A stretch of 64,000 nucleotides of DNA from Tetramitus jugosus. Lineage: Eukaryota; Protista; Heterolobosea. The notes under the pieces were generated by a model, which was given only the letters and a program-made list of their open reading frames with translations, made no database searches and was not told the DNA's origin. The stretch covers positions 124,001 through 188,000 of the forward strand of contig OW569365.1 of assembly GCA_937625935.1 (NCBI GenBank), written 5' to 3'. Shown here one piece after another: positions 1 to 64,000 of the stretch; position 1 is the first letter of the stretch; the number at the start of each line of letters is the position of its first letter. A program made the position numbers and the translations under genes.

Positions 1-1482
1 GTCCTTGTTTTCAACCAAAGAGTGGTGGAACGAGTCTGTATTCGACACCACCACGAAGAATTAGTTCAAAGTTTTCTCTGGGCAGAAGAAGCAGCGTAAG
101 TTTTGCAAGGCACAATGACAATATCGATGTGCTCTCACAAACTGTCTTGTTGCCAACTGATTCACCGTATGTTTCCTTTTATTTGACGTGATTTTTTTTG
201 TTTTGTTAGATGAACATATCTTACAATTTGTTTTAGATATCTTGAAGCATTGCCATCACCCGATGTGAAAAGACAATTGTTTACGGGAATTACGCCTGCA
301 AAGAGGTCTTTGGGCAGAGATGTATTAATGATGGCATCCCCCTGTACCAATCTGTCTGAAGACTTGATGCTGTTCTTGCAAGTGAAAGATGAAGAATTGC
401 ATGAGAATGACGAGAGTCCAAATGTTGCACCATCCAAGTCCAGAAGGTCATCTGTAAGTAAATTCTGTGCTCCATCTGATGCACAACAGCAAGAAATTGA
501 CCAAGAGGAAGAGGAAGAAGATGAGTCGTATCGACATGTACTGTTCCCTATTACTCCCATTATCAAGAACAAGAGGAAGAATGTAGACACGAGTGGTTAT
601 GATTCTGATGATGTGGTATTGAAGAGCCCAATGAGAACGATCAGAACACCATTGTCGTCCATGGTCAATGCTATACCTCAAACTGAAACTACGAATACTT
701 CAAGCACATTCTCAACTCTGGACCTCATGAGACAGAAGAAGAAGGCTGCACAACTGTTGAAGCAACAACAATCTGTTCAGGCTGTAAATGTGGAAGTCCA
801 AAAGATCTTGGACAAGGCAAGACAAACTACGGAGAATAAGAAGAAGGTGGTTGACGAGAGGAAACGGAAAAGAGAAGAAGAGATGAGTGCAACGCGCGAC
901 AACAAGAAACCTCGAGTCGGATTGCTTCCTGCGACCAAGTTGACCACAACTACGACCTCGAGGATCATGTCATCTGGATATGGTCGCTCATCCTCCACTG
1001 CTTCCATCACCTCTCAGTTAAGTGTTCCTTCACCAGCCAAGAACACACCATCCAAAATTCCAAGATTCAATCCATCGAACAATGTAAATAGATCCATGGT
1101 GAATGCAACAAGCAGAGTGATAGCAAGCACAAACAGCGCTATACGGAAAACGCCATCAAAAACAACAAGCAGGAATGGAGTTAGCACAACTCCTCGCAAA
1201 GTTGCAAGCAGCTCTCCTCGGCCGTTTAATCTGTCAGATGCTGAAGATATACATTCAATGAACTTGCCAACAGCACCAACAAGTATTGCCAGCAGATTTG
1301 GTTTCCGATCTAACCTGATGACAAACACATCATCCATTTCAGCTCTCACTGCTCAGAATAGGATTCAAGCAAGAGCGGGCTTGAAATCAATTGCTCAGGT
1401 GCCCTCAGGCCTACACAGCTCTAAAGTATTGAATGCAGCAAAGACAAGAAGGGACTCCCGTCTCTTTGCTCATCAAAACTGA
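1..1482 (+). CDS. Hypothetical low-complexity Ser/Thr/Arg/Lys-rich protein, 5' partial (starts upstream of window); probable intron 96..236
   Basis: Frame 1 is open from base 1 (VLVFNQRVVERVC...). GTAAG donor at 96 and TTTTAG acceptor at 236 join in frame to ORF 250..1482. Central coiled coil and a basic S/T/P-rich tail; no recognisable domain. Confidence 0.6.
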
Positions 1483-1602
1483 GCACACAGAGCATACCAA
1501 TAGAGATATCATAATAGAGAATCTCCTTTTTGTATCCTTTACATAGAATACGATATTATTTATTGATTTAGCATGCGTTTTCCGTTTACTTTTTTTGAAA
1601 TC

Positions 1603-2448
1603 CTAATCATCCAGTGACCGCGTAGCATTCGCAGCTGTCAACTTCAAATCTTGGTGAATATAATCGAGAATCAAGTCTGCGGCCATTGACACAAACGCAG
1701 GCATATCATTTCTCTCATCAGAATTAAACTTTTGAAGCACAAATGAGTGGAAATTTGGAGTAAATTGCTCTCTTGGTGCAATACCCATTCGCAATCGATG
1801 ATACTTGTCCGTTCCTAGTTTCTTCTCAATATCCTTCAATCCATTGTGACCACCATCACCTCCCTTGTACCTCAGCTTCATTGTTCCATACATGCAATGA
1901 ACATCATCCGCAATTACCAAAACACGATTATTCTTGTTCATTTGATTCGTTTTCATGCCATAAGTGTCCATGTACTGCCTCACTGGCTGACCACTCAAAT
2001 TCACAAAAGATTGTGGTCTCATTAAATGAATATCCACGTCAGGGAAGAACACCAACTTGTCCATCCTTTGTTTCAGCACATCTTCCTCAATTTCAATATC
2101 TTCCAAATTGGGAATCACAAACTCTTCTTGTTGTTCTCCCGACCCCGCCGTAGATGTCGATGAAAAATCTCCCGCCATTTCCTTCATTTTCATTGAATGT
2201 TCATGTTTGATCCGATTTAGTGTTCGTTGTCGTTCTCGTTCCAACACAGTAGCTCTCAGTGAATTATACTTGTTAAAGCTTACAATCTTGTGTCCCACTT
2301 CAGCATTGTACTTTTTCTGCATGATCATTGGAATTTGCAATTTCTCCGCCAGTTTATCCACGACCATGAAACCAATGTTGTGGCGGGTCATTTGATATTG
2401 AGTACCAGGGTTTCCCAGACCCACAATTAACAATTTTGTCGTCTTCAT
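1603..2448 (-). CDS. PTH1: Peptidyl-tRNA hydrolase (bacterial-type Pth/PTRH1 family) with a ~78-aa internal insertion
   Basis: LIVGLGNPG, TRHNIGF, FVNLSG, IADD, GGHNGLKDI and RLRMGI motifs; ATG at 2448. Confidence 0.92.
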   Translation of the reverse strand: MKTTKLLIVGLGNPGTQYQMTRHNIGFMVVDKLAEKLQIPMIMQKKYNAEVGHKIVSFNKYNSLRATVLERERQRTLNRIKHEHSMKMKEMAGDFSSTSTAGSGEQQEEFVIPNLEDIEIEEDVLKQRMDKLVFFPDVDIHLMRPQSFVNLSGQPVRQYMDTYGMKTNQMNKNNRVLVIADDVHCMYGTMKLRYKGGDGGHNGLKDIEKKLGTDKYHRLRMGIAPREQFTPNFHSFVLQKFNSDERNDMPAFVSMAADLILDYIHQDLKLTAANATRSLDD

Positions 2449-2632
2449 TATCTGGGCTGCTTCTGTGCTTTCAATGTTCGTGTGAAAAATGGTTTTTCTT
2501 TTTTTGAGCCGAAACCAACAGGAAAACACCGCCAAAGCCACGTCAATTCAATCAGATCAGTGAAGCAAAGAATTCCATTTCCGATTCAAGCAGAACAGAA
2601 AAACAAACCAAACAAGAAGAAGAAGAAGTAGA

Positions 2633-3470
2633 ATGGATTCTCTGTATATCACTGCCCTAGTTGTCATCCTAGTGACTTTGCTTCTCACTCTTGCACGTAT
2701 GTCATGTCACATTCCTCTTTCATCACATGAGTTGTTGTCTGTTGTTGACTGACACCAAAAAATTCATTGTAATTACTGTTGAAATGGGTATCTCTCTAGT
2801 CAAGAAGCGAATTTTTGGATCATCGAGTGCTGCTTCCTCCACCACATGTCTCATTCTCGGAAACTCCAACAGCGGAAAAACTGCATTATTTTACCGATTA
2901 TCCGAAGATAAAATGCGCGAAACGTTGACTTCAATGAAGGAAAATGAAGCTTCTGTTCAATTAACGATTGGAGAGAGTCAACAGAAGAAGAAGATTCAAT
3001 TGGTGGATATTCCGGGTCATGAACGTATCCGATCTCGTTATCAGCACTACTTGCCAGTGACTGCTTGCATCGTGTTCATGGTTGACTCGATCGATTTCTC
3101 CTCTCATATCCCTCAAGTCGGAGAATACTTGTTTGACTTGTTGACCAATGCACAAGTCGTCAAACGGAAGATTCCCATCCTTGTTGTGTGCAACAAGAGT
3201 GAATTGAGCATTCATCACATGAATTATGTGAAGAAGGAGTTGGCAGTTGAGTTGAACAAGATTAGAGCTACGAGAACATCTCAAATGTCCATGAGTCAAG
3301 ACACACAGGCTGAGAATGAATCAGTTGTGGATCTGGTGGAAGATGTGCAACGAGAGTTTGCATTTGATGAGAACACTTTGAGAACAAGTGTTGAATTTAT
3401 TGACTGCTCATTGACCAACAAGGACAATTTGGATCAATTGAAGCAATTCGTGTTTGATCACACTGCATAG
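2633..3470 (+). CDS. SRPRB: Signal recognition particle receptor beta subunit; exons 2633..2696 and 2800..3470
   Basis: Exon 1 encodes an N-terminal TM anchor (MDSLYITALVVILVTLLLTLA). The GTATGT...CTAG intron splices in frame. GTPase motifs GNSNSGKT, TLTSM, DIPGHERIR and CNKSE. Confidence 0.92.
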
Positions 3471-3747
3471 ACATTCTCTTGATAGCTATCAAGTATTGTA
3501 ACAACAAATGACCAGCCACATTACCTCATAAACAATAAAATGATGATTGGTTATCTATCAGACAAGACAAAATGCAAAAGCTGAAATATTTCATGTTCGG
3601 TCCCATGTACCAAAGTTTTCCGCCATGTTCGGCTGAGAGAGATCTCCGCTCTTCCACGAAGAAAGATCGACACCATCAACAAAAATCAACCTTTCAGAAA
3701 ACCACCAACAACAACAACCACAACAATAATATCAAATTTTTATCATC

Positions 3748-5914
3748 ATGTCATCCTCTTCTGCTAATGTTGAACCAAATCCTAATGAGCCAATCATTCA
3801 AAACTTAATTGATCAATTGTCTGATCAAATCAATGACAACAACAACAATAGCTCCAATGTCATTTCTATTTTGCAACAGTTGGGTGATCTTGCTAGAGAT
3901 GGTATGACTCACACACGTGTGTGCATTTATTTTCACACAAACATGTCAATCAATAATGTTTCATCTAACTAACCAACAATGATATAACAAACAATGCACA
4001 CAATATGACCAAACCAATAGAGACCAACAGGACCACAATGGGAAAGATGAACGGTTTGGTAGATACTTTGATCCGTGCTGCTACGTCAGCAACCACTGAT
4101 AAAATTCAAGTAGAAAACAAGGTGCTTCGTGTGTTTGCCAATCTGTCGTTTTATCACAAGGAGAATGCAGATTTCATTTGTAATGAATCAGAGAGAAATT
4201 TTAGTGCCATTAAGCTCTGTGTTGATCACATGAAACTTTACAGAGTCAATGGAGATGCCGCGCGACTGGCTAGTGCAACTTTGGCCAATTTGTGTCATAG
4301 TGAAAACACGATTAGAGAGCTCGCTGCTGTTCAGTATGGAGCAGTTGATTTGGCGTTTCAGGTGTTGTCCGAATTTTTGTCCAGTGATGAGGTGATTGCA
4401 TTGGATCACGACGAGTTTGATATCAGAGATGACGTTCTGAGAGCATTGGACAATTTGTTGGAGTCACGTACGTTTTTTTTTGTATTCTTTTTGTTTTGTT
4501 TGTCATTGGTTAGTTGCTTAACCTGTTTCTGTTAAATGTTCTCAATTGTTTTTGTGGATAATGATGTTTTATAGCTGTTGTGGTAAAGATGGTTGCTGAA
4601 ACGAACCTTGTGGCAATCTTGACAAATTATTTGAAGAGTAAGGTGGCACGAAGCACTGAATCGTACTTGGTTTTGGCCAAATTAATAACCAAGGTATTCG
4701 AAGCACTTGCTTCATCAGAGGCGTACCGGGCAGAGGCTATTCGATTGAACTTTATTGGGCACTTGAGATCTGTTTTGCAGTATGCAATGACTATTCGAGT
4801 TTCTGAGGAGGATGATGAAGAGACATTTGAGGAAGTGAACGAATTGATTGAACAGATTGTGACATCAGTGCTGGAATTGTTGAAGACAGAGGGAGACTTT
4901 GCACCTCAGTTGTTTGAAGGAGGTAATGATAATATGATTCAGCAGTTGATTCGATTGTTGGCTAGATCAGAGTGCTCAGAACTGATGTTGGGAACAGTGA
5001 TGACAACACTTGCTAGTATTGCTGAGAGAGATGAATTGCAGAGAGCGTTGTTGGACGAGGGTATCTTGGAACCTATTATTGCTATTTCCGATCGTGTAAC
5101 CAAACAAAAAGAAACTGTCAAGATACATCATTCTACCATGCTCAAATTCGCCATTAAGATCTTGAGTTTCCTCTCTTTGGATAACAACAACTTGACACTA
5201 TTGATTGAGAAGGGAGCTGGCAAAGTGTTCGTCGAGACATTGATTGGCCTATATGAAATACAGAAGACATATGGACCTGAAGACGTTAGCACGTTCCAAC
5301 AACTGAATGCTTTCATTATGAGAAACACGTGCATCGGTTTGGGTAATTTGGCCAGATCGGATGAGAACTGTTTGGCACTGGTGGAGATTGGTGCATCCAA
5401 GGTGCTGCTCGACTTTTTGCGCAATGGAACAGATATGAACCAAGTTGACATGCAATTGATTTGCAACGCAGCATTTGCCTTAACAAATCTAACTAGAGCC
5501 AACTCAGTAAAGGAGTTGCTTGTGGCCGAAGGAGCAATCGATGTCCTCAAAGAATTCATTAAGGAAGATGTGCCATTTGCAATGCAATTCTACGTGATTG
5601 ACGCACTCTCTGATTTGGCAAAGAACCATCCTCAGCACGCACAGTTGTTGCTCGATGGCATCGACACCAATACATCAATCGTCGATTCAGCTCTAGTGAC
5701 AATGAAGCAACTCAAGGATCAACCAAAGCTAATTTATGTGGTGCTCAAGTTGCTGCTCGCTGTAAGCGCTGAGAGTGACAACTTCCACTCAACGATCCAA
5801 CAAAAGGTTCAATCAGACAGCGAGGTCGTAACTCTTATTAATGAACTGAAGAGCAACGAGAACCCAAAGATTCAAGAGCAAGCCAACGCTGCCGTCCAAA
5901 AGTTTTCTCTCTAA
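3748..5914 (+). CDS. Armadillo-repeat protein, SmgGDS/RAP1GDS1 (darlin)-like GEF; exons 3748..3901, 4021..4467, 4575..5914
   Basis: Two GT-AG introns join three ORFs in frame. ARM repeats. Segments GLGNLARSDENCLALVEIG and ALTNLTRANSVKELLVAEG...MQF resemble SmgGDS repeats as recalled. Confidence 0.75.
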
Positions 5915-6099
5915 CAACGATTCCAATTGGTTCTTTGATCGCAGACATAAATGTCAAAATGTGTTATTTATTGATATTCAGCTTCTTCAGGAGAATTTCA
6001 ACCAATTACCAAAAAACTGCGCATTCGTCAGGAGAATTTCAACCCAAAGAAACAAAACCAACCTGGTCACACTCGATAAACAATCAGAACAACGACAAC

Positions 6100-7083
6100 A
6101 TGGAGGACGATTCTGTCACCCAAGTACCCCTGAGCCCAAATATCACTCAGCAAGAAATCATCGTACCTGCCAAAGATGACCAATTCCCTCTGAGAGCTAC
6201 TCTTTTCAAGCCAAAAGCTTCAAGTAAGGATGCTGCTGCCAACATCTTTTGTGTCATCTCATCTGCCACTGGTGTCAAGAGAAGTTTCTATTTCCCTTAT
6301 GCAACATTCTTGTGTGAACAGTATGGCTTCACTGTTATTTGCTTTGATTATCGTGGAATTGGTGACTCCAAGCCTTCTAAAACACCGGTCGATGTCAAAG
6401 CTGATATTGTCGATTGGTGTCGTCGTGATGTTGCCGGTGTATTCGAATGGGTATTCTCCAATTATCCGGAATACACAGTTGTCAATGTAGGTCACAGCGT
6501 AGGTGCACATGCGTTGGCAATCATGTACCCTGAGATCAATACCAAGATCGCTCGAGTTCTGACCATATCTGCAAACTTGCCCTATTTGAGAAATTTCAAG
6601 TGGAATTCCACTTATTTGCTCACGTTGTTTACCTTCTACTTGGCGCGACCATTGTTCATCGCATATTATGGATTCTTTCCTGCTGGAACACTGTTTGGTA
6701 TCATGGAGGATCTGCCTTCTGATATTGCAAAGCAATGGGCTTGGTGGATGAAGCATAAAGACTACTTTGTCACTTATGGCAAATCAAAGTTGTTGCATCC
6801 AGAGGGATTCCAGAGCTTAAAGGCGCCCATCCTAAGCTTGAGCTTTGATAATGATAACATTGCGACTGAAAAACAGTTTGATGACTTCCATCGTAGGTTC
6901 ATTAACAGTGATCAGATCTCTCGCCAGCACTACAAGGAATACAAGTGTGGCCACATGAACTTTTTCAGAAAGCCCAACATGGATAAGCCAAGCAATCACA
7001 TGAAACTGTGGGGCCAAACAGCTCAATTCCTGCTCAATGGCGCAATGCCAGCAGACAACCAACTACCTCCTTCCAAATTGTAA
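6100..7083 (+). CDS. Alpha/beta hydrolase of the bacterial-type 'predicted hydrolase' (COG4757-like) family, with C-terminal PTS1 (-SKL)
   Basis: ATGVKRSFY, FDYRGIGDS, nucleophile elbow GHSVG, FDNDNIA and GHMNFFR motifs; ends PSKL-stop; ATG at 6100. Confidence 0.82.
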   Translation: MEDDSVTQVPLSPNITQQEIIVPAKDDQFPLRATLFKPKASSKDAAANIFCVISSATGVKRSFYFPYATFLCEQYGFTVICFDYRGIGDSKPSKTPVDVKADIVDWCRRDVAGVFEWVFSNYPEYTVVNVGHSVGAHALAIMYPEINTKIARVLTISANLPYLRNFKWNSTYLLTLFTFYLARPLFIAYYGFFPAGTLFGIMEDLPSDIAKQWAWWMKHKDYFVTYGKSKLLHPEGFQSLKAPILSLSFDNDNIATEKQFDDFHRRFINSDQISRQHYKEYKCGHMNFFRKPNMDKPSNHMKLWGQTAQFLLNGAMPADNQLPPSKL

Positions 7084-7245
7084 TGCTATTATCCATCTGT
7101 AAAAATGTTCCTTGTCACTTAAGGTGGGACGTGGTCACCTTAAACTTCAATTCCAGTCAAAAATTGACCTTTTTGCTCACAACAAAACAAAACCAGAACC
7201 AAACAATCGAGATCACATTCAACAAACAAAAATCAAAGAGATCAT

Positions 7246-8661
7246 ATGAGACAATTGAACTACGAACAAACTTTTCAGTGTGATCTCGAAACCTTTTTCG
7301 AACAAATTGTTTTTTACCCCGAATTTCAACGACAATTGTTGATCAACCGAGGAGATTCCAACGTTCAAGTCAATCCCTGGTTTTACAAAAAAACCAACGA
7401 AAAACATTACAATGGCGAAAAGGAAGCAAAAGTGAGTCAAATCTATAATCGGGCAATGGACAATGAACCCAATGAGCCCATGACAAGAAAGATTTCATTT
7501 GAAACAAAAAACAAGGCTCCTTCATTGGTGAGCAGGACTTTACAATTGCCAAGTGAGATAAAGTGTGAATTGCAAGAAGAATTTGAATGGATATACAGTG
7601 ATGTTGATGGTGTTGAATCCGATGAAAATGAGAATAGCATGGCGATGAGTGATGAGAGCAATATTCGATTTGGTCTTCGTCGCTTTAAGCATGTATCCGA
7701 CCTTGTTTTTGTCAATATTTCAATGAAAGATTCTATTTTTGTTCGTTCTGAGTGGGATGTACATACGAGTTCAACAAAAGATGTCGTTGTGTGTAAGCTT
7801 CGTGTGAAATGTGAGTTTAAGACGAGTATTTGGGGAGTGACGGGTATTGTGGAAGGTTTTATGGAGTCAGATGCAAAGATATCGTTTGGCGATTGGCTTT
7901 CAGAAGCACAGAAACATTTAGAACGGTATCGTGCTGAACAGGCTGATGTACTTCAGAAGACGCAACTCACGAATCAGAAGGAATACGATTATTCAGATGA
8001 CGAAGATAATGAAGACGATGTGATTTCGATGGTTAGTTCTCCTACAACGATTAAGGCATCCCATTATCCCAGCAGTGTACTGTCTGTGATTACAAACGAT
8101 AGTGACGATGAGAGTTTCTATTCGATTCGAACGCAGAATCGTCCCTCGTCGGTGGTGAGTAATGATCGCTTGTCAAGTTCGAGTAAGAAGGTTTCTATCG
8201 TAGAGCCTGCGTCGGCTCTACTCGACAGAAGTGCTGCGCTTGCCAATCTGAAGCAAAGTGTGCACGAAGTACGTGCTCTGGTACAAAAAACAGAAGTACG
8301 ACTGGAGGGACTCGAGCAGGAATTCTCGAATCACGAATTAGATGTAATCATACGACTCTATATGCAACGTATAGAGCAGCTGTACCGCAAGCAAAACGAA
8401 CAGTTAGAGTTGTTGAACAGGACATCGCCACATCGAGGCCAAAGAATATCAGATGTGTCACACCGGCAACGAGGTTGTAGAAGCGCACTGTTTTGGTTCG
8501 GAATTGGTGCATTAGTTTCTAGCCTCTTCTCTGTCTTGATGTCGAACCGTTCTCGATCCATGACCTCCTGGCGGAGCAATCCATCCATTATTCGTGTGTA
8601 TCAAAGCACCGTTCGGTTCATTCAATGGATTCTTCGCCTACTGAAGCTCAATAGAGAATGA
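7246..8661 (+). CDS. VASt/StART-like lipid-transfer domain protein with coiled coil and C-terminal TM helix
   Basis: The N-terminal domain ends in VKCEFKTSIWGVTGIVEGFMES (VASt-like). It is followed by an acidic/Ser linker, a coiled coil and hydrophobic ALFWFGIGALVSSLFSVLM. Confidence 0.62.
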   Translation: MRQLNYEQTFQCDLETFFEQIVFYPEFQRQLLINRGDSNVQVNPWFYKKTNEKHYNGEKEAKVSQIYNRAMDNEPNEPMTRKISFETKNKAPSLVSRTLQLPSEIKCELQEEFEWIYSDVDGVESDENENSMAMSDESNIRFGLRRFKHVSDLVFVNISMKDSIFVRSEWDVHTSSTKDVVVCKLRVKCEFKTSIWGVTGIVEGFMESDAKISFGDWLSEAQKHLERYRAEQADVLQKTQLTNQKEYDYSDDEDNEDDVISMVSSPTTIKASHYPSSVLSVITNDSDDESFYSIRTQNRPSSVVSNDRLSSSSKKVSIVEPASALLDRSAALANLKQSVHEVRALVQKTEVRLEGLEQEFSNHELDVIIRLYMQRIEQLYRKQNEQLELLNRTSPHRGQRISDVSHRQRGCRSALFWFGIGALVSSLFSVLMSNRSRSMTSWRSNPSIIRVYQSTVRFIQWILRLLKLNRE

Positions 8662-8739
8662 GTAGAATTGATTCAGAAAACAAATAATCAGTCTCATTGT
8701 TGACTAATTGTAACTGCCTGACTTTCGGATGTTTATTTT

Positions 8740-9474
8740 TTATGTCTGTGTGGACTTTGAAATCTTGCTTCTGTTCAGCAAGTTCTTTGTCAATTCATCT
8801 ATCTGGGCTTTGTATTTCTCCCCAAGAGCCGTAATGGCGGCCTCATAGGTGGTGATGTCATCCAGTTTTTGATCGTTCATCTTTTCAACCAACAACTTGT
8901 TCTTTGTCTCTTGCGTCTCAGCATACTGTTTTTGATCAGCAACATGTTTAACAATGTTCAAGCCATTGTCTCGAGCGAGTTGGACATTCTTCTTTATACC
9001 CTCGAGTTTCTCGCGGAATTCATTGGAACCAAAATGATCTTGGCAAATGACAAAGGACATGAACCAAACTCCAATCGTGTTTTGGGAAGTGATTGCATCT
9101 ACCATCTCACTCAAATGACTGTCATCAGGATATGCATAAGATTCTGGAATTGATATTTTCTTCAACTTTTGGAGAATCCCTTGGTCTGTTACATAGTCAC
9201 TTGGCTTGTTCAAGAAATCCCGAACAATCTTGTCTTTTGCACTTTCACAAGCCAATAATGGAAGCAATGGTTTAATATATGGAACGATACGTGTATGGAC
9301 TTTGCAAAGTTCTGTCTTTGAGGGTTTCTTTGTCTTAAGTCCCTCCATTAGGGTGTTCATGTAAGTTTCTAATGCACCAAGAACATCTTTGGCGAATGGC
9401 GAAGTACCCTTGACGTAGTTTTCTGGTTTATGAAAAGTTTCATTTAATTCCTTGTTTGAATCCTCTTGCTGCAT
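8740..9474 (-). CDS. Hypothetical protein (244 aa), helical, C-terminal coiled coil
   Basis: Intact ATG-started ORF filling the space between neighbours; no recognisable motif. Confidence 0.65.
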   Translation of the reverse strand: MQQEDSNKELNETFHKPENYVKGTSPFAKDVLGALETYMNTLMEGLKTKKPSKTELCKVHTRIVPYIKPLLPLLACESAKDKIVRDFLNKPSDYVTDQGILQKLKKISIPESYAYPDDSHLSEMVDAITSQNTIGVWFMSFVICQDHFGSNEFREKLEGIKKNVQLARDNGLNIVKHVADQKQYAETQETKNKLLVEKMNDQKLDDITTYEAAITALGEKYKAQIDELTKNLLNRSKISKSTQT

Positions 9475-9589
9475 CTTAACTTGTTTTCTGGGCGTAAGTG
9501 ACTAAGGCGTTGTAGATTTTTAGCGGGTCGGCCAAAAACCCGATTTACTCCTCTCCGATCAACAAAATTTCTCCTCACACCACAAACAA

Positions 9590-11368
9590 ATGCACAACAA
9601 CAATCATCCACATGTGCATCACAACAACTACAACTCCACCACATCAGCAGTTCAAGCTGTCATGAACACTTCCATGTACGCCATTGTCACACCCAAAGAG
9701 ATTGAAAGCATTCAACAAGAATGTGACTCTTGTCTCCAGGTATTTTCCCGCCTCCGACTTTCCCGCGTCGTAAATCGATTATTGTCTCTCTTGGAAAAAT
9801 TGAACCAGAGAGAAGTACGATTAATGGAGATTCTCGATGCGTACAATCACACACTCAACGAGCCCATTTTTTCTCAATTTTATCAACAAACACAAGCTCT
9901 CCTTGTTGACTCGTTAGCTAACACTGTAACTAACCATGAACATGCCAAAATGTTGACAGAGGAGGAGAGAGAAGCCATTGCAAACTTGAAAGCTTGCATT
10001 TTGTTGCGTAGAGGTGCCGTGTATCATGCACTCGAAGACTATGACAATGAGTTGCGTGATGTGAGTGCAGTCATGGAGCTTGAAAAAAATTTTCCTGCCT
10101 TGAGAAAAATTTTTATGATGAGTGCATGGGAGAGAACAGCGCTCGTTGCTTCAGAGCTTTATCAGCACGATAAAGCTGTGGAAGCTTGGAATTTTTATTT
10201 GGCGCTAGAGTCGGAGTATCACGATGCGTATTACAATCGCGCGCTTTCTTGGTCGGCACTGGGTGAACAAAAGAGAGCGATTCAGGACAATATTAGGTGC
10301 ATTGAGTTGAATCCGCACAATGTAGAAGCGTATATTAATTGTGCTGCTTGTTATTTGGATATTGGAGAGCATAGTTTGGCATTGGAGTTTCTAGAGTTGG
10401 CTCTGGAGCAGAATTCGAGGCATCCAATGGCGTACATGTGCGAGTTTCGAGTTCATTTCAAGTTGCGTGACTATAAGCGAGCATTGAAGAGTTTGAGACG
10501 TGTGGAAAAGTTGATTTCCGATCCAGAGGACAAGTATCATGATCGAATGAAGGATGTTTGGGAAGAGTATGGTCACGTGTACCATCGATTAGCAAAGAAG
10601 CGACTTTGTTTGTGCAGCAAGTGTGCAAAGACAGAGGAAGATAAACAGAAGCGCAGGGAATTGTTTCGGAAGTATTGTGATAAATCGATTAACGCATTTA
10701 TTAAATCGAGGCATTATGCAAGGACGCGAAAGGTCACAATGACCAAGACAGATCATTTAATTGAAATGCTGAGAGAGCGAGCAAAGATATTCCATGCTGA
10801 AGAGTCGATGAACGAAGCGTTGGCCGATTGTGCGTTAATCATTAAGGTGAGCGAAGATAGTACACTCGATATTCACGAGGTGTATAATATGGTAGGACAA
10901 TTATATATTCAGAAGAGTATGCCAGATGCGTCGTTGTTGGCTTTTAGTAATGCTCTCAGACAGCACGAGTCTTGCGAGTTTGCACTGAAAGGAAAAGCAA
11001 TCGCATTGCACAAGCTAGGAAAGCTTGAAGAAGCATTTGAGTCGTTCAAAGTTTTTGATGCTACCTATCCAGACAACAGTGATGTTCAGTACTGGATTCA
11101 AGTACTCGAGCGGAATATAGAGAATAGGTGCGCTTTATGTGGAAAGGAAGCACGAGAAAACAATCCATTAAAACGGTGTGGCCGTTGCAAAATGGTTTAT
11201 TATTGCTCTGCAGAATGTCAAAGAAGCGATTGGACGAGTTGTCACAAGTCGAATTGTGACGCATCCATGCGGCTAGAACTTCATTCTACTGGAAAGGAAT
11301 CTCCCGTAGGGCAACATGATACCATATCGAGCCATCATCTGAGTACTGGAGACAATGAGAACGAGTAG
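9590..11368 (+). CDS. TPR-repeat protein with C-terminal MYND zinc finger
   Basis: TPR motifs (AYYNRALSW...[13 protein letters not shown]; AYINCAACY). MYND pattern CALC...[28 protein letters not shown]. Confidence 0.88.
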
Positions 11369-11398
11369 TAAAATTTCTTCAACACAAAACTTCGAGCA

Positions 11399-13683
11399 TT
11401 ATTCTTCTAAGAGGTTATATGATGCCACAATATCATTCGTTAAGCTATAGTCTGAGAGGAACACGGACTGTTGAAAATTTGTAACCTTCTCATGGTTCTT
11501 GTACTCTGGTGTCTTGGACATTCGAACGTATGTATCACTCAAATTTGCAGCAACATCGAAGTACAGTTTAGCGAATGCTTCTTCGAATGATATCTGAATT
11601 TCACTACGTTCTTCCGCAGAGTATCGCTTGATTAACTCCTGTAGTCCTATTCTTGTTTTTGATGGAACATTGACCTCCATGGTGCTTCCCACCTTGATGA
11701 AGGAATTGAATACCTCGCAGATCTCGTCTAGCGAGATCTGATCCTTTTGTTTCAGTTCGAATAAATTAGTCCACAGAAACACGTTTTCCGAGCTAAACTC
11801 GCTTGCACTGTAATCTGCCATTAATTTGTAGGTATATTCGTTTTGCATAATGTTCTCGATCACTGAAGGTGCTTGTTTTCCCTCTGTTCCCGTCCTTTCG
11901 TCTCTTCTGCGTACAATCCGATACAACTCAACCACAACTGCAAACCCTCCTAAAGACTGCCAAAATTGGAAACAAAAATCTAGAACGTAAGTGAACACAT
12001 GAGACACCTTGTACATCCGGTACACAGTGTCGAAGTCTCTCATTGTTAACGTACCAGCCACAATCAGACTGACTGACACTGGGACCACCAAGAACAAAAA
12101 GACTCCTCCACCCACTAGCAGTTCCACTCGATAATACAAGGGATCAGAGAACCAGAAGTACCAGAATAAACCTCTCTGTCTGATCTTTTTTCGATGAAGG
12201 ACCATATCATATATAAATGTAAAGGCAAGGATTGATCCAACAAACACATGTACAAAAGTCAACGATGACGAGAGTTTTCCTTTTGAATCAATATCATAGA
12301 ATGAAACAAATTCAGGAATAATCCAAAAAATGCACAGCGTAGCTATCACACCAAAGCAAAAAGCGGCCAGAAATAGAAGATACTTGGACGTCAAGTATTG
12401 GTAAAGTAAGACGAGATACTTTCCTGATTGCTTCATCTTGAATCGACGGATATTGATCTTGTAAATATTCCTGAACAAAAAGTACCTAAAAATGTGCACT
12501 AAAATCGAGAGAAGTGTTGGTTTCACAGCTGAAAATATCAATAATTATCAAATCTACCATCATAATGATACTTACGAGTATAAAGAATGATCGTGCATGC
12601 AGATAGGCAATAATCAAGAGAAATCATCGATGTGAATACTCTTTGTAATTGATAGCTCTGATTGCTCATATTGTAATGGTTGCGTGTTTTGAGCTCAATC
12701 AACACTGCCGTATACAATGCAATAGTCAAACACTTTGCAATCAGAAAACAAATACTTGTAAAGTATGGAATGCCTAATCTACTTCGAACGAGCAGTCTCT
12801 TTCTCAAGCACAGGAGCAGAACAATTTGCAGAATGGTAAAAATGGCACAACCAACTGCTGATGCAAGTGAAAGAATATACAGAGAAGCTCTGTTCGAATA
12901 ATACTTTGAATTAAATGGAATGATGGTAGCATTCGCATTTTGACACTTGAAGGATGTAGCTTTCGACTCCAACTTCATCTCTGCTTGATAATGAAATTGA
13001 ATACCGGTAAATTGAAGCAAACGACCCACTTTTTGCACAGTTTTTGCCAATGTGCTACCAACGACAACAATCGACAGATCACTTCCCGTTGGTATCTTCT
13101 TCTGAATGTCCAGAACAAAAACACAACTTGCATTGTAAATTGGAAAACAATCCAAGTTGTACTTCAATTTGGACGATTGAAGAGAATAGAGACTATCGTT
13201 AAACGAGGACTTTGTAGGTATGATTGTGGAGTTTAGCTCAAAGATGCGATCATCAAACACACCTGACAATCTCAACCCTGTTTTGAGCACATACACACGG
13301 TCATACTCTATAAAATCCACTGCTGTCTCATTATTTGCTAGATAATGATCATCAACGGCAGCACGACTGTCGTAGCTCAAGAAATTGCGTGGCGCTTGAT
13401 TTTCTTGAGCTTTCGAACTGCCATCACCCGTCGTTGGCGATCGTAGTGGATTGGCGGAATTATTTTTTGGCGCGATTTTGTAGCCAAGGGCCAGCCAACC
13501 TTCTTTCCACGAGAGGTTCTTCACAGTGATTGCCAATCGTTTTGTGTTGCCTTTGCTTCTCATGACGTAAACTTCCATGTTATTGTCCATGTTGACACAT
13601 GATTGTGCATGAACATAATCATGCAAACTGAACAAGAACAACAAGACCAGGAAGAGCAAAGTTGTTGTTCTTTTTTCTCTCAT
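11399..13683 (-). CDS. Signal peptide + extracellular (DOMON-like) domain + multi-pass (7TM-like) region + C-terminal RGS domain; intron 12499..12575
   Basis: Signal peptide MREKRTTTLLFLVLLFLFSLHDYVHA and GWLALG motif. The GTAAGT...TTTTAG intron joins ORFs 12538..13773 and 11399..12541 in frame (CTIILYTLHIFRYF). RGS motifs EFSSENVFLW, FIKVGSTMEVNVPS and NLSDTYVR. Confidence 0.85.
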
Positions 13684-14083
13684 GTTTCTTTTTCTGTTCG
13701 GGACAGGTGACGCTTCGGTGAAATCTATCGCGATAAATTGTTCAGAGGAGGAGCTTTCGACTGAAATTGTCACTCAAAACGATTAGGTCAGTCTGTCAAT
13801 GTGTGAAGTTACAAAGATGTGGAAGGCTTTAACTTCGAAAGTAAGTGGACCATCGTTGTGTGGGCGTGTCAGCCCAACGCAAACAGTGTTTGCACAATCG
13901 ATCATTCGAACGAAGGTACCAAGAAACTCTCCGCCGGCCGACACTGCCGCTTCCTTGCTATCTTTGGATGTCACGTCGGCTTGATGAGTTGTCGGTAAAC
14001 CTTGTGGTGTCGTCATCGTCCCTATGCGCTGCAAAGCGAGAGTATCAACATCCAAAAAAAACCGAATTATCGTGTGAATCATC

Positions 14084-14575
14084 ATGAGAGCTATTACCCT
14101 TATCCTCCTCGTTGCTATTATTGTGTTCATTGGCCTTGCTGCCCTTGGTGATGCCTCCTCTCCTACTGAACCAAAGCTCAAGAAACAATCTCAACCAAGA
14201 AAGCTTGGTGCCTCCATCAGAAAGCTCGTAAAGCACTATGGTCCCGTGCTCGAACAAAAGGCAAAGAATTTGAACAAGAAGGTCAAGAAGGGTGTCTCCT
14301 TGTTGAAGAAGAGAAAGAACCATAACAACAAGATTGCTACCACTGCTACTGCTGCTGTTGGCGCACTTGCTGATTCCAATTTCTGGTTGACTCCTGGCAA
14401 GTACACTTGTTCTCAGTTGAACGTTCAAAACGGTATAGAGTGCACTCAGAGATGCATCAATCAATACAAGGGAAGACAAGTTCATCTCAAGTATTGGTTC
14501 GCTGCCTTCAATGATCCACCTGTTTGCAGAATTTGTTTGAAGCGTATTTGTAACTGCTGTGCCATTCCAATCTAA
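14084..14575 (+). CDS. Small secreted precursor: signal peptide, Lys-rich cationic segment, C-terminal 8-Cys domain (defensin/CS-alpha-beta-like spacing)
   Basis: Hydrophobic N-terminus; RKLGASIRKLVKHYG...KKVKKGVSLLKKRK; Cys pattern C-x10-C-x3-C-x23-C-x2-C-x4-C-x-CC; AATAAA ~55 nt after the stop. Confidence 0.8.
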   Translation: MRAITLILLVAIIVFIGLAALGDASSPTEPKLKKQSQPRKLGASIRKLVKHYGPVLEQKAKNLNKKVKKGVSLLKKRKNHNNKIATTATAAVGALADSNFWLTPGKYTCSQLNVQNGIECTQRCINQYKGRQVHLKYWFAAFNDPPVCRICLKRICNCCAIPI

Positions 14576-14865
14576 TGGAAGTGCGGCACAACATCTGGAT
14601 GTGATAGAGTCGTAACCATGGTTGTGATTGAATAAACATCCATAGCAAATTTCAGCCAATAATTAATCTGATGCTGTTCGCTCTGAATGTTTGAAGAGTG
14701 AACATTCTTTCAAGCTTCCTGGGCCGCAGTTGCTGGTTCATCGGTCAACCACCTTAACAAAGCTGATACTATCCCAAAAAAGTTTCAAGATGAGCCAGAT
14801 GAGCAGTTCCGAAACCATCCAAACTAAGTTTTGTGATTTTATTGGGTACCGTAACATCAAAATCT

Positions 14866-15528
14866 CTATGTCAATCGAGCTTTCTTGGCATTCCTTTCTT
14901 CATTTTCCTTTTGTCTTTCTAGCTCCCATCTCTTTTCTAGTGCTCTTTCTCGGGCATAGTCTGATTGTTGGAACACAGAACATAGCAAGCAATCAAATTT
15001 GTCTCCATTTTCAACACAATTATTTAAATACGAGAGAATATGATGCTTAACAACAGGCAAAGGAATGTTCAACTTGTTGCTCAACACAAAAGCTGCATGC
15101 TTTTGTCTGTACTCGTAGTCATCAGGCGCAGCGGGATCCACTTCAATCAAATATTTATTCCTTCTTCGATCAGTGTGACAGTCAATACATACAAATCCAT
15201 CGGCAATGAGCTTTACATCTCCCCAACCCTCGAAATACTCTGAGAATTCTTGTGAATGAACCGTGTGACCAGTTCTTCCCAAAGTGGCTGATCCATAGGA
15301 AGTGTATTGGCAATTCAGAAAGATGTGTTGTCCACTGCGAACCACAACATCATCGGAATAGCAAAATTGACCGCCTCCACAATTGGCATGATGATCATCG
15401 TCATCATACTCGCTCTCTTCCTTCGCTCTCTTATCGTTCTTTCTATTTTGCTTCTCGTACTGTCGACGTCTTGCACATTGAGAATAGCCACCACCACAAA
15501 TACCACAACGAAATGGAAAACAACCCAT
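14866..15528 (-). CDS. Hypothetical Cys-rich (putative Zn-binding) protein with a C-terminal F-box-like motif
   Basis: Starts MGCFPFRCGICGGG; contains CxxC pairs (CGIC, CIDC, CLLC); LNIPLPVVKHHILSYL resembles an F-box core. Confidence 0.62.
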   Translation of the reverse strand: MGCFPFRCGICGGGYSQCARRRQYEKQNRKNDKRAKEESEYDDDDHHANCGGGQFCYSDDVVVRSGQHIFLNCQYTSYGSATLGRTGHTVHSQEFSEYFEGWGDVKLIADGFVCIDCHTDRRRNKYLIEVDPAAPDDYEYRQKHAAFVLSNKLNIPLPVVKHHILSYLNNCVENGDKFDCLLCSVFQQSDYARERALEKRWELERQKENEERNAKKARLT

Positions 15529-15851
15529 TGCTCCTAATTGATATCTCAAGTTTCTGTTTTTTCCAATAAAAAGCGGAAGGACTTTGCAAATGTGTTGACA
15601 ATTTTTCGGAACTCTGCTAACCAACTGGTACTAACTACCCACGTGGACATTCAAGATTGTTCTTTAAAAAAACGACATTAGCAGCAAGCACGACATTTAG
15701 AAGATTTGAAAAATTTGTCATTTGAATTTCCTTGTTGTCACGCAACCAATTGTCGTGAACCACGAGCCAGAGACCTGTGTTAATCACCATGCTCTCTGTC
15801 CTGGGTGAAACAACTGACAAGTTGACTCAGCTCAGCGTGAATGCACCAGAC

Positions 15852-16862
15852 TCAAATTCTTGGTATCTGGAGCATACTTGGATGTAAAAGTCGAATAGAC
15901 ACCTTCTGAAGACCAATGACTGATATGGCAGGATAGTACACAATATCTCGTGTCGGAATGCCCGTGATAGTGTGAAAATACTCATTGTTCTTAAAGAGAT
16001 GCATGGACGCAGTACTGGAGTTATCACACAAGTTCTTCAAATCAAATTTCATCGCTATCGTGTCACCTGAACTAAACACAAAATTCTGCTCACCCAGAAC
16101 AGATCGAGAGGGATTCAGAGAACGGTTTATGGACACTGTATGTTCTCCCATGTTGTAACCCACACCTTCGCTGCAGCACCCTACAATCTTATCTCGCTCT
16201 TCTTTAGTAAACTCATATGTACTTCTCTCGATTCCGACAAATACTCGATAAGCATTGTAACCTCCATTGTCATGTTCATCCAGAGTGTATTCCCAACAAT
16301 GAACCCTTCCCAACTCAAGTTTTCTGTTGGTTCGGATCGTGTTCCACTTGTGCTTTTTCTCACATAATATTGTCTTGTTATTGTTGTGCATTGTAATGTC
16401 AGTGTCGGGTGTCCTTGTATCAGGTTCCCATTTCATCAAGTTCAATTGAACTCTATTTCTCCACAAGTTCTCCAGAGTTGAGTCTTCACTGACTGTTTCC
16501 ACATCCAAAGACAAGGTTGACAAATCTAATTGGTTCTCTTCAATCTCTTCTTTCTTCGACAGTAGTTCCTGTGCTGCAATGACAGCTTCTTCATCATCAA
16601 TGTTCAACCCGATTTGATTGGCCACCAATTTCCACAGATACCCATCGTTATCAGGGCTCAGCACCAAATATGCACCATGTTGACAACTCAATGACACGTG
16701 ATACAGGTCCTGCAGGCTCAAGAATGTTAAAATGTAGAGCTGCAGGTCACACGACAACAACTCAAAGATGTTGAGAGACAACTCTTCCTTTGTCAGAGAG
16801 ACCTCCAACTCTTCGCTCATTTTATCAGGAGTTACTTGAATCGGTTCTGAACTTTGTGCCAT
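15852..16862 (-). CDS. F-box + SPRY/B30.2 domain protein
   Basis: F-box FELLSCDLQLYILTFLSLQDLYHVSLSC. SPRY motifs RVHCWEY, VFVGI, GDTIAMKFDL, LFKNN and YYPAISV. Confidence 0.82.
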   Translation of the reverse strand: MAQSSEPIQVTPDKMSEELEVSLTKEELSLNIFELLSCDLQLYILTFLSLQDLYHVSLSCQHGAYLVLSPDNDGYLWKLVANQIGLNIDDEEAVIAAQELLSKKEEIEENQLDLSTLSLDVETVSEDSTLENLWRNRVQLNLMKWEPDTRTPDTDITMHNNNKTILCEKKHKWNTIRTNRKLELGRVHCWEYTLDEHDNGGYNAYRVFVGIERSTYEFTKEERDKIVGCCSEGVGYNMGEHTVSINRSLNPSRSVLGEQNFVFSSGDTIAMKFDLKNLCDNSSTASMHLFKNNEYFHTITGIPTRDIVYYPAISVIGLQKVSIRLLHPSMLQIPRI

Positions 16863-16963
16863 TTCTTTTGGTTGTTGTTTGACCAAAGAGTTCAGATAAT
16901 AAAGTTCTCCAATGTTCAATCGGAAGTCGGACATTGTAACAACTTTGATTCACAGGTATTTAT

Positions 16964-17554
16964 TTAGAATGCCTTTACAGCCTGGCACTTGTCTTGGTGG
17001 AAGGAAATGTGTTGTGTCAACAGGTTGAGCTTCAAAGTCAACAATCGAACATCCACATGCATATCAGCCATAAAGCAATTGTTTGGCACAGAAAACTTGA
17101 TATCGGAGAAATCGACACAAAGCTTGAGCACTTCAAAGAATGGATAACACACTTGAGCCAAATCTTCCAAGCTATATTCATGAGTATAGGTATACTTGTT
17201 ATCAACCGTCACTTGCAAAGTCAAAGCAAAGGCCTTGAGATCGACTTGTGCACTCACTGAAGCATCAAACTTGATGCGTTGGTGAACAAAACCGACATTG
17301 ACCTCCTGGTCCACATGAATCAAGCAAGTTTCATTCTTGGTGGCATCATCAAAGTGGCACTTGCCCTGAATTTCACCTAAACGAGCCAATTCATTGAGCA
17401 AAAATTTTCCAGTGTCCATTTGAGACATGGTAAGCAAGGAGGTTTTTTCCTCTTCAACAGCAGAGGTAGAGGCAGCATAGGTAGTAGTACGACCAGTAAA
17501 CAACAGCAAGGTAACTGCTGTGAGCAAGAGAGCAAGGATGACAGTGTGCTTCAT
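16964..17554 (-). CDS. Secreted beta-rich protein with 6 Cys (weak DUF4773-like resemblance)
   Basis: Signal peptide MKHTVILALLLTAVTLLLFTG at ATG 17554; alternating beta-strand pattern; VCYP...KLCVDF...NNCF. Confidence 0.7.
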   Translation of the reverse strand: MKHTVILALLLTAVTLLLFTGRTTTYAASTSAVEEEKTSLLTMSQMDTGKFLLNELARLGEIQGKCHFDDATKNETCLIHVDQEVNVGFVHQRIKFDASVSAQVDLKAFALTLQVTVDNKYTYTHEYSLEDLAQVCYPFFEVLKLCVDFSDIKFSVPNNCFMADMHVDVRLLTLKLNLLTQHISFHQDKCQAVKAF

Positions 17555-17753
17555 AATGGGAGTTCGTTGTACAACGTGTTTTTTCTGCGATACGGCGGAG
17601 AAACTTGTGTTTGAAAGGTTAATTTCATGGATGGACACTGATGTGTGAGATGATTTACAACCGTTGGGTCGGAATCGATGGATTTGTTGTTGTAACATCA
17701 GGGTTCTTTTGTAAGATTTGATCGAGGAGATCTCATTGTATTTTGACTGAGAA

Positions 17754-17774
17754 TTTGAAGGAAGGTCCTTCGAA
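17754..17774. promoter_or_regulatory. Palindromic upstream element of dynamin-like gene 1 (TTTGAAGGA-AGG-TCCTTCGAA)
   Basis: Near-perfect inverted repeat ending 68 bp before ATG 17843; the same motif precedes the two paralogs. Confidence 0.55.
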
Positions 17775-17842
17775 TTGTGTATTGAAAAGGGATTTCAATT
17801 TTTCAGAATACACTCCTCCAGACCACAAACTTCGCCTCCAAA

Positions 17843-19774
17843 ATGGACCTACCAAACGAAAACTTAGTTTCCATTCTCACCGATTGTAGAAAATTCTTGA
17901 CAGAAGAACAACAAAGAAAATTGAAATTGCCATCCATTGTTGTTGTTGGAGCTGAAAGCAATGGCAAGTCTTCTTTGCTTCAGAGAATCATTGGAATGGA
18001 ACTCCTTCCCACCGACATTCATGTGTGCACTCGATGTCCCATTGAAGTATCCATCTTGAACAATACTTCAATTGAGAAAAAATTCAAGTTGTCAATTACT
18101 GAGGTGCATGGAGAGGAGTATGAGCCCATTAAATTCGACAACGATTCAGAGTTCTTTGAGTGTGAAAATGTCCAAGATATCCGAGGTCAAGTCACTTCAA
18201 TCGTATCCATGTTGTCCAACAACAGAATTCAGGAAGGAAGAACACTTCAAGGAACAGGTTTCTCGAACGAACCAATCAAGATTCAAGTGGAATCATCATT
18301 GTTCAAAGAGAGTTTGTCCTTCACTGACCTTCCAGGATACAATAACAGCGAAAAGAAAGTCGAGAAGGCCTTGAAAGAGATTTACAACAAGGTTTTGTCT
18401 GAAGATAAGCACTCAATCGTTCTTTGGGTGCATCAAGCAACTTCTACTCATGGAAGTACAAGCATCAACAGCGAACGATTGTTTCACCTCCTTGGCGAGT
18501 CTTGGAATAATCGAGTTGTTGGTGTACTGACAAAGGTGGATGTAGAGGGTGCTACTGATATTGCCATTGATATGATGACAAAACAAGAGAACGGAATCAC
18601 CTGGTTTGCAGTCATGAACAAAGGTAATTCTCAGAGCGACTCTTTCGATGAAATTGAAGAGATCGAAAGAAGAATGCTTGAAGAAAAATTGAGTTCTCGT
18701 GTGGACAATGAACATCTTGGAATCTCATCTCTGAGGCACCACCTCTCTACAACATTAATTGAGAGAACCAGAGCACTTTTTCAAGGAAACAAGTTCAATC
18801 AATCGATTAAGAACATTCTGACAGAGTGTAACGACTTCTTGGAAAGTGAACCTGAGAAAACTCTCTTTGAACAGAGGTTCTACGAAATTATTGCTGAGTT
18901 GAGAGTAGATTTGAAAGAAGCGTTGTTGAATCCCTCGGATCTAGCTGACAAGCTGGATAATCCCTACGAAGATTTCTCTCTCTTCTTGAAATCTATCGAT
19001 CCATTTGGGAAAGAATCAGTTGATTCTTTCCTTAGAAGGTTTTCTAGAGATATGGCAAGATCTGGAGGCTTAGAAAGGAGTGTCTCTTCGAGTCAAAAAA
19101 TTCCGAGAGAATTTACCCAAAATGTCATAGGGGATATTAAGCTCCGTACTGATTCTTTTCTAGTCCAATTCTTTGGTGAAGCCATGGAAAATGTATCCCA
19201 ATTCATGGAGAAGAGTAGAGTTTTCAAAAGGGAAGATCAGAGATTTGTTGCTCTATTTTGTTCAAAGATGGGATATCAAGTTGAGAGCAACTATGCATTC
19301 AAGCGCTTCCTAAAGCTCAAAGATCAAGTCAATGATTTGTTCAGACACTCACAGTATCTATTCTTTCCACCTGACAGTAATTCTATCTTTGAAAGATATC
19401 AAGAAGCAATTATCAAACCATGGAAAGATAATAGTAGTGATGCCAACAACAGGGAAGTTTTGATCAGTGTCCTATCTTTGGTTCTCAACCACATAGGATC
19501 TTTCATATACTCTCTTATTTCCTACTTGCGGTGTGAAGTTCGGGGCATGTTTATTGATATCGTGGAAGATCTCTCGGGCTGCTACAAACCTTTCATAGCA
19601 GATCTGGCTGGCGTGTATAACAAGAAGAAGGAAGCAGTTTATGATGAATACCAACGGAAGAAACCTTCTATGAAGAAGAAAAAGGAAGACTTGGATGAAC
19701 TAATCAGAAAATACCCCTTTCTCTTCTTTCATCATTCCCAACCTGAAGACGCAGTCGCTGTTCTTGGTTTGTAA
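17843..19774 (+). CDS. Dynamin-superfamily (Mx/DRP-like) large GTPase, tandem copy 1 (643 aa, intronless)
   Basis: LPSIVVVGAESNGKSS (G1), CTRCP (G2), DLPG (G3), LTKVD (G4), WFAVMN, LGISSLR; helical stalk follows. Confidence 0.93.
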   Translation: MDLPNENLVSILTDCRKFLTEEQQRKLKLPSIVVVGAESNGKSSLLQRIIGMELLPTDIHVCTRCPIEVSILNNTSIEKKFKLSITEVHGEEYEPIKFDNDSEFFECENVQDIRGQVTSIVSMLSNNRIQEGRTLQGTGFSNEPIKIQVESSLFKESLSFTDLPGYNNSEKKVEKALKEIYNKVLSEDKHSIVLWVHQATSTHGSTSINSERLFHLLGESWNNRVVGVLTKVDVEGATDIAIDMMTKQENGITWFAVMNKGNSQSDSFDEIEEIERRMLEEKLSSRVDNEHLGISSLRHHLSTTLIERTRALFQGNKFNQSIKNILTECNDFLESEPEKTLFEQRFYEIIAELRVDLKEALLNPSDLADKLDNPYEDFSLFLKSIDPFGKESVDSFLRRFSRDMARSGGLERSVSSSQKIPREFTQNVIGDIKLRTDSFLVQFFGEAMENVSQFMEKSRVFKREDQRFVALFCSKMGYQVESNYAFKRFLKLKDQVNDLFRHSQYLFFPPDSNSIFERYQEAIIKPWKDNSSDANNREVLISVLSLVLNHIGSFIYSLISYLRCEVRGMFIDIVEDLSGCYKPFIADLAGVYNKKKEAVYDEYQRKKPSMKKKKEDLDELIRKYPFLFFHHSQPEDAVAVLGL

Positions 19775-20277
19775 AGTGACGAATCACTAAACCATTATTG
19801 TAAATAAATCGGTTTATCATCGGTGAATCAGCCTTACAATTGTGACAGTTTCTTAATCTTTCATCCCATGTTTCTGAAGGGAACCGTTTCAAAATACGAC
19901 ATCAGCCTCGATCTTCAACTGTTTGCATCTTCAGCTAAACTAGCCCAATGGTTATGCAGATTAATATTCAATGTTCTCTTTCAACCATTCAATCATTGAA
20001 AATATCTAGGAACTATCGCTTGAGGCCTGCTTTGCCGATGGGGATCACACTAACCCTATGCCAGAGAAGAATGGTCGTACCCACAACCGTTGATACCATC
20101 CATTCAAATTATGACAATCCACTAACAGAGGGAGGCACGCAAGGCTAAAATAAACACTACACTTTCTTTGGACTTCTTGGAAGATTCACCTAGTCGAGAA
20201 CATATCGGAGCATAGTTTCAATCAATGATCTTGTAGTTGATCACTGCCGTTTTTGGAGCATTGGACCATGACATTGA

Positions 20278-20294
20278 TTCGAGGTTCCTTCGAA
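20278..20294. promoter_or_regulatory. Palindromic upstream element of dynamin-like gene 2 (TTCGA-GGT-TCCTTCGAA, shortened left arm)
   Basis: The invariant right half-site TCCTTCGAA ends 87 bp before ATG 20382. Confidence 0.5.
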
Positions 20295-20381
20295 ATTTCA
20301 TATAAATTCTGGAGTTCATTGTTGACTCGGCAAAGGCACAACCACAGCAACATAGCACACCAACAACCACAACTTGCCACT

Positions 20382-22352
20382 ATGGACCTACAGAACGAAG
20401 ATTTAGTTTCAATCCTCACCGATTGTCGAAAGTACTTGACAGAAGAACAACAAAGACAATTGAAGTTACCATCCATTGTTGTTGTTGGAGCTGAAAGCAA
20501 TGGCAAGTCTTCTTTGCTTCAGAGAATCATTGGAATGGAGCTGCTCCCTACCAATGCACGTGTGTGCACTCGATGTCCCATTGAAGTATCCATCTTGAAC
20601 AATCCTTCTGTTGAGAACATGTTCAAGCTGTCGATTGTTGAGGTGAAAGGAGATGATCATGTGACCTACCAATTTGACAATGGATCAGAGTTCTTTGAAT
20701 GTGATCGAGTACAAGATATTCAAGATCAAGTAACTACAGTTGTCTCCAAGTTATCTGATAAAAGAATTCAAGAACGAAGAACCTCTCAAAATACTATTTT
20801 CTCTGGCGAACCGATCAAGATTCAAGTGGAGTCATCATTGTTCGAAGTGAGTTTGTCCTTCACTGACCTTCCAGGATACAATAACAGCGAAAAGAGAATC
20901 GAGAAGGCTTTGAAAGAGATTTACAACAAGGTTCTTTCAGAAGATAAGCACTCAATTGTTCTTTGGGTTCATCAAGCAACTTGCACTGACGGAAGCACAA
21001 GCATCAACAGGGAACGATTGAGACATCTTCTTGGCGAAACTTGGCACTCTAGAATAGTGGGAGTGTTGACAAAGGTGGACATGCCAGGGGCATCCGATAT
21101 TGCCATCGATATGATGAGTAATGAAGACAAGAATGACATAACATGGTTCGCGGTGGTAAACAAAGGTCATTCGCCTGACGACTCCTTCCCAGAAATTGAG
21201 AAAGAGGAAAGTAAGATATTGGAAGAAGTTCTGGGAGGACATGTGGACAGCGACTATCTCGGAATCTCCTCTTTGAGACAGCACCTCTCAGCAACATTAA
21301 TTGAGAAAACCAAAGTACTTTTTCAAGGAAACAAGTTCAATCAATCGATCAAGAGACTACTGAAAGAATGCAAGGAGTTCTTAACCAACAAGCCTGAGAA
21401 CATTCTGTTTGAGCACAAATTTTATGAGATCATTGGAGAACTCAAGGCAACATTGAATATTGAATTATTGAGTAACTCAGAACTAGCTGACAATTTGGAT
21501 CGCCCTCACAAAGAATTCTCTCTCTCTTTGAAACAAATTGACCCCTTAGGCGATGAAACTCTTGAATCGTTCTATGAAACTTTCAAAGAGGATAAGGAAC
21601 GTTCTGGAGGTTTAGAAAGGGGCGTTTCTTCCAGTCCCAAACTGCTTCGAGGTTTCACTCAGGGTGTACGAGAAGATATTCAGTTACTCTCAGAAAATTT
21701 TTTAGACCTTTTCTTTGAGAATGCCATGCAAAATCTCTCCAAAGTTATGGGCAATAGTCCAACATTGAGTAAGGAGGACAAAAAGTTTGTTGCCCTATTC
21801 ACTTCAAAACTTGGGTATCAGGGAGAAGAAAACTATGCCTTTCAACAATTTGAAAAACTCAAGGAGCAAGTTGATGATTTGTTCAAACGATCCGGGCATC
21901 TATTCTTCCCCTCTGAGAGCAATTCTATCTTTTCCAAGTACGAAGAAGAAATTATCGATCCCTTCACTGAAGAACTGGATTCTGAGAACTCGACAGATAG
22001 CCTGGCAAGCAGTATCGTTCGTTTGGGAGAGGAGACCAACGGAGAAGCATTCGCGACTGTCCTCTCGTTCGTTCTCAACCATTTAGCTTCGTTGATATAC
22101 TATCTCATTTCAACCTTGCGTTGTTATCTCTATGGAATGATCCTTGAAATTGTGGACAAGCTCGCAGAGTGTTATGCACCTTTCAAAGAAGAGTTGGCTG
22201 CAGTGTACGACAAGAAAAAGAAAGCTGCTTATGAAGACTTTCAGAAGAAGAAACCTTCAGTCCAAAAGAAAAAGGCTGATCTGGAAACATTGATCAAAAA
22301 GTACCCTGATCTCTTCCATCATTTTAGAACAAACGAAGATCAAAAACAGTAA
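20382..22352 (+). CDS. Dynamin-superfamily (Mx/DRP-like) large GTPase, tandem copy 2 (~656 aa, intronless)
   Basis: Same G1-G4 motifs. True start MDLQNEDL at 20382 by alignment to copies 1 and 3. Confidence 0.93.
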   Translation: MDLQNEDLVSILTDCRKYLTEEQQRQLKLPSIVVVGAESNGKSSLLQRIIGMELLPTNARVCTRCPIEVSILNNPSVENMFKLSIVEVKGDDHVTYQFDNGSEFFECDRVQDIQDQVTTVVSKLSDKRIQERRTSQNTIFSGEPIKIQVESSLFEVSLSFTDLPGYNNSEKRIEKALKEIYNKVLSEDKHSIVLWVHQATCTDGSTSINRERLRHLLGETWHSRIVGVLTKVDMPGASDIAIDMMSNEDKNDITWFAVVNKGHSPDDSFPEIEKEESKILEEVLGGHVDSDYLGISSLRQHLSATLIEKTKVLFQGNKFNQSIKRLLKECKEFLTNKPENILFEHKFYEIIGELKATLNIELLSNSELADNLDRPHKEFSLSLKQIDPLGDETLESFYETFKEDKERSGGLERGVSSSPKLLRGFTQGVREDIQLLSENFLDLFFENAMQNLSKVMGNSPTLSKEDKKFVALFTSKLGYQGEENYAFQQFEKLKEQVDDLFKRSGHLFFPSESNSIFSKYEEEIIDPFTEELDSENSTDSLASSIVRLGEETNGEAFATVLSFVLNHLASLIYYLISTLRCYLYGMILEIVDKLAECYAPFKEELAAVYDKKKKAAYEDFQKKKPSVQKKKADLETLIKKYPDLFHHFRTNEDQKQ

Positions 22353-22641
22353 GCTGCTAATTTCTACACACTCACAAACAGTAAAATATCATCATGAAGT
22401 AAAATTCTTGAAGAAATTCATTGAAGCTGTGTTCTCAAATTCTTCAAATCGAGTTCGAACTCCTTGTCTGTAAAGCGTTCAAGTTTCCTGTCAGTTCGAA
22501 TGTTTGATCTACTGTAATCTCGCACGACCAAAAAAATTACTGTCTCGGCCTCTTTCCAACACAAGGTCAAGTTCGTTGAATCAGGAAAGATAAATGAAGT
22601 AATATTTTGTCGGATGTCTCCGCAACGTACAGTATGATTGA

Positions 22642-22662
22642 TTCGAAGGAGTCTCCTTCGAA
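22642..22662. promoter_or_regulatory. Perfect palindromic upstream element of dynamin-like gene 3 (TTCGAAGGAG-T-CTCCTTCGAA)
   Basis: 10-bp perfect arms with a 1-nt spacer, ending 72 bp before ATG 22735. Confidence 0.6.
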
Positions 22663-22734
22663 ACACCAATTTAACTGGGTTCAACAATTTGAAAAGAAGA
22701 ATCACAACACAACAATCACACACGACTTGCCACT

Positions 22735-24693
22735 ATGGACCTACAGAACGAAGATTTAGTTTCCATCCTCACCGATTGTCGAAAGTACTTGACAGAAGAA
22801 CAACAAAGACAATTGAAGTTACCATCCATTGTTGTTGTTGGAGCTGAAAGCAATGGCAAGTCTTCTTTGCTTCAGAGAATCATTGGAATGGAGCTGCTCC
22901 CTACCAATGCACGTGTGTGCACTCGATGTCCCATTGAAGTATCCATCTTGAACAATCCTTCTGTTGAGAACATGTTCAAGTTGTCGATTGTTGAGGTGAA
23001 AGGAGAAGGCTATGAGACGTTCAAGTTTGAAAATGGATCAGAATTCTTTGAGTGTGAAAGTGTTGAAGATATTCGAGGTCAAGTCACTTCAATCGTATCC
23101 ATGTTGTCCAACAACAGAATTCAGGAAGGAAGAACACTTTATGGAACTGATTTTTCTGAAGAGCCAATCAAGATTCAAGTGGAATCATCTTTTTTCGAAG
23201 TGAGCTTGTCCTTCACTGATCTTCCTGGATATAACAACAGCGAGGTATCCAAAGAGAAGGCGTTAAAAACCATTTACAGTAAGGTTCTTTCCGAAGATCA
23301 GCATTCCATTGTTCTTTGGGTCCATCAAGCGACCTGTACTGATGGTAGTACAAGTATCAACAGAGAAAAGTTGAAGCAACTTCTTGGTGAGACTTGGAGT
23401 TCTAGAATTGTGGGAGTTTTAACCAAAGTTGACATGCCAGATGCGTCTGAGATTGCCATCGATATGATGACAAACGAAGACAAGAATGAAATTACATGGT
23501 TTGCGGTTATGAACAAAGGTCAATCCTATGATGACTCCTTCCAAGAAATTGAAGAAAACGAGGATAGAGTGTTGAAGAAAGTGTTGGGTGACCATGTGAA
23601 CGGTGACTTCCTCGGTATTTCCTCTTTGAGACAGCACCTCTCAACAACATTGATCGAGAAAACCAAAGCTCTCTTTCAAGGGAACAAGTTCAATCAATCC
23701 ATCAAGAGAATTTTGAAGGAATGTAACGATTTCTTGGCCAATGAACCAGAGAATGCTTCCTTTGAACAAAAATTCTATGAAATTGTTTCAGAATTGAGGA
23801 CTGATTTGAAGAATGAATTACTAAGCAATTCTGAACTAGCTCGAAACTTGGATGCTCCTCACAAGAAGTTCACCGAATCCTTGAAACTCATGGATCCATT
23901 AGGAGCGGAATCCTTGGATGACCTGTATACAAGGTTCAAGAAAGATATTGAATTCTCAGGAGGATTAGAGAGAGGTGTTTCTTCAAGCCCAAAGCTTCTT
24001 CGAAACCTCACCCAAGGCGTAAGAGACGACATCATCATTCGTACAGACAATTTTCTGGATTCTTTCTTTGAAAACACCTGTAGGAATCTCTCCAACTTCA
24101 TGGGGAACAGTCGAGCATTGAACAAAGAAGACAAGAAGTTTGTTGCCCTATTTGTATCGAAACTTGGACTTCGTGTGGATGGTAGTTACGCTTATCAACG
24201 CTTCACCAAACTAAAAGATCAGGTAAGTGACTTGTTCAAATACTCTGAACATCTACTTTTCCCACCTGAGAGCAATTCGATCTTTGTTGGATTTGAAGAC
24301 CGAATTATCAAACCATTTAACGACGGATTGGATCCAGAAAAACTTGCGACTTACACTCCCGCCAACACCTTTGGCAGAAAAGTTTTCAAACTTGGGGAGA
24401 AGAGTCAAGGAGAAGCGTTTATCAATGTTCTCTCATTCGTTCTCAACCATCTTAGTTCGCTCATCTACTATCTGATTTCAACCTTGCGTTGTTATCTTCA
24501 TGGAATGACCCTTGAAATTGTGGACAAGCTCGCGAATTGCTATGCACCTCTCAAAGAAGAGTTAGCTGCAGTGTACGACAAGAAGAAGAAGGCAGTGTAT
24601 GATGATTACCATAAGAAGAAACCTTTTGTTGTGAAGAAAAAAGCAGATCTAGAGACCCTAACCAACAAGTACCCTGATCTCTTTTTCCATTAG
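22735..24693 (+). CDS. Dynamin-superfamily (Mx/DRP-like) large GTPase, tandem copy 3 (652 aa, intronless)
   Basis: Same G1-G4 motifs; paralog of copies 1 and 2. Confidence 0.93.
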   Translation: MDLQNEDLVSILTDCRKYLTEEQQRQLKLPSIVVVGAESNGKSSLLQRIIGMELLPTNARVCTRCPIEVSILNNPSVENMFKLSIVEVKGEGYETFKFENGSEFFECESVEDIRGQVTSIVSMLSNNRIQEGRTLYGTDFSEEPIKIQVESSFFEVSLSFTDLPGYNNSEVSKEKALKTIYSKVLSEDQHSIVLWVHQATCTDGSTSINREKLKQLLGETWSSRIVGVLTKVDMPDASEIAIDMMTNEDKNEITWFAVMNKGQSYDDSFQEIEENEDRVLKKVLGDHVNGDFLGISSLRQHLSTTLIEKTKALFQGNKFNQSIKRILKECNDFLANEPENASFEQKFYEIVSELRTDLKNELLSNSELARNLDAPHKKFTESLKLMDPLGAESLDDLYTRFKKDIEFSGGLERGVSSSPKLLRNLTQGVRDDIIIRTDNFLDSFFENTCRNLSNFMGNSRALNKEDKKFVALFVSKLGLRVDGSYAYQRFTKLKDQVSDLFKYSEHLLFPPESNSIFVGFEDRIIKPFNDGLDPEKLATYTPANTFGRKVFKLGEKSQGEAFINVLSFVLNHLSSLIYYLISTLRCYLHGMTLEIVDKLANCYAPLKEELAAVYDKKKKAVYDDYHKKKPFVVKKKADLETLTNKYPDLFFH

Positions 24694-24918
24694 TAAAACT
24701 TGTTTTTGGATATAGAGATTCGCGCTTTATTCAACCAATTCACCAAATCAAGCACTACTCTCAATCACTAGATATAGTACAAGGAAGAGTCTGTAGGTAA
24801 ACACAACACACAACACGGGCAAAGCAACAATATGCAGCATCCTAATCATGTATGCATCATCAATGACTCATTCAACCATTTTCCACATAATTCATCATCA
24901 TCATTAGCAGACACAGAC

Positions 24919-26050
24919 TCACTTGTTCGCCACTTGTACCTGAATCGTATGGTCATAGTCAATCGTTGGTATGACAGCACTAATGACCTTCAAGAAGATG
25001 TAGAGATATAAATCAACGCGAACATATCTACCTTCTTCACTCATCCGATCCACCATCTTCTTCATGACATCAGCGTGCTTACATGGATGAATCGAAGCAT
25101 GTGCAGTCGAAAGATGCGGATGCTGTTCAATCGTTACAGTCTTATTCGAATAATCCGTATGAATATCCTCCAAAATCTTTTGAGTGCTCAACGGTTGTCC
25201 ATTCTCATCATATCCAAACAACCACACTCTCGGAGTTTGATAATACTTGTCATACGTAATACTGATATCATATGTTCTCGTTCGCAATATTCCATCGTCC
25301 TCCTCCTCTTCTTCTTCTTTCTCTTCGTCTTTGCTCTGAGCAACAAAAGCACTCGCATTTGGTTTGACAACCAGTGTATCATCATCTTCATCGTCCTGCA
25401 AATCCTGAGCATTGTAATCATCGATATCAATGGCGTCTTCATCATCATCATCATCATCGTCGTCGTCATCGTCATGATTGTGAGCACCTCCAAAATAGGC
25501 ATTATTAATGTTATTGGTCTGATTGTTAATGATTTGGACAGACGATTGAACTTTGCTTGAAATTTCATCAATTTCATCAATTTCGTCATCATTTCTGTTC
25601 AATTTGTTGCCTTGAGAATGAATGTGAGTAGCTACCCAGTCATCACCATCTTCATTCAACACTTGTTCATCATCAACGTCCTCCTTTAATGATTTTGCTC
25701 TTCGCACACAAGGCACTGCAAATTGTGTGTTGTTGTGTCAATATCACAGACATTTGCTTTACAATAGGAAAAATAAAAAGAGCGCGAGCGCTCGTGCAAA
25801 AAAAAACACGCACAACACACTTACCATTTCTCGTAATGAGGAATTGCTTGTCAGGAGGCAAATAATCTTTTCTTTTGGATGGTTCTCCACCGCTCCATGC
25901 CCATGTTGCACACCTCTCTGTAATCAAATCACCTGCCTTGACAAACTCTTCTGGTGTCAATTTTCCTTGATCATAAAAATGAGATTCCTTGGGAACGGCA
26001 ATAAAATATTCTGCAACGCCTTTCCAGACGTTAAACATTGCATAACTCAT
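24919..26050 (-). CDS. ATG3: Autophagy E2-like conjugating enzyme ATG3; intron 25716..25824
   Basis: [26 protein letters not shown] (after splicing), acidic flexible region, [20 protein letters not shown], catalytic [16 protein letters not shown]. Confidence 0.96.
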
Positions 26051-26292
26051 TTTTTTGTTGGTGGTGGTGGTGTTGATTGATAGATGTTGATTTTTTTTTT
26101 CGTCTTTTTGCTTTTTGGCGTTTTTTTGTCTTGTTGCTTCTCGCCTTTGTCGGTGAGTCTAAATATATTTTTTCCAATGTGCATCTCCAATGTCGTTTTG
26201 GAACCTTCTTGTATGAACTTGCTGGCTTTTTTCTGCAGATTCCTTTTTTGCCCGACATCTCCGACAGCAGGAAAAACAACTCCCAAGCGAAG

Positions 26293-27705
26293 ATGAACTC
26301 GAGTGTGAAGCAAGCGCTGATACAGTTACAAAAATGTGTAAAGAGGAGATTTGTTGTCAGATCTATTGCTTCAGATCATTTTCATCTGGAATTTTTGGAT
26401 GAGCTTCGAAATTGTAATGATTTGAAGGAGTCATTTATTGTAATGGATGATCCACCATTGCTATTGAACAAGAGTGATGAATCAAAATCCACAGTGTTGG
26501 ATGATGATATTGGGGATAGATCATTGATTGAAGCAAAGAAGTCCTATCACTATGCACTGACACTGGACCTTTCCAATCAAAGATCAAGCGAGGAGAACAG
26601 TGCAAGATTCTTCTTGCAAAATTACAGTGAAAAATGCCTCTCGTCTAGTGTTGGTGTTTCCATGTTGCCCTACATTGAGAATGGTGTCGCTTGTGGAGCT
26701 TTGATTACCTTGATGTCGAACAGTGAGACTTGTACGATTGACATGAAGGATTCGTTCAAGTCGAAAGAGAGTGATTCAAGAAAGAAGAGTGAATGGGATC
26801 ACGTATTGGCACTTGCATTTACGTATGGAGTCATTGGTATGTGTCCTTCGACAGTTCACAACAGTGATCCTGTGCTATCTGACTTTATGCATCACACGAG
26901 AGAAGAATTGTCGATGCATCAGAAGCTTACGAGAGTGAATCATGGGGGACATGATATTGTTTCACAACAGTTTATGCAAGGGAGCAACTCAATTGTTTTC
27001 TATGCTCCAAGTCTAAAAAGAGAACTTTCAGAAGATGATATGATTCCAGTGTTGAGTCTTGCAGAGCAACCAATCTCAGATGGAAGGATTATTCGACTTG
27101 TGTATCCTGGATCGTTCAACCCGTTGCACTTGGGTCATGTGAAGCTGATACAAGCTGCTTATCAAATTACACGAAGAAACCATCCACAGAGCATCATTCT
27201 CTCGATATTTGAGCTCTCAGCCGACAATGTCGATAAACCATCTCTGGATGAGCATGAAATCAGAAGGAGGCTTGACCAATTTAACATTGAAAACTCAATG
27301 ATGAGTAGGAGTGAAATTGCTCATTTGTTGCTGGAATCTAACTTTGAAAACATGCTTGTTGCCCTCACAAGAGCTCCATTGTTTTTAATGAAAGCCAAAT
27401 TGCTTCCTGGATCTACTTTCGTCATTGGAATGGATACAGCTACTCGCCTCATTGATCCAAGGTACTATGAAAACAGCTTTGAGAAAATGATGGATGCTCT
27501 TGCTCTTTTCAATGAACTCCAGTGCACATTCCTCGTCGCTGGTCGACAAAAACAAAAGGATGACAATGATAAGAGCTTCCAAACCATATCAGATCTCGAA
27601 CTGGACAAAATTGGACAATTTAAGGCCTTGTTCTTTGGAATTCCAGAAGAAGATTTCCGAGTGGATCTGAGCTCATCGGACATCCGAAACTTTGCGCTTC
27701 AATGA
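26293..27705 (+). CDS. Cytidylyltransferase-like (HxGH) nucleotidyltransferase superfamily protein, NMNAT-like, with uncharacterised N-terminal domain
   Basis: YPGSFNPLHLGH, NVDKP, RAPLFLMKAKLLPGSTFVIGMDTATRL, FLVAGR and FRVDLSSSDIR motifs. Confidence 0.82.
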   Translation: MNSSVKQALIQLQKCVKRRFVVRSIASDHFHLEFLDELRNCNDLKESFIVMDDPPLLLNKSDESKSTVLDDDIGDRSLIEAKKSYHYALTLDLSNQRSSEENSARFFLQNYSEKCLSSSVGVSMLPYIENGVACGALITLMSNSETCTIDMKDSFKSKESDSRKKSEWDHVLALAFTYGVIGMCPSTVHNSDPVLSDFMHHTREELSMHQKLTRVNHGGHDIVSQQFMQGSNSIVFYAPSLKRELSEDDMIPVLSLAEQPISDGRIIRLVYPGSFNPLHLGHVKLIQAAYQITRRNHPQSIILSIFELSADNVDKPSLDEHEIRRRLDQFNIENSMMSRSEIAHLLLESNFENMLVALTRAPLFLMKAKLLPGSTFVIGMDTATRLIDPRYYENSFEKMMDALALFNELQCTFLVAGRQKQKDDNDKSFQTISDLELDKIGQFKALFFGIPEEDFRVDLSSSDIRNFALQ

Positions 27706-28254
27706 ATGTTCTGTCCATGTGATGGGCAGTAAGCAACACCACTTGTTTATAGCAGCACTTAAACTCGTCATACCCTTCGAAGTCTCTTTGGAGTTGATTC
27801 TTCTTCTGAATCGGTTTCATCTACAATCCCTTTTCCCTTTCTTTTCTTCTTGATAGTGTCTTTCTTAGAGAAAGGTTCTGTAAATTACAGGACATAAAAT
27901 TTTCCTGTCATTCCTCGTCCACTGTTCAATGCTATTCAATGCAGTTTAGGAAAGTATTCAGATTCTACCTTCAAGTGTCAGGTGTGGTGCGGAGGAAAAG
28001 GTAGGCAAGAGGTCTCGGTACAAAGGAATGTACAACAACCCTGGGTTATAATTCTGTCATGCTTTGCCGAGTGAATAGTTTAACTGCAGATAGCTATGAC
28101 GTTCATTCAGTTTGAACACTCTAATGGATGACGGGATTACCATCAACCTATTGCTCATTTTCAGGTATTTTGGTCGATTCTTCAAGAGCCCAATTCCAAG
28201 GCTTGAAACTCGCATTAGAAGAGATCTTCGATGAGATCATGATTTTTAGCGAAT

Positions 28255-28520
28255 GGGAGCGTCCAGATATTATTTCTTACGGCACCTAGGGAGGGGGTCT
28301 GAGAAATTTATTCAAATATTTATTCACAGGGGGTTAATACTCCTTCGGGTAAAGAGAAAGTCATCAAGACTGACGATGTGGAAGCGCTAAATAGTATCAG
28401 ATATGACCATCCTAGTAGGAGAAATACGGGAACGTTCGCATTTACAGAAAATAGGTTATTCAAATTTATTCAAAACAGGCAAAGAGGGGTCAGAGGTGAA
28501 TATAATATATGGACGCTCCC
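28255..28520. mobile_element. MITE copy 1 (TIR GGGAGCGTCCAGATATTAT / ATAATATATGGACGCTCCC, 3-bp TSD AAT), carrying a ~77-bp templated insertion
   Basis: Terminal inverted repeats; AAT at 28252-28254 and 28521-28523; internal sequence colinear with the copy at 31040. Confidence 0.88.
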
Positions 28521-28615
28521 AATCGTTGATCAGAGGATGTCATACCTGATACTATTTAGCGCTTCCACATCGTCAGTCTTGATGACTTTCTCTTTACCCG
28601 AAGGAGTATTAACCC
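28331..28615. repeat. 77-bp inverted repeat pair (28331..28407 and 28539..28615), 1 mismatch
   Basis: GGGTTAATACTCC...ATCAGATATGAC versus GTCATACCTGAT...GGAGTATTAACCC, compared base by base. Confidence 0.95.
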
Positions 28616-28989
28616 GAATGCGACAACCTTTTCCCATTTTCTACATTCAATGGCCACATTCCTGTCTTGTGGATCGGAACGTTTGTTCAATAACTATAAT
28701 ACAATTTTTTCTATTTCTTCTCGTCCCGATATCGAACAAAAATTGATGTGGTTTGTTTGGAAAAAATGTTTTTTGTCAATTGGACAACCATGCACATTTT
28801 TATGTCAAATCTCCTACACAAAATGTTTATTTTTTATGTCAAACTCAGGTCACTCTCGGGTTTTTCTGAGGTTGATCCTTCCCGTGATTCATTACGACTA
28901 TCGATTCTGTGCGAACAGAATTTGGAACTGATTTGCTTCTACTCCCTGCTCCTCCTTTGTGGGTTGTTCCTTGTCCCACAGTTTGCCTG

Positions 28990-30270
28990 ATCACAGCAGT
29001 TCGACATCTGGATCTATCTTTTGGATGTTCATAGTGATAATATTCTTTGGCTTGTATTTCACGCTTTGGCAGCAAGATTAGAAAAGGTGTTTCCAATCTT
29101 ATGCTTCTTGTCAGCTCGTTGAGCCCCTTTGAGATGTTGGTATCTTGACTCCATAGATTCTTTTAAAAGACTCTTTAGGTCAGATGGCAAGGACACAGTT
29201 TTATCCATCTCCAAGTCGGATCGAATGGATTCACAACTTCTTCTATAAGCATAAGCAAGGAAAACCCTCAAGGTTCTTCGAGTAGAGTATGACGTGAACT
29301 TCATCTGAGTTGGTTCGGCAACCTGGAAATAACCTTGTTAATACAAATAAGATGATCACCGGTGGAAGATGGGAAAATATAACTATGGTAACACTGGGAT
29401 TTGATTCTGAGGAGTACTGACGATCATATCGACTACTTTGTCCATATCAGCCTCATTGGAAAGGCTTTCAGACATCTCAATTACCCTAACTAACCATGTT
29501 TCGTAGTAATTGTAGAATGGGGCATAGTTCTTTGGAAGTGCCGTTCAAATATACTTTGTGCGGTTCTTTCATTTTCCTGATACGGAACTACTCAGGACTT
29601 GGTTAGAGTGGACCTTGATGGAGATGTCCCCCCAATTGGCAAAAGTTAAGCTATCCGGTCTTTGTCCCGTCCACCAAGGGAGTTTCAGATAGGATATATT
29701 TCTCATATTTGAGTACAACACTTGTTCTGCATGAACAAAGGGACCGTGGTGCTTGGCCAAGTTAAGCTTCAGATCATTGAGCATCATGGGATCCATGCGG
29801 TAAAATACTCTTGACTTAATGGGATACAGTTAAATGTGTCCTTTACCTCGAGCTTGGTCCCCAGAACAAAGGAGGAGTAGTAAAACAAAGCTGTAGCGCG
29901 TTTTCCCCTACAATGAACGATTCTGTCAGCTTTGCTGGCTTCATTGGCAAGACGAACGAACTCACAGGGATCCATTTACTTCCTGGTTGGTTTCAAAGAT
30001 ACTTGCACGTTATCTCTCTCTTTCTTCATGTCTTAAAAAACCGGACCCAGAGAGAATTCTTTCAATCTGTCTTATATTCCTAAGTTTGTTCTCATAATGA
30101 AGCTTGAGATCCTCTATCTGCTTGGTTGTTGCAGTTGAGAGCTTCTTAATGAATTTTCACTTCTTCTATCTATCTCTCATAGTTATACTTGAGAGCATCC
30201 TTCTGCCTCTCATTATTGACCTTAAGTTCCTCCGTTTGTTTTTCGTACCTAGGGAATTCTTGAGTTCATA
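28990..30270 (-). pseudogene. Decayed ORF with N-terminal ~11-aa coiled-coil repeats (YE[K/R]QxE[E/D]LK), interrupted by stops and frameshifts; family unknown
   Basis: The minus strand reads YEKQTEELKVNNERQKDALKYNYER*IEEVKIH* / KQIEDLKLHYENKL, followed by overlapping short ORFs in shifting frames (29784..29975, 29569..29796, 29059..29304, 28845..29096). Confidence 0.5.
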
Positions 30271-30722
30271 AATATAAAATTATATTTTATTTAATGAAAA
30301 TTTTATTGATTACTAATTATCGTGTATGATGGATGTTATTGATGGTGAGTTCACACTATTTGGACAATTGCAATACGAATCACTAGGTAGTTTCTATGAT
30401 CAATAGGCCGGAAGCTCTGTTTCTTTATGGAGAACAATTTTTTTCGATAGCACTTCCATAACATCCAAATAAAGGTACAATACTAGCTCTAGCTTCTTAA
30501 CTTCTTATGGCTCTAATAAAAATTTATGAGTTAGCTGATGTCATCGACTGTTGTGCTGGAACTGGTGGGTAACCGTAGGAGCGGGCCTTGACACGGCTTA
30601 AATATCGACCCTTGTACACACTTAGAGGTCCAGCACAACCGATATACAGACGCCCCTCATCATCGCCCAGTGACAAGATGACAACAACTTCCTTTTTTCA
30701 CACAAACAAACAAAATAACATC

Positions 30723-31526
30723 ATGAAAAGACAGACCACAACGAAAACCTACATTCAAAGATGACTTTTTCTATTATACCAACGACTCTCAAAGTGTCAC
30801 TTCATCCCAACAGCAAGACTCATCCCAAAACATTGATGCTACGCCAACAACCAACACAAACAAAACTGCATCGAGGGACCGTGAACCTCAACCAACAACA
30901 GAGCAACCCCAACCTCAACCACGGACTAATAGGCCTCATCAACAAAAAAGAGCAAGCTAATAGAATCAACTGGTTTTGTATTTACTCAAAGATATTTACA
31001 AATTACCCAATGATGTGGTTTATCCTCTAAAGGAAAACAGGGAGCCTCCAGATATTATTTCTTACGGCCCCCTAGGGAGGGGTCTGAGAAATTTATTCAA
31101 ATATTTATTCATAGGGGATCTCTTAATCCCAGTTCTAGTAGGAGAATTAATGTAACGTTCGAATTTACTGGAAAATGTACAATTCAAATTTATTCAAAAC
31201 AGGCAGGGAGGGGGTCAGATGTGAACATAATATCTGGACTCTCCCACACTGATTAGATAATATTCCACTAATTGCAGATGATTATACAAAGAATAGGTCA
31301 GGTTGATGTCTTCAACATGAACATGGTCAATGAAAAGTCATTATATAGGAATGCTTCCTGCAGACGTTGTTGCTTCTATGTAATGTTGAAGATGGTCCTT
31401 GTGAATAGTTGGATCTACAATACATACGTTTGTCGCAAATACAATAGTGTTCTGACTGAGACATTTACCCAGCAGGACTTTTGGTTAGACTGCGTGATTA
31501 GCTCTGTAGAGGATATGTACAAGTGA
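30723..31526 (+). pseudogene. piggyBac-like (DDE_Tnp_1_7-type) transposase relic, internally deleted, frameshifted and interrupted by a MITE
   Basis: Across one frameshift it reads IPLIADDYTKN/xGQVDVFN...RNASCRRCCFYVMLKMVLVNSWIY...TQQDF. This matches the piggyBac pattern PxxxxxYNxxMGGVD...R...W...F..LL....NA.I.Y. A low-complexity N-terminal remnant lies upstream. Confidence 0.7.
31040..31245. mobile_element. MITE copy 2 (206 bp; TIR GGGAGCCTCCAGATATTAT / ATAATATCTGGACTCTCCC; 3-bp TSD ACA)
   Basis: TIRs; ACA at 31037-31039 and 31246-31248; homologous to 28255..28520. Confidence 0.9.
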
Positions 31527-32099
31527 AAAAGAATGGTGAGCAGGTCAAGAAAGAAGAAAGGAGAAGGAACTAGTTGGTGGTTGACCGAACATACCTCTTT
31601 CCTTTTCCGTTCGGGTACTTAATTTCAATAACTATAAATTTCTTTTGTTTGATTTTACTGTAAAGCTTGGTCAAGTACATCTGCTTCCCTTTCTTTGAAC
31701 TTGACATCCAGAATCAAATTCCTGAGACAAGGTGAATCGACTTTTGCACTTCGCTATCAATCATTTGAATCTTCTCTTCTTCTTCAAATCCAGTGCCACT
31801 CCAGCTTCGAGAGGAAGTCAGGAAAAGCAAGGCATGTATGAATGAAAAAACTGGAGAAGATCCTGAACAATCTCGAAGCAGTTTTGTACTGTCAGTCAAA
31901 GTGGAAACCATTACCTCAAGTGTTGTCGCAGATAAATCAATGAAAATTGTATTGTTGTTGAATTCGTGTACAAAGAGAAGCTCCTGCCTTTTTGATCTAT
32001 CTGGTGCATTTGCTCCCAACCAGCCGGTGGTTCGGTTAATCAAACCTGTTAGCTCCTTGTTTGTAAACCAAGAAATTGTTGTAAAAACAAATTTCCTCC

Positions 32100-32137
32100 C
32101 GCCTCTTTCTTCGCGCCTGTTTCTTCGCGCCTGTTTC
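32100..32137. repeat. Short tandem repeat, 15-bp unit (CGCCTGTTTCTTCG[C]) x ~2.5
   Basis: Direct reading: cgcctctttcttcgcgcctgtttcttcgcgcctgtttc. Confidence 0.7.
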
Positions 32138-32587
32138 TATCCTCACTTTTACGACAGACGATTGATCAAATATCAAGAAAAAGCAAAGATTTAAACACCA
32201 AAGGTAACCTCTGAAACTTAACCCTTTTGAACAAAGATTTGAACTAATTCTTCAGTCATTCAGGTCTAATGTAATTTCTATGAGAAGTTTCCAACTGAAG
32301 CGATATCTCCATGCAGCAAGTCACTCAAGCCCACTCAAATGAAGCTGCTGCGCGTTGACTGAAAAATTCACAAGGAAGATTGCGGAGGAAACACAATTTT
32401 CTCTCAAGGGAACTAAATCTCATGGGCCTAACCAGAACTCCCAATCGCTTTTTGCGCGTTGTTTTGTGGCTGCCCGCACGGACATCAGATTCATTTCTCA
32501 GTTTTGCATTCAGCCATTTGCTTCTGGCCAAAGAACACCAAAGCAACAAAACAAACAACAACAAGCCAACACCTCACCAACAACAAG

Positions 32588-34354
32588 ATGAAGCTTTACC
32601 AATCTGTTAGCAGAGGTTTCTCCCAGAACATCGGAGCCAGAGTGACTGGCTCTCAACCATTGGCCTCCATTGCCCCTTCTCACATTGGTGCCACACCTTC
32701 CAAAGGCAGTCGCCAAGGTCTATTAACAAAGAAAGATGTTTTATCGGCTCCATCCACTCCATTGTTCTCTCCCTCTTACCCTGCCGGTCCCTACTGTTTC
32801 ACTGATCGTGAATACTTTATCGTTTCATATGAGAGTGACTATGATAAGATTGCAAGTGTTGTTCCTGCACCATTGAAACCCAAGAGCAACGTTGTCATGT
32901 ATGAATGGATCAATATGGACAGCACAGGTTGGTATTGTAATTGTAACTCATGTCTTTCCCGACCATCCTCTAACATCTCTATTCATTCATAGGTTTGGGC
33001 TTCTACAAGGAGAGCGGTACAGTCATTCCTTGTGTGCTGCCAGATGGTCAAGAAGTAAACTACACCCTCCTTATGGCGCTTGATTGCGAATCACCCATCG
33101 CCGCAGGTAGAGAGTTGTGGGGTTTCCCTAAAAAGTATGGTAATCCAACGTTTGGAATCAATCGAGATACGGTGACGGGGACATTGGACTATGCTGGTCA
33201 GAGGGTGGCGACTGGAACAATGGCGTACAAGTACAAGAAGATTTCCGAACAAGACGCGATTCGATCCTTGACGAAAACGAGTGTCAACTTGAAAATGATT
33301 CCAGATGTCAATTTCCAATGCAAAGTTGCTCAATTGGTCAAGTACAATTTAATAGATGTGAATTTGAAGGTATGTTTGTGTCACTTGTCACACGTTTGTA
33401 GTCTCGTTTTACTCACAGTGGATACAGTTTGCATATGAAGGGCCCGCTCGATTGGATCTCATTCCGCACATTAACGCTCCCACGTCGTTTTTACCAGTGA
33501 GAAAGGTTTTGGGAGGAAAGCACATTATGGCCGATATTACGTTGCCGTACGGTTCTGTTCTCCATGATTACATGGATCCGAGTGTGGAGCAACCATTGGA
33601 AGACAATGCCAGTTTGACAAGAAGTCAGATTATTGAGAATCCAGTCATGCCCATCTTGGCTCCAAGTTACAAGGCTACAGCGAGCAACTTGGCTGACAGA
33701 GATTATTTTATTGTGAGATACAAGACGGATCCAGGCGTTTTGCAACAATATGTCCCAGAACAATTCTTTGTCAATGAGAATGACGAAATTATTGTCCAGT
33801 GGGTGCACACCAATTCAACTGGTATTGGAGAGTTTAGCAAGGTGGATGTCTTTATCCCTGTGAGTGACAAGGATGGAAACCTTTTCCATTTTGCACTCGT
33901 TTCCTTCATGGACTCGAGCGCCCCCATTACCTATGGAAGAGAAGTTTTCGGTCAACCACAAAAGTATGCTCAGCCAGCATGTCTCGTCCACAGAGATACG
34001 ATAACCGGTACATTGGATTATTCTGAGACAAGAGTAGCGACTGCAACCATGCACTACAAGCACAGAAAGATGCCAGTTGAGCATGCGATTGATTATTTGA
34101 GCAAAAGAGCAATTAATGTAAAGTTGATACCGGATGCTGATGGAAGTGCTCTCATTGCGCAATTAGTGGAGGTTGATTTTAGCAATATTACAGTCAAGGA
34201 GGCCTATGAAGGACCTGCAGCAATTGATGTCATTCCGCATGTTCATGCTCCCTTGGCCGATATCCCTGTTCGAGAGGTGATTGGAGGATGCAGTTTCAGG
34301 TGTGATGTAGTCTTGCCAGCAGGCAAAGTTTATCATGATTACCTAAAACAATAG
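32588..34354 (+). CDS. adc: Tandem (two-domain) acetoacetate decarboxylase with predicted mitochondrial presequence; exons 32588..32927, 32993..33369, 33428..34354
   Basis: Domain 1 reads STPLFSPSYPAGPYCFTDREYF, DSTGLGFYKESG, AGRELWGFPKKYG, DTVTGTLDY, closely matching clostridial ADC as recalled. Domain 2 repeats the fold (ADRDYFIVRYKTD, YGREVFGQPQKY). Both introns splice in frame. Confidence 0.9.
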
Positions 34355-34656
34355 ACGACTTCAATGTCATGGTTCTTTTATTACGATATTTCCCTGCCTC
34401 AACATTTCATTATCAAATGGTGCCTCCTTGCTAGTCATCGGATCCTGCTGCGAGGAATCTTTATTATTTAATACAAAAGAGGACAAAATCTTGTACTAGT
34501 TTCTCGTAGTTAGTGTCGGAGTCATTGCTGGGTCACCCAATGTCTCGGATTTCTTATCGGCCCCTGCTGGTCTCCGATGTTTTTGCTTTTTGTTTCTATT
34601 CCCTGTCAAAAAAAACACTCTCCAAATTATCTCATCATCGTCATCTACCCAACCAC

Positions 34657-36421
34657 ATGAGACATTTAGCAAGAATCTTGATCTGTGTGATCACTCTGAC
34701 ACTGTTTTTCTTCATTGAGAACAGCCATCAGGCAATCACCAATGAAATTCCCATTTGGCCAAAGCCCTTCCAGACTGACATCTCTGGTTCATTGACTCCA
34801 GTGATCGTAAACCACAAGACATTCAAGTTTGATCAAGGCAATGTGCCAACAAGTGGTGACGTTCAACAAATGTTACTAGCTGCTATTGAAAGCTACAGAA
34901 CAATCATGTTTTATGATGATGAGTTGCCTGCAAGATCAAGCTCTCCACTCTGTCAACAAACACAAAAGTATTTGTGTTTGGATAGTGTCAAGTTTGTGTT
35001 CAATGTGACCTCTGCTGTGGACACAGAGTTGACATTGGATATGGATGAGAGATATGCCCTATCTGTCTCCTCTTCCTCTTCTGTTGTTGTCATCTCTTGT
35101 AACACAATCTGGGGAGCAATGAGAGCTTTAGAATCATTGTCTCAACTTGTAGTCATCAAGCAATTGACCAACAATGCTGCAACTGAAGATTACTATGTGT
35201 TGAATTCACAAGCTCCATTGTCAATCAAGGACGCACCAAGATTCAAGTGGAGAGGCCTGATGATTGACACTTCTCGTCACTACTTGTCAGTCGGAAAGAT
35301 TATGCAAGTTGTGAAGGCATTGAGCTACATTAAGATGAATGTGTTGCATTGGCACATGGTCGATGCACAGTCATTCCCACTTCAAGTTCCAGATGCACCA
35401 GGCTTGACCAAGAGTGCCTATACTCCAAAGGCAATTTATACATTGGAAGCTGTCCAAAAAATTATTTCATATGCTCGGTCCTTGGGTATTCGAGTCGTGA
35501 TCGAGATTGATATTCCTGGTCATGCCGCCAGTTGGGGAGTTGGTTATCCAGAAATTGTTGCAAATGTATGTTGCTTTATATCTTGTTTTATTGAGAAGAA
35601 AAAACTAACTCGTGTCACTCCATTCTCTTTCTCTTGAATAGTGCCCATCCATGTCTGGAAATATTAACAACATTCCTCTTAACCCTGTGCTCGACAAAAC
35701 ATATGAAATTGTTGAGCAAGTTATTGCCGCTATTGCCAAGGTTGCCCCGGACAACTTTATTCATTTGGGTGGTGATGAACTCGTTAAGAGTTGCTGGAAG
35801 CAAGATGCAAGAATCATGAACTGGATGCAACAAAAGGGCTGGACCGATTTGAATCAACTTGTTGGTTATTTCGAGTCTCGCCTAGAGACCATCTACCGTA
35901 AGTATCAAAAGACTATGGTCTCCTGGGAAGAACTATTGCTAGCCTATGGTAATTACTATCCACTACCAAAGGACACGATTGTTCAGGCATGGACATCGAA
36001 GCAATCTCTCGGTCGTATTATTGGTGCTGGATATAGAGGTCTATTGTCTGCTGGATGGTACATGGACAAGCAAGTACCAGGCAACACAACTCACTACTTG
36101 TGGGGAGATACATGGGAGGACTTCTACAAGAATGATCCAACCCTCGGCATGGGCTTCACACCAGAACAAGAATCCAGAGTGCTTGGAGGAGATGCTGCCG
36201 CTTGGGCTGAACAGGTTGATCCATCTAACTTTGAAACTAGAGTATTCCCTCGCTTGTTGGGAGTCGCTGAGCGTTTGTGGAGTCAAGCAAGCAATACTCA
36301 AGATGTTGATAGTGCCAGAGACAGATTGGTCTTCTCCAGATGTCACGTACTTGTGAGAAGAAACATCAACGCGGGTCCTATTCGACCAGACTATTGTGAT
36401 GCTGTAGAAAAGTACTATTAA
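34657..36421 (+). CDS. Beta-N-acetylhexosaminidase (GH20), secreted/lysosomal; intron 35566..35641
   Basis: Signal peptide, IWPKP, DAPRFKWRGLMIDTSRHY, LHWHMVDAQSFP, EIDIPGH, catalytic HLGGDE, and FPRLLGVAERLW. Confidence 0.95.
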
Positions 36422-36626
36422 ACTTGGTTGTGAAAACAATAAACTGTGTCACTGCTTGAACAGTAGGTTGTATACGAGGTAATCGGCGTCTTTCGTTATC
36501 AGATATTCACCGCCCCGCCATGAATGTTCAATCTCCTACATGAACAATTAGTTGACCTTTCTTACAACAAAAAAAGAGAAAAACCGCGCAAACATCCCAC
36601 AGCAAGCAAATATTTTCCATCAGAAA

Positions 36627-37912
36627 ATGAGACGTGTTCAATCTATTGTTGCAAAGCATGCTTTGGTGAATAAGCCAAGCCAATCAATCTTCCAAGCTCA
36701 CAGATTTTATGCTACCGCTTTGAATGTTAAGGAAGCTCGCGTTGCTCAATTCAAGCAATTCGGAAGTGCATCCAATGTTGTCAAGTATGTTTTCCTCTTT
36801 TTCTCCAGTGATTGAGAGAAAAAAACATGTCATCTATCCCTGATGATGGCGATCCTTTGGATCGAACAAACAAATTATTTTTTCACCAAACAAACATCCA
36901 AATGACTCACACAACACACATTCCTCACAAACAACAACAACATTGATTACCAACATAAAGAGTTGAGACTGTTCCATTGCCATCTCAATTGGCATCCGAT
37001 GAAGTTTTGATCAAATTCTTGGCTGCACCAATCAACCCTGCCGATATCAACACAATTCAGGGCAACTACGGAAAGGCACCAACTTCCTTCCCAGCTGTTG
37101 CAGGAAGTGAGGGTGTTGCTGTCATTGAACAAGTCGGAAACAATGTTTCTCAATTGAAGGTCAATCAAAGAGTCATCCCGGCCAAGGCAGGATTGGGAAC
37201 TTGGAGAACTCATGCCGTTGTGAAGGCTAGCGAACTGCAAACCGTTTCCGAAGAAATTCCAGTCGAATATGCTGCTGTTATCTCTGTGAATCCATGTACC
37301 GCATATCGCCTATTGAATGACTTTGTTGATTTGAAGGCTGGTGATGTCATTATTCAAAACGGAGCCAACAGTATGGTTGGATTGTCTGTTATTCAAATGG
37401 CCAAAGCCAGAGGAATCAAAACGATTAATATTATTAGAGACAGACAAAATCAAGAGTCCGTCATTTCTCAATTGAAGGAGTTTGGTGGAGATATTGTTGT
37501 GACTGAATCGTACGCAAACTCTGCAAACATGAAGAAGCTTGTCTCTGACTTGCCAAAGCCAAAGTTGGCTCTGAACGGTGTTGGTGGACAATCTTCACGT
37601 GCTGTTGCTAGATTCTTGGCAGACAAGGGAACAATGGTCACCTATGGTGGTATGTCTATGCAACCAGTCACCATTCCAACATCTCCATTCATCTTTAACG
37701 ATATTACATTGAGAGGCTTCTGGTTGACTCGATGGGTCGAGACTCACTCTAAGGAAAGCAGACAAAAGATGTTGGACGAAATTGCTCAATTGATCAAGCA
37801 AAAGAAGCTCGTCTTATTCACTGAAACATTCAAGTTTGCTGATTTCGAAAGTGCATTGGAAGCCAGTCAGACCGCCATGCGCTCTCGCAAGGCCATCCTG
37901 AAGATGGAGTAA
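36627..37912 (+). CDS. MECR: Mitochondrial trans-2-enoyl-thioester reductase (MECR/Etr1); intron 36785..36960
   Basis: Presequence MRRVQSIVAK...; AAPINPADINTIQGNY, GLGTWRT, VNPCTAYRLL, IIQNGANSMVG, PKLALNGVGG and MVTYGGMS. Confidence 0.93.
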
Positions 37913-38353
37913 TAATTATGTTTTTATTTTTTGTGTAGCTAGAAATCGATATATTATCACCAAATGGCCATTTGTAAAGGGTGCTGTTTAGCATTGGCAT
38001 GTACATGCACTGTTCGTTCCTCTTTTTATTGCATAATAATAATCAGGACATCATGATCAGGCAGCAAGGGCAAAAAAGTAAAACAAAATCCAAGTATTCT
38101 GCAATTGTTGTTGTGTGAGTGATTCCTTCGAAAAAGCGCTTCGGCATTTGACTGTAAGCAATCTTGTCATGCGTCAGACAAATTTTGATGAACGTTGAGA
38201 ACTCTTCGTCGGGAATTCAAACGAACATCTGAAAGCTTCGGACTAACAAAAAACAACATCACCAACAAAGTAAGAAACTGTGTCAAGACGCACACCCAAC
38301 AACAAAAACATCATCATCAAAAGCTCAGCAGCGTACAAGCTTTATTCTATTAA

Positions 38354-40175
38354 ATGAGCGGTAAAATTACATATTTACAGGAAGACCCTGAAACTCTCTT
38401 TGAAAAATTGGAGGTACTTGGAGAAGGGTACGTTTTTCTATTACTCTGCCAGTGCACACATGCAATGATCTTTTTTTGAATTGCCCATGTCTAGTGAATG
38501 ATTGATTGTATTCACACTTTGTTTTTTCATTCGTTTTTTTTTGCATGCTTTTTTTTTATTCAAATCGTACATTTGAATCGCCATTGTCATCCATCCATAC
38601 ATGTATCGTCTAATGATGATAGCTCCTATGGTATCGTGTACAAGGCACGGAACAAGAAGACAAATCAAATTCTAGCTCTCAAGATTGTCCCTGTTGAGAA
38701 TGACATTTCAGAAGTTGAAAAAGAAATTGCCATTCTGAAGCAATGCGACAATCCAAACATTGTGAGCTATCACGGATCTTACAATAAGGGAAATGAACTA
38801 TGGGTATGGCATCATCCACTTTGCTTTTTTTTCCCACACAAAAAGCTTCTGTGTGCTCACTTTGCTTTTTTTTGGTGTTTGCTTCATTTGATTTTTTTTT
38901 GATGGATGACGAACGTGTAGATTGTGTTGGAGTATTGTGGTGGTGGATCCATGATGGATGTTTTATCGATTCTGGGACCAGGTTCCATCAGTGAAGTGCA
39001 CATTGCCGCAGTGTGTCACGCTGTGCTCAAGGGTCTCGTCTACCTCCACACTCAGAAAAAAATTCATCGCGACATCAAGGCGGGCAATATTTTGTTGACG
39101 GAGAATGGAGCAATCAAGTTGGCTGATTTTGGTGTCTCTGCACAGTTGAACAATACGATTTCAAAGAGACAGACTGTCATGTATGTTGATTCAACTTTTT
39201 TTTTATTGGGTGCCAGTCAGTGATTGACTCTGCTTTTTTCATGTTCTTTCATTTTTTTTCTCTCTGGTGAATGGATGCAGTGGAACACCATATTGGATGG
39301 CACCAGAGGTGATTCAAGAGACTGCGTACAATGGAAGAGCCGATGTTTGGTCATTGGGTATCACGTTGATTGAGATGGCAGAGGGCAAGCCACCACTGCA
39401 CGGTATTCATCCAATGAGAGCCATCTTTATGATTCCTAACAAACCATCGCCTACTCTATCGGATCAGAGCAAGTGGAGCGATGAGTTCCATGACTTTATT
39501 GCACAGTGCTTGGAGAAGGATAGTTCAAAGCGACCAGAATCAAAGGAATTGTTGAAACATCCGTTTATTCAAAAGGCGAAACCAACTTCAGTTTTGACCG
39601 AGTTGATTGACAAAATGAATGAAGTGTTTGCAAACTATGGAGGTCGTCCAGAGTACTTTAAACAAAAGGCAGCCAAGAGAGAGGAGTCGGATTCGGATTC
39701 GGACAGCGACTCTGATTCTGATGAATCAGATTCCAACTCTGAGAACAGTGACTCTGATTCTGATTCTGACTATGATGATACAATTGTACATAAGAAACCT
39801 GCTGCCCCAGCGAACAACAACTCCAAGAAGGGAAAGGGCAGTGATAGCGATGATAGCGACGACAGTGACGATGATACGGATTCCGATTATGGTGCAACCA
39901 TTGTGAAGCACTCTGGTGAAACCATTAGAACTCCTCAATCGCCTCAGCAGCAAGTGTACACATCCGCTCTGCAACAACCAAACACTCCTAGCTCGATAGG
40001 AACAGATCTTGATGTGTCGCAACTGGTACCATACTATTCTAATTTTGATGCGAATGAACTGAACCGACAATTGTCACAACTGGAAGAAGATTTGGAAAGA
40101 GAGTTGGAGAGTGTTCGCCTGATGTTTAACAAGAGGCGCAGAGCTATTGAAACAGTCATTCAATCCAAGAGATAA
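38354..40175 (+). CDS. STE20-family MST1/2 (Hippo/Krs)-like kinase with C-terminal SARAH domain; introns 38428..38622, 38804..38920, 39181..39280
   Basis: Spliced EDPETLFEKLEVLGEGSYGIVYK, HRDIKAGNILL, KLADFGVSAQL, TVIGTPYWMAPEV and IHPMRAIFMIP. SARAH-like tail ELNRQLSQLEEDLERELESVRLMFNKRRRAIETVIQSK. Confidence 0.92.
39685..39890 (+). repeat. Coding Ser-Asp low-complexity tracts in the kinase linker
   Basis: SDSDSDSDSDSDESDS...SDSDDSDDSDDDTDSD. Confidence 0.8.
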
Positions 40176-40690
40176 TCAAAGGAGAATGTATAAGTTATTG
40201 AACATATTGTAACCAGTATTATCACCAAAAAGGTAAAAAGAAAATTTGTAGATCAACAGTTGTATTGGTCGGACTTTTGAAGAGTCAACTTTAATTCTCC
40301 TCTATTGTAACGCACAAAATTTTCTCCCGACGCAAAATTAACAGCTTTTTTTTGTTGTGTTCAACAAACATCTTTTTGTTCAACAACCATCAACGAAGTT
40401 TCAGTTACGCGACTTACCTTCAACCAGCATCAAGAGACTTGCAGGTATGTGTAAATACAATATCATCCATTGCTTCTGTTCTGACAGACTATACTGTTGA
40501 ACCCAAAAAGTAGAACAACACACATGATGGCGTTCTCTAACAGGAATCTCTCTCTTTCTTCCTCTGTTTCAACACACGATATTGGATCTGTATATTTTCA
40601 TTCCTCTCGGTATACCCTGTATCCTCCTCCACTTGTGTGGGCTCAACAACAACAACAACTTGATAACCACAACAATATATGATAGCAATC

Positions 40691-42838
40691 ATGAGTACAG
40701 AAGCGATCGAAACACAAGCGCACCATCATCATCATTCTCATGACGAAGAAGACGAAGAGGAGCAAGTCGAGATGCACCACCACCATCATCACCATCATCA
40801 TGATGAAGAAGAAGAAGATGATGAACACATAAAGAACGAACAACAACAACAGCAGCAGCAACCAGAAGACGAAGAACAAGTCGATCAACAACAACAACAA
40901 CAATTGCATCACTTGCATCAAATGCATGCACTTCACCAGCATCATCAAGCCATGCAACAACAACAACAACAAGCACATGATGAAGAAGACGAAGAAGAAG
41001 AAGATGAAGATGAATCTTCGCAACATCAACAACAGCAACAGCAACAGCAACAACAAGCTCTAGCAGCTGCCATGCATCATCACCATCATCATCATCCACA
41101 CATGTCTCACTTGCCACCACATTTATCTCAACTACCTCAACTCCCATTCTTCAATCCTGCTCTACTCAACATGAACATGCATTTGTTGCCTGGAATGATG
41201 CCAATGCCACCAATGAACATGAAACTGCCCACAGGTGCACCACCACAATTACAACAACAACAACAATCACAAGTTCAACAACAACAACAACAGACAAGTC
41301 CATCCACTCCACAACACTCTCAACAACAACAACAAAATAAGATGAGTCCATCGACGCCCATGTCTCCCGGTGGTACTCCGGCTACTGGTTCCAACAACAA
41401 CAACAACAACACACCAAACGGCACCACCACTGCAGGAGGTAGTAATGGATCCAGTGGTAGTAGTAGTAATGGTAGTTCCATGTCACCTGATCCAACCAAG
41501 AATCAAGCCTTTTTCCATGCAAATCGATTGTGGAAAATTTCAGAGATTGATCCAGAGTTGCAACGATTTTTGATGGATGAGAAATTCGATGTCAAATTAA
41601 CAATGAAGATTCGAGGTGAGGAAGCGTGTCAGTTTGTTCCTGAAAAGCTCTATTCCTCTCACAGATATGTCATTCAACAAGAGGTTGAAGTAGGACCGCG
41701 CATGCAATCCAAGTATCCGCTCCTCGTCTCCAAAATCAAGATTATCAATCCGTCGTCCAAGGAGGAAATTACGAACAGTAAATCAGGACCAAAAGAAATT
41801 GTCAAGGGCGATTTGGAAGTGGCGCTCACATTGCCTGGAAACAAGGCTTCCATGGCAACGTTACAAGGACTGATGAAGGTGCAATTTACAGATGTGTCCT
41901 ATCATCATGAGAAGGGACATTTTGCAATGGTCATTAGTTATTATGATCCTGCTAATTTGGATCACGCACTGTTCGTTGTCTCATCTCCAGAGTTTAGAGT
42001 CTATGCCAGAAAGCCTACGCATGGCAATCCAACAGAGACTCTCAAACCAGGAAAACCGAAACCAACGATACGGAAGCGCAAAAAGGATGACACTCCACAA
42101 TCCAGCAGCAAGACTCCATCCAGTAACAAGAAGGCCAAGACAAGCAACAGCTCATTCAGTTTGACATCAAAGGACTATGACTTCTTTTGTGAAAAGTTGG
42201 AAGAGTTGATTGAGATGAGGCGAAATTTAACAGATGAGGAACGAATGCAATCACAGGATCAAACACTGCACAGAATCTTGCAGAACGAACCGGAGATTGC
42301 AATGGAAATGTTGGCAAACTTGCAAGCTCTGCCAATGCCTGGTGCACCTGGATTGGCCAACTTGGCTGCCATGCCACACTTGTTCAATATGATGCACAAG
42401 CCATTGATGAATCCGTTGCTCATTCCTCAGATGGGTGCACCAAATCCGAATGGTATTGATCTAGGTCATCAGCACGATGCCCAGAATCAAGGAGTCGAAG
42501 AGGAAGAGGAAGACGATGTTGAGATGAACATTCCACATGCGGATATGAATGATGAACAGCAGCAAGCACACCACCATCATCATCACCAACAAGAAGAAGA
42601 GGAACATCATCAACAACAACAGGAGCAGCAACAGCCCGAGGAAGGAGAGGAGATGGAAGGTGAAAGAATGAAGTATGGAGAAGAACATATCCAAGATCAC
42701 CACCATCATCATCACCACGAGCTACAGCACGATCCCAACATGGTCGACGATGAACACGCAGAAGGTGAGGACGAAGAGATGGATGACGATGCCTCCGGTT
42801 CTCAGATTACTCCTCTCAAGAAGAGAATAAAGAAATAA
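40691..42838 (+). CDS. Putative transcription factor: poly-Q/H/E tracts flanking a central beta-sandwich domain, with basic NLS motifs; probable 5'-UTR intron 40445..40685
   Basis: Globular core KLYSSHRY...KVQFTDVSYHHEKGHF...SPEFRVYARKP; NLS-like IRKRKK and PLKKRIKK; extensive CAA/CAT repeats. Confidence 0.7.
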   Translation: MSTEAIETQAHHHHHSHDEEDEEEQVEMHHHHHHHHHDEEEEDDEHIKNEQQQQQQQPEDEEQVDQQQQQQLHHLHQMHALHQHHQAMQQQQQQAHDEEDEEEEDEDESSQHQQQQQQQQQQALAAAMHHHHHHHPHMSHLPPHLSQLPQLPFFNPALLNMNMHLLPGMMPMPPMNMKLPTGAPPQLQQQQQSQVQQQQQQTSPSTPQHSQQQQQNKMSPSTPMSPGGTPATGSNNNNNNTPNGTTTAGGSNGSSGSSSNGSSMSPDPTKNQAFFHANRLWKISEIDPELQRFLMDEKFDVKLTMKIRGEEACQFVPEKLYSSHRYVIQQEVEVGPRMQSKYPLLVSKIKIINPSSKEEITNSKSGPKEIVKGDLEVALTLPGNKASMATLQGLMKVQFTDVSYHHEKGHFAMVISYYDPANLDHALFVVSSPEFRVYARKPTHGNPTETLKPGKPKPTIRKRKKDDTPQSSSKTPSSNKKAKTSNSSFSLTSKDYDFFCEKLEELIEMRRNLTDEERMQSQDQTLHRILQNEPEIAMEMLANLQALPMPGAPGLANLAAMPHLFNMMHKPLMNPLLIPQMGAPNPNGIDLGHQHDAQNQGVEEEEEDDVEMNIPHADMNDEQQQAHHHHHHQQEEEEHHQQQQEQQQPEEGEEMEGERMKYGEEHIQDHHHHHHHELQHDPNMVDDEHAEGEDEEMDDDASGSQITPLKKRIKK

Positions 42839-43040
42839 TAATTTATGAAACCGTCGCCTGATCACGACGTCGAAAAATGTTCAACCACGCACAAGAACTT
42901 TGCAATTCCCGACAACAACAACGACAAAAAAGCTATCATCTGTTTGTTCACTGTTATCGGTTGCTGTTCAAGATTGTGATCATTACCACCTGATCACACA
43001 CACTTATCCTAAAATCTTTTTCATCGTCATTGTCGTTGTT

Positions 43041-43751
43041 ATGCAAGTTTCTTTACAACCAACACAGATGGCATCTGCGTCATCTGCCTCTGCCACCGCC
43101 AGTAAAACGATATTTGAGCTTTCTTTGCACGGGATCATACCTGATTCACAGTATGACCAGTTGTTGACTCGATTGGATGGTCTATGTGGCACATCAGAGT
43201 GTCAACACTCTCAAATGAGGTTCAGAACATGGGAATGTGTTCATAGGTACTCTGGTGAGACTGCTACGACTTCAAGATCCACTTCTAGTGATGCCCTAGA
43301 GCTTCGATTGATTCACGAGTACGACAAGGAAAGAGATTGTTGGTACTGTAAGCATGTAAAACACACTGGGGGCGCTCTTTCGACAAGGGATCGCAAATAC
43401 AAGGTCATTGTTCGTGCAGTGCATTATGGAAAGGTGTTTTCGGAGACAACGACAACAGTTATGCCGTTTTTAACTGCGGTCAAGTGCCCACAAGTGTTTG
43501 AGTATGTGAGGAAGGGCATTTGGTTCAATATGAGACATCAGAACATTCGAATCGAAATTTCAAAGCTCTACAAGGTCAAAACAGCAAACTCTCCAAACGA
43601 GTTGGTCGCTGTGGACGAAAAGAATTACTTGGTGCAAATGTACTGTGAGGCGCCGTATGATGAGATTACGGCTGCTGAGAGTAGCATGATCACATTGGCT
43701 GACAACTTGTCGAGCATTGTTGTCATGCACAACGAAATACCCAAAGAATAA
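43041..43751 (+). CDS. MED18: Mediator complex subunit 18 (Srb5)-like (start 43041 or 43068)
   Basis: FELSLHG...LLTRLDGLCG, FEYVRKGIWF, IRIEISKLYK and YLVQM patterns typical of MED18. Confidence 0.78.
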   Translation: MQVSLQPTQMASASSASATASKTIFELSLHGIIPDSQYDQLLTRLDGLCGTSECQHSQMRFRTWECVHRYSGETATTSRSTSSDALELRLIHEYDKERDCWYCKHVKHTGGALSTRDRKYKVIVRAVHYGKVFSETTTTVMPFLTAVKCPQVFEYVRKGIWFNMRHQNIRIEISKLYKVKTANSPNELVAVDEKNYLVQMYCEAPYDEITAAESSMITLADNLSSIVVMHNEIPKE

Positions 43752-43890
43752 TAATATTCCCAAACACTTTCAGTTCTAGACCATCCTGTCATCCTGTCAT
43801 CTTATCAATGAATTGAACTTCTTCCTTCAAGAATGAGAAGCGACCTCCAAGCATCGTCCCGCATCGACAAAATCATTTTCCAGTAAAAAA

Positions 43891-46554
43891 ATGAACAACG
43901 ACAACAGCAGAAAGCGTGTCTATGCTCAATTCTTCACAGGTGATGATGATGATGACTCAGAGGTGCAACCATCTAAAAGCACCAAGATTGCTGCTGCCTC
44001 TTCAACATCCACTGCTTCAATTGAAGCCCCAGAAGAAAATGAACAAGTGAGTGGTCCTCAGAGAGAGAAGTGCAGCTCCATGCAAGATGAAGAAGATGAA
44101 GACTTTTTGTTGTTGATGTTGGATGATAATGATGGAGGAAGAGATGTGGTGGTGGTCAACTCACAACAACAACAAGATGACTCTAGTGCTCCACCTTCAA
44201 GAAGTATCGTTGTCAAGCCAATTGACCAGAAATCGATACACAAGATTTGTAGTGGACAAGTCATTACGTGCATGAGTGATGCAGTCAAGGAATTGATTGA
44301 AAATAGCTTGGATGCCGGTGCGACAGTGATTGAAGTGTTGTTCAAGGATGATGGACTGACGCAGATTCAAGTCTCGGACAATGGCACGGGAATTCACAGA
44401 GAGAATTATGAGTTGGTTGTGAAAAAGCATTGCACGTCCAAGATTTCGTGCTTTGAGGATATTGAACAGGTGACTTCGTTTGGATTTAGAGGTGAGGCTC
44501 TGTCTTCGTTGTGTGCCATTAGTGATGTATCGATCATCACGAGGACAAGTGCTGAAAAACTGGGAACGCTCCTAATTTTTGATCACCTTAATAATCTAGT
44601 GGAGCAAAAGTGGGAGTCTGTAGCGAGAGATGTCGGTACCACTGTGTCCATTCAAAACATCTTTAAGAATTATCCTGTGCGGTTGATCCAGTTGAAGAAG
44701 AATGCAAAGAGAGAGTACACAAAGTGTTTGAGTGTTATTGAACAGTATTGTTTAATAAGTGATGGTTTGCGGTTGAGTTGTTACACTCATGAATCCAGCA
44801 ACTCGCGAAACAAAAAGTTAGTTTTGCAGACGAGGGGAACTTGCTTGAGAGATAACATTGCAGGAGTTCTTGGAGGCAACATGTTCAAGAAGTTGCAAGA
44901 GATTGATTGCAAATCCGATTTGGTCCACATCAAAGGATATATATCGAAGGTTGATGTCGGATGTGGTAGGAGCAGTTCGGATCGACAATTCTTGTATTTG
45001 AACAGCAGACCTGTCGATATCACAAAAATCTCAAAGATGGTTAATGTTATCTATAAGCAGTTTAATCTGACTCAATACCCTATTTATGTTTTAAATATTG
45101 TCGTACGGCCGGATAGTTACGACGTGAATGTCACTCCTGATAAAAGGAAAGTTTACCTGGAGAATGAACAAGATATTGTTGCATTCATCAAGGAAACACT
45201 AGAAAAATTGTATGATGCAGGTTATAGGTCATTTGTGAAGAACAACCATATGAATTTAATTGATTACAGTCCGTTGGTCACAGAAAAAGAGGAAGTGGAA
45301 AGAATATTCTCACTGAGACAGAAAGAGCTTGCCTCTTCTTCTCAAGGGAGTGACAGATCTCAGAGTCGGTCGAAAAACTCACAATCCTGGTCCGACGAGA
45401 TGGACGATATATTGTATGGTGGAGCTCTTGAAGACTCAACGGATACAGTTCAAAATTCAACTTTAAGCGATAGTCAGCCATCATATTCTCACCGAACATT
45501 ACCAAAGATCAGTCAAACCAAATCGACGAAAAACACTAAAGTCGCCAACACAAGCCTAGCTGACTTTTTCCCACGGAGTGCTAAGGATGATGTGCAACCT
45601 CATCAGTGTTGTTCAGGGCATAATGAAATTGAAGATAATGTTGTCCAATCTACTCTTTCTGCTGAATCTCAACTCTCGTTGAACAGTGCAGATACAGATG
45701 AGCCAGAGGCAGTTGAAATTATTTTCGATGATCAAATCGAGAAGAGAACCAACAATCAGGAGCCTATAGTTGTACAGGTAGACACTTCATCTGTTATTGG
45801 TGCCTACAGTAAGTGTAAAACATCTCGAGCCGCTCATTCCTCGGCTGATAGCACTAAAAGATTTCTCAATTTGGGTATTCGTCCAAACAACAACAAGGAT
45901 TGCGAGGCTGAATTGTCGAAACAACTGAGCAAGCAAGACTTTCTCAAGATGGAGATTATTGGACAGTTCAATAAGGGATTTATAATTTCAAAGCTCGGAA
46001 ATGATTTATTCATTGTTGACCAGCATGCAAGTGATGAAAAGTACAACTTTGAGTATTTGAAGGCCAACACCCGCATGAACACTCAACCACTGATCGTGCC
46101 GAAGAGTCTTGAGCTATCTGCAACTGATGAGTTGGTTGTGATGGACCATATTGAAATATTCGAAAAGAATGGCTTTCGTTTCCAGATCGACAACGATGCT
46201 CCTGTGTCTGAGCGAGTCAAACTGCTTGCTGTTCCTCATAGCAAATCCGCTGTATTCAACGAGAATGATGTGCACGAAATGATCTTCTTGCTGCACGAAT
46301 ACAATCCAGAACTCATTGCCATTCGACCAAGCAAAATATCAGCCATATTTGCTTCTCGAGCCTGCCGTAAATCCATCATGATAGGCAAAACATTGTCCCA
46401 CTCTGACATGAAACGAGTCGTGACAAACATGTCAACAATGGAACAGCCTTGGAACTGCCCTCACGGAAGACCCACAATTCGCCACATGATCGACTTGCGG
46501 CAGATCAAACGGAGTCAAATTCTTCAACAACAGCATAAAGTCAAGCCTTCATAA
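43891..46554 (+). CDS. PMS2: MutL-family mismatch repair endonuclease PMS2 (yeast PMS1)
   Basis: ICSGQV, VKELIENSLDAGA, DNGTG, TSKI and FGFRGEALSSL; C-terminal GQFNKGF, DQHASDEKYNFE, ASRACRKS and WNCPHGRP. Confidence 0.96.
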   Translation: MNNDNSRKRVYAQFFTGDDDDDSEVQPSKSTKIAAASSTSTASIEAPEENEQVSGPQREKCSSMQDEEDEDFLLLMLDDNDGGRDVVVVNSQQQQDDSSAPPSRSIVVKPIDQKSIHKICSGQVITCMSDAVKELIENSLDAGATVIEVLFKDDGLTQIQVSDNGTGIHRENYELVVKKHCTSKISCFEDIEQVTSFGFRGEALSSLCAISDVSIITRTSAEKLGTLLIFDHLNNLVEQKWESVARDVGTTVSIQNIFKNYPVRLIQLKKNAKREYTKCLSVIEQYCLISDGLRLSCYTHESSNSRNKKLVLQTRGTCLRDNIAGVLGGNMFKKLQEIDCKSDLVHIKGYISKVDVGCGRSSSDRQFLYLNSRPVDITKISKMVNVIYKQFNLTQYPIYVLNIVVRPDSYDVNVTPDKRKVYLENEQDIVAFIKETLEKLYDAGYRSFVKNNHMNLIDYSPLVTEKEEVERIFSLRQKELASSSQGSDRSQSRSKNSQSWSDEMDDILYGGALEDSTDTVQNSTLSDSQPSYSHRTLPKISQTKSTKNTKVANTSLADFFPRSAKDDVQPHQCCSGHNEIEDNVVQSTLSAESQLSLNSADTDEPEAVEIIFDDQIEKRTNNQEPIVVQVDTSSVIGAYSKCKTSRAAHSSADSTKRFLNLGIRPNNNKDCEAELSKQLSKQDFLKMEIIGQFNKGFIISKLGNDLFIVDQHASDEKYNFEYLKANTRMNTQPLIVPKSLELSATDELVVMDHIEIFEKNGFRFQIDNDAPVSERVKLLAVPHSKSAVFNENDVHEMIFLLHEYNPELIAIRPSKISAIFASRACRKSIMIGKTLSHSDMKRVVTNMSTMEQPWNCPHGRPTIRHMIDLRQIKRSQILQQQHKVKPS

Positions 46555-46784
46555 TCCACAATATGCTGCGTACAGCACTTGTCATTGGTAAAAGACAAGA
46601 AGTGAACAATGTCCGACTTTCCGGTTTCTTATGGAAGCAGGCCAACTCAAAATTGATGACCAACAGCAATCATTCATGTTCCATTTCAGCTGTTCCTCTG
46701 ACCGACCTCTTCAACAACACACATCAACAAATATCCACCCAAACAACCAACACCGAAGAATCAACAAAAAACCAAAGAACAAAA

Positions 46785-48188
46785 ATGATGAATCAAGAAC
46801 AAAAGCTTGGTGGTGCTCAACCAAGGACTATTCAGCTACCCCATTTCTCCACTCCACTGGCATCCCAACTCGAAGCCATGATGCAAGAAGAACAGCCCAA
46901 CAAGTTGACTCCAACCACTCCCAATCACATTGTTCGTTTCATTCGAAAGGTTCGCTATCGCAACGAACACGGTCATGGTTTGATCAACGAGGATTATGGT
47001 GCCTTGTTGGAAGCTCTACGAACATTCCCTGACAAGAGTTCCTTTATCCGCGAAACTTTTCCCTTTATTGTGCAATTGGCCGACAGAATTGACAAGGTTG
47101 ACTTGCCGTTGAGAATCTCCGAGCAGAAAAATTCCGAATACAAGGTGGAGGTCACGCAGGAACAATGTGCGTGTGTGTTGGCCAATTCTTTCCTGTGTAC
47201 GTGGCCAAGGCTTTCTCAGGATCGCATCTCAATGCTCCATAACCTTCCGGGCATCAATTATGATCTCATGTTCACAGAGAGGCCTAATTTGAGGGCAAAG
47301 ATTGGAAAGCTACAAATGCTGTTTCATTACTTTGAACGTGTCAAGCAACAGATGCCAAGGGGAAAGTTAACAATAGAGAGAAGAGTCGTGGACGAAAATG
47401 AAGTCAATATTCAAAATTCTGTGCTAATGGATGTGCAAGTGATGGCAGAGGGCTCGATTGGTGATGAAGAAGGAACATTGGAAGCTGATTTTGCGAATAA
47501 GATTATCGGTGGAGGATCAATGGATCATGGATGCGTACAGGAAGAGATCAAGTTCTCAATATGTCCCGAGATGAACGTATCGAGATTGTATTGTGAAACA
47601 ATGTTGGACAATGAATCGATTGTAATTGTAGGTGGAGAGCAGTTTTCGAAACATACTGGATATGGCGATACTTTGGGATACGGTGGAGACTATGTTGATC
47701 ACAGGAAAGATGAATTCAATAACATTACTGTTCAAACAGTAGCAATTGATGCCATACGATTTAGAGATCCAATGAATCAATTTGAACCGCGAATGGTCGA
47801 GAGGGAACTTTTGAAGGCATACGCTGGATTTTATGAAAAAGGGGATGGTAAGCCAAAGATGAAGTTGAGCACGGGTGCTTGGGGTTGTGGTGCATTCCAC
47901 GGTGATAAACAATTGAAGTTTATTATACAATGGATTGCTGCAAGCGTTGCGCAGAGAAATATGATTTTCTATACGTTTGATAGAGGTACTACCTTGGCTG
48001 AGGACATTCAACAGTTTTTACAAGGCGTACGAGAGCTCAATGTCAACGTGAGTGAGTTATATTCAGCCCTAATGACGCTATCAAAAACCGCAGAAGTGAA
48101 TAATGAACAACCAAAAGACTCTTTCAATAGAGTCTTGTCAATCTTGCGAGGGAAGACTTTCGAGGAAAAGACATGCATCATCAATTGA
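46785..48188 (+). CDS. PARG: Poly(ADP-ribose) glycohydrolase (catalytic macrodomain; start 46785, upstream ATG 46563 possible)
   Basis: CVLANSFLCTW, DFANKIIGGG, GCVQEEI, CPE, TGYG, AIDA, RELLKAY, TGAWGCGAF and QWIAAS. Confidence 0.94.
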   Translation: MMNQEQKLGGAQPRTIQLPHFSTPLASQLEAMMQEEQPNKLTPTTPNHIVRFIRKVRYRNEHGHGLINEDYGALLEALRTFPDKSSFIRETFPFIVQLADRIDKVDLPLRISEQKNSEYKVEVTQEQCACVLANSFLCTWPRLSQDRISMLHNLPGINYDLMFTERPNLRAKIGKLQMLFHYFERVKQQMPRGKLTIERRVVDENEVNIQNSVLMDVQVMAEGSIGDEEGTLEADFANKIIGGGSMDHGCVQEEIKFSICPEMNVSRLYCETMLDNESIVIVGGEQFSKHTGYGDTLGYGGDYVDHRKDEFNNITVQTVAIDAIRFRDPMNQFEPRMVERELLKAYAGFYEKGDGKPKMKLSTGAWGCGAFHGDKQLKFIIQWIAASVAQRNMIFYTFDRGTTLAEDIQQFLQGVRELNVNVSELYSALMTLSKTAEVNNEQPKDSFNRVLSILRGKTFEEKTCIIN

Positions 48189-48316
48189 AACACTTCCACC
48201 TTCAACAATAAAGGTGGACCTTTGTCCAACTTCATCCTTGAAGCGGACTTTTAACTTCGCCCCAGCTCAGAATTTTTTAAATACAGGTATTAAATCTTGT
48301 CGAACAAAAAGCATCA

Positions 48317-50167
48317 ATGAAGAAACCAATGGATGTCATGGAGCGAACCCCATTAACTTTGAGAAAAGAAACATTGATCAGTGATCTGGTCAAGAAAAAA
48401 TACAAGCAAATGAGGGTGAAGGATACTGCCGCTGAAGAAGTTCTTCAGATGTTGGAAGACACTGACATTACAACATTGAGTCAGTGGAATTCACTTCCAT
48501 CAATACTGAAGAACAAGTACCCTGAGTTATTGACTATGGTTCTTGATAAAGCATGTCAGCAAGTGTTTGGAGAAGTTTCCCAAACTGGTCAGCCTTCCCC
48601 TCCAGACAGACAGGCCGTTATAAATCAGGTTCTCTCTGTGTTGAAAAATATTGCGGACGACCCAAGTTATCAAAAATGGAACAAACCAGCACTTTTGTCC
48701 CCTTTTAGTCTCACTTTCCCATTTGTCGGTAGGAGTGAAACTTCGAAAGCACTGCTAAGTCACATTTGCAAGAGACTGGACAGTTCAAAAGATAAAATGC
48801 AAAATACAATTCCTTACATTGCATGTTGTGGGGGAATGGGCAAGTCTAGATATCTTCATGAACAACAGAGAGCACTGCTGGCTTACTGTGACTCGGATCC
48901 AACCAAGGAGTTTGAAGTTGCAAGGCCATTTTTACAGGAAGCTATCTCTGTCAATATCACGTTCCATAATGGAAACAACATTACACCTGCTGAATTAGAG
49001 GAAGCCAGATTGGGAGAAGCGGGAAAGCCTACACTATCAAAGTACTTGGCAGTAAGACTACTGGCTGCGTATTTTTTAGGAGATGTCGAAGTTCCCATAC
49101 ATCTGGTTATTGATCGGTTCACTAATTTTCCCTTCATCTTTGACTTGGCTATTGCAGTTGAATGTATTCTAAGGGAGTCGAACTCAAAATGTATAGTCAT
49201 TGGTGTAGATGAATACAGTGCCCTCTTGAGAGAAGGAGGAATTCTTGGAAGGAATTATCTTAAAAAAATTGTTGCGGATTGTGGAGCACTGCTCTCGAGG
49301 AGAGACATATTTTCCCATGTCCTTTTTGCTGGGACAACGTCATCACAATTTGCACAAGTGTTTACTGAATCATCCTTTTATAGCTGCAAAGTGCCCATGA
49401 ACTTGTTATCATTTGAGGAAACTAAACAAGTTATTGAAAGTTCAATTGAACTCCCTGAAAATCAAGATATCAAGACAGTTATGTCTCACTTGAATAGTAA
49501 CATTATTAGCGCTTTTCTTGGTGGACATGCAAGATCTATTGAAATATTGTTTCTCTATCTAAAACAATGTGCTGAACAACTTAGATTTGAGGTCGCATCA
49601 AAGGATCTATTGACCACTGTGATGCATAAAACGATAACAGATATAAACAGCTATTATAATCTGGGAGCAGTTCAGGATCCTATAATGATACTATGTTACT
49701 GGGCTTTGAGAACTCCCCTGAAAAGAGAAGTTGAAATTCGTGTTGGTGTCTCTGAGAAGAAAACACTCGACCGTCTGGAACGGGAAGGATTTCTAATCCT
49801 TTCATCAGCAAACAATATTGATGAGTATTTTGTGGAATTACCTGTTGCGTGGTTGCATGATTACTCTCGTCGTTTAGATCAGAGTAATATCATGTTCTTT
49901 GCACCTTTAAAAAGTGTACTTGATATCCTCACTTGCAGTACGGTGAATTGGCAGGACCTTGAAGAATTTGCCGCCCATCACTATTTGTTGAGAATTAGCA
50001 GTGCTATTATCTTGAAGAAAGAGATTATTTACATGAGTGAACTTGATTGGCCTACACCCGTTGACAAAATTTTACCGGAGCATAAGTGCTACTCCTTCAA
50101 AAATTCCAGATCAAACCTGATTACTACATATGGTAGGGTAATAGCAGCACGACTAATGTTATGTTGA
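48317..50167 (+). CDS. Crinkler (CRN/CR)-type P-loop NTPase protein with N-terminal helical header; probably truncated before the usual C-terminal nuclease domain
   Basis: PFVGRSE, Walker A GGMGKS, VNITFHNG, LAVRLL, Walker B IVIGVDE, FAGT, GGHARS and WQDLEEF motifs. Confidence 0.75.
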   Translation: MKKPMDVMERTPLTLRKETLISDLVKKKYKQMRVKDTAAEEVLQMLEDTDITTLSQWNSLPSILKNKYPELLTMVLDKACQQVFGEVSQTGQPSPPDRQAVINQVLSVLKNIADDPSYQKWNKPALLSPFSLTFPFVGRSETSKALLSHICKRLDSSKDKMQNTIPYIACCGGMGKSRYLHEQQRALLAYCDSDPTKEFEVARPFLQEAISVNITFHNGNNITPAELEEARLGEAGKPTLSKYLAVRLLAAYFLGDVEVPIHLVIDRFTNFPFIFDLAIAVECILRESNSKCIVIGVDEYSALLREGGILGRNYLKKIVADCGALLSRRDIFSHVLFAGTTSSQFAQVFTESSFYSCKVPMNLLSFEETKQVIESSIELPENQDIKTVMSHLNSNIISAFLGGHARSIEILFLYLKQCAEQLRFEVASKDLLTTVMHKTITDINSYYNLGAVQDPIMILCYWALRTPLKREVEIRVGVSEKKTLDRLEREGFLILSSANNIDEYFVELPVAWLHDYSRRLDQSNIMFFAPLKSVLDILTCSTVNWQDLEEFAAHHYLLRISSAIILKKEIIYMSELDWPTPVDKILPEHKCYSFKNSRSNLITTYGRVIAARLMLC

Positions 50168-50332
50168 AGAACATGAACTTATGGTCGAGAAGGAGTGTAT
50201 TTTAAGGATTAAGGTGAGAAGAGAGCAAAAAGTTCATCAAATAAAAATATGAGCGAACCAACTTAACTCAAGTCCTGTGTGGCGTTTAGGTGCTCACAAT
50301 TGATTTAATGGATTGAGGAACAGTTGCACACA

Positions 50333-51832
50333 TTAAAGTTCCAGTTGTATTTGAAACATTTTTTGAGCTGCTTGTTGCAGTTGGGTATTGTTCGGTTGTG
50401 AACCTGTGGCAAATGGAATGCTAAAGCATGAAGAGGGGCGAATGGGAGACGGATGATCTGGTATCTTGTATAACAGAGATCTATTGTAGTGACCAGGAGC
50501 ATGTGTGAACACAATTGTATCTCCATCACTAAACAAATCTGTCCATTCAAGAATATGCTCTTGTAATTGATCCTTAAAGTGTTTCTCGTTCAATCTTCTC
50601 ATCTCACTACCCACACTCTTTGCCCTTTTGCTCTTGTCTTGATTCACTTGTCTCTTGCCCTGCTTCTTCCGGACAACATACTTGTGAAATGTCTTGTGTT
50701 CCTTCTGTTCTATGCCTCCAGTGGCCACATGCTTATTGTTCATTGCAAATCGTGCACCAGCATAATATCCTCCATGTGTAATCATCATCATCACTCCATT
50801 GTTCACAATACTGTGATAAAGTCCACTAAAGTTGCCATTTCGTGGCAATTCCACCAACGAATCAATCATTGCGTCATCACTCTCCAATTCTTCACCTTCT
50901 CCATCACTGCCACTACTACCTCCATCGTCATCATCATGATTATCATACTCTTCCGTCAAACTACCAATAGAGTACTGATAATCACTCAATTTACTCTCGT
51001 GACTCTTGGCCGCAAACACACTTGCACTCAACACTGATCTCCACAGTGTAAACTTGAATTGACATGGATAAATGAGAGAAACGGTTACAAGTGGTATCCT
51101 TTCATCGAGTACTACACTGTTTCGATCAATTGGAAGCTCATAGAAGCACTTTGGAAGCTCAAACATCGAAATGTTTGTTTTTATCGATGCCACTGTGGTC
51201 TTTTTGTTAACTCTGAGGTTGTTTGAGTGCTTTTGATTCAGCTCGTCATCATCGTCATCACCAGAGCTATCATCGTTATCCTCCTGTTCACTATCATCAG
51301 AGCTCAAATAAAGCTCCTTCTTGGATTTTTTCTTTTGATTTCGCTTCCTCGAGGAAGTCGTAGAGGCGCTCATGGAAAAATCATCACTACTGCTGCTCCT
51401 TCCCGCCTTCATCTTTTTTCTCCGCTTCGTATCCCAATCCAAAAACCATTGATGAAATTCGATGCAATAGCTCCACATTTCTAACCATCGTTTACACACC
51501 AATTTGATCGCTACGACATTTCTGTCATCGTCACAACAATTGTTGTCATCAGTGCGAGCTTTTCCTCGTTTCGTGTCCTTTTTCATTGTAAAAGCTTGTT
51601 CTTGTTTCTCAATCGATTCACACACATTGGGCAACAAGAAGGAAAAAATATTGACGAGAACATTGTCACTCGATGATGAGGACGACTGTGTTCCATAGCG
51701 ATCATTTGAGAAGGGTGTGTTCAGTTGTGTGTTCAGTTCGTTGAGATCGACTTCATTCCTGAGTTGTCTCTGATACTTTGTCTCCTGTTCGTCCACGAGT
51801 TGCGATATATTGGCAAATGTGAGATGTGACAT
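50333..51832 (-). CDS. VLRF1 (Vms1/ANKZF1-type release-factor-fold tRNA endonuclease) domain protein with N-terminal split F-box-like motif
   Basis: GGYYAGA, HKTFHKYVVRKKQGKRQ, AKSVGSEMRRLNE, FTHAPG and SIPFAT. N-terminal DNVLVNIFSFL...IKLVCKRW. Confidence 0.85.
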   Translation of the reverse strand: MSHLTFANISQLVDEQETKYQRQLRNEVDLNELNTQLNTPFSNDRYGTQSSSSSSDNVLVNIFSFLLPNVCESIEKQEQAFTMKKDTKRGKARTDDNNCCDDDRNVVAIKLVCKRWLEMWSYCIEFHQWFLDWDTKRRKKMKAGRSSSSDDFSMSASTTSSRKRNQKKKSKKELYLSSDDSEQEDNDDSSGDDDDDELNQKHSNNLRVNKKTTVASIKTNISMFELPKCFYELPIDRNSVVLDERIPLVTVSLIYPCQFKFTLWRSVLSASVFAAKSHESKLSDYQYSIGSLTEEYDNHDDDDGGSSGSDGEGEELESDDAMIDSLVELPRNGNFSGLYHSIVNNGVMMMITHGGYYAGARFAMNNKHVATGGIEQKEHKTFHKYVVRKKQGKRQVNQDKSKRAKSVGSEMRRLNEKHFKDQLQEHILEWTDLFSDGDTIVFTHAPGHYNRSLLYKIPDHPSPIRPSSCFSIPFATGSQPNNTQLQQAAQKMFQIQLEL

Positions 51833-52041
51833 TGTTAATTTGTTTGTTCTATTTTTCTAAGCCCCAATCGAAGAAGAAACAATCTCGCGATTTTTTATCA
51901 AAAATGCAACTTCAAATTCAGAAGCACAAGTGCAGGGTAGAAGAGAACTCGAGGTTATTATTGATAAATTTTTTTGTTTTGTTAATTTATTGAGAGTTGG
52001 TTGTGTTGTTCCTTAAGGCTTATCTGTCAGTTTGTACATAT

Positions 52042-54399
52042 TTAAGCTTGCTTTTGTTGTTGAGCAATCAAGTTCAAAGCAGATCCAGCCTTGAACCAGC
52101 CGATTTGAGCCTCATTGAATGTGTGGTTCAATGGAATGGTCAATGTTTCACCAGTGCTCTTCTTGACAATCATATCGACTGGCTTTCCAGGAGCCAAATC
52201 CTTAATCTTCAATGTGATTCTGTCTTCTGGAGCAATCTTGTCATAATCAGCTGGATTGGCGAAAGTTAGAGGCAACATACCCTGCTTCTTCAAATTTGTT
52301 TCGTGGATACGAGCAAAGGACTTTGTGATAATGGCAACACCACCGAGATGTCTTGGTTCAAGAGCAGCATGTTCTCTGGAAGATCCCTCACCGTAGTTTT
52401 CGTCACCAATGACAACCCAGTTGATTCCATTCTTCTTGTATTGACGAGCAACATCTGGAACAGCGCCATATTCGCCAGTGACTTGATTCTTGACGCAGTT
52501 AACCTTCTTGTTTTCAGCGTTGACAGCACCAATCAACAAGTTGTTGGAGATGTTGTCCAAGTGACCTCTGTACTTCAACCATGGACCAGCCATAGAGATG
52601 TGATCAGTGGTACATTTGCCAAGAGCCTTGATCAAGATTGGCACATCTTCAATATCCTTTCCGTTCCATGGAGCAAAAGGAGACAACTTTTGCAATCTGT
52701 CGCTCTTTGGATCAACGACAACTTCCAAGTGTGATCTGTCCTTTGGTGGAGCTTGGAATGTGTTTTGACCAGGGTCGAATCCCTTGACTGGCAATTCATC
52801 ACCATATGGGCACTTGAGCTTAAAGTTTTCACCCTTGGCATTCTTCAAGGTGTCCTTGGTTGGGTTGAACAACAAGCTACCGGCTAGAGACATAGCAGTG
52901 ACGATTTCTGGAGAAGCAACAAAGGCGTGAGTGCCAGGGTTACCGTCGTTTCTTGCAGTAAAGTTTCTGTTGTAGGATGTGATGATAGAGTTTTGTTCTC
53001 CCTTCTTAATATCGGTTCTGTTCCATTGACCGATACATGGACCACAGGCGTTGGCCAAAACGAGACCACCAACCTTGTTAAAGTCTCCCATAATTCCGTC
53101 ACGTTCAATAGTAGCACGAATTTGTTCAGAACCTGGGGTGATGATAAAGTTGGCCTTGGATTCAACTCCCTCCTCGGAAGCTTGTCTGCAGAGAGAGGCA
53201 GATCTTGCCATATCTTCGTAGGAAGAGTTGGTGCAAGATCCGATCAAACCAGCGCGCAAATCCTCTGGCCATCCATTCTTCTTCACGGCATTAGCGAATT
53301 CGGACAATGGAGTAGCAAGATCAGGGGTGAATGGACCGTTGATGTGTGGCTCCAAAGTGTTCAAGTCAATCTCAATCAAGCGATCGTATTCAGCACCAGT
53401 ATCAGCCTTCAAGAATTGCTTGTGTTGATCAATGTAGTCAGCCATGTCCTTTCTGTTGGTTGCAACCAAGTAGTCGTACATTCTCTTGTTGTATGGGAAG
53501 ACAGAGGTAGTAGCTCCAATCTCAGCACCCATGTTACAAATGGTAGCCATACCAGTGCAGCTCAAGCTGTCGACACCCTCGCCAAAATATTCAACAATGG
53601 CGCCTGTGCCTCCCTTGACTGTCAAGATACCAGCAACCTTCAAGATGACATCCTTTGGAGATGTCCATTCGTTCAACTTTCCAGTCAACTTGACACCAAT
53701 AACCTTTGGTGCCTTCAATTCCCATGGCAAACCAGCCATGACATCAACAGCATCAGCACCACCGACACCAATAGCAGCCATACCCAAACCACCGGCATTT
53801 GGAGTGTGAGAGTCAGTACCAATCATCAATCCACCTGGGAAAGCATAATTCTCCAACACAATTTGATGAATAATACCGGATCCTGGTTTCCAGAAACCAA
53901 TATTGTGCTTTGCACCAGCAGAGGCCAAAAAGTTGTACACTTCCTTGTTGGTGACAATGGCAGCGTCCAAATCCTTTTGAGAACCGTCTTGAGCTTGAAT
54001 CAAGTGATCGCAGTGAATGGTGGATGGAACAGCAACATCAGGAATGCCACTGGACATGAATTGCAAGAGAGCCATTTGAGCAGTGGCATCTTGCATAGCA
54101 ACTCGATCAGGTCTGAGCTTCAAGTAGGATTGACCTCTGACAATGTCTTGATTGTGTGGATCATCCAAATGACCGTACAAAATCTTTTCAGCAAGAGTCA
54201 ATGGTTTGTTCAATCTCTTACTCACAATGTCAAGTCTCTCAACAAACTTGTCCATGGAGAAGGTCTTGTCTTCCTCCAAGCGACTGAATGGAACACCACC
54301 AGCAGACGATTTCTTTGAAACGGCGCTAGAGCTAAATTGTCTAGCCGTGTTCGATCGAACATTCTTCTTACACAGATTGATTGACGCACTTCTGAACAT
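52042..54399 (-). CDS. ACO2: Mitochondrial aconitate hydratase
   Basis: Presequence; [54 protein letters not shown] and [12 protein letters not shown]. Confidence 0.98.
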
Positions 54400-54670
54400 G
54401 ATTTTGTGTTCTGTCTGTTTATTTCTTTGTGTGTGTGTTAGTGTTGTTGTGAAGAAGACCCACCGTTAACACACACGAGCAAACATCTCGTTTTGTTTTT
54501 CCTCCGGCGATCGCTGAGAGAGAGTGGGATCGCTGTCGGAGCGCGTGGGGTGTGTGATTCCGCAAAAAATCAACACAGCAATAGGAGTTTTTCCAGTTTG
54601 GTTGACTCTTCCAAACGTGAAGTTTACAATTTTCCAGTGAACATTCCATAGTTTTGACAAAAAAGAGGCG

Positions 54671-55840
54671 ATGACACTTGCTGGGTATCTTTTGCTGATG
54701 AGCGCAATTCTCGCTGCGTTCTTCTCTGTGCATTTTCGCGGAATTCCACCGCACTCTACCGGAGTCGGCCGTATTCTGTGCGGGGCAAGCAACCTTCTGA
54801 ATACCGTACCTGGCCTACACCAAGAACAGAGCTCCTCTTTCACAGATGTGTTGAGAAGAACAAAGTTGGGCTGGAGATTGATCAACCAACTGACAGAGAA
54901 CAAAGACAGTCCCCATCCAAGTCATTTTGGTGAGTGGGTGAACCGTTACTTGTTTCCATGGGCAATTCCTGATGCCCATACACCATTGTGGTTCAATCGT
55001 ACATTTGAGGTAATTGACTCCAAGCCATACTTTTCTCGTTACTTGTCCAGGAGAAGTTCTATTCCAAAGAGAGAGCGTATTACGATTCTGTATGTGCATG
55101 GAGGAAACTTTATATCTGGCGATGGTGGTATGGCACTGAATAGCCTGTCATCGTTCTTGTCTCAGAACAGTGGTTATGAAGAGTTTGATATCATGCTTCT
55201 TAGCTATGGCTTAGCACCCGATTTTCCTATTCGCCTCATGGTCAATAGTTTGTTTGATGCACATCGTGAGCTCGTGTATGAATTTGAATGCAACCCTTCG
55301 AACATTGTTCTCGTCGGTGACAACAGCGGAGCTACTATAATTTTGAATTTCATCAATGAGATATTGACTCGAAAGAACTTTCCAGAGTCGTTCATTCCGA
55401 AAGCTATTGGTCTTTTCAGCCCATTGGTTGATTTGTCATTCGAAACAACCATGACTAATCGTTCTGATCTCATGATGGACGAACGAGTTGTTCAACATAT
55501 GAACCAGTCATTGTATTCTAAAGAAGAATATCGACCTGAACAGTATTCGCCAGTTGTCTTTAAGAAAATGATTGAGCATCCGTTGTTGCCTCGGATGTTC
55601 ATCTCTTACTCAAAGTGCGAGCGAATCACTGAATCGGTGCAGAAGTTTATTGCAACAGTTCAGAAGGTTCATGGATCAAGTCATGTGACAGAGAGAACCT
55701 TGAGAGAGGGACCAGAGTCATTCCCGTTGTATCACAATTACATTGACCAAGCAAGACAGAGTATGACCGATATGCTGCAGTTATTCCAGGAGCAGGTAAA
55801 AACTCAAGGTAATGAACCAGACCAATCATACACTGAATAA
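54671..55840 (+). CDS. Hormone-sensitive-lipase-family alpha/beta hydrolase-like protein with N-terminal hydrophobic anchor; catalytic motifs degenerate
   Basis: ILYVHGGNF, YGLAPDFP, NIVLVGDNSG (canonical GDSAG), LFSPLVDL and LPRMFI. Confidence 0.8.
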   Translation: MTLAGYLLLMSAILAAFFSVHFRGIPPHSTGVGRILCGASNLLNTVPGLHQEQSSSFTDVLRRTKLGWRLINQLTENKDSPHPSHFGEWVNRYLFPWAIPDAHTPLWFNRTFEVIDSKPYFSRYLSRRSSIPKRERITILYVHGGNFISGDGGMALNSLSSFLSQNSGYEEFDIMLLSYGLAPDFPIRLMVNSLFDAHRELVYEFECNPSNIVLVGDNSGATIILNFINEILTRKNFPESFIPKAIGLFSPLVDLSFETTMTNRSDLMMDERVVQHMNQSLYSKEEYRPEQYSPVVFKKMIEHPLLPRMFISYSKCERITESVQKFIATVQKVHGSSHVTERTLREGPESFPLYHNYIDQARQSMTDMLQLFQEQVKTQGNEPDQSYTE

Positions 55841-56109
55841 ATTAAAATATCTCAGCATTGTCGATCGAGGCAGAGCACCTGTCCAGCAAAACTAATCGTG
55901 AATGGAATGCTCGTCATCCTTTCATGACTCGCAGCGAACATTCTTCTGTTGTGCCCAGCAGAATTGGAAGTTGACGAAGACGGAGTGAGGCAGTCATTAC
56001 CAACAATAGATTCAGATTGTTCCGCTTTTCCTTTCATTGAATCAGTTTTTCCGGTCCAGTCCTTGTTCTTGGAGCTCAACAAACAACAAAGGAACAGAGC
56101 GGCTCTGAG

Positions 56110-57420
56110 ATGAAAAAGGTAGTAATTATAGGTGGTGGTGTTGCTGGATTGACATGTGCCAGCACCCTTACCAATCAATCTTCTCAATTGTTTGATATCA
56201 CACTCATTGAAAAGAAGGATTTTATCGAATCTGGCATCTATTCACTTCGTCTGATGGTACGGCCAGACGAGTTTGAATCCACACACATTTTGCTAAAGGA
56301 TCTGGAGAAACTGTACACAAGGAATGGACATTGCGTCGAGTTTATCACCGGTGCACGAGCAATCTCTCTGAATGATGAATCTGTTGTTAAGCAGGATAAC
56401 AACAACCATGAGAAGGATGGTGATGGTAGTGGTAGTAGTAGTGGAGCGAGGCGGAGATCGGTTACGATTGTGCGTGAAAATGGTAATGAAGCGGAACAAG
56501 AAATGCTGATCGAGTATGATTACTTGGTGTTGGCCACTGGTTCCATGTATTCGACACCGTATGTCAAACCGGATCCGAGCAAGCATGTGAGTAGTGAAAT
56601 GCGAAAAATCGAGCTGCAGACGTTTCACCAGCAGATTCACTCACCAGATAACAATCATGTTGTTGTTGTGGGTGGAGGAGCGCTGGGGTTGGAGCTTGTG
56701 GGTGAATTGGTCGATTTAAACGATACGAGTCGATCAACCAATCCATTCAAGATTACACTAGTCCATAGTCGAATGTTACTCAAGGATCGGTCCAACTCAC
56801 AGTCCATTCATAGTTATATCATGGATTTCATGAAAAGAAAACATGTTGAGGTCATTTTAGGTCATCGCGTTACCTCTGATGGGCCTCATTTTGAACGAGA
56901 TGTCGATCCAACAGTCAAGAAGCAGCTAAAGATTGATCCTAATCCCAAATTGGATGATGTAATACCTTCTACTGTGCGGGAAATCAATGATGCTTCCATG
57001 GTATTCTGGTGCGGCTCACTGAAACCAAGTACAGATTGTCTCGCTCAAGAAAAAGAGAATAGAGTCCCGATAGAAGTGGATTCTGCAGGCTTCGTCAAGA
57101 TCAACACCTATCTACAGTGTGAAGGTTATGAGAATATATTTGCTGTCGGTGATATCAACAATAGTCCTTGCGAGAAGCTCGCAGGAGCAGCTGGAGTGCA
57201 AGCTCAGAAAGCAGCCCGAAACATTATCCAATTGGCTGCCGGAAAGCGTGTATCGTATCAATACAAGGGCAAAAAGATTAGCTCCTATTCGCTGAGCTTG
57301 GGAACAACAGATGCTTACTTTAGTATATCTAACTACATGGTGTTGTGGGGTGGCAAGGCTGCAGCATTGAAGACAAAGAACAGTAAGAACAGAATATTGC
57401 AGCGTCTTCGAAGCGCCTAA
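56110..57420 (+). CDS. AIF-like/FSP1 (AMID)-type FAD-dependent pyridine nucleotide oxidoreductase
   Basis: KKVVIIGGGVAG, YDYLVLATGS, VVVVGGGALGLELVGE, ITLVHS and NIFAVGD. Confidence 0.88.
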   Translation: MKKVVIIGGGVAGLTCASTLTNQSSQLFDITLIEKKDFIESGIYSLRLMVRPDEFESTHILLKDLEKLYTRNGHCVEFITGARAISLNDESVVKQDNNNHEKDGDGSGSSSGARRRSVTIVRENGNEAEQEMLIEYDYLVLATGSMYSTPYVKPDPSKHVSSEMRKIELQTFHQQIHSPDNNHVVVVGGGALGLELVGELVDLNDTSRSTNPFKITLVHSRMLLKDRSNSQSIHSYIMDFMKRKHVEVILGHRVTSDGPHFERDVDPTVKKQLKIDPNPKLDDVIPSTVREINDASMVFWCGSLKPSTDCLAQEKENRVPIEVDSAGFVKINTYLQCEGYENIFAVGDINNSPCEKLAGAAGVQAQKAARNIIQLAAGKRVSYQYKGKKISSYSLSLGTTDAYFSISNYMVLWGGKAAALKTKNSKNRILQRLRSA

Positions 57421-57477
57421 AGAATCCGTCCAACTAACAATCCAGTGTCAATTTTTTAATTATTTATGCAATCTTGT

Positions 57478-58530
57478 TTACACTTTCATACGAAGAATAA
57501 TATCAGCCAGACGGATAGGCAACAATGGATACAAACTGTACACCAGATACTCTGGCCAATGAGACTCGCCGATTATTCTTTCAATGCCATCATAGCCATT
57601 GTTACGTGAGTGGAACAAACATTTGACAATTAGACCAGCAATGTAGCTTGGTGGGTTCAATCTTTTGCTCTTGGTAACTAACTTGTCCCAAGCACTGGAT
57701 GAGCTGGAAGCTTCGGAATCAAACTCTGTGTTTTCAATGAATGGTTTCAAGTGCAGAATCGATGTATCAATACCACCTGGTTCTATACATGACACTCTAA
57801 TTTTCTTGGAGCGCAACTCTCTGCGCAAAACATCAGAAAACATGGATGTGCCTGCCTTTGTCTGAAGAAGAATAATCAAACAAACAAAAGTAAATTAACA
57901 ATACATCATCACACAACATGTTCAATAGGATAGAATGAATGCACTTACCATACAATAATATCCTGAGAATGGGAGAGGCATGAAGCTCAGAATGCTACTA
58001 ATGTTCACGATACAGCTACCAACAGCAGGCTCAATCCTCTCTCCTTCACCTGTTCCCTTTACACGAACCATGTAAGGATACAGTGCCTTTACAATTCTTT
58101 GACTTGCCAACAAGTTGACTTGAGTGAGAAGCATTGTTTCTTGATCAGTCTTGTCCACCAATGCACTCGTGCTCGTTGGAGCAATTCCCGCATTGTTCAC
58201 CACACCAAACACTGGCAATTTCAACTCCTTCACCTTGTCCACCAATTTGGATTCAATATCGGACAAATTGGTCACATCGACGTGAAGCAAGTGAACATTT
58301 TCGCGATCGCCCAATTCTTTCTGGAGTTTCTCTTTTTGGATGTCAGCAGCAATGACCACACAGTTCAATTGGATCAGTTTGTGAACAGTGGCCAATCCAA
58401 TGCCTTGTGCAGCACCTGTGACCACAACAAGTTTCTTTGCTGGATCAATGGGGGTGAGCTTGAAGAATTTGACATGAATAAAGTAGACAATCGTGGTCAA
58501 CAAGATCACAACAAGAGCAGTGACAAGCAT
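57478..58530 (-). CDS. Membrane-anchored classical short-chain dehydrogenase/reductase; intron 57862..57948
   Basis: N-terminal TM, VVVTGAAQGIG, VNNAG, IVNISS, spliced catalytic YCMTK and IEPG. Confidence 0.9.
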
Positions 58531-58647
58531 AGTTGTAGTTGGTTTTTGATGTGTTTGTTGTTTGTTTTTTGGCTTGAAATCTATTTTTCTCTCTGGGAGT
58601 CGAAGAACTTGGGGTGAATGTGATCAGGTTCTCCTGGCTAAGGCGCC

Positions 58648-60027
58648 TTAGTATTGGTATTCATCAAGAAAGTCTGATAATCGTTGATGGTACTCCTTTT
58701 TCCACTTGTTCTCTCTGTGGCGTTTCACGAGTAAGACAGTAGCAATGACAGCAGCCATGACCACAGCTACTAGTACAAACAAGAGAAGAACTGCTAGGGT
58801 AATGATAACTGAAGGTCTGCCTGACTTTTTGAGAGTCGTGTAAGACTGCTTGCAATCACCTTCCTTTTGAGTGTAAAAGGCACCCGTTTCAGGATATCTG
58901 ATATTTTGATTGTTTGAATTGACGAATTTGAAGTAGTATGTTCTGCACTTTGTATCCAATGGGAGATCTACACTAAATGTTCCAAAGTTGGACGATGCGT
59001 CATCATTGAAGGGATATTCATTGGCTAGAGAGATCGATTTCCCGTTCAATACCAGTTCAGCGCTCTTGAGAGCCGAGTACTTGTTCACACTGTTCACATC
59101 AAAGTAATTGGCCATAAATCGGATCTTATGTGAAAATATAAAGTGACTACCAGCAATAATTGCATACTTTTCATCAGGATTAGAACCCGCCACAAGGTTC
59201 TGAGTCCATTGATGATTCAGTGAATCAAATCGTTCGGCCTTCTTTGCATTGTATCCGACACCAGTCACTGTGACAGTTGAATCCATCAAATTGTTCCTTG
59301 ATTCCTCTGATCGTAACCAATCTACAATCACACTTGTAACATCCTCCGTTCCAGTACTTAAATTCTCTGTAATATTGCCATAAGCACCCTTGTACATGTA
59401 CTGCACTCGTTCTTCCATTGTTTTCGAACCATCGCACGAACTATGCGAATAACAACCAGCTTTTGTGTTGAGTTGTCCTGCCATGTCATCTGCATGCAAC
59501 TCTGCGGCAGATTCCAAAAATTGATTTCGCCACACGGGACTCACTGACTCACCCAATACAATCTCACTGTCCTTTGCATGAGTGAGATAGGAGCGTGCGA
59601 ACGAAGCAGGAGACATTCGAACCGCATTTGTCAACACTGTCATGCTTCTCTGATACCAATCCGATGCAAAAATAGGAACACCGTGCTCAACAGTCGAACG
59701 AACACTTGAAAGACCATTCTCCATCATATCTTTAGTAGCAGAGAAGAGCTCTCCTGCTTCTTTTTCCTCCTCTTGTAGTCGTTCTTCCTTGCTAGTCTTT
59801 GAGTCCTCTCTTGTCCTCATTGCAGTCCTCGTCACGATATCAATCGTGTTGAATTCAATGTCATCCAACGAAAGCTCTTCCACTTGATCAGTCTCATGTG
59901 GTGTGAAGACGATTGCTGTCTCACGACAGTTGCCTTGTGAAGCAAAAAAGCAAAAACAGCACAAGAAAAAGCAGAGAAGAGCACCAACACGCAAAAGGGC
60001 AGGTTTACGTGATTGAGTTGGTTTCAT
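58648..60027 (-). CDS. Type I membrane protein with CAP/SCP (bacterial YkwD-like) domain
   Basis: Signal peptide; LTNAVR, AAELHADDMA, YSH, ENLSTG, WLRS...RNNLM, GVGY and WTQNL; C-terminal TM followed by a basic cytoplasmic tail. Confidence 0.8.
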   Translation of the reverse strand: MKPTQSRKPALLRVGALLCFFLCCFCFFASQGNCRETAIVFTPHETDQVEELSLDDIEFNTIDIVTRTAMRTREDSKTSKEERLQEEEKEAGELFSATKDMMENGLSSVRSTVEHGVPIFASDWYQRSMTVLTNAVRMSPASFARSYLTHAKDSEIVLGESVSPVWRNQFLESAAELHADDMAGQLNTKAGCYSHSSCDGSKTMEERVQYMYKGAYGNITENLSTGTEDVTSVIVDWLRSEESRNNLMDSTVTVTGVGYNAKKAERFDSLNHQWTQNLVAGSNPDEKYAIIAGSHFIFSHKIRFMANYFDVNSVNKYSALKSAELVLNGKSISLANEYPFNDDASSNFGTFSVDLPLDTKCRTYYFKFVNSNNQNIRYPETGAFYTQKEGDCKQSYTTLKKSGRPSVIITLAVLLLFVLVAVVMAAVIATVLLVKRHRENKWKKEYHQRLSDFLDEYQY

Positions 60028-60168
60028 TGCGTTATAACGTCACTTCTCTATGCTCTCTTTTTCATTCAAGTGCGTTGTTTGATTGTGTGAGATGTTGGAA
60101 ACCGCTTGTTGGGTATAAAAATGGCCGATAAGGATTTCCGATTCCTTTTTGGAACAATACCAAAGCTT

Positions 60169-62775
60169 TTATGAAGGCAGAATGATGATTGGGTCACTAT
60201 CTTCTTCTTCCTCTTCACGTTCGTCCATGCCCCACAAGATAACAGTGTGGTCATAGCTACCTGTGAGGAGAAGAGGTTTGGTCTTTGACCATTCCATGCA
60301 GGTGATGGGAGCCTTGTGTTTTTCAGAGCTCTGAGAGGTGAAAAAGCTGTTGCTGACCATGTCAAACACAACAGGGATACGGTCAGAATTACTGGTAGTG
60401 CAAGCTAGTCGAGTAGAGGTGCTGTCGAAGGAGAGGAGAGGGAAAGATGCTCCTCCAGTAGGAGAGGTTTGAAGTTCAGCACTTCCTGCACTGTTTCTTG
60501 GAATTACTTTGAGAACTCTGTGAGTTGTTATATCCCAAATTCTGATGGCATCAAGACTTGCAGTTGCGAGGCATTTTCCGTTGGAGGAGAATATAGCAGA
60601 TTGGACAATGGTTGGTTGTGCAAATGCTTGGTAGCTCCAATTTGAAGCATCAATGAACATCAAGGTTCTGTCAGCGCCGTAGCTCACCAATAAGTTACTG
60701 TCAGTTGGTGACCATAGCGCTTTAAAGACACTATAGCCATTGTGGAGGTCTAATTGAGAAACCACTAGCCCCAGATTAGGATTGATTATCGTAACTCTTC
60801 CATCTGAGCTGGCGCTCGCGATCATAGGTAGCTTGTCAGATGAGACCCCGCTTGTTGATTGCCACTCTATGTTATTTATCGAACCCAGACTCTTATTGAT
60901 TTTGAAGATACATCTTTGTTTTTTAACATCCCAAATATATACAATTCCATCCAGACCTCCTGCGGCCAGTGTGGAGTTATCCGGACCCCAAGACAAACAT
61001 TGAATTGGAAGCCGATGACCACTTAAACAATCTGTTGAATGTTGAACTGAACTCCAATCGGATCCCTTCTTCTCTGTTCTTTGACGAGTCATGCCAATCT
61101 TTCTCTTCATATCGAATGCTAACATAGTACCATCTGGAGAATGGACCAAATAGGATGAAGAAGAGCAGGACTCCTCTGTTTTTAAGAGATCAACTTGGAT
61201 TATGTTTTCTGTCGACGAGTTAAGACCATAATAGCGAGTGACAAAACTTCCAGATATTGCCACCTTGTCAGAACGATGTGACCAGCATACATTTCTAACA
61301 GGAACATTAATATTTGCTATTGTTTGGACAAACACTATCTGGTATACTATTGTTGGACGATGGGCAGGAGGAATTGGAGATTCGCCCACTGTCTCCATTG
61401 TTGAATGTTCTTCTGGTTGCTCTTCAGCAATTTGATCAGTAAAGTCGAGAATAACTGGTTCTGGGCGCGTTGGTAACTTTGAAAGCTCTGGAAATAAGTT
61501 TCGGATAACATTGGATCGTCGAATCGAGTCTAGGTGTCCTCCTTTGAAGAGGGTATTTGTACATTCGCTCTTGTTGAAAAAACTAGTAGGAATAATCCTG
61601 CTTCTCAGGAGTAGTTCTTCTTCCTCGATATTTAACTCCGAGGAATTCGAATCATAGAGAGACACGTTTAAACCTGTTCCTCTAGGTCCATCATATCCCA
61701 ATTCGTCAGGTATAATTGGAGGAGTTGTCTTCCTCAATTCGCTAAACTTTACTCCTTCAAAGAACTTATGGTTTCGTATCTTATCTGCTGAATAAGGAGA
61801 GTTTGGTTCCCCACATCCCAATCGTTTATCTATATCAACAGTCAGAAGTTGGTCTATCAAATCTTTCGCATCTTCAGGGATGTGAGAAGGCCAGTAAATG
61901 TCCTTGTCTACGATCTTCTGACATGTTATGGCCATACTAGAACTAAAGAAGGGAGATCTTCCACAAAATAATTCATATATTATGCATCCATACGCCCACC
62001 AATCAACACTACACGAGAAGAGTGTTAACATACTTCCATATCTGAGAGAAGAAAACTCATGTCATACCCTTTGCCATATTTGTTATTTTGCACAATCTCA
62101 GGTGCTAGATACTCAACTGTGCCACAAAAGGTATGAGTTCCGTCATGTTCGATACTCTTTGCTATTCCAAAGTCCACGAGCTTCAGATGTCCATCACCTG
62201 ACAGTAATAAATTTTCTGGTTTCTGTGATACCAATGTTCGTCAACAAGTCATCCTAAATACAAGTAGGAAATGAATAGGAAGTACGTACTAAATCTCTAT
62301 GTACAATATTGTTTTCGTGAATATAAATGATCGCTTCGAGTAATTCTGCCATGTAAAATCGAATCACTTCTGTCGTTTCCTTCTTCTTTCGCCTTACTCG
62401 AACAAACAATTCACCTCCACTAATCAGCTCCGTAATAAAATATAACCTCTTATCATCAGCAAAAGTAAAGTATAATCGTAGCACATTGTCGTGATTCAAC
62501 TTCAATAGGATATCTCTTTCTGTCTTCACATATTTTGTCTTTGTTTCCAAGGTTCAGTTAGTGCATGGGTCAGCTAATTCAAGAGATTCTGATATCTCTC
62601 TTACCTGATTTTTCTTGATCAAGTTCTCTTTTTGTAAAATTTTAGCAGCATACTGAATGTCTGTGGTTTTGTGCTTGCACAATCTCACTTGACCAAAAGC
62701 TCCTTCGCCTAATACTTGCCCAAATTCGAATTGATCTTTCGTGATACCAGTGATATTCGCTCCCGTTCCCTCCAT
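60169..62775 (-). CDS. AGC-family Ser/Thr kinase fused to C-terminal WD40 repeats; introns 62539..62604, 62223..62289, 62009..62067
   Basis: [66 protein letters not shown] and RLGC. WD40 motifs [12 protein letters not shown]...YIWD and [10 protein letters not shown]...SYDHTVILW. All three introns splice in frame. Confidence 0.9.
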
Positions 62776-62992
62776 GAACCAAAAATCAGCTACTCTTATT
62801 TGTTGCAGATCCAATGTCGTACTGCTGATAAAACGTAAATCTAGATAGTCCGACAGATAGTCGTAGTTTTATGGCCTTTCCCTCCAAAAAAAACGTTACA
62901 TTTTGTATGAGAGACATTGTTTTTTTCAATTGGCTGATCATGCTTGAACGAAGATCCCATAAGTGTAACTTGAATCTATCATAGCCAAAGAT

Positions 62993-64000
62993 ATGCCTGA
63001 AGAGAAAATTCCCAAAAAGGTAGGAAATCAGGTCGTTCTCTCTGATGAAGATCAAGACGAACCCACTCAAGAAGACATTCAAGAGTATGCAAAGTGGCTA
63101 GGGTTGAATCCAGAGAAAGATACAGATTTACTATGGATAGCACTGGAGGGAATTAGGGCTCCACTTCCAGATGGATGGAAACCCATTCAATCTGAGAACG
63201 GTGAACTATACTTTTTCAACTTTAGTACAGGAGAGAGCAGGTGGGACCACCCTCTGGATCAATTTTATAAAGATCTCGCACAAAAAGAACTCGAACAAAA
63301 GAGTCAAAGAAAGGAAAAGAAATCTAGTTCGAAGCTAAGGACCTCTGTCAAGATTGAGAAGAGAAGAAAGAAGTTCTCTCTCGGTGATGCTGAAAGAGGG
63401 AGAAGTAACTCTAAACTACAGCCTTTGCTGTCCTCGAGTATCAAGGAAAAGTCAACAAAGAGTGATGATGAGACCAATAGAGGAACAATGTTGTTAAAGA
63501 ACTTGGATCTGAACAGTTCTGATACTGCACTTCTCTCGAAGACTATATCTCGGGCAAAATCTTCAGCTCATATGTTTCCTAGTAGTGAAGAAGAGACAAC
63601 AAGTGTTTCTAGTGGACATCCCGATAGTGATTTCGAGGATAGCGGAAGAAGCAATCCTCTCGCAAAGCAGAGAGTTTCGGATGAAGATATGGAAAGAGAG
63701 ATTACGAGGAAAGAAAACGAATCTTTACGAATAGAGGTCGAAGAATTGAAGTCGAAATTGATTTTACTTAGCAAAGAAAAGAGTGATGTGGAAGAACAAC
63801 TAGAGGACAGCACGAAGAAAAATGAGATATTACAAAAAGAAAACAGAGAAATCCAAGAAGAATACAAAATCCTGTTGAACCGCCAAGTACAAGAGCAAAC
63901 AGATTACGAGAATGAGTTGCAGAATCTCAATAAGACAAAACTAGGTGTTCAAAAAGAAATTACATCCTTGGAGTTGGAGAAGCGCTCAATTGAAAACTCA
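62993..64000 (+). CDS. CEP164: CEP164-like centriolar distal-appendage protein (N-terminal WW domain, coiled coil), 3' partial
   Basis: Manual translation from ATG 62993 gives PTQEDIQEYAKWLGLNPEKDTDLLWIALEGIRAPLPDGWKP...YFFNFSTGESRWDHPLD. The frame appears open to the window end, which is why it is absent from the ORF track. Confidence 0.88.
   Translation, partial: MPEEKIPKKVGNQVVLSDEDQDEPTQEDIQEYAKWLGLNPEKDTDLLWIALEGIRAPLPDGWKPIQSENGELYFFNFSTGESRWDHPLDQFYKDLAQKELEQKSQRKEKKSSSKLRTSVKIEKRRKKFSLGDAERGRSNSKLQPLLSSSIKEKSTKSDDETNRGTMLLKNLDLNSSDTALLSKTISRAKSSAHMFPSSEEETTSVSSGHPDSDFEDSGRSNPLAKQRVSDEDMEREITRKENESLRIEVEELKSKLILLSKEKSDVEEQLEDSTKKNEILQKENREIQEEYKILLNRQVQEQTDYENELQNLNKTKLGVQKEITSLELEKRSIENS

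What the first reader, a model, noticed from the sequence alone, without database searches (positions are those of the whole stretch)
17754..24693. Tandem array of three Mx/dynamin-like GTPases with hallmarks of an inducible, diversifying defence locus
Seen: three intronless, same-strand paralogs of ~650 aa with a non-canonical G1 (GAESNGKSS instead of GxQSxGKSS). They have no PH/PRD domain and no TM segment, a highly conserved GTPase N-terminus, divergent stalks and a shared upstream palindrome. Known: housekeeping dynamins (Drp1/Vps1) are usually low-copy and conserved, whereas antiviral Mx proteins form tandem arrays and diversify. Inference: this may be an undescribed protist Mx-like restriction system, for example against giant viruses or intracellular bacteria.
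Basis: partly seen in the sequence, partly recalled or inferred. Interest (0 to 1): 0.85.

Follow-up and report, generated by a model that had tools for sequence, protein, structure and literature searches.

The report
Amoeba Mx-like dynamin array, Dicer-linked promoter
A soil amoeba carries three side-by-side copies of a previously undescribed dynamin-family GTPase that branches next to the antiviral Mx proteins, varies between alleles at the same tip loop Mx uses to recognise viruses, and shares a rare promoter motif with the RNA-silencing enzyme Dicer, so it probably serves defence, though no infection data exist yet.

Summary
The array is real: three intact, intronless dynamin-superfamily genes (643, 656, 652 aa), probably in Tetramitus jugosus. 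They fold as GTPase + BSE + four-helix stalk with no PH domain. They are not Drp1/Vps1 (AU p 0.017-0.036) and not inside the Mx clade. They form a separate lineage with Willaertia and Acrasis relatives on the Mx side of the tree, in a genome lacking a true MxF orthologue. For defence: alleles differ almost only in the MxA-L4-equivalent loop (8 nonsynonymous/0 synonymous, versus 3/11 elsewhere); G1 carries the natural equivalent of dynamin's fission-dead Q40E; five copies on three chromosomes, one broken; the palindrome has four exact sites genome-wide, one 87 nt before Dicer. Best reading: Mx-like restriction scaffold (0.55).

The parts
17755..17773 (.). Palindromic promoter-like element (GAAGGA-3nt-TCCTTC core), 87 nt upstream of the g1 ATG
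17843..19774 (+). Dynamin-superfamily gene 1, 643 aa; stalk-tip loop about 21 aa shorter than in g3; His at the D180-equivalent position
20278..20294 (.). Degenerate half copy of the palindrome upstream of g2
20382..22352 (+). Dynamin-superfamily gene 2, 656 aa
20382..20639 (+). Gene-conversion tract shared with g3 (codons 1-86, dS 0.035)
22642..22662 (.). Perfect palindrome (9-nt arms, 3-nt spacer), 91 nt upstream of the g3 ATG by the core motif
22735..24693 (+). Dynamin-superfamily gene 3, 652 aa; G domain + BSE + four-helix stalk; present in RNA contigs
22840..22866 (+). G1/P-loop of g3 (G36-S44); E38 corresponds to dynamin-1 Q40
24328..24402 (+). Stalk-tip insertion (aa 532-556) at the place of MxA loop L4; allelic hot spot at codons 537-545 (24343-24369)

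Best explanation
A heterolobosean lineage of soluble dynamin-superfamily GTPases, related to but distinct from Mx, that works like Mx as an intracellular restriction factor. Shown or modelled: a G domain with GTP-binding residues, a BSE hinge and a stalk; no lipid-binding PH or TM part; a variable loop at the stalk tip. Inferred mechanism: the proteins oligomerise through the stalk into rings or filaments, present the tip loop multivalently to a pathogen structure (viral nucleoprotein, capsid or factory membrane, less likely a bacterial vacuole) and trap or coat it. The Q40-to-E change in G1, plus S41-to-N and loss of the D180 equivalent in some paralogues, probably uncouples assembly from fast GTP hydrolysis, so they act as persistent scaffolds rather than fission machines. 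Paralogues and alleles with different loops would widen specificity. A shared palindromic element probably co-regulates g1 and g3 with Dicer.
For: Tree position on the Mx side, with Dyn/Drp grouping rejected. No MxF orthologue in this genome, whereas Acrasis and Percolomonas have Mx-clade proteins. Copy turnover: three tandem, one dispersed, one frame-broken copy. Allele P0001 versus g3: loop 8 nonsynonymous/0 synonymous, rest 3/11, Fisher p 0.001. At least three loop haplotypes in public runs. Alleles of a related species' orthologue have pN/pS 0.75 with patchy radical changes. The loop lies between stalk helices 515-531 and 556-597; L4 sets MxA specificity (PMC12047444). Q40E abolishes assembly-stimulated hydrolysis and fission but not assembly in dynamin-1 (PMC3561337); hydrolysis is dispensable for MX2 restriction (PMC10986937). 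The palindrome's four exact sites lie before g1, g3, Dicer and a kelch gene.
Against: No infection or induction data. Paralogue dN/dS is 0.16-0.26. The insertion site at the stalk tip is variable in all dynamins (own knowledge), so loop variation is not Mx-specific, and the allele test rests on one full allele. Best sequence and fold matches are Drp1/Vps1/Mgm1, with MxA tied or lower. Long branches could pull the family towards Mx; with more long rows its place was unresolved. The motif is absent, at up to one mismatch, near Piwi, RdRP, TIR and the other RNase III genes, and also precedes kelch genes. Willaertia and Acrasis relatives are single-copy at their loci and keep Q in G1. Neighbouring genes are mostly housekeeping (ATG3, cytidylyltransferase-like).
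Confidence: 0.55

Rival explanations
1. Lineage-specific membrane or cytoskeletal scaffolds for a life-cycle step (encystment, amoeba-flagellate change, cytokinesis, nuclear envelope), like the lineage-specific DRP expansions of other protists; the palindrome is a developmental or stress element.
For: Purifying selection across paralogues; g3 found in RNA contigs from unrelated samples; single-copy relatives kept in Willaertia and Acrasis; motif also before kelch genes; Q40E dynamin still tubulates membranes.
Against: It does not predict all-nonsynonymous allelic change at one loop, a broken copy, or a shared element with Dicer. There is no membrane anchor or clear targeting sequence (net negative N-terminus).
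Confidence: 0.28
2. They are true Mx orthologues, a fast-evolving fourth Mx lineage pushed outside the clade by long branches; the function is as in the best explanation but the membership differs.
For: Sister to Mx at 95/89 in one tree; an exclusive family+Mx clade is not rejected (p 0.197); CTRCP switch-I motif shared with MxF; canonical MxF is missing here.
Against: The Mx clade is recovered without them at 100/94 and 99/97; grouping with the MxF1 core is rejected (p 0.017); Acrasis holds both this family and true MxF-like proteins; no Dynamin_M or GED Pfam hit, unlike MxF; CTRCP also occurs in Dyn/Drp-clade rows.
Confidence: 0.2
3. Nearly neutral birth-and-death duplicates with a relaxed, disordered loop; the motif shared with Dicer is coincidence.
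For: Gene conversion and a broken copy show ordinary tandem dynamics; loose versions of the motif are mostly inside coding sequence.
Against: dS near 1 with dN/dS 0.2 shows long retention under selection; eight substitutions without a silent change within 9 codons; all four exact sites lie 87-124 nt before a start codon.
Confidence: 0.1

Closest known systems
Mx proteins (animal MxA/MxB, fungal MxF, plant DRP4; Langley et al. 2025, PMC11789081)
   Same: G domain-BSE-stalk with no PH or TM, about 650 aa, variable stalk-tip loop, copy-number turnover, same side of the tree
   Different: Outside the Mx clade; G1 has E for Q; no Dynamin_M or GED Pfam match; induction and antiviral activity not shown; that study reports no Mx-like protein from Discoba in the section read
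Drp1/Vps1/dynamin (class A fission dynamins)
   Same: Best sequence and fold matches (Drp1 4bej, E 1e-17, Z 29.4); same overall fold
   Different: Grouping rejected; 16-24% identity; catalytic Q40 equivalent replaced; the genome has a separate canonical Drp
MADS/group D, MidX and PADS dynamins shared with giant viruses (PMC10280142, PMC11789081)
   Same: Divergent non-canonical dynamin lineages of protists and viruses
   Different: Viral contig hits are only 24-28% identical over the G domain, and the one placed in the tree (L032) falls in a separate clade; no N-terminal presequence; PADS itself was not represented by a named sequence

Membership tests
Dynamin superfamily | Dynamin-type G domain with G1-G4 motifs | tested here: met
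   PF00350 at 65-70 bits, cut-off 27; K42, S43, T63, D162, K231, D233 invariant
Dynamin superfamily | BSE plus four-helix stalk | tested here: met
   AF2 pLDDT 87 and 83 (the second with family rows only); 531-545 residues align to Drp1, MxA and MxB
Mx clade | G domain nests within the Mx/MxF/DRP4 clade | tested here: not met
   Mx clade recovered without the family; grouping with the MxF1 core rejected; sister position not rejected.
Mx clade | No PH, PRD or TM domain | tested here: met
Mx clade | Rapidly evolving stalk-tip loop L4 | tested here: inconclusive
   Strong nonsynonymous excess in one full allele pair and several haplotypes, but too few alleles for a site model
Mx clade | Induced by infection signalling | not testable with these tools
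   Only contigs from uncontrolled RNA runs
Mx clade | Restricts virus replication | not testable with these tools
   Needs experiment
Drp1/Vps1/dynamin (class A) | Groups with Dyn/Drp | tested here: not met
   AU p 0.036 and 0.017
Drp1/Vps1/dynamin (class A) | GxQSxGKS with Q40/S41/D180 for assembly-stimulated hydrolysis | tested here: not met
   E at the Q40 position in all five G000 copies; Q in 278 of 296 collected proteins; role of Q40 from PMC3561337
MADS / MidX / Mgm1 | Groups with these clades | tested here: not met
   They form separate fully supported clades; these groups were labelled by similarity, not by named references
PADS | Groups with PADS | not tested
   No named PADS sequence was retrieved

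The most novel reading that the evidence does not exclude
A discoban amoeba has a small inducible antiviral regulon: one transcription-factor site switches on Dicer, a tandem 3'-5' exonuclease and a fission-dead, Mx-sister dynamin whose stalk-tip loop is under balancing selection against viruses. This would be an interferon-like coupling of RNAi and Mx-type restriction in a unicellular eukaryote.
Probability: 0.25. Interest if true: 0.88.

Novelty: new variant of a known kind. Interest (0 to 1): 0.62.

Why it matters
Whether Mx-like dynamins outside animals are antiviral is an open question (PMC11789081, Discussion). This locus gives a testable case in Discoba: a distinct Mx-side lineage, natural loop alleles to swap, a natural Q40E-type active site, and a candidate cis-element shared with Dicer that could lead to an unknown amoebal immune transcription factor. 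Even if it is not defensive, it is an undescribed dynamin subfamily with an unusual catalytic site.

Tried and rejected
Viral origin: two viral-contig scans gave only distant G-domain hits. More alleles: the metagenome scan returned only the contig already known, and the window proteins are not in the cluster collection. No Naegleria member appeared in three searches, but these searches are limited. Heat-shock or STAT/GAS element: the GAA...TTC spacing of the palindrome fits neither (sequence inspection, own knowledge). A genome-wide antiviral regulon: no site at up to one mismatch near Piwi, RdRP, TIR or the other RNase III genes; the fifth exact site of the shorter pattern is inside a ribosomal-protein S27-like coding exon; 8 of 10 loose sites read were in ORFs. 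The full palindrome is not conserved upstream of the C37 and C21 copies or of the Willaertia and Acrasis relatives. P0005, named VPS1 by its source, groups with MxF-type proteins and was not used as a Vps1 reference.
Full report
Source. The genome has 26,350,207 bases in 56 contigs and the window has about 41% GC. This matches the Tetramitus jugosus CCAP 1588/3C assembly, 26.3 Mb in 55 scaffolds plus a mitochondrion (PMC11106597). The closest named relatives of the proteins come from Willaertia and Acrasis. The identification is an inference.

Observation. Three uninterrupted same-strand ORFs lie at 17843-19774, 20382-22352 and 22735-24693. They are 65-75% identical and share G1 GAESNGKSS. Pfam finds only Dynamin_N above threshold among dynamin domains. 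AlphaFold gives a G domain, a BSE and a four-helix stalk at pLDDT 87 with a mixed alignment and 83 with family rows only. The model aligns over 530-545 residues with Drp1, MxA and MxB, which are close in score. There is no PH domain, and the most hydrophobic window is a stalk helix. The genome holds two further copies: an intact one on C37 (41% identical) and a frame-broken one on C21. It also has a canonical intron-containing Drp on C40 and DRP5-like genes.

Family and position. A profile search of 1.84 billion representatives found only 11 proteins below 1e-30, mostly unnamed environmental proteins plus Willaertia magna and Acrasis kona. In G-domain trees (LG+C20) the family is one clade (100/98 and 96/99). 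It lies on the Mx side of a branch at 93/90 and 97/96, but outside the Mx clade (100/94 and 99/97). AU tests reject grouping with Dyn/Drp (p 0.036 and 0.017) and with the MxF1 core (p 0.017), and do not reject a sister position to Mx (p 0.197). With more long branches the position was open, so long-branch attraction remains a risk. The Mx rows were fungal, algal and protist proteins; one was anchored by its best PDB hit to MxA. Acrasis has both this family and true MxF-like proteins, while this genome has no MxF orthologue.

Selection. Between paralogues dN/dS is 0.16-0.26 overall and no higher in the stalk than in the G domain. g2 and g3 share a converted tract over codons 1-86. Alleles tell a different story. 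An environmental allele of g3 (P0001, 98% identical) has 11-12 silent changes spread over the gene and three conservative replacements outside the loop. It has eight nonsynonymous substitutions and a two-codon insertion within codons 537-545, and no silent change there (Fisher p 0.001). This patch lies between stalk helices 515-531 and 556-597, where MxA has its specificity loop L4 (PMC12047444; the structural equivalence is my reading of the model). Paralogues differ there by 5-21 residue indels. Contigs from four public runs show at least three haplotypes at 24346-24360. In run X7 the g2 contigs match the reference exactly while the g3 contig differs at 127 of 1,647 bases. Two alleles of an orthologue from another species show pN/pS 0.75 in patches, though one of those contigs has a frameshift and may hold errors. 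The caveat is that this loop is variable in all dynamins and only one full allele was compared.

Active site. E38 aligns with dynamin-1 Q40, a position that is Q in 278 of 296 collected proteins. In dynamin-1, Q40E keeps assembly and tubulation but loses assembly-stimulated hydrolysis and fission; S41N and D180N act in the same network (PMC3561337). The C37 copy and two relatives carry both E and N in G1, and g1, C37 and P0003 lack the D180-equivalent aspartate. Willaertia and Acrasis relatives keep Q. I infer that this sub-lineage gave up fission and works as a scaffold; compensating changes cannot be excluded. MX2 restricts without hydrolysis (PMC10986937).

Palindrome. A pattern built from g1 and g3 alone found five other sites genome-wide, against none for the control. 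Three lie before start codons: a Dicer with DEAD helicase, dimerisation, PAZ, two RNase III and dsRBD domains (87 nt upstream, the same offset as g1, with two extra half-sites); a gene with two 3'-5' exonuclease domains followed by an AAA ORF (118 nt); and a kelch gene (124 nt). A symmetric pattern, partly built from these sites, has four exact matches: g1, g3, Dicer and kelch. A second probable kelch gene has a one-mismatch site. The orthologue of a related species has three half-sites in its 362-nt upstream region (shuffle p 0.012). The element is probably a transcription-factor site with few targets. It does not mark Piwi, RdRP, TIR or other RNase III genes, so a general immune regulon is not shown.

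Expression. Eight runs on record as RNA hold part of the stretch. g3 is covered in a soil metatranscriptome, an oligo-dT run and a run of the organism itself that looks like RNA (contigs over the genes, none over two intergenic bins); g2 is covered fully only in the last. Contigs show presence, not level, and none is an infection experiment. 'Inducible' is neither shown nor refuted.

Verdict. The array is a real, undescribed dynamin subfamily. It works most likely as an Mx-like restriction scaffold (0.55), but it fails the test for Mx membership. A life-cycle scaffold role is the main rival (0.28). Novelty: new variant of a known kind. Interest 0.62; 0.88 if the Dicer-coupled regulon proves true (probability 0.25). 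Spliced models were searched by piece and not joined.

Noticed in passing
L061:3919-7742 (G000 C4, about 564.4-568.2 kb, minus strand): Full-architecture Dicer (DEAD helicase, Dicer_dimer, PAZ, two RNase III, dsRBD) in two ORFs, with the palindrome and two extra half-sites in its promoter
   Followed up: partly
L062:1325-4220 (G000 C39, minus strand): Gene with two PF01612 3'-5' exonuclease domains followed by a SpoIIIAA-type AAA ORF; resembles EXD1/Egalitarian by recollection only; one-mismatch palindrome 118 nt upstream
   Followed up: partly
L008:793-3087 (G000 C20, 16.4-18.7 kb): Subtelomeric 764-aa dynamin-like ORF with a 240-aa N-terminal extension and degenerate G1 (GQRKSGKS) and switch I; its best match among my reference proteins is the Willaertia family member, weakly
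   Followed up: partly
G000 C17 507-525 kb: A divergent dynamin-like gene lies within 18 kb of two TIR_2 genes near the chromosome end
   Followed up: no
G000 C20:8166, C37:6937, C49:312077: Three sites share the same 16-nt core as the Dicer promoter motif, two of them near contig starts; not read
   Followed up: no
L005:1498-3458 (G000 C21): Fifth family copy, split by a frame break after about residue 190
   Followed up: partly
window 14084-14575 +: 163-aa secreted-looking protein with a cationic stretch and a cysteine-rich C-terminus; no Pfam match above threshold
   Followed up: no
window 24919-26050 -: ATG3 (autophagy E2), split by an intron, directly downstream of g3
   Followed up: partly
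window 15852-17698 -: F-box-like/SPRY-like ORF and a DUF4773 secreted protein transcribed away from g1; the g1 palindrome could also serve this divergent promoter
   Followed up: no
P0096, P0192, P0028: Acrasis kona and Percolomonas proteins fall inside the Mx clade, extending Mx-like proteins to Discoba
   Followed up: partly
run X7, window 23194-24836: g3-type contig only 92% identical to the reference while g2 contigs are identical: a deep second allele or an unassembled paralogue
   Followed up: no
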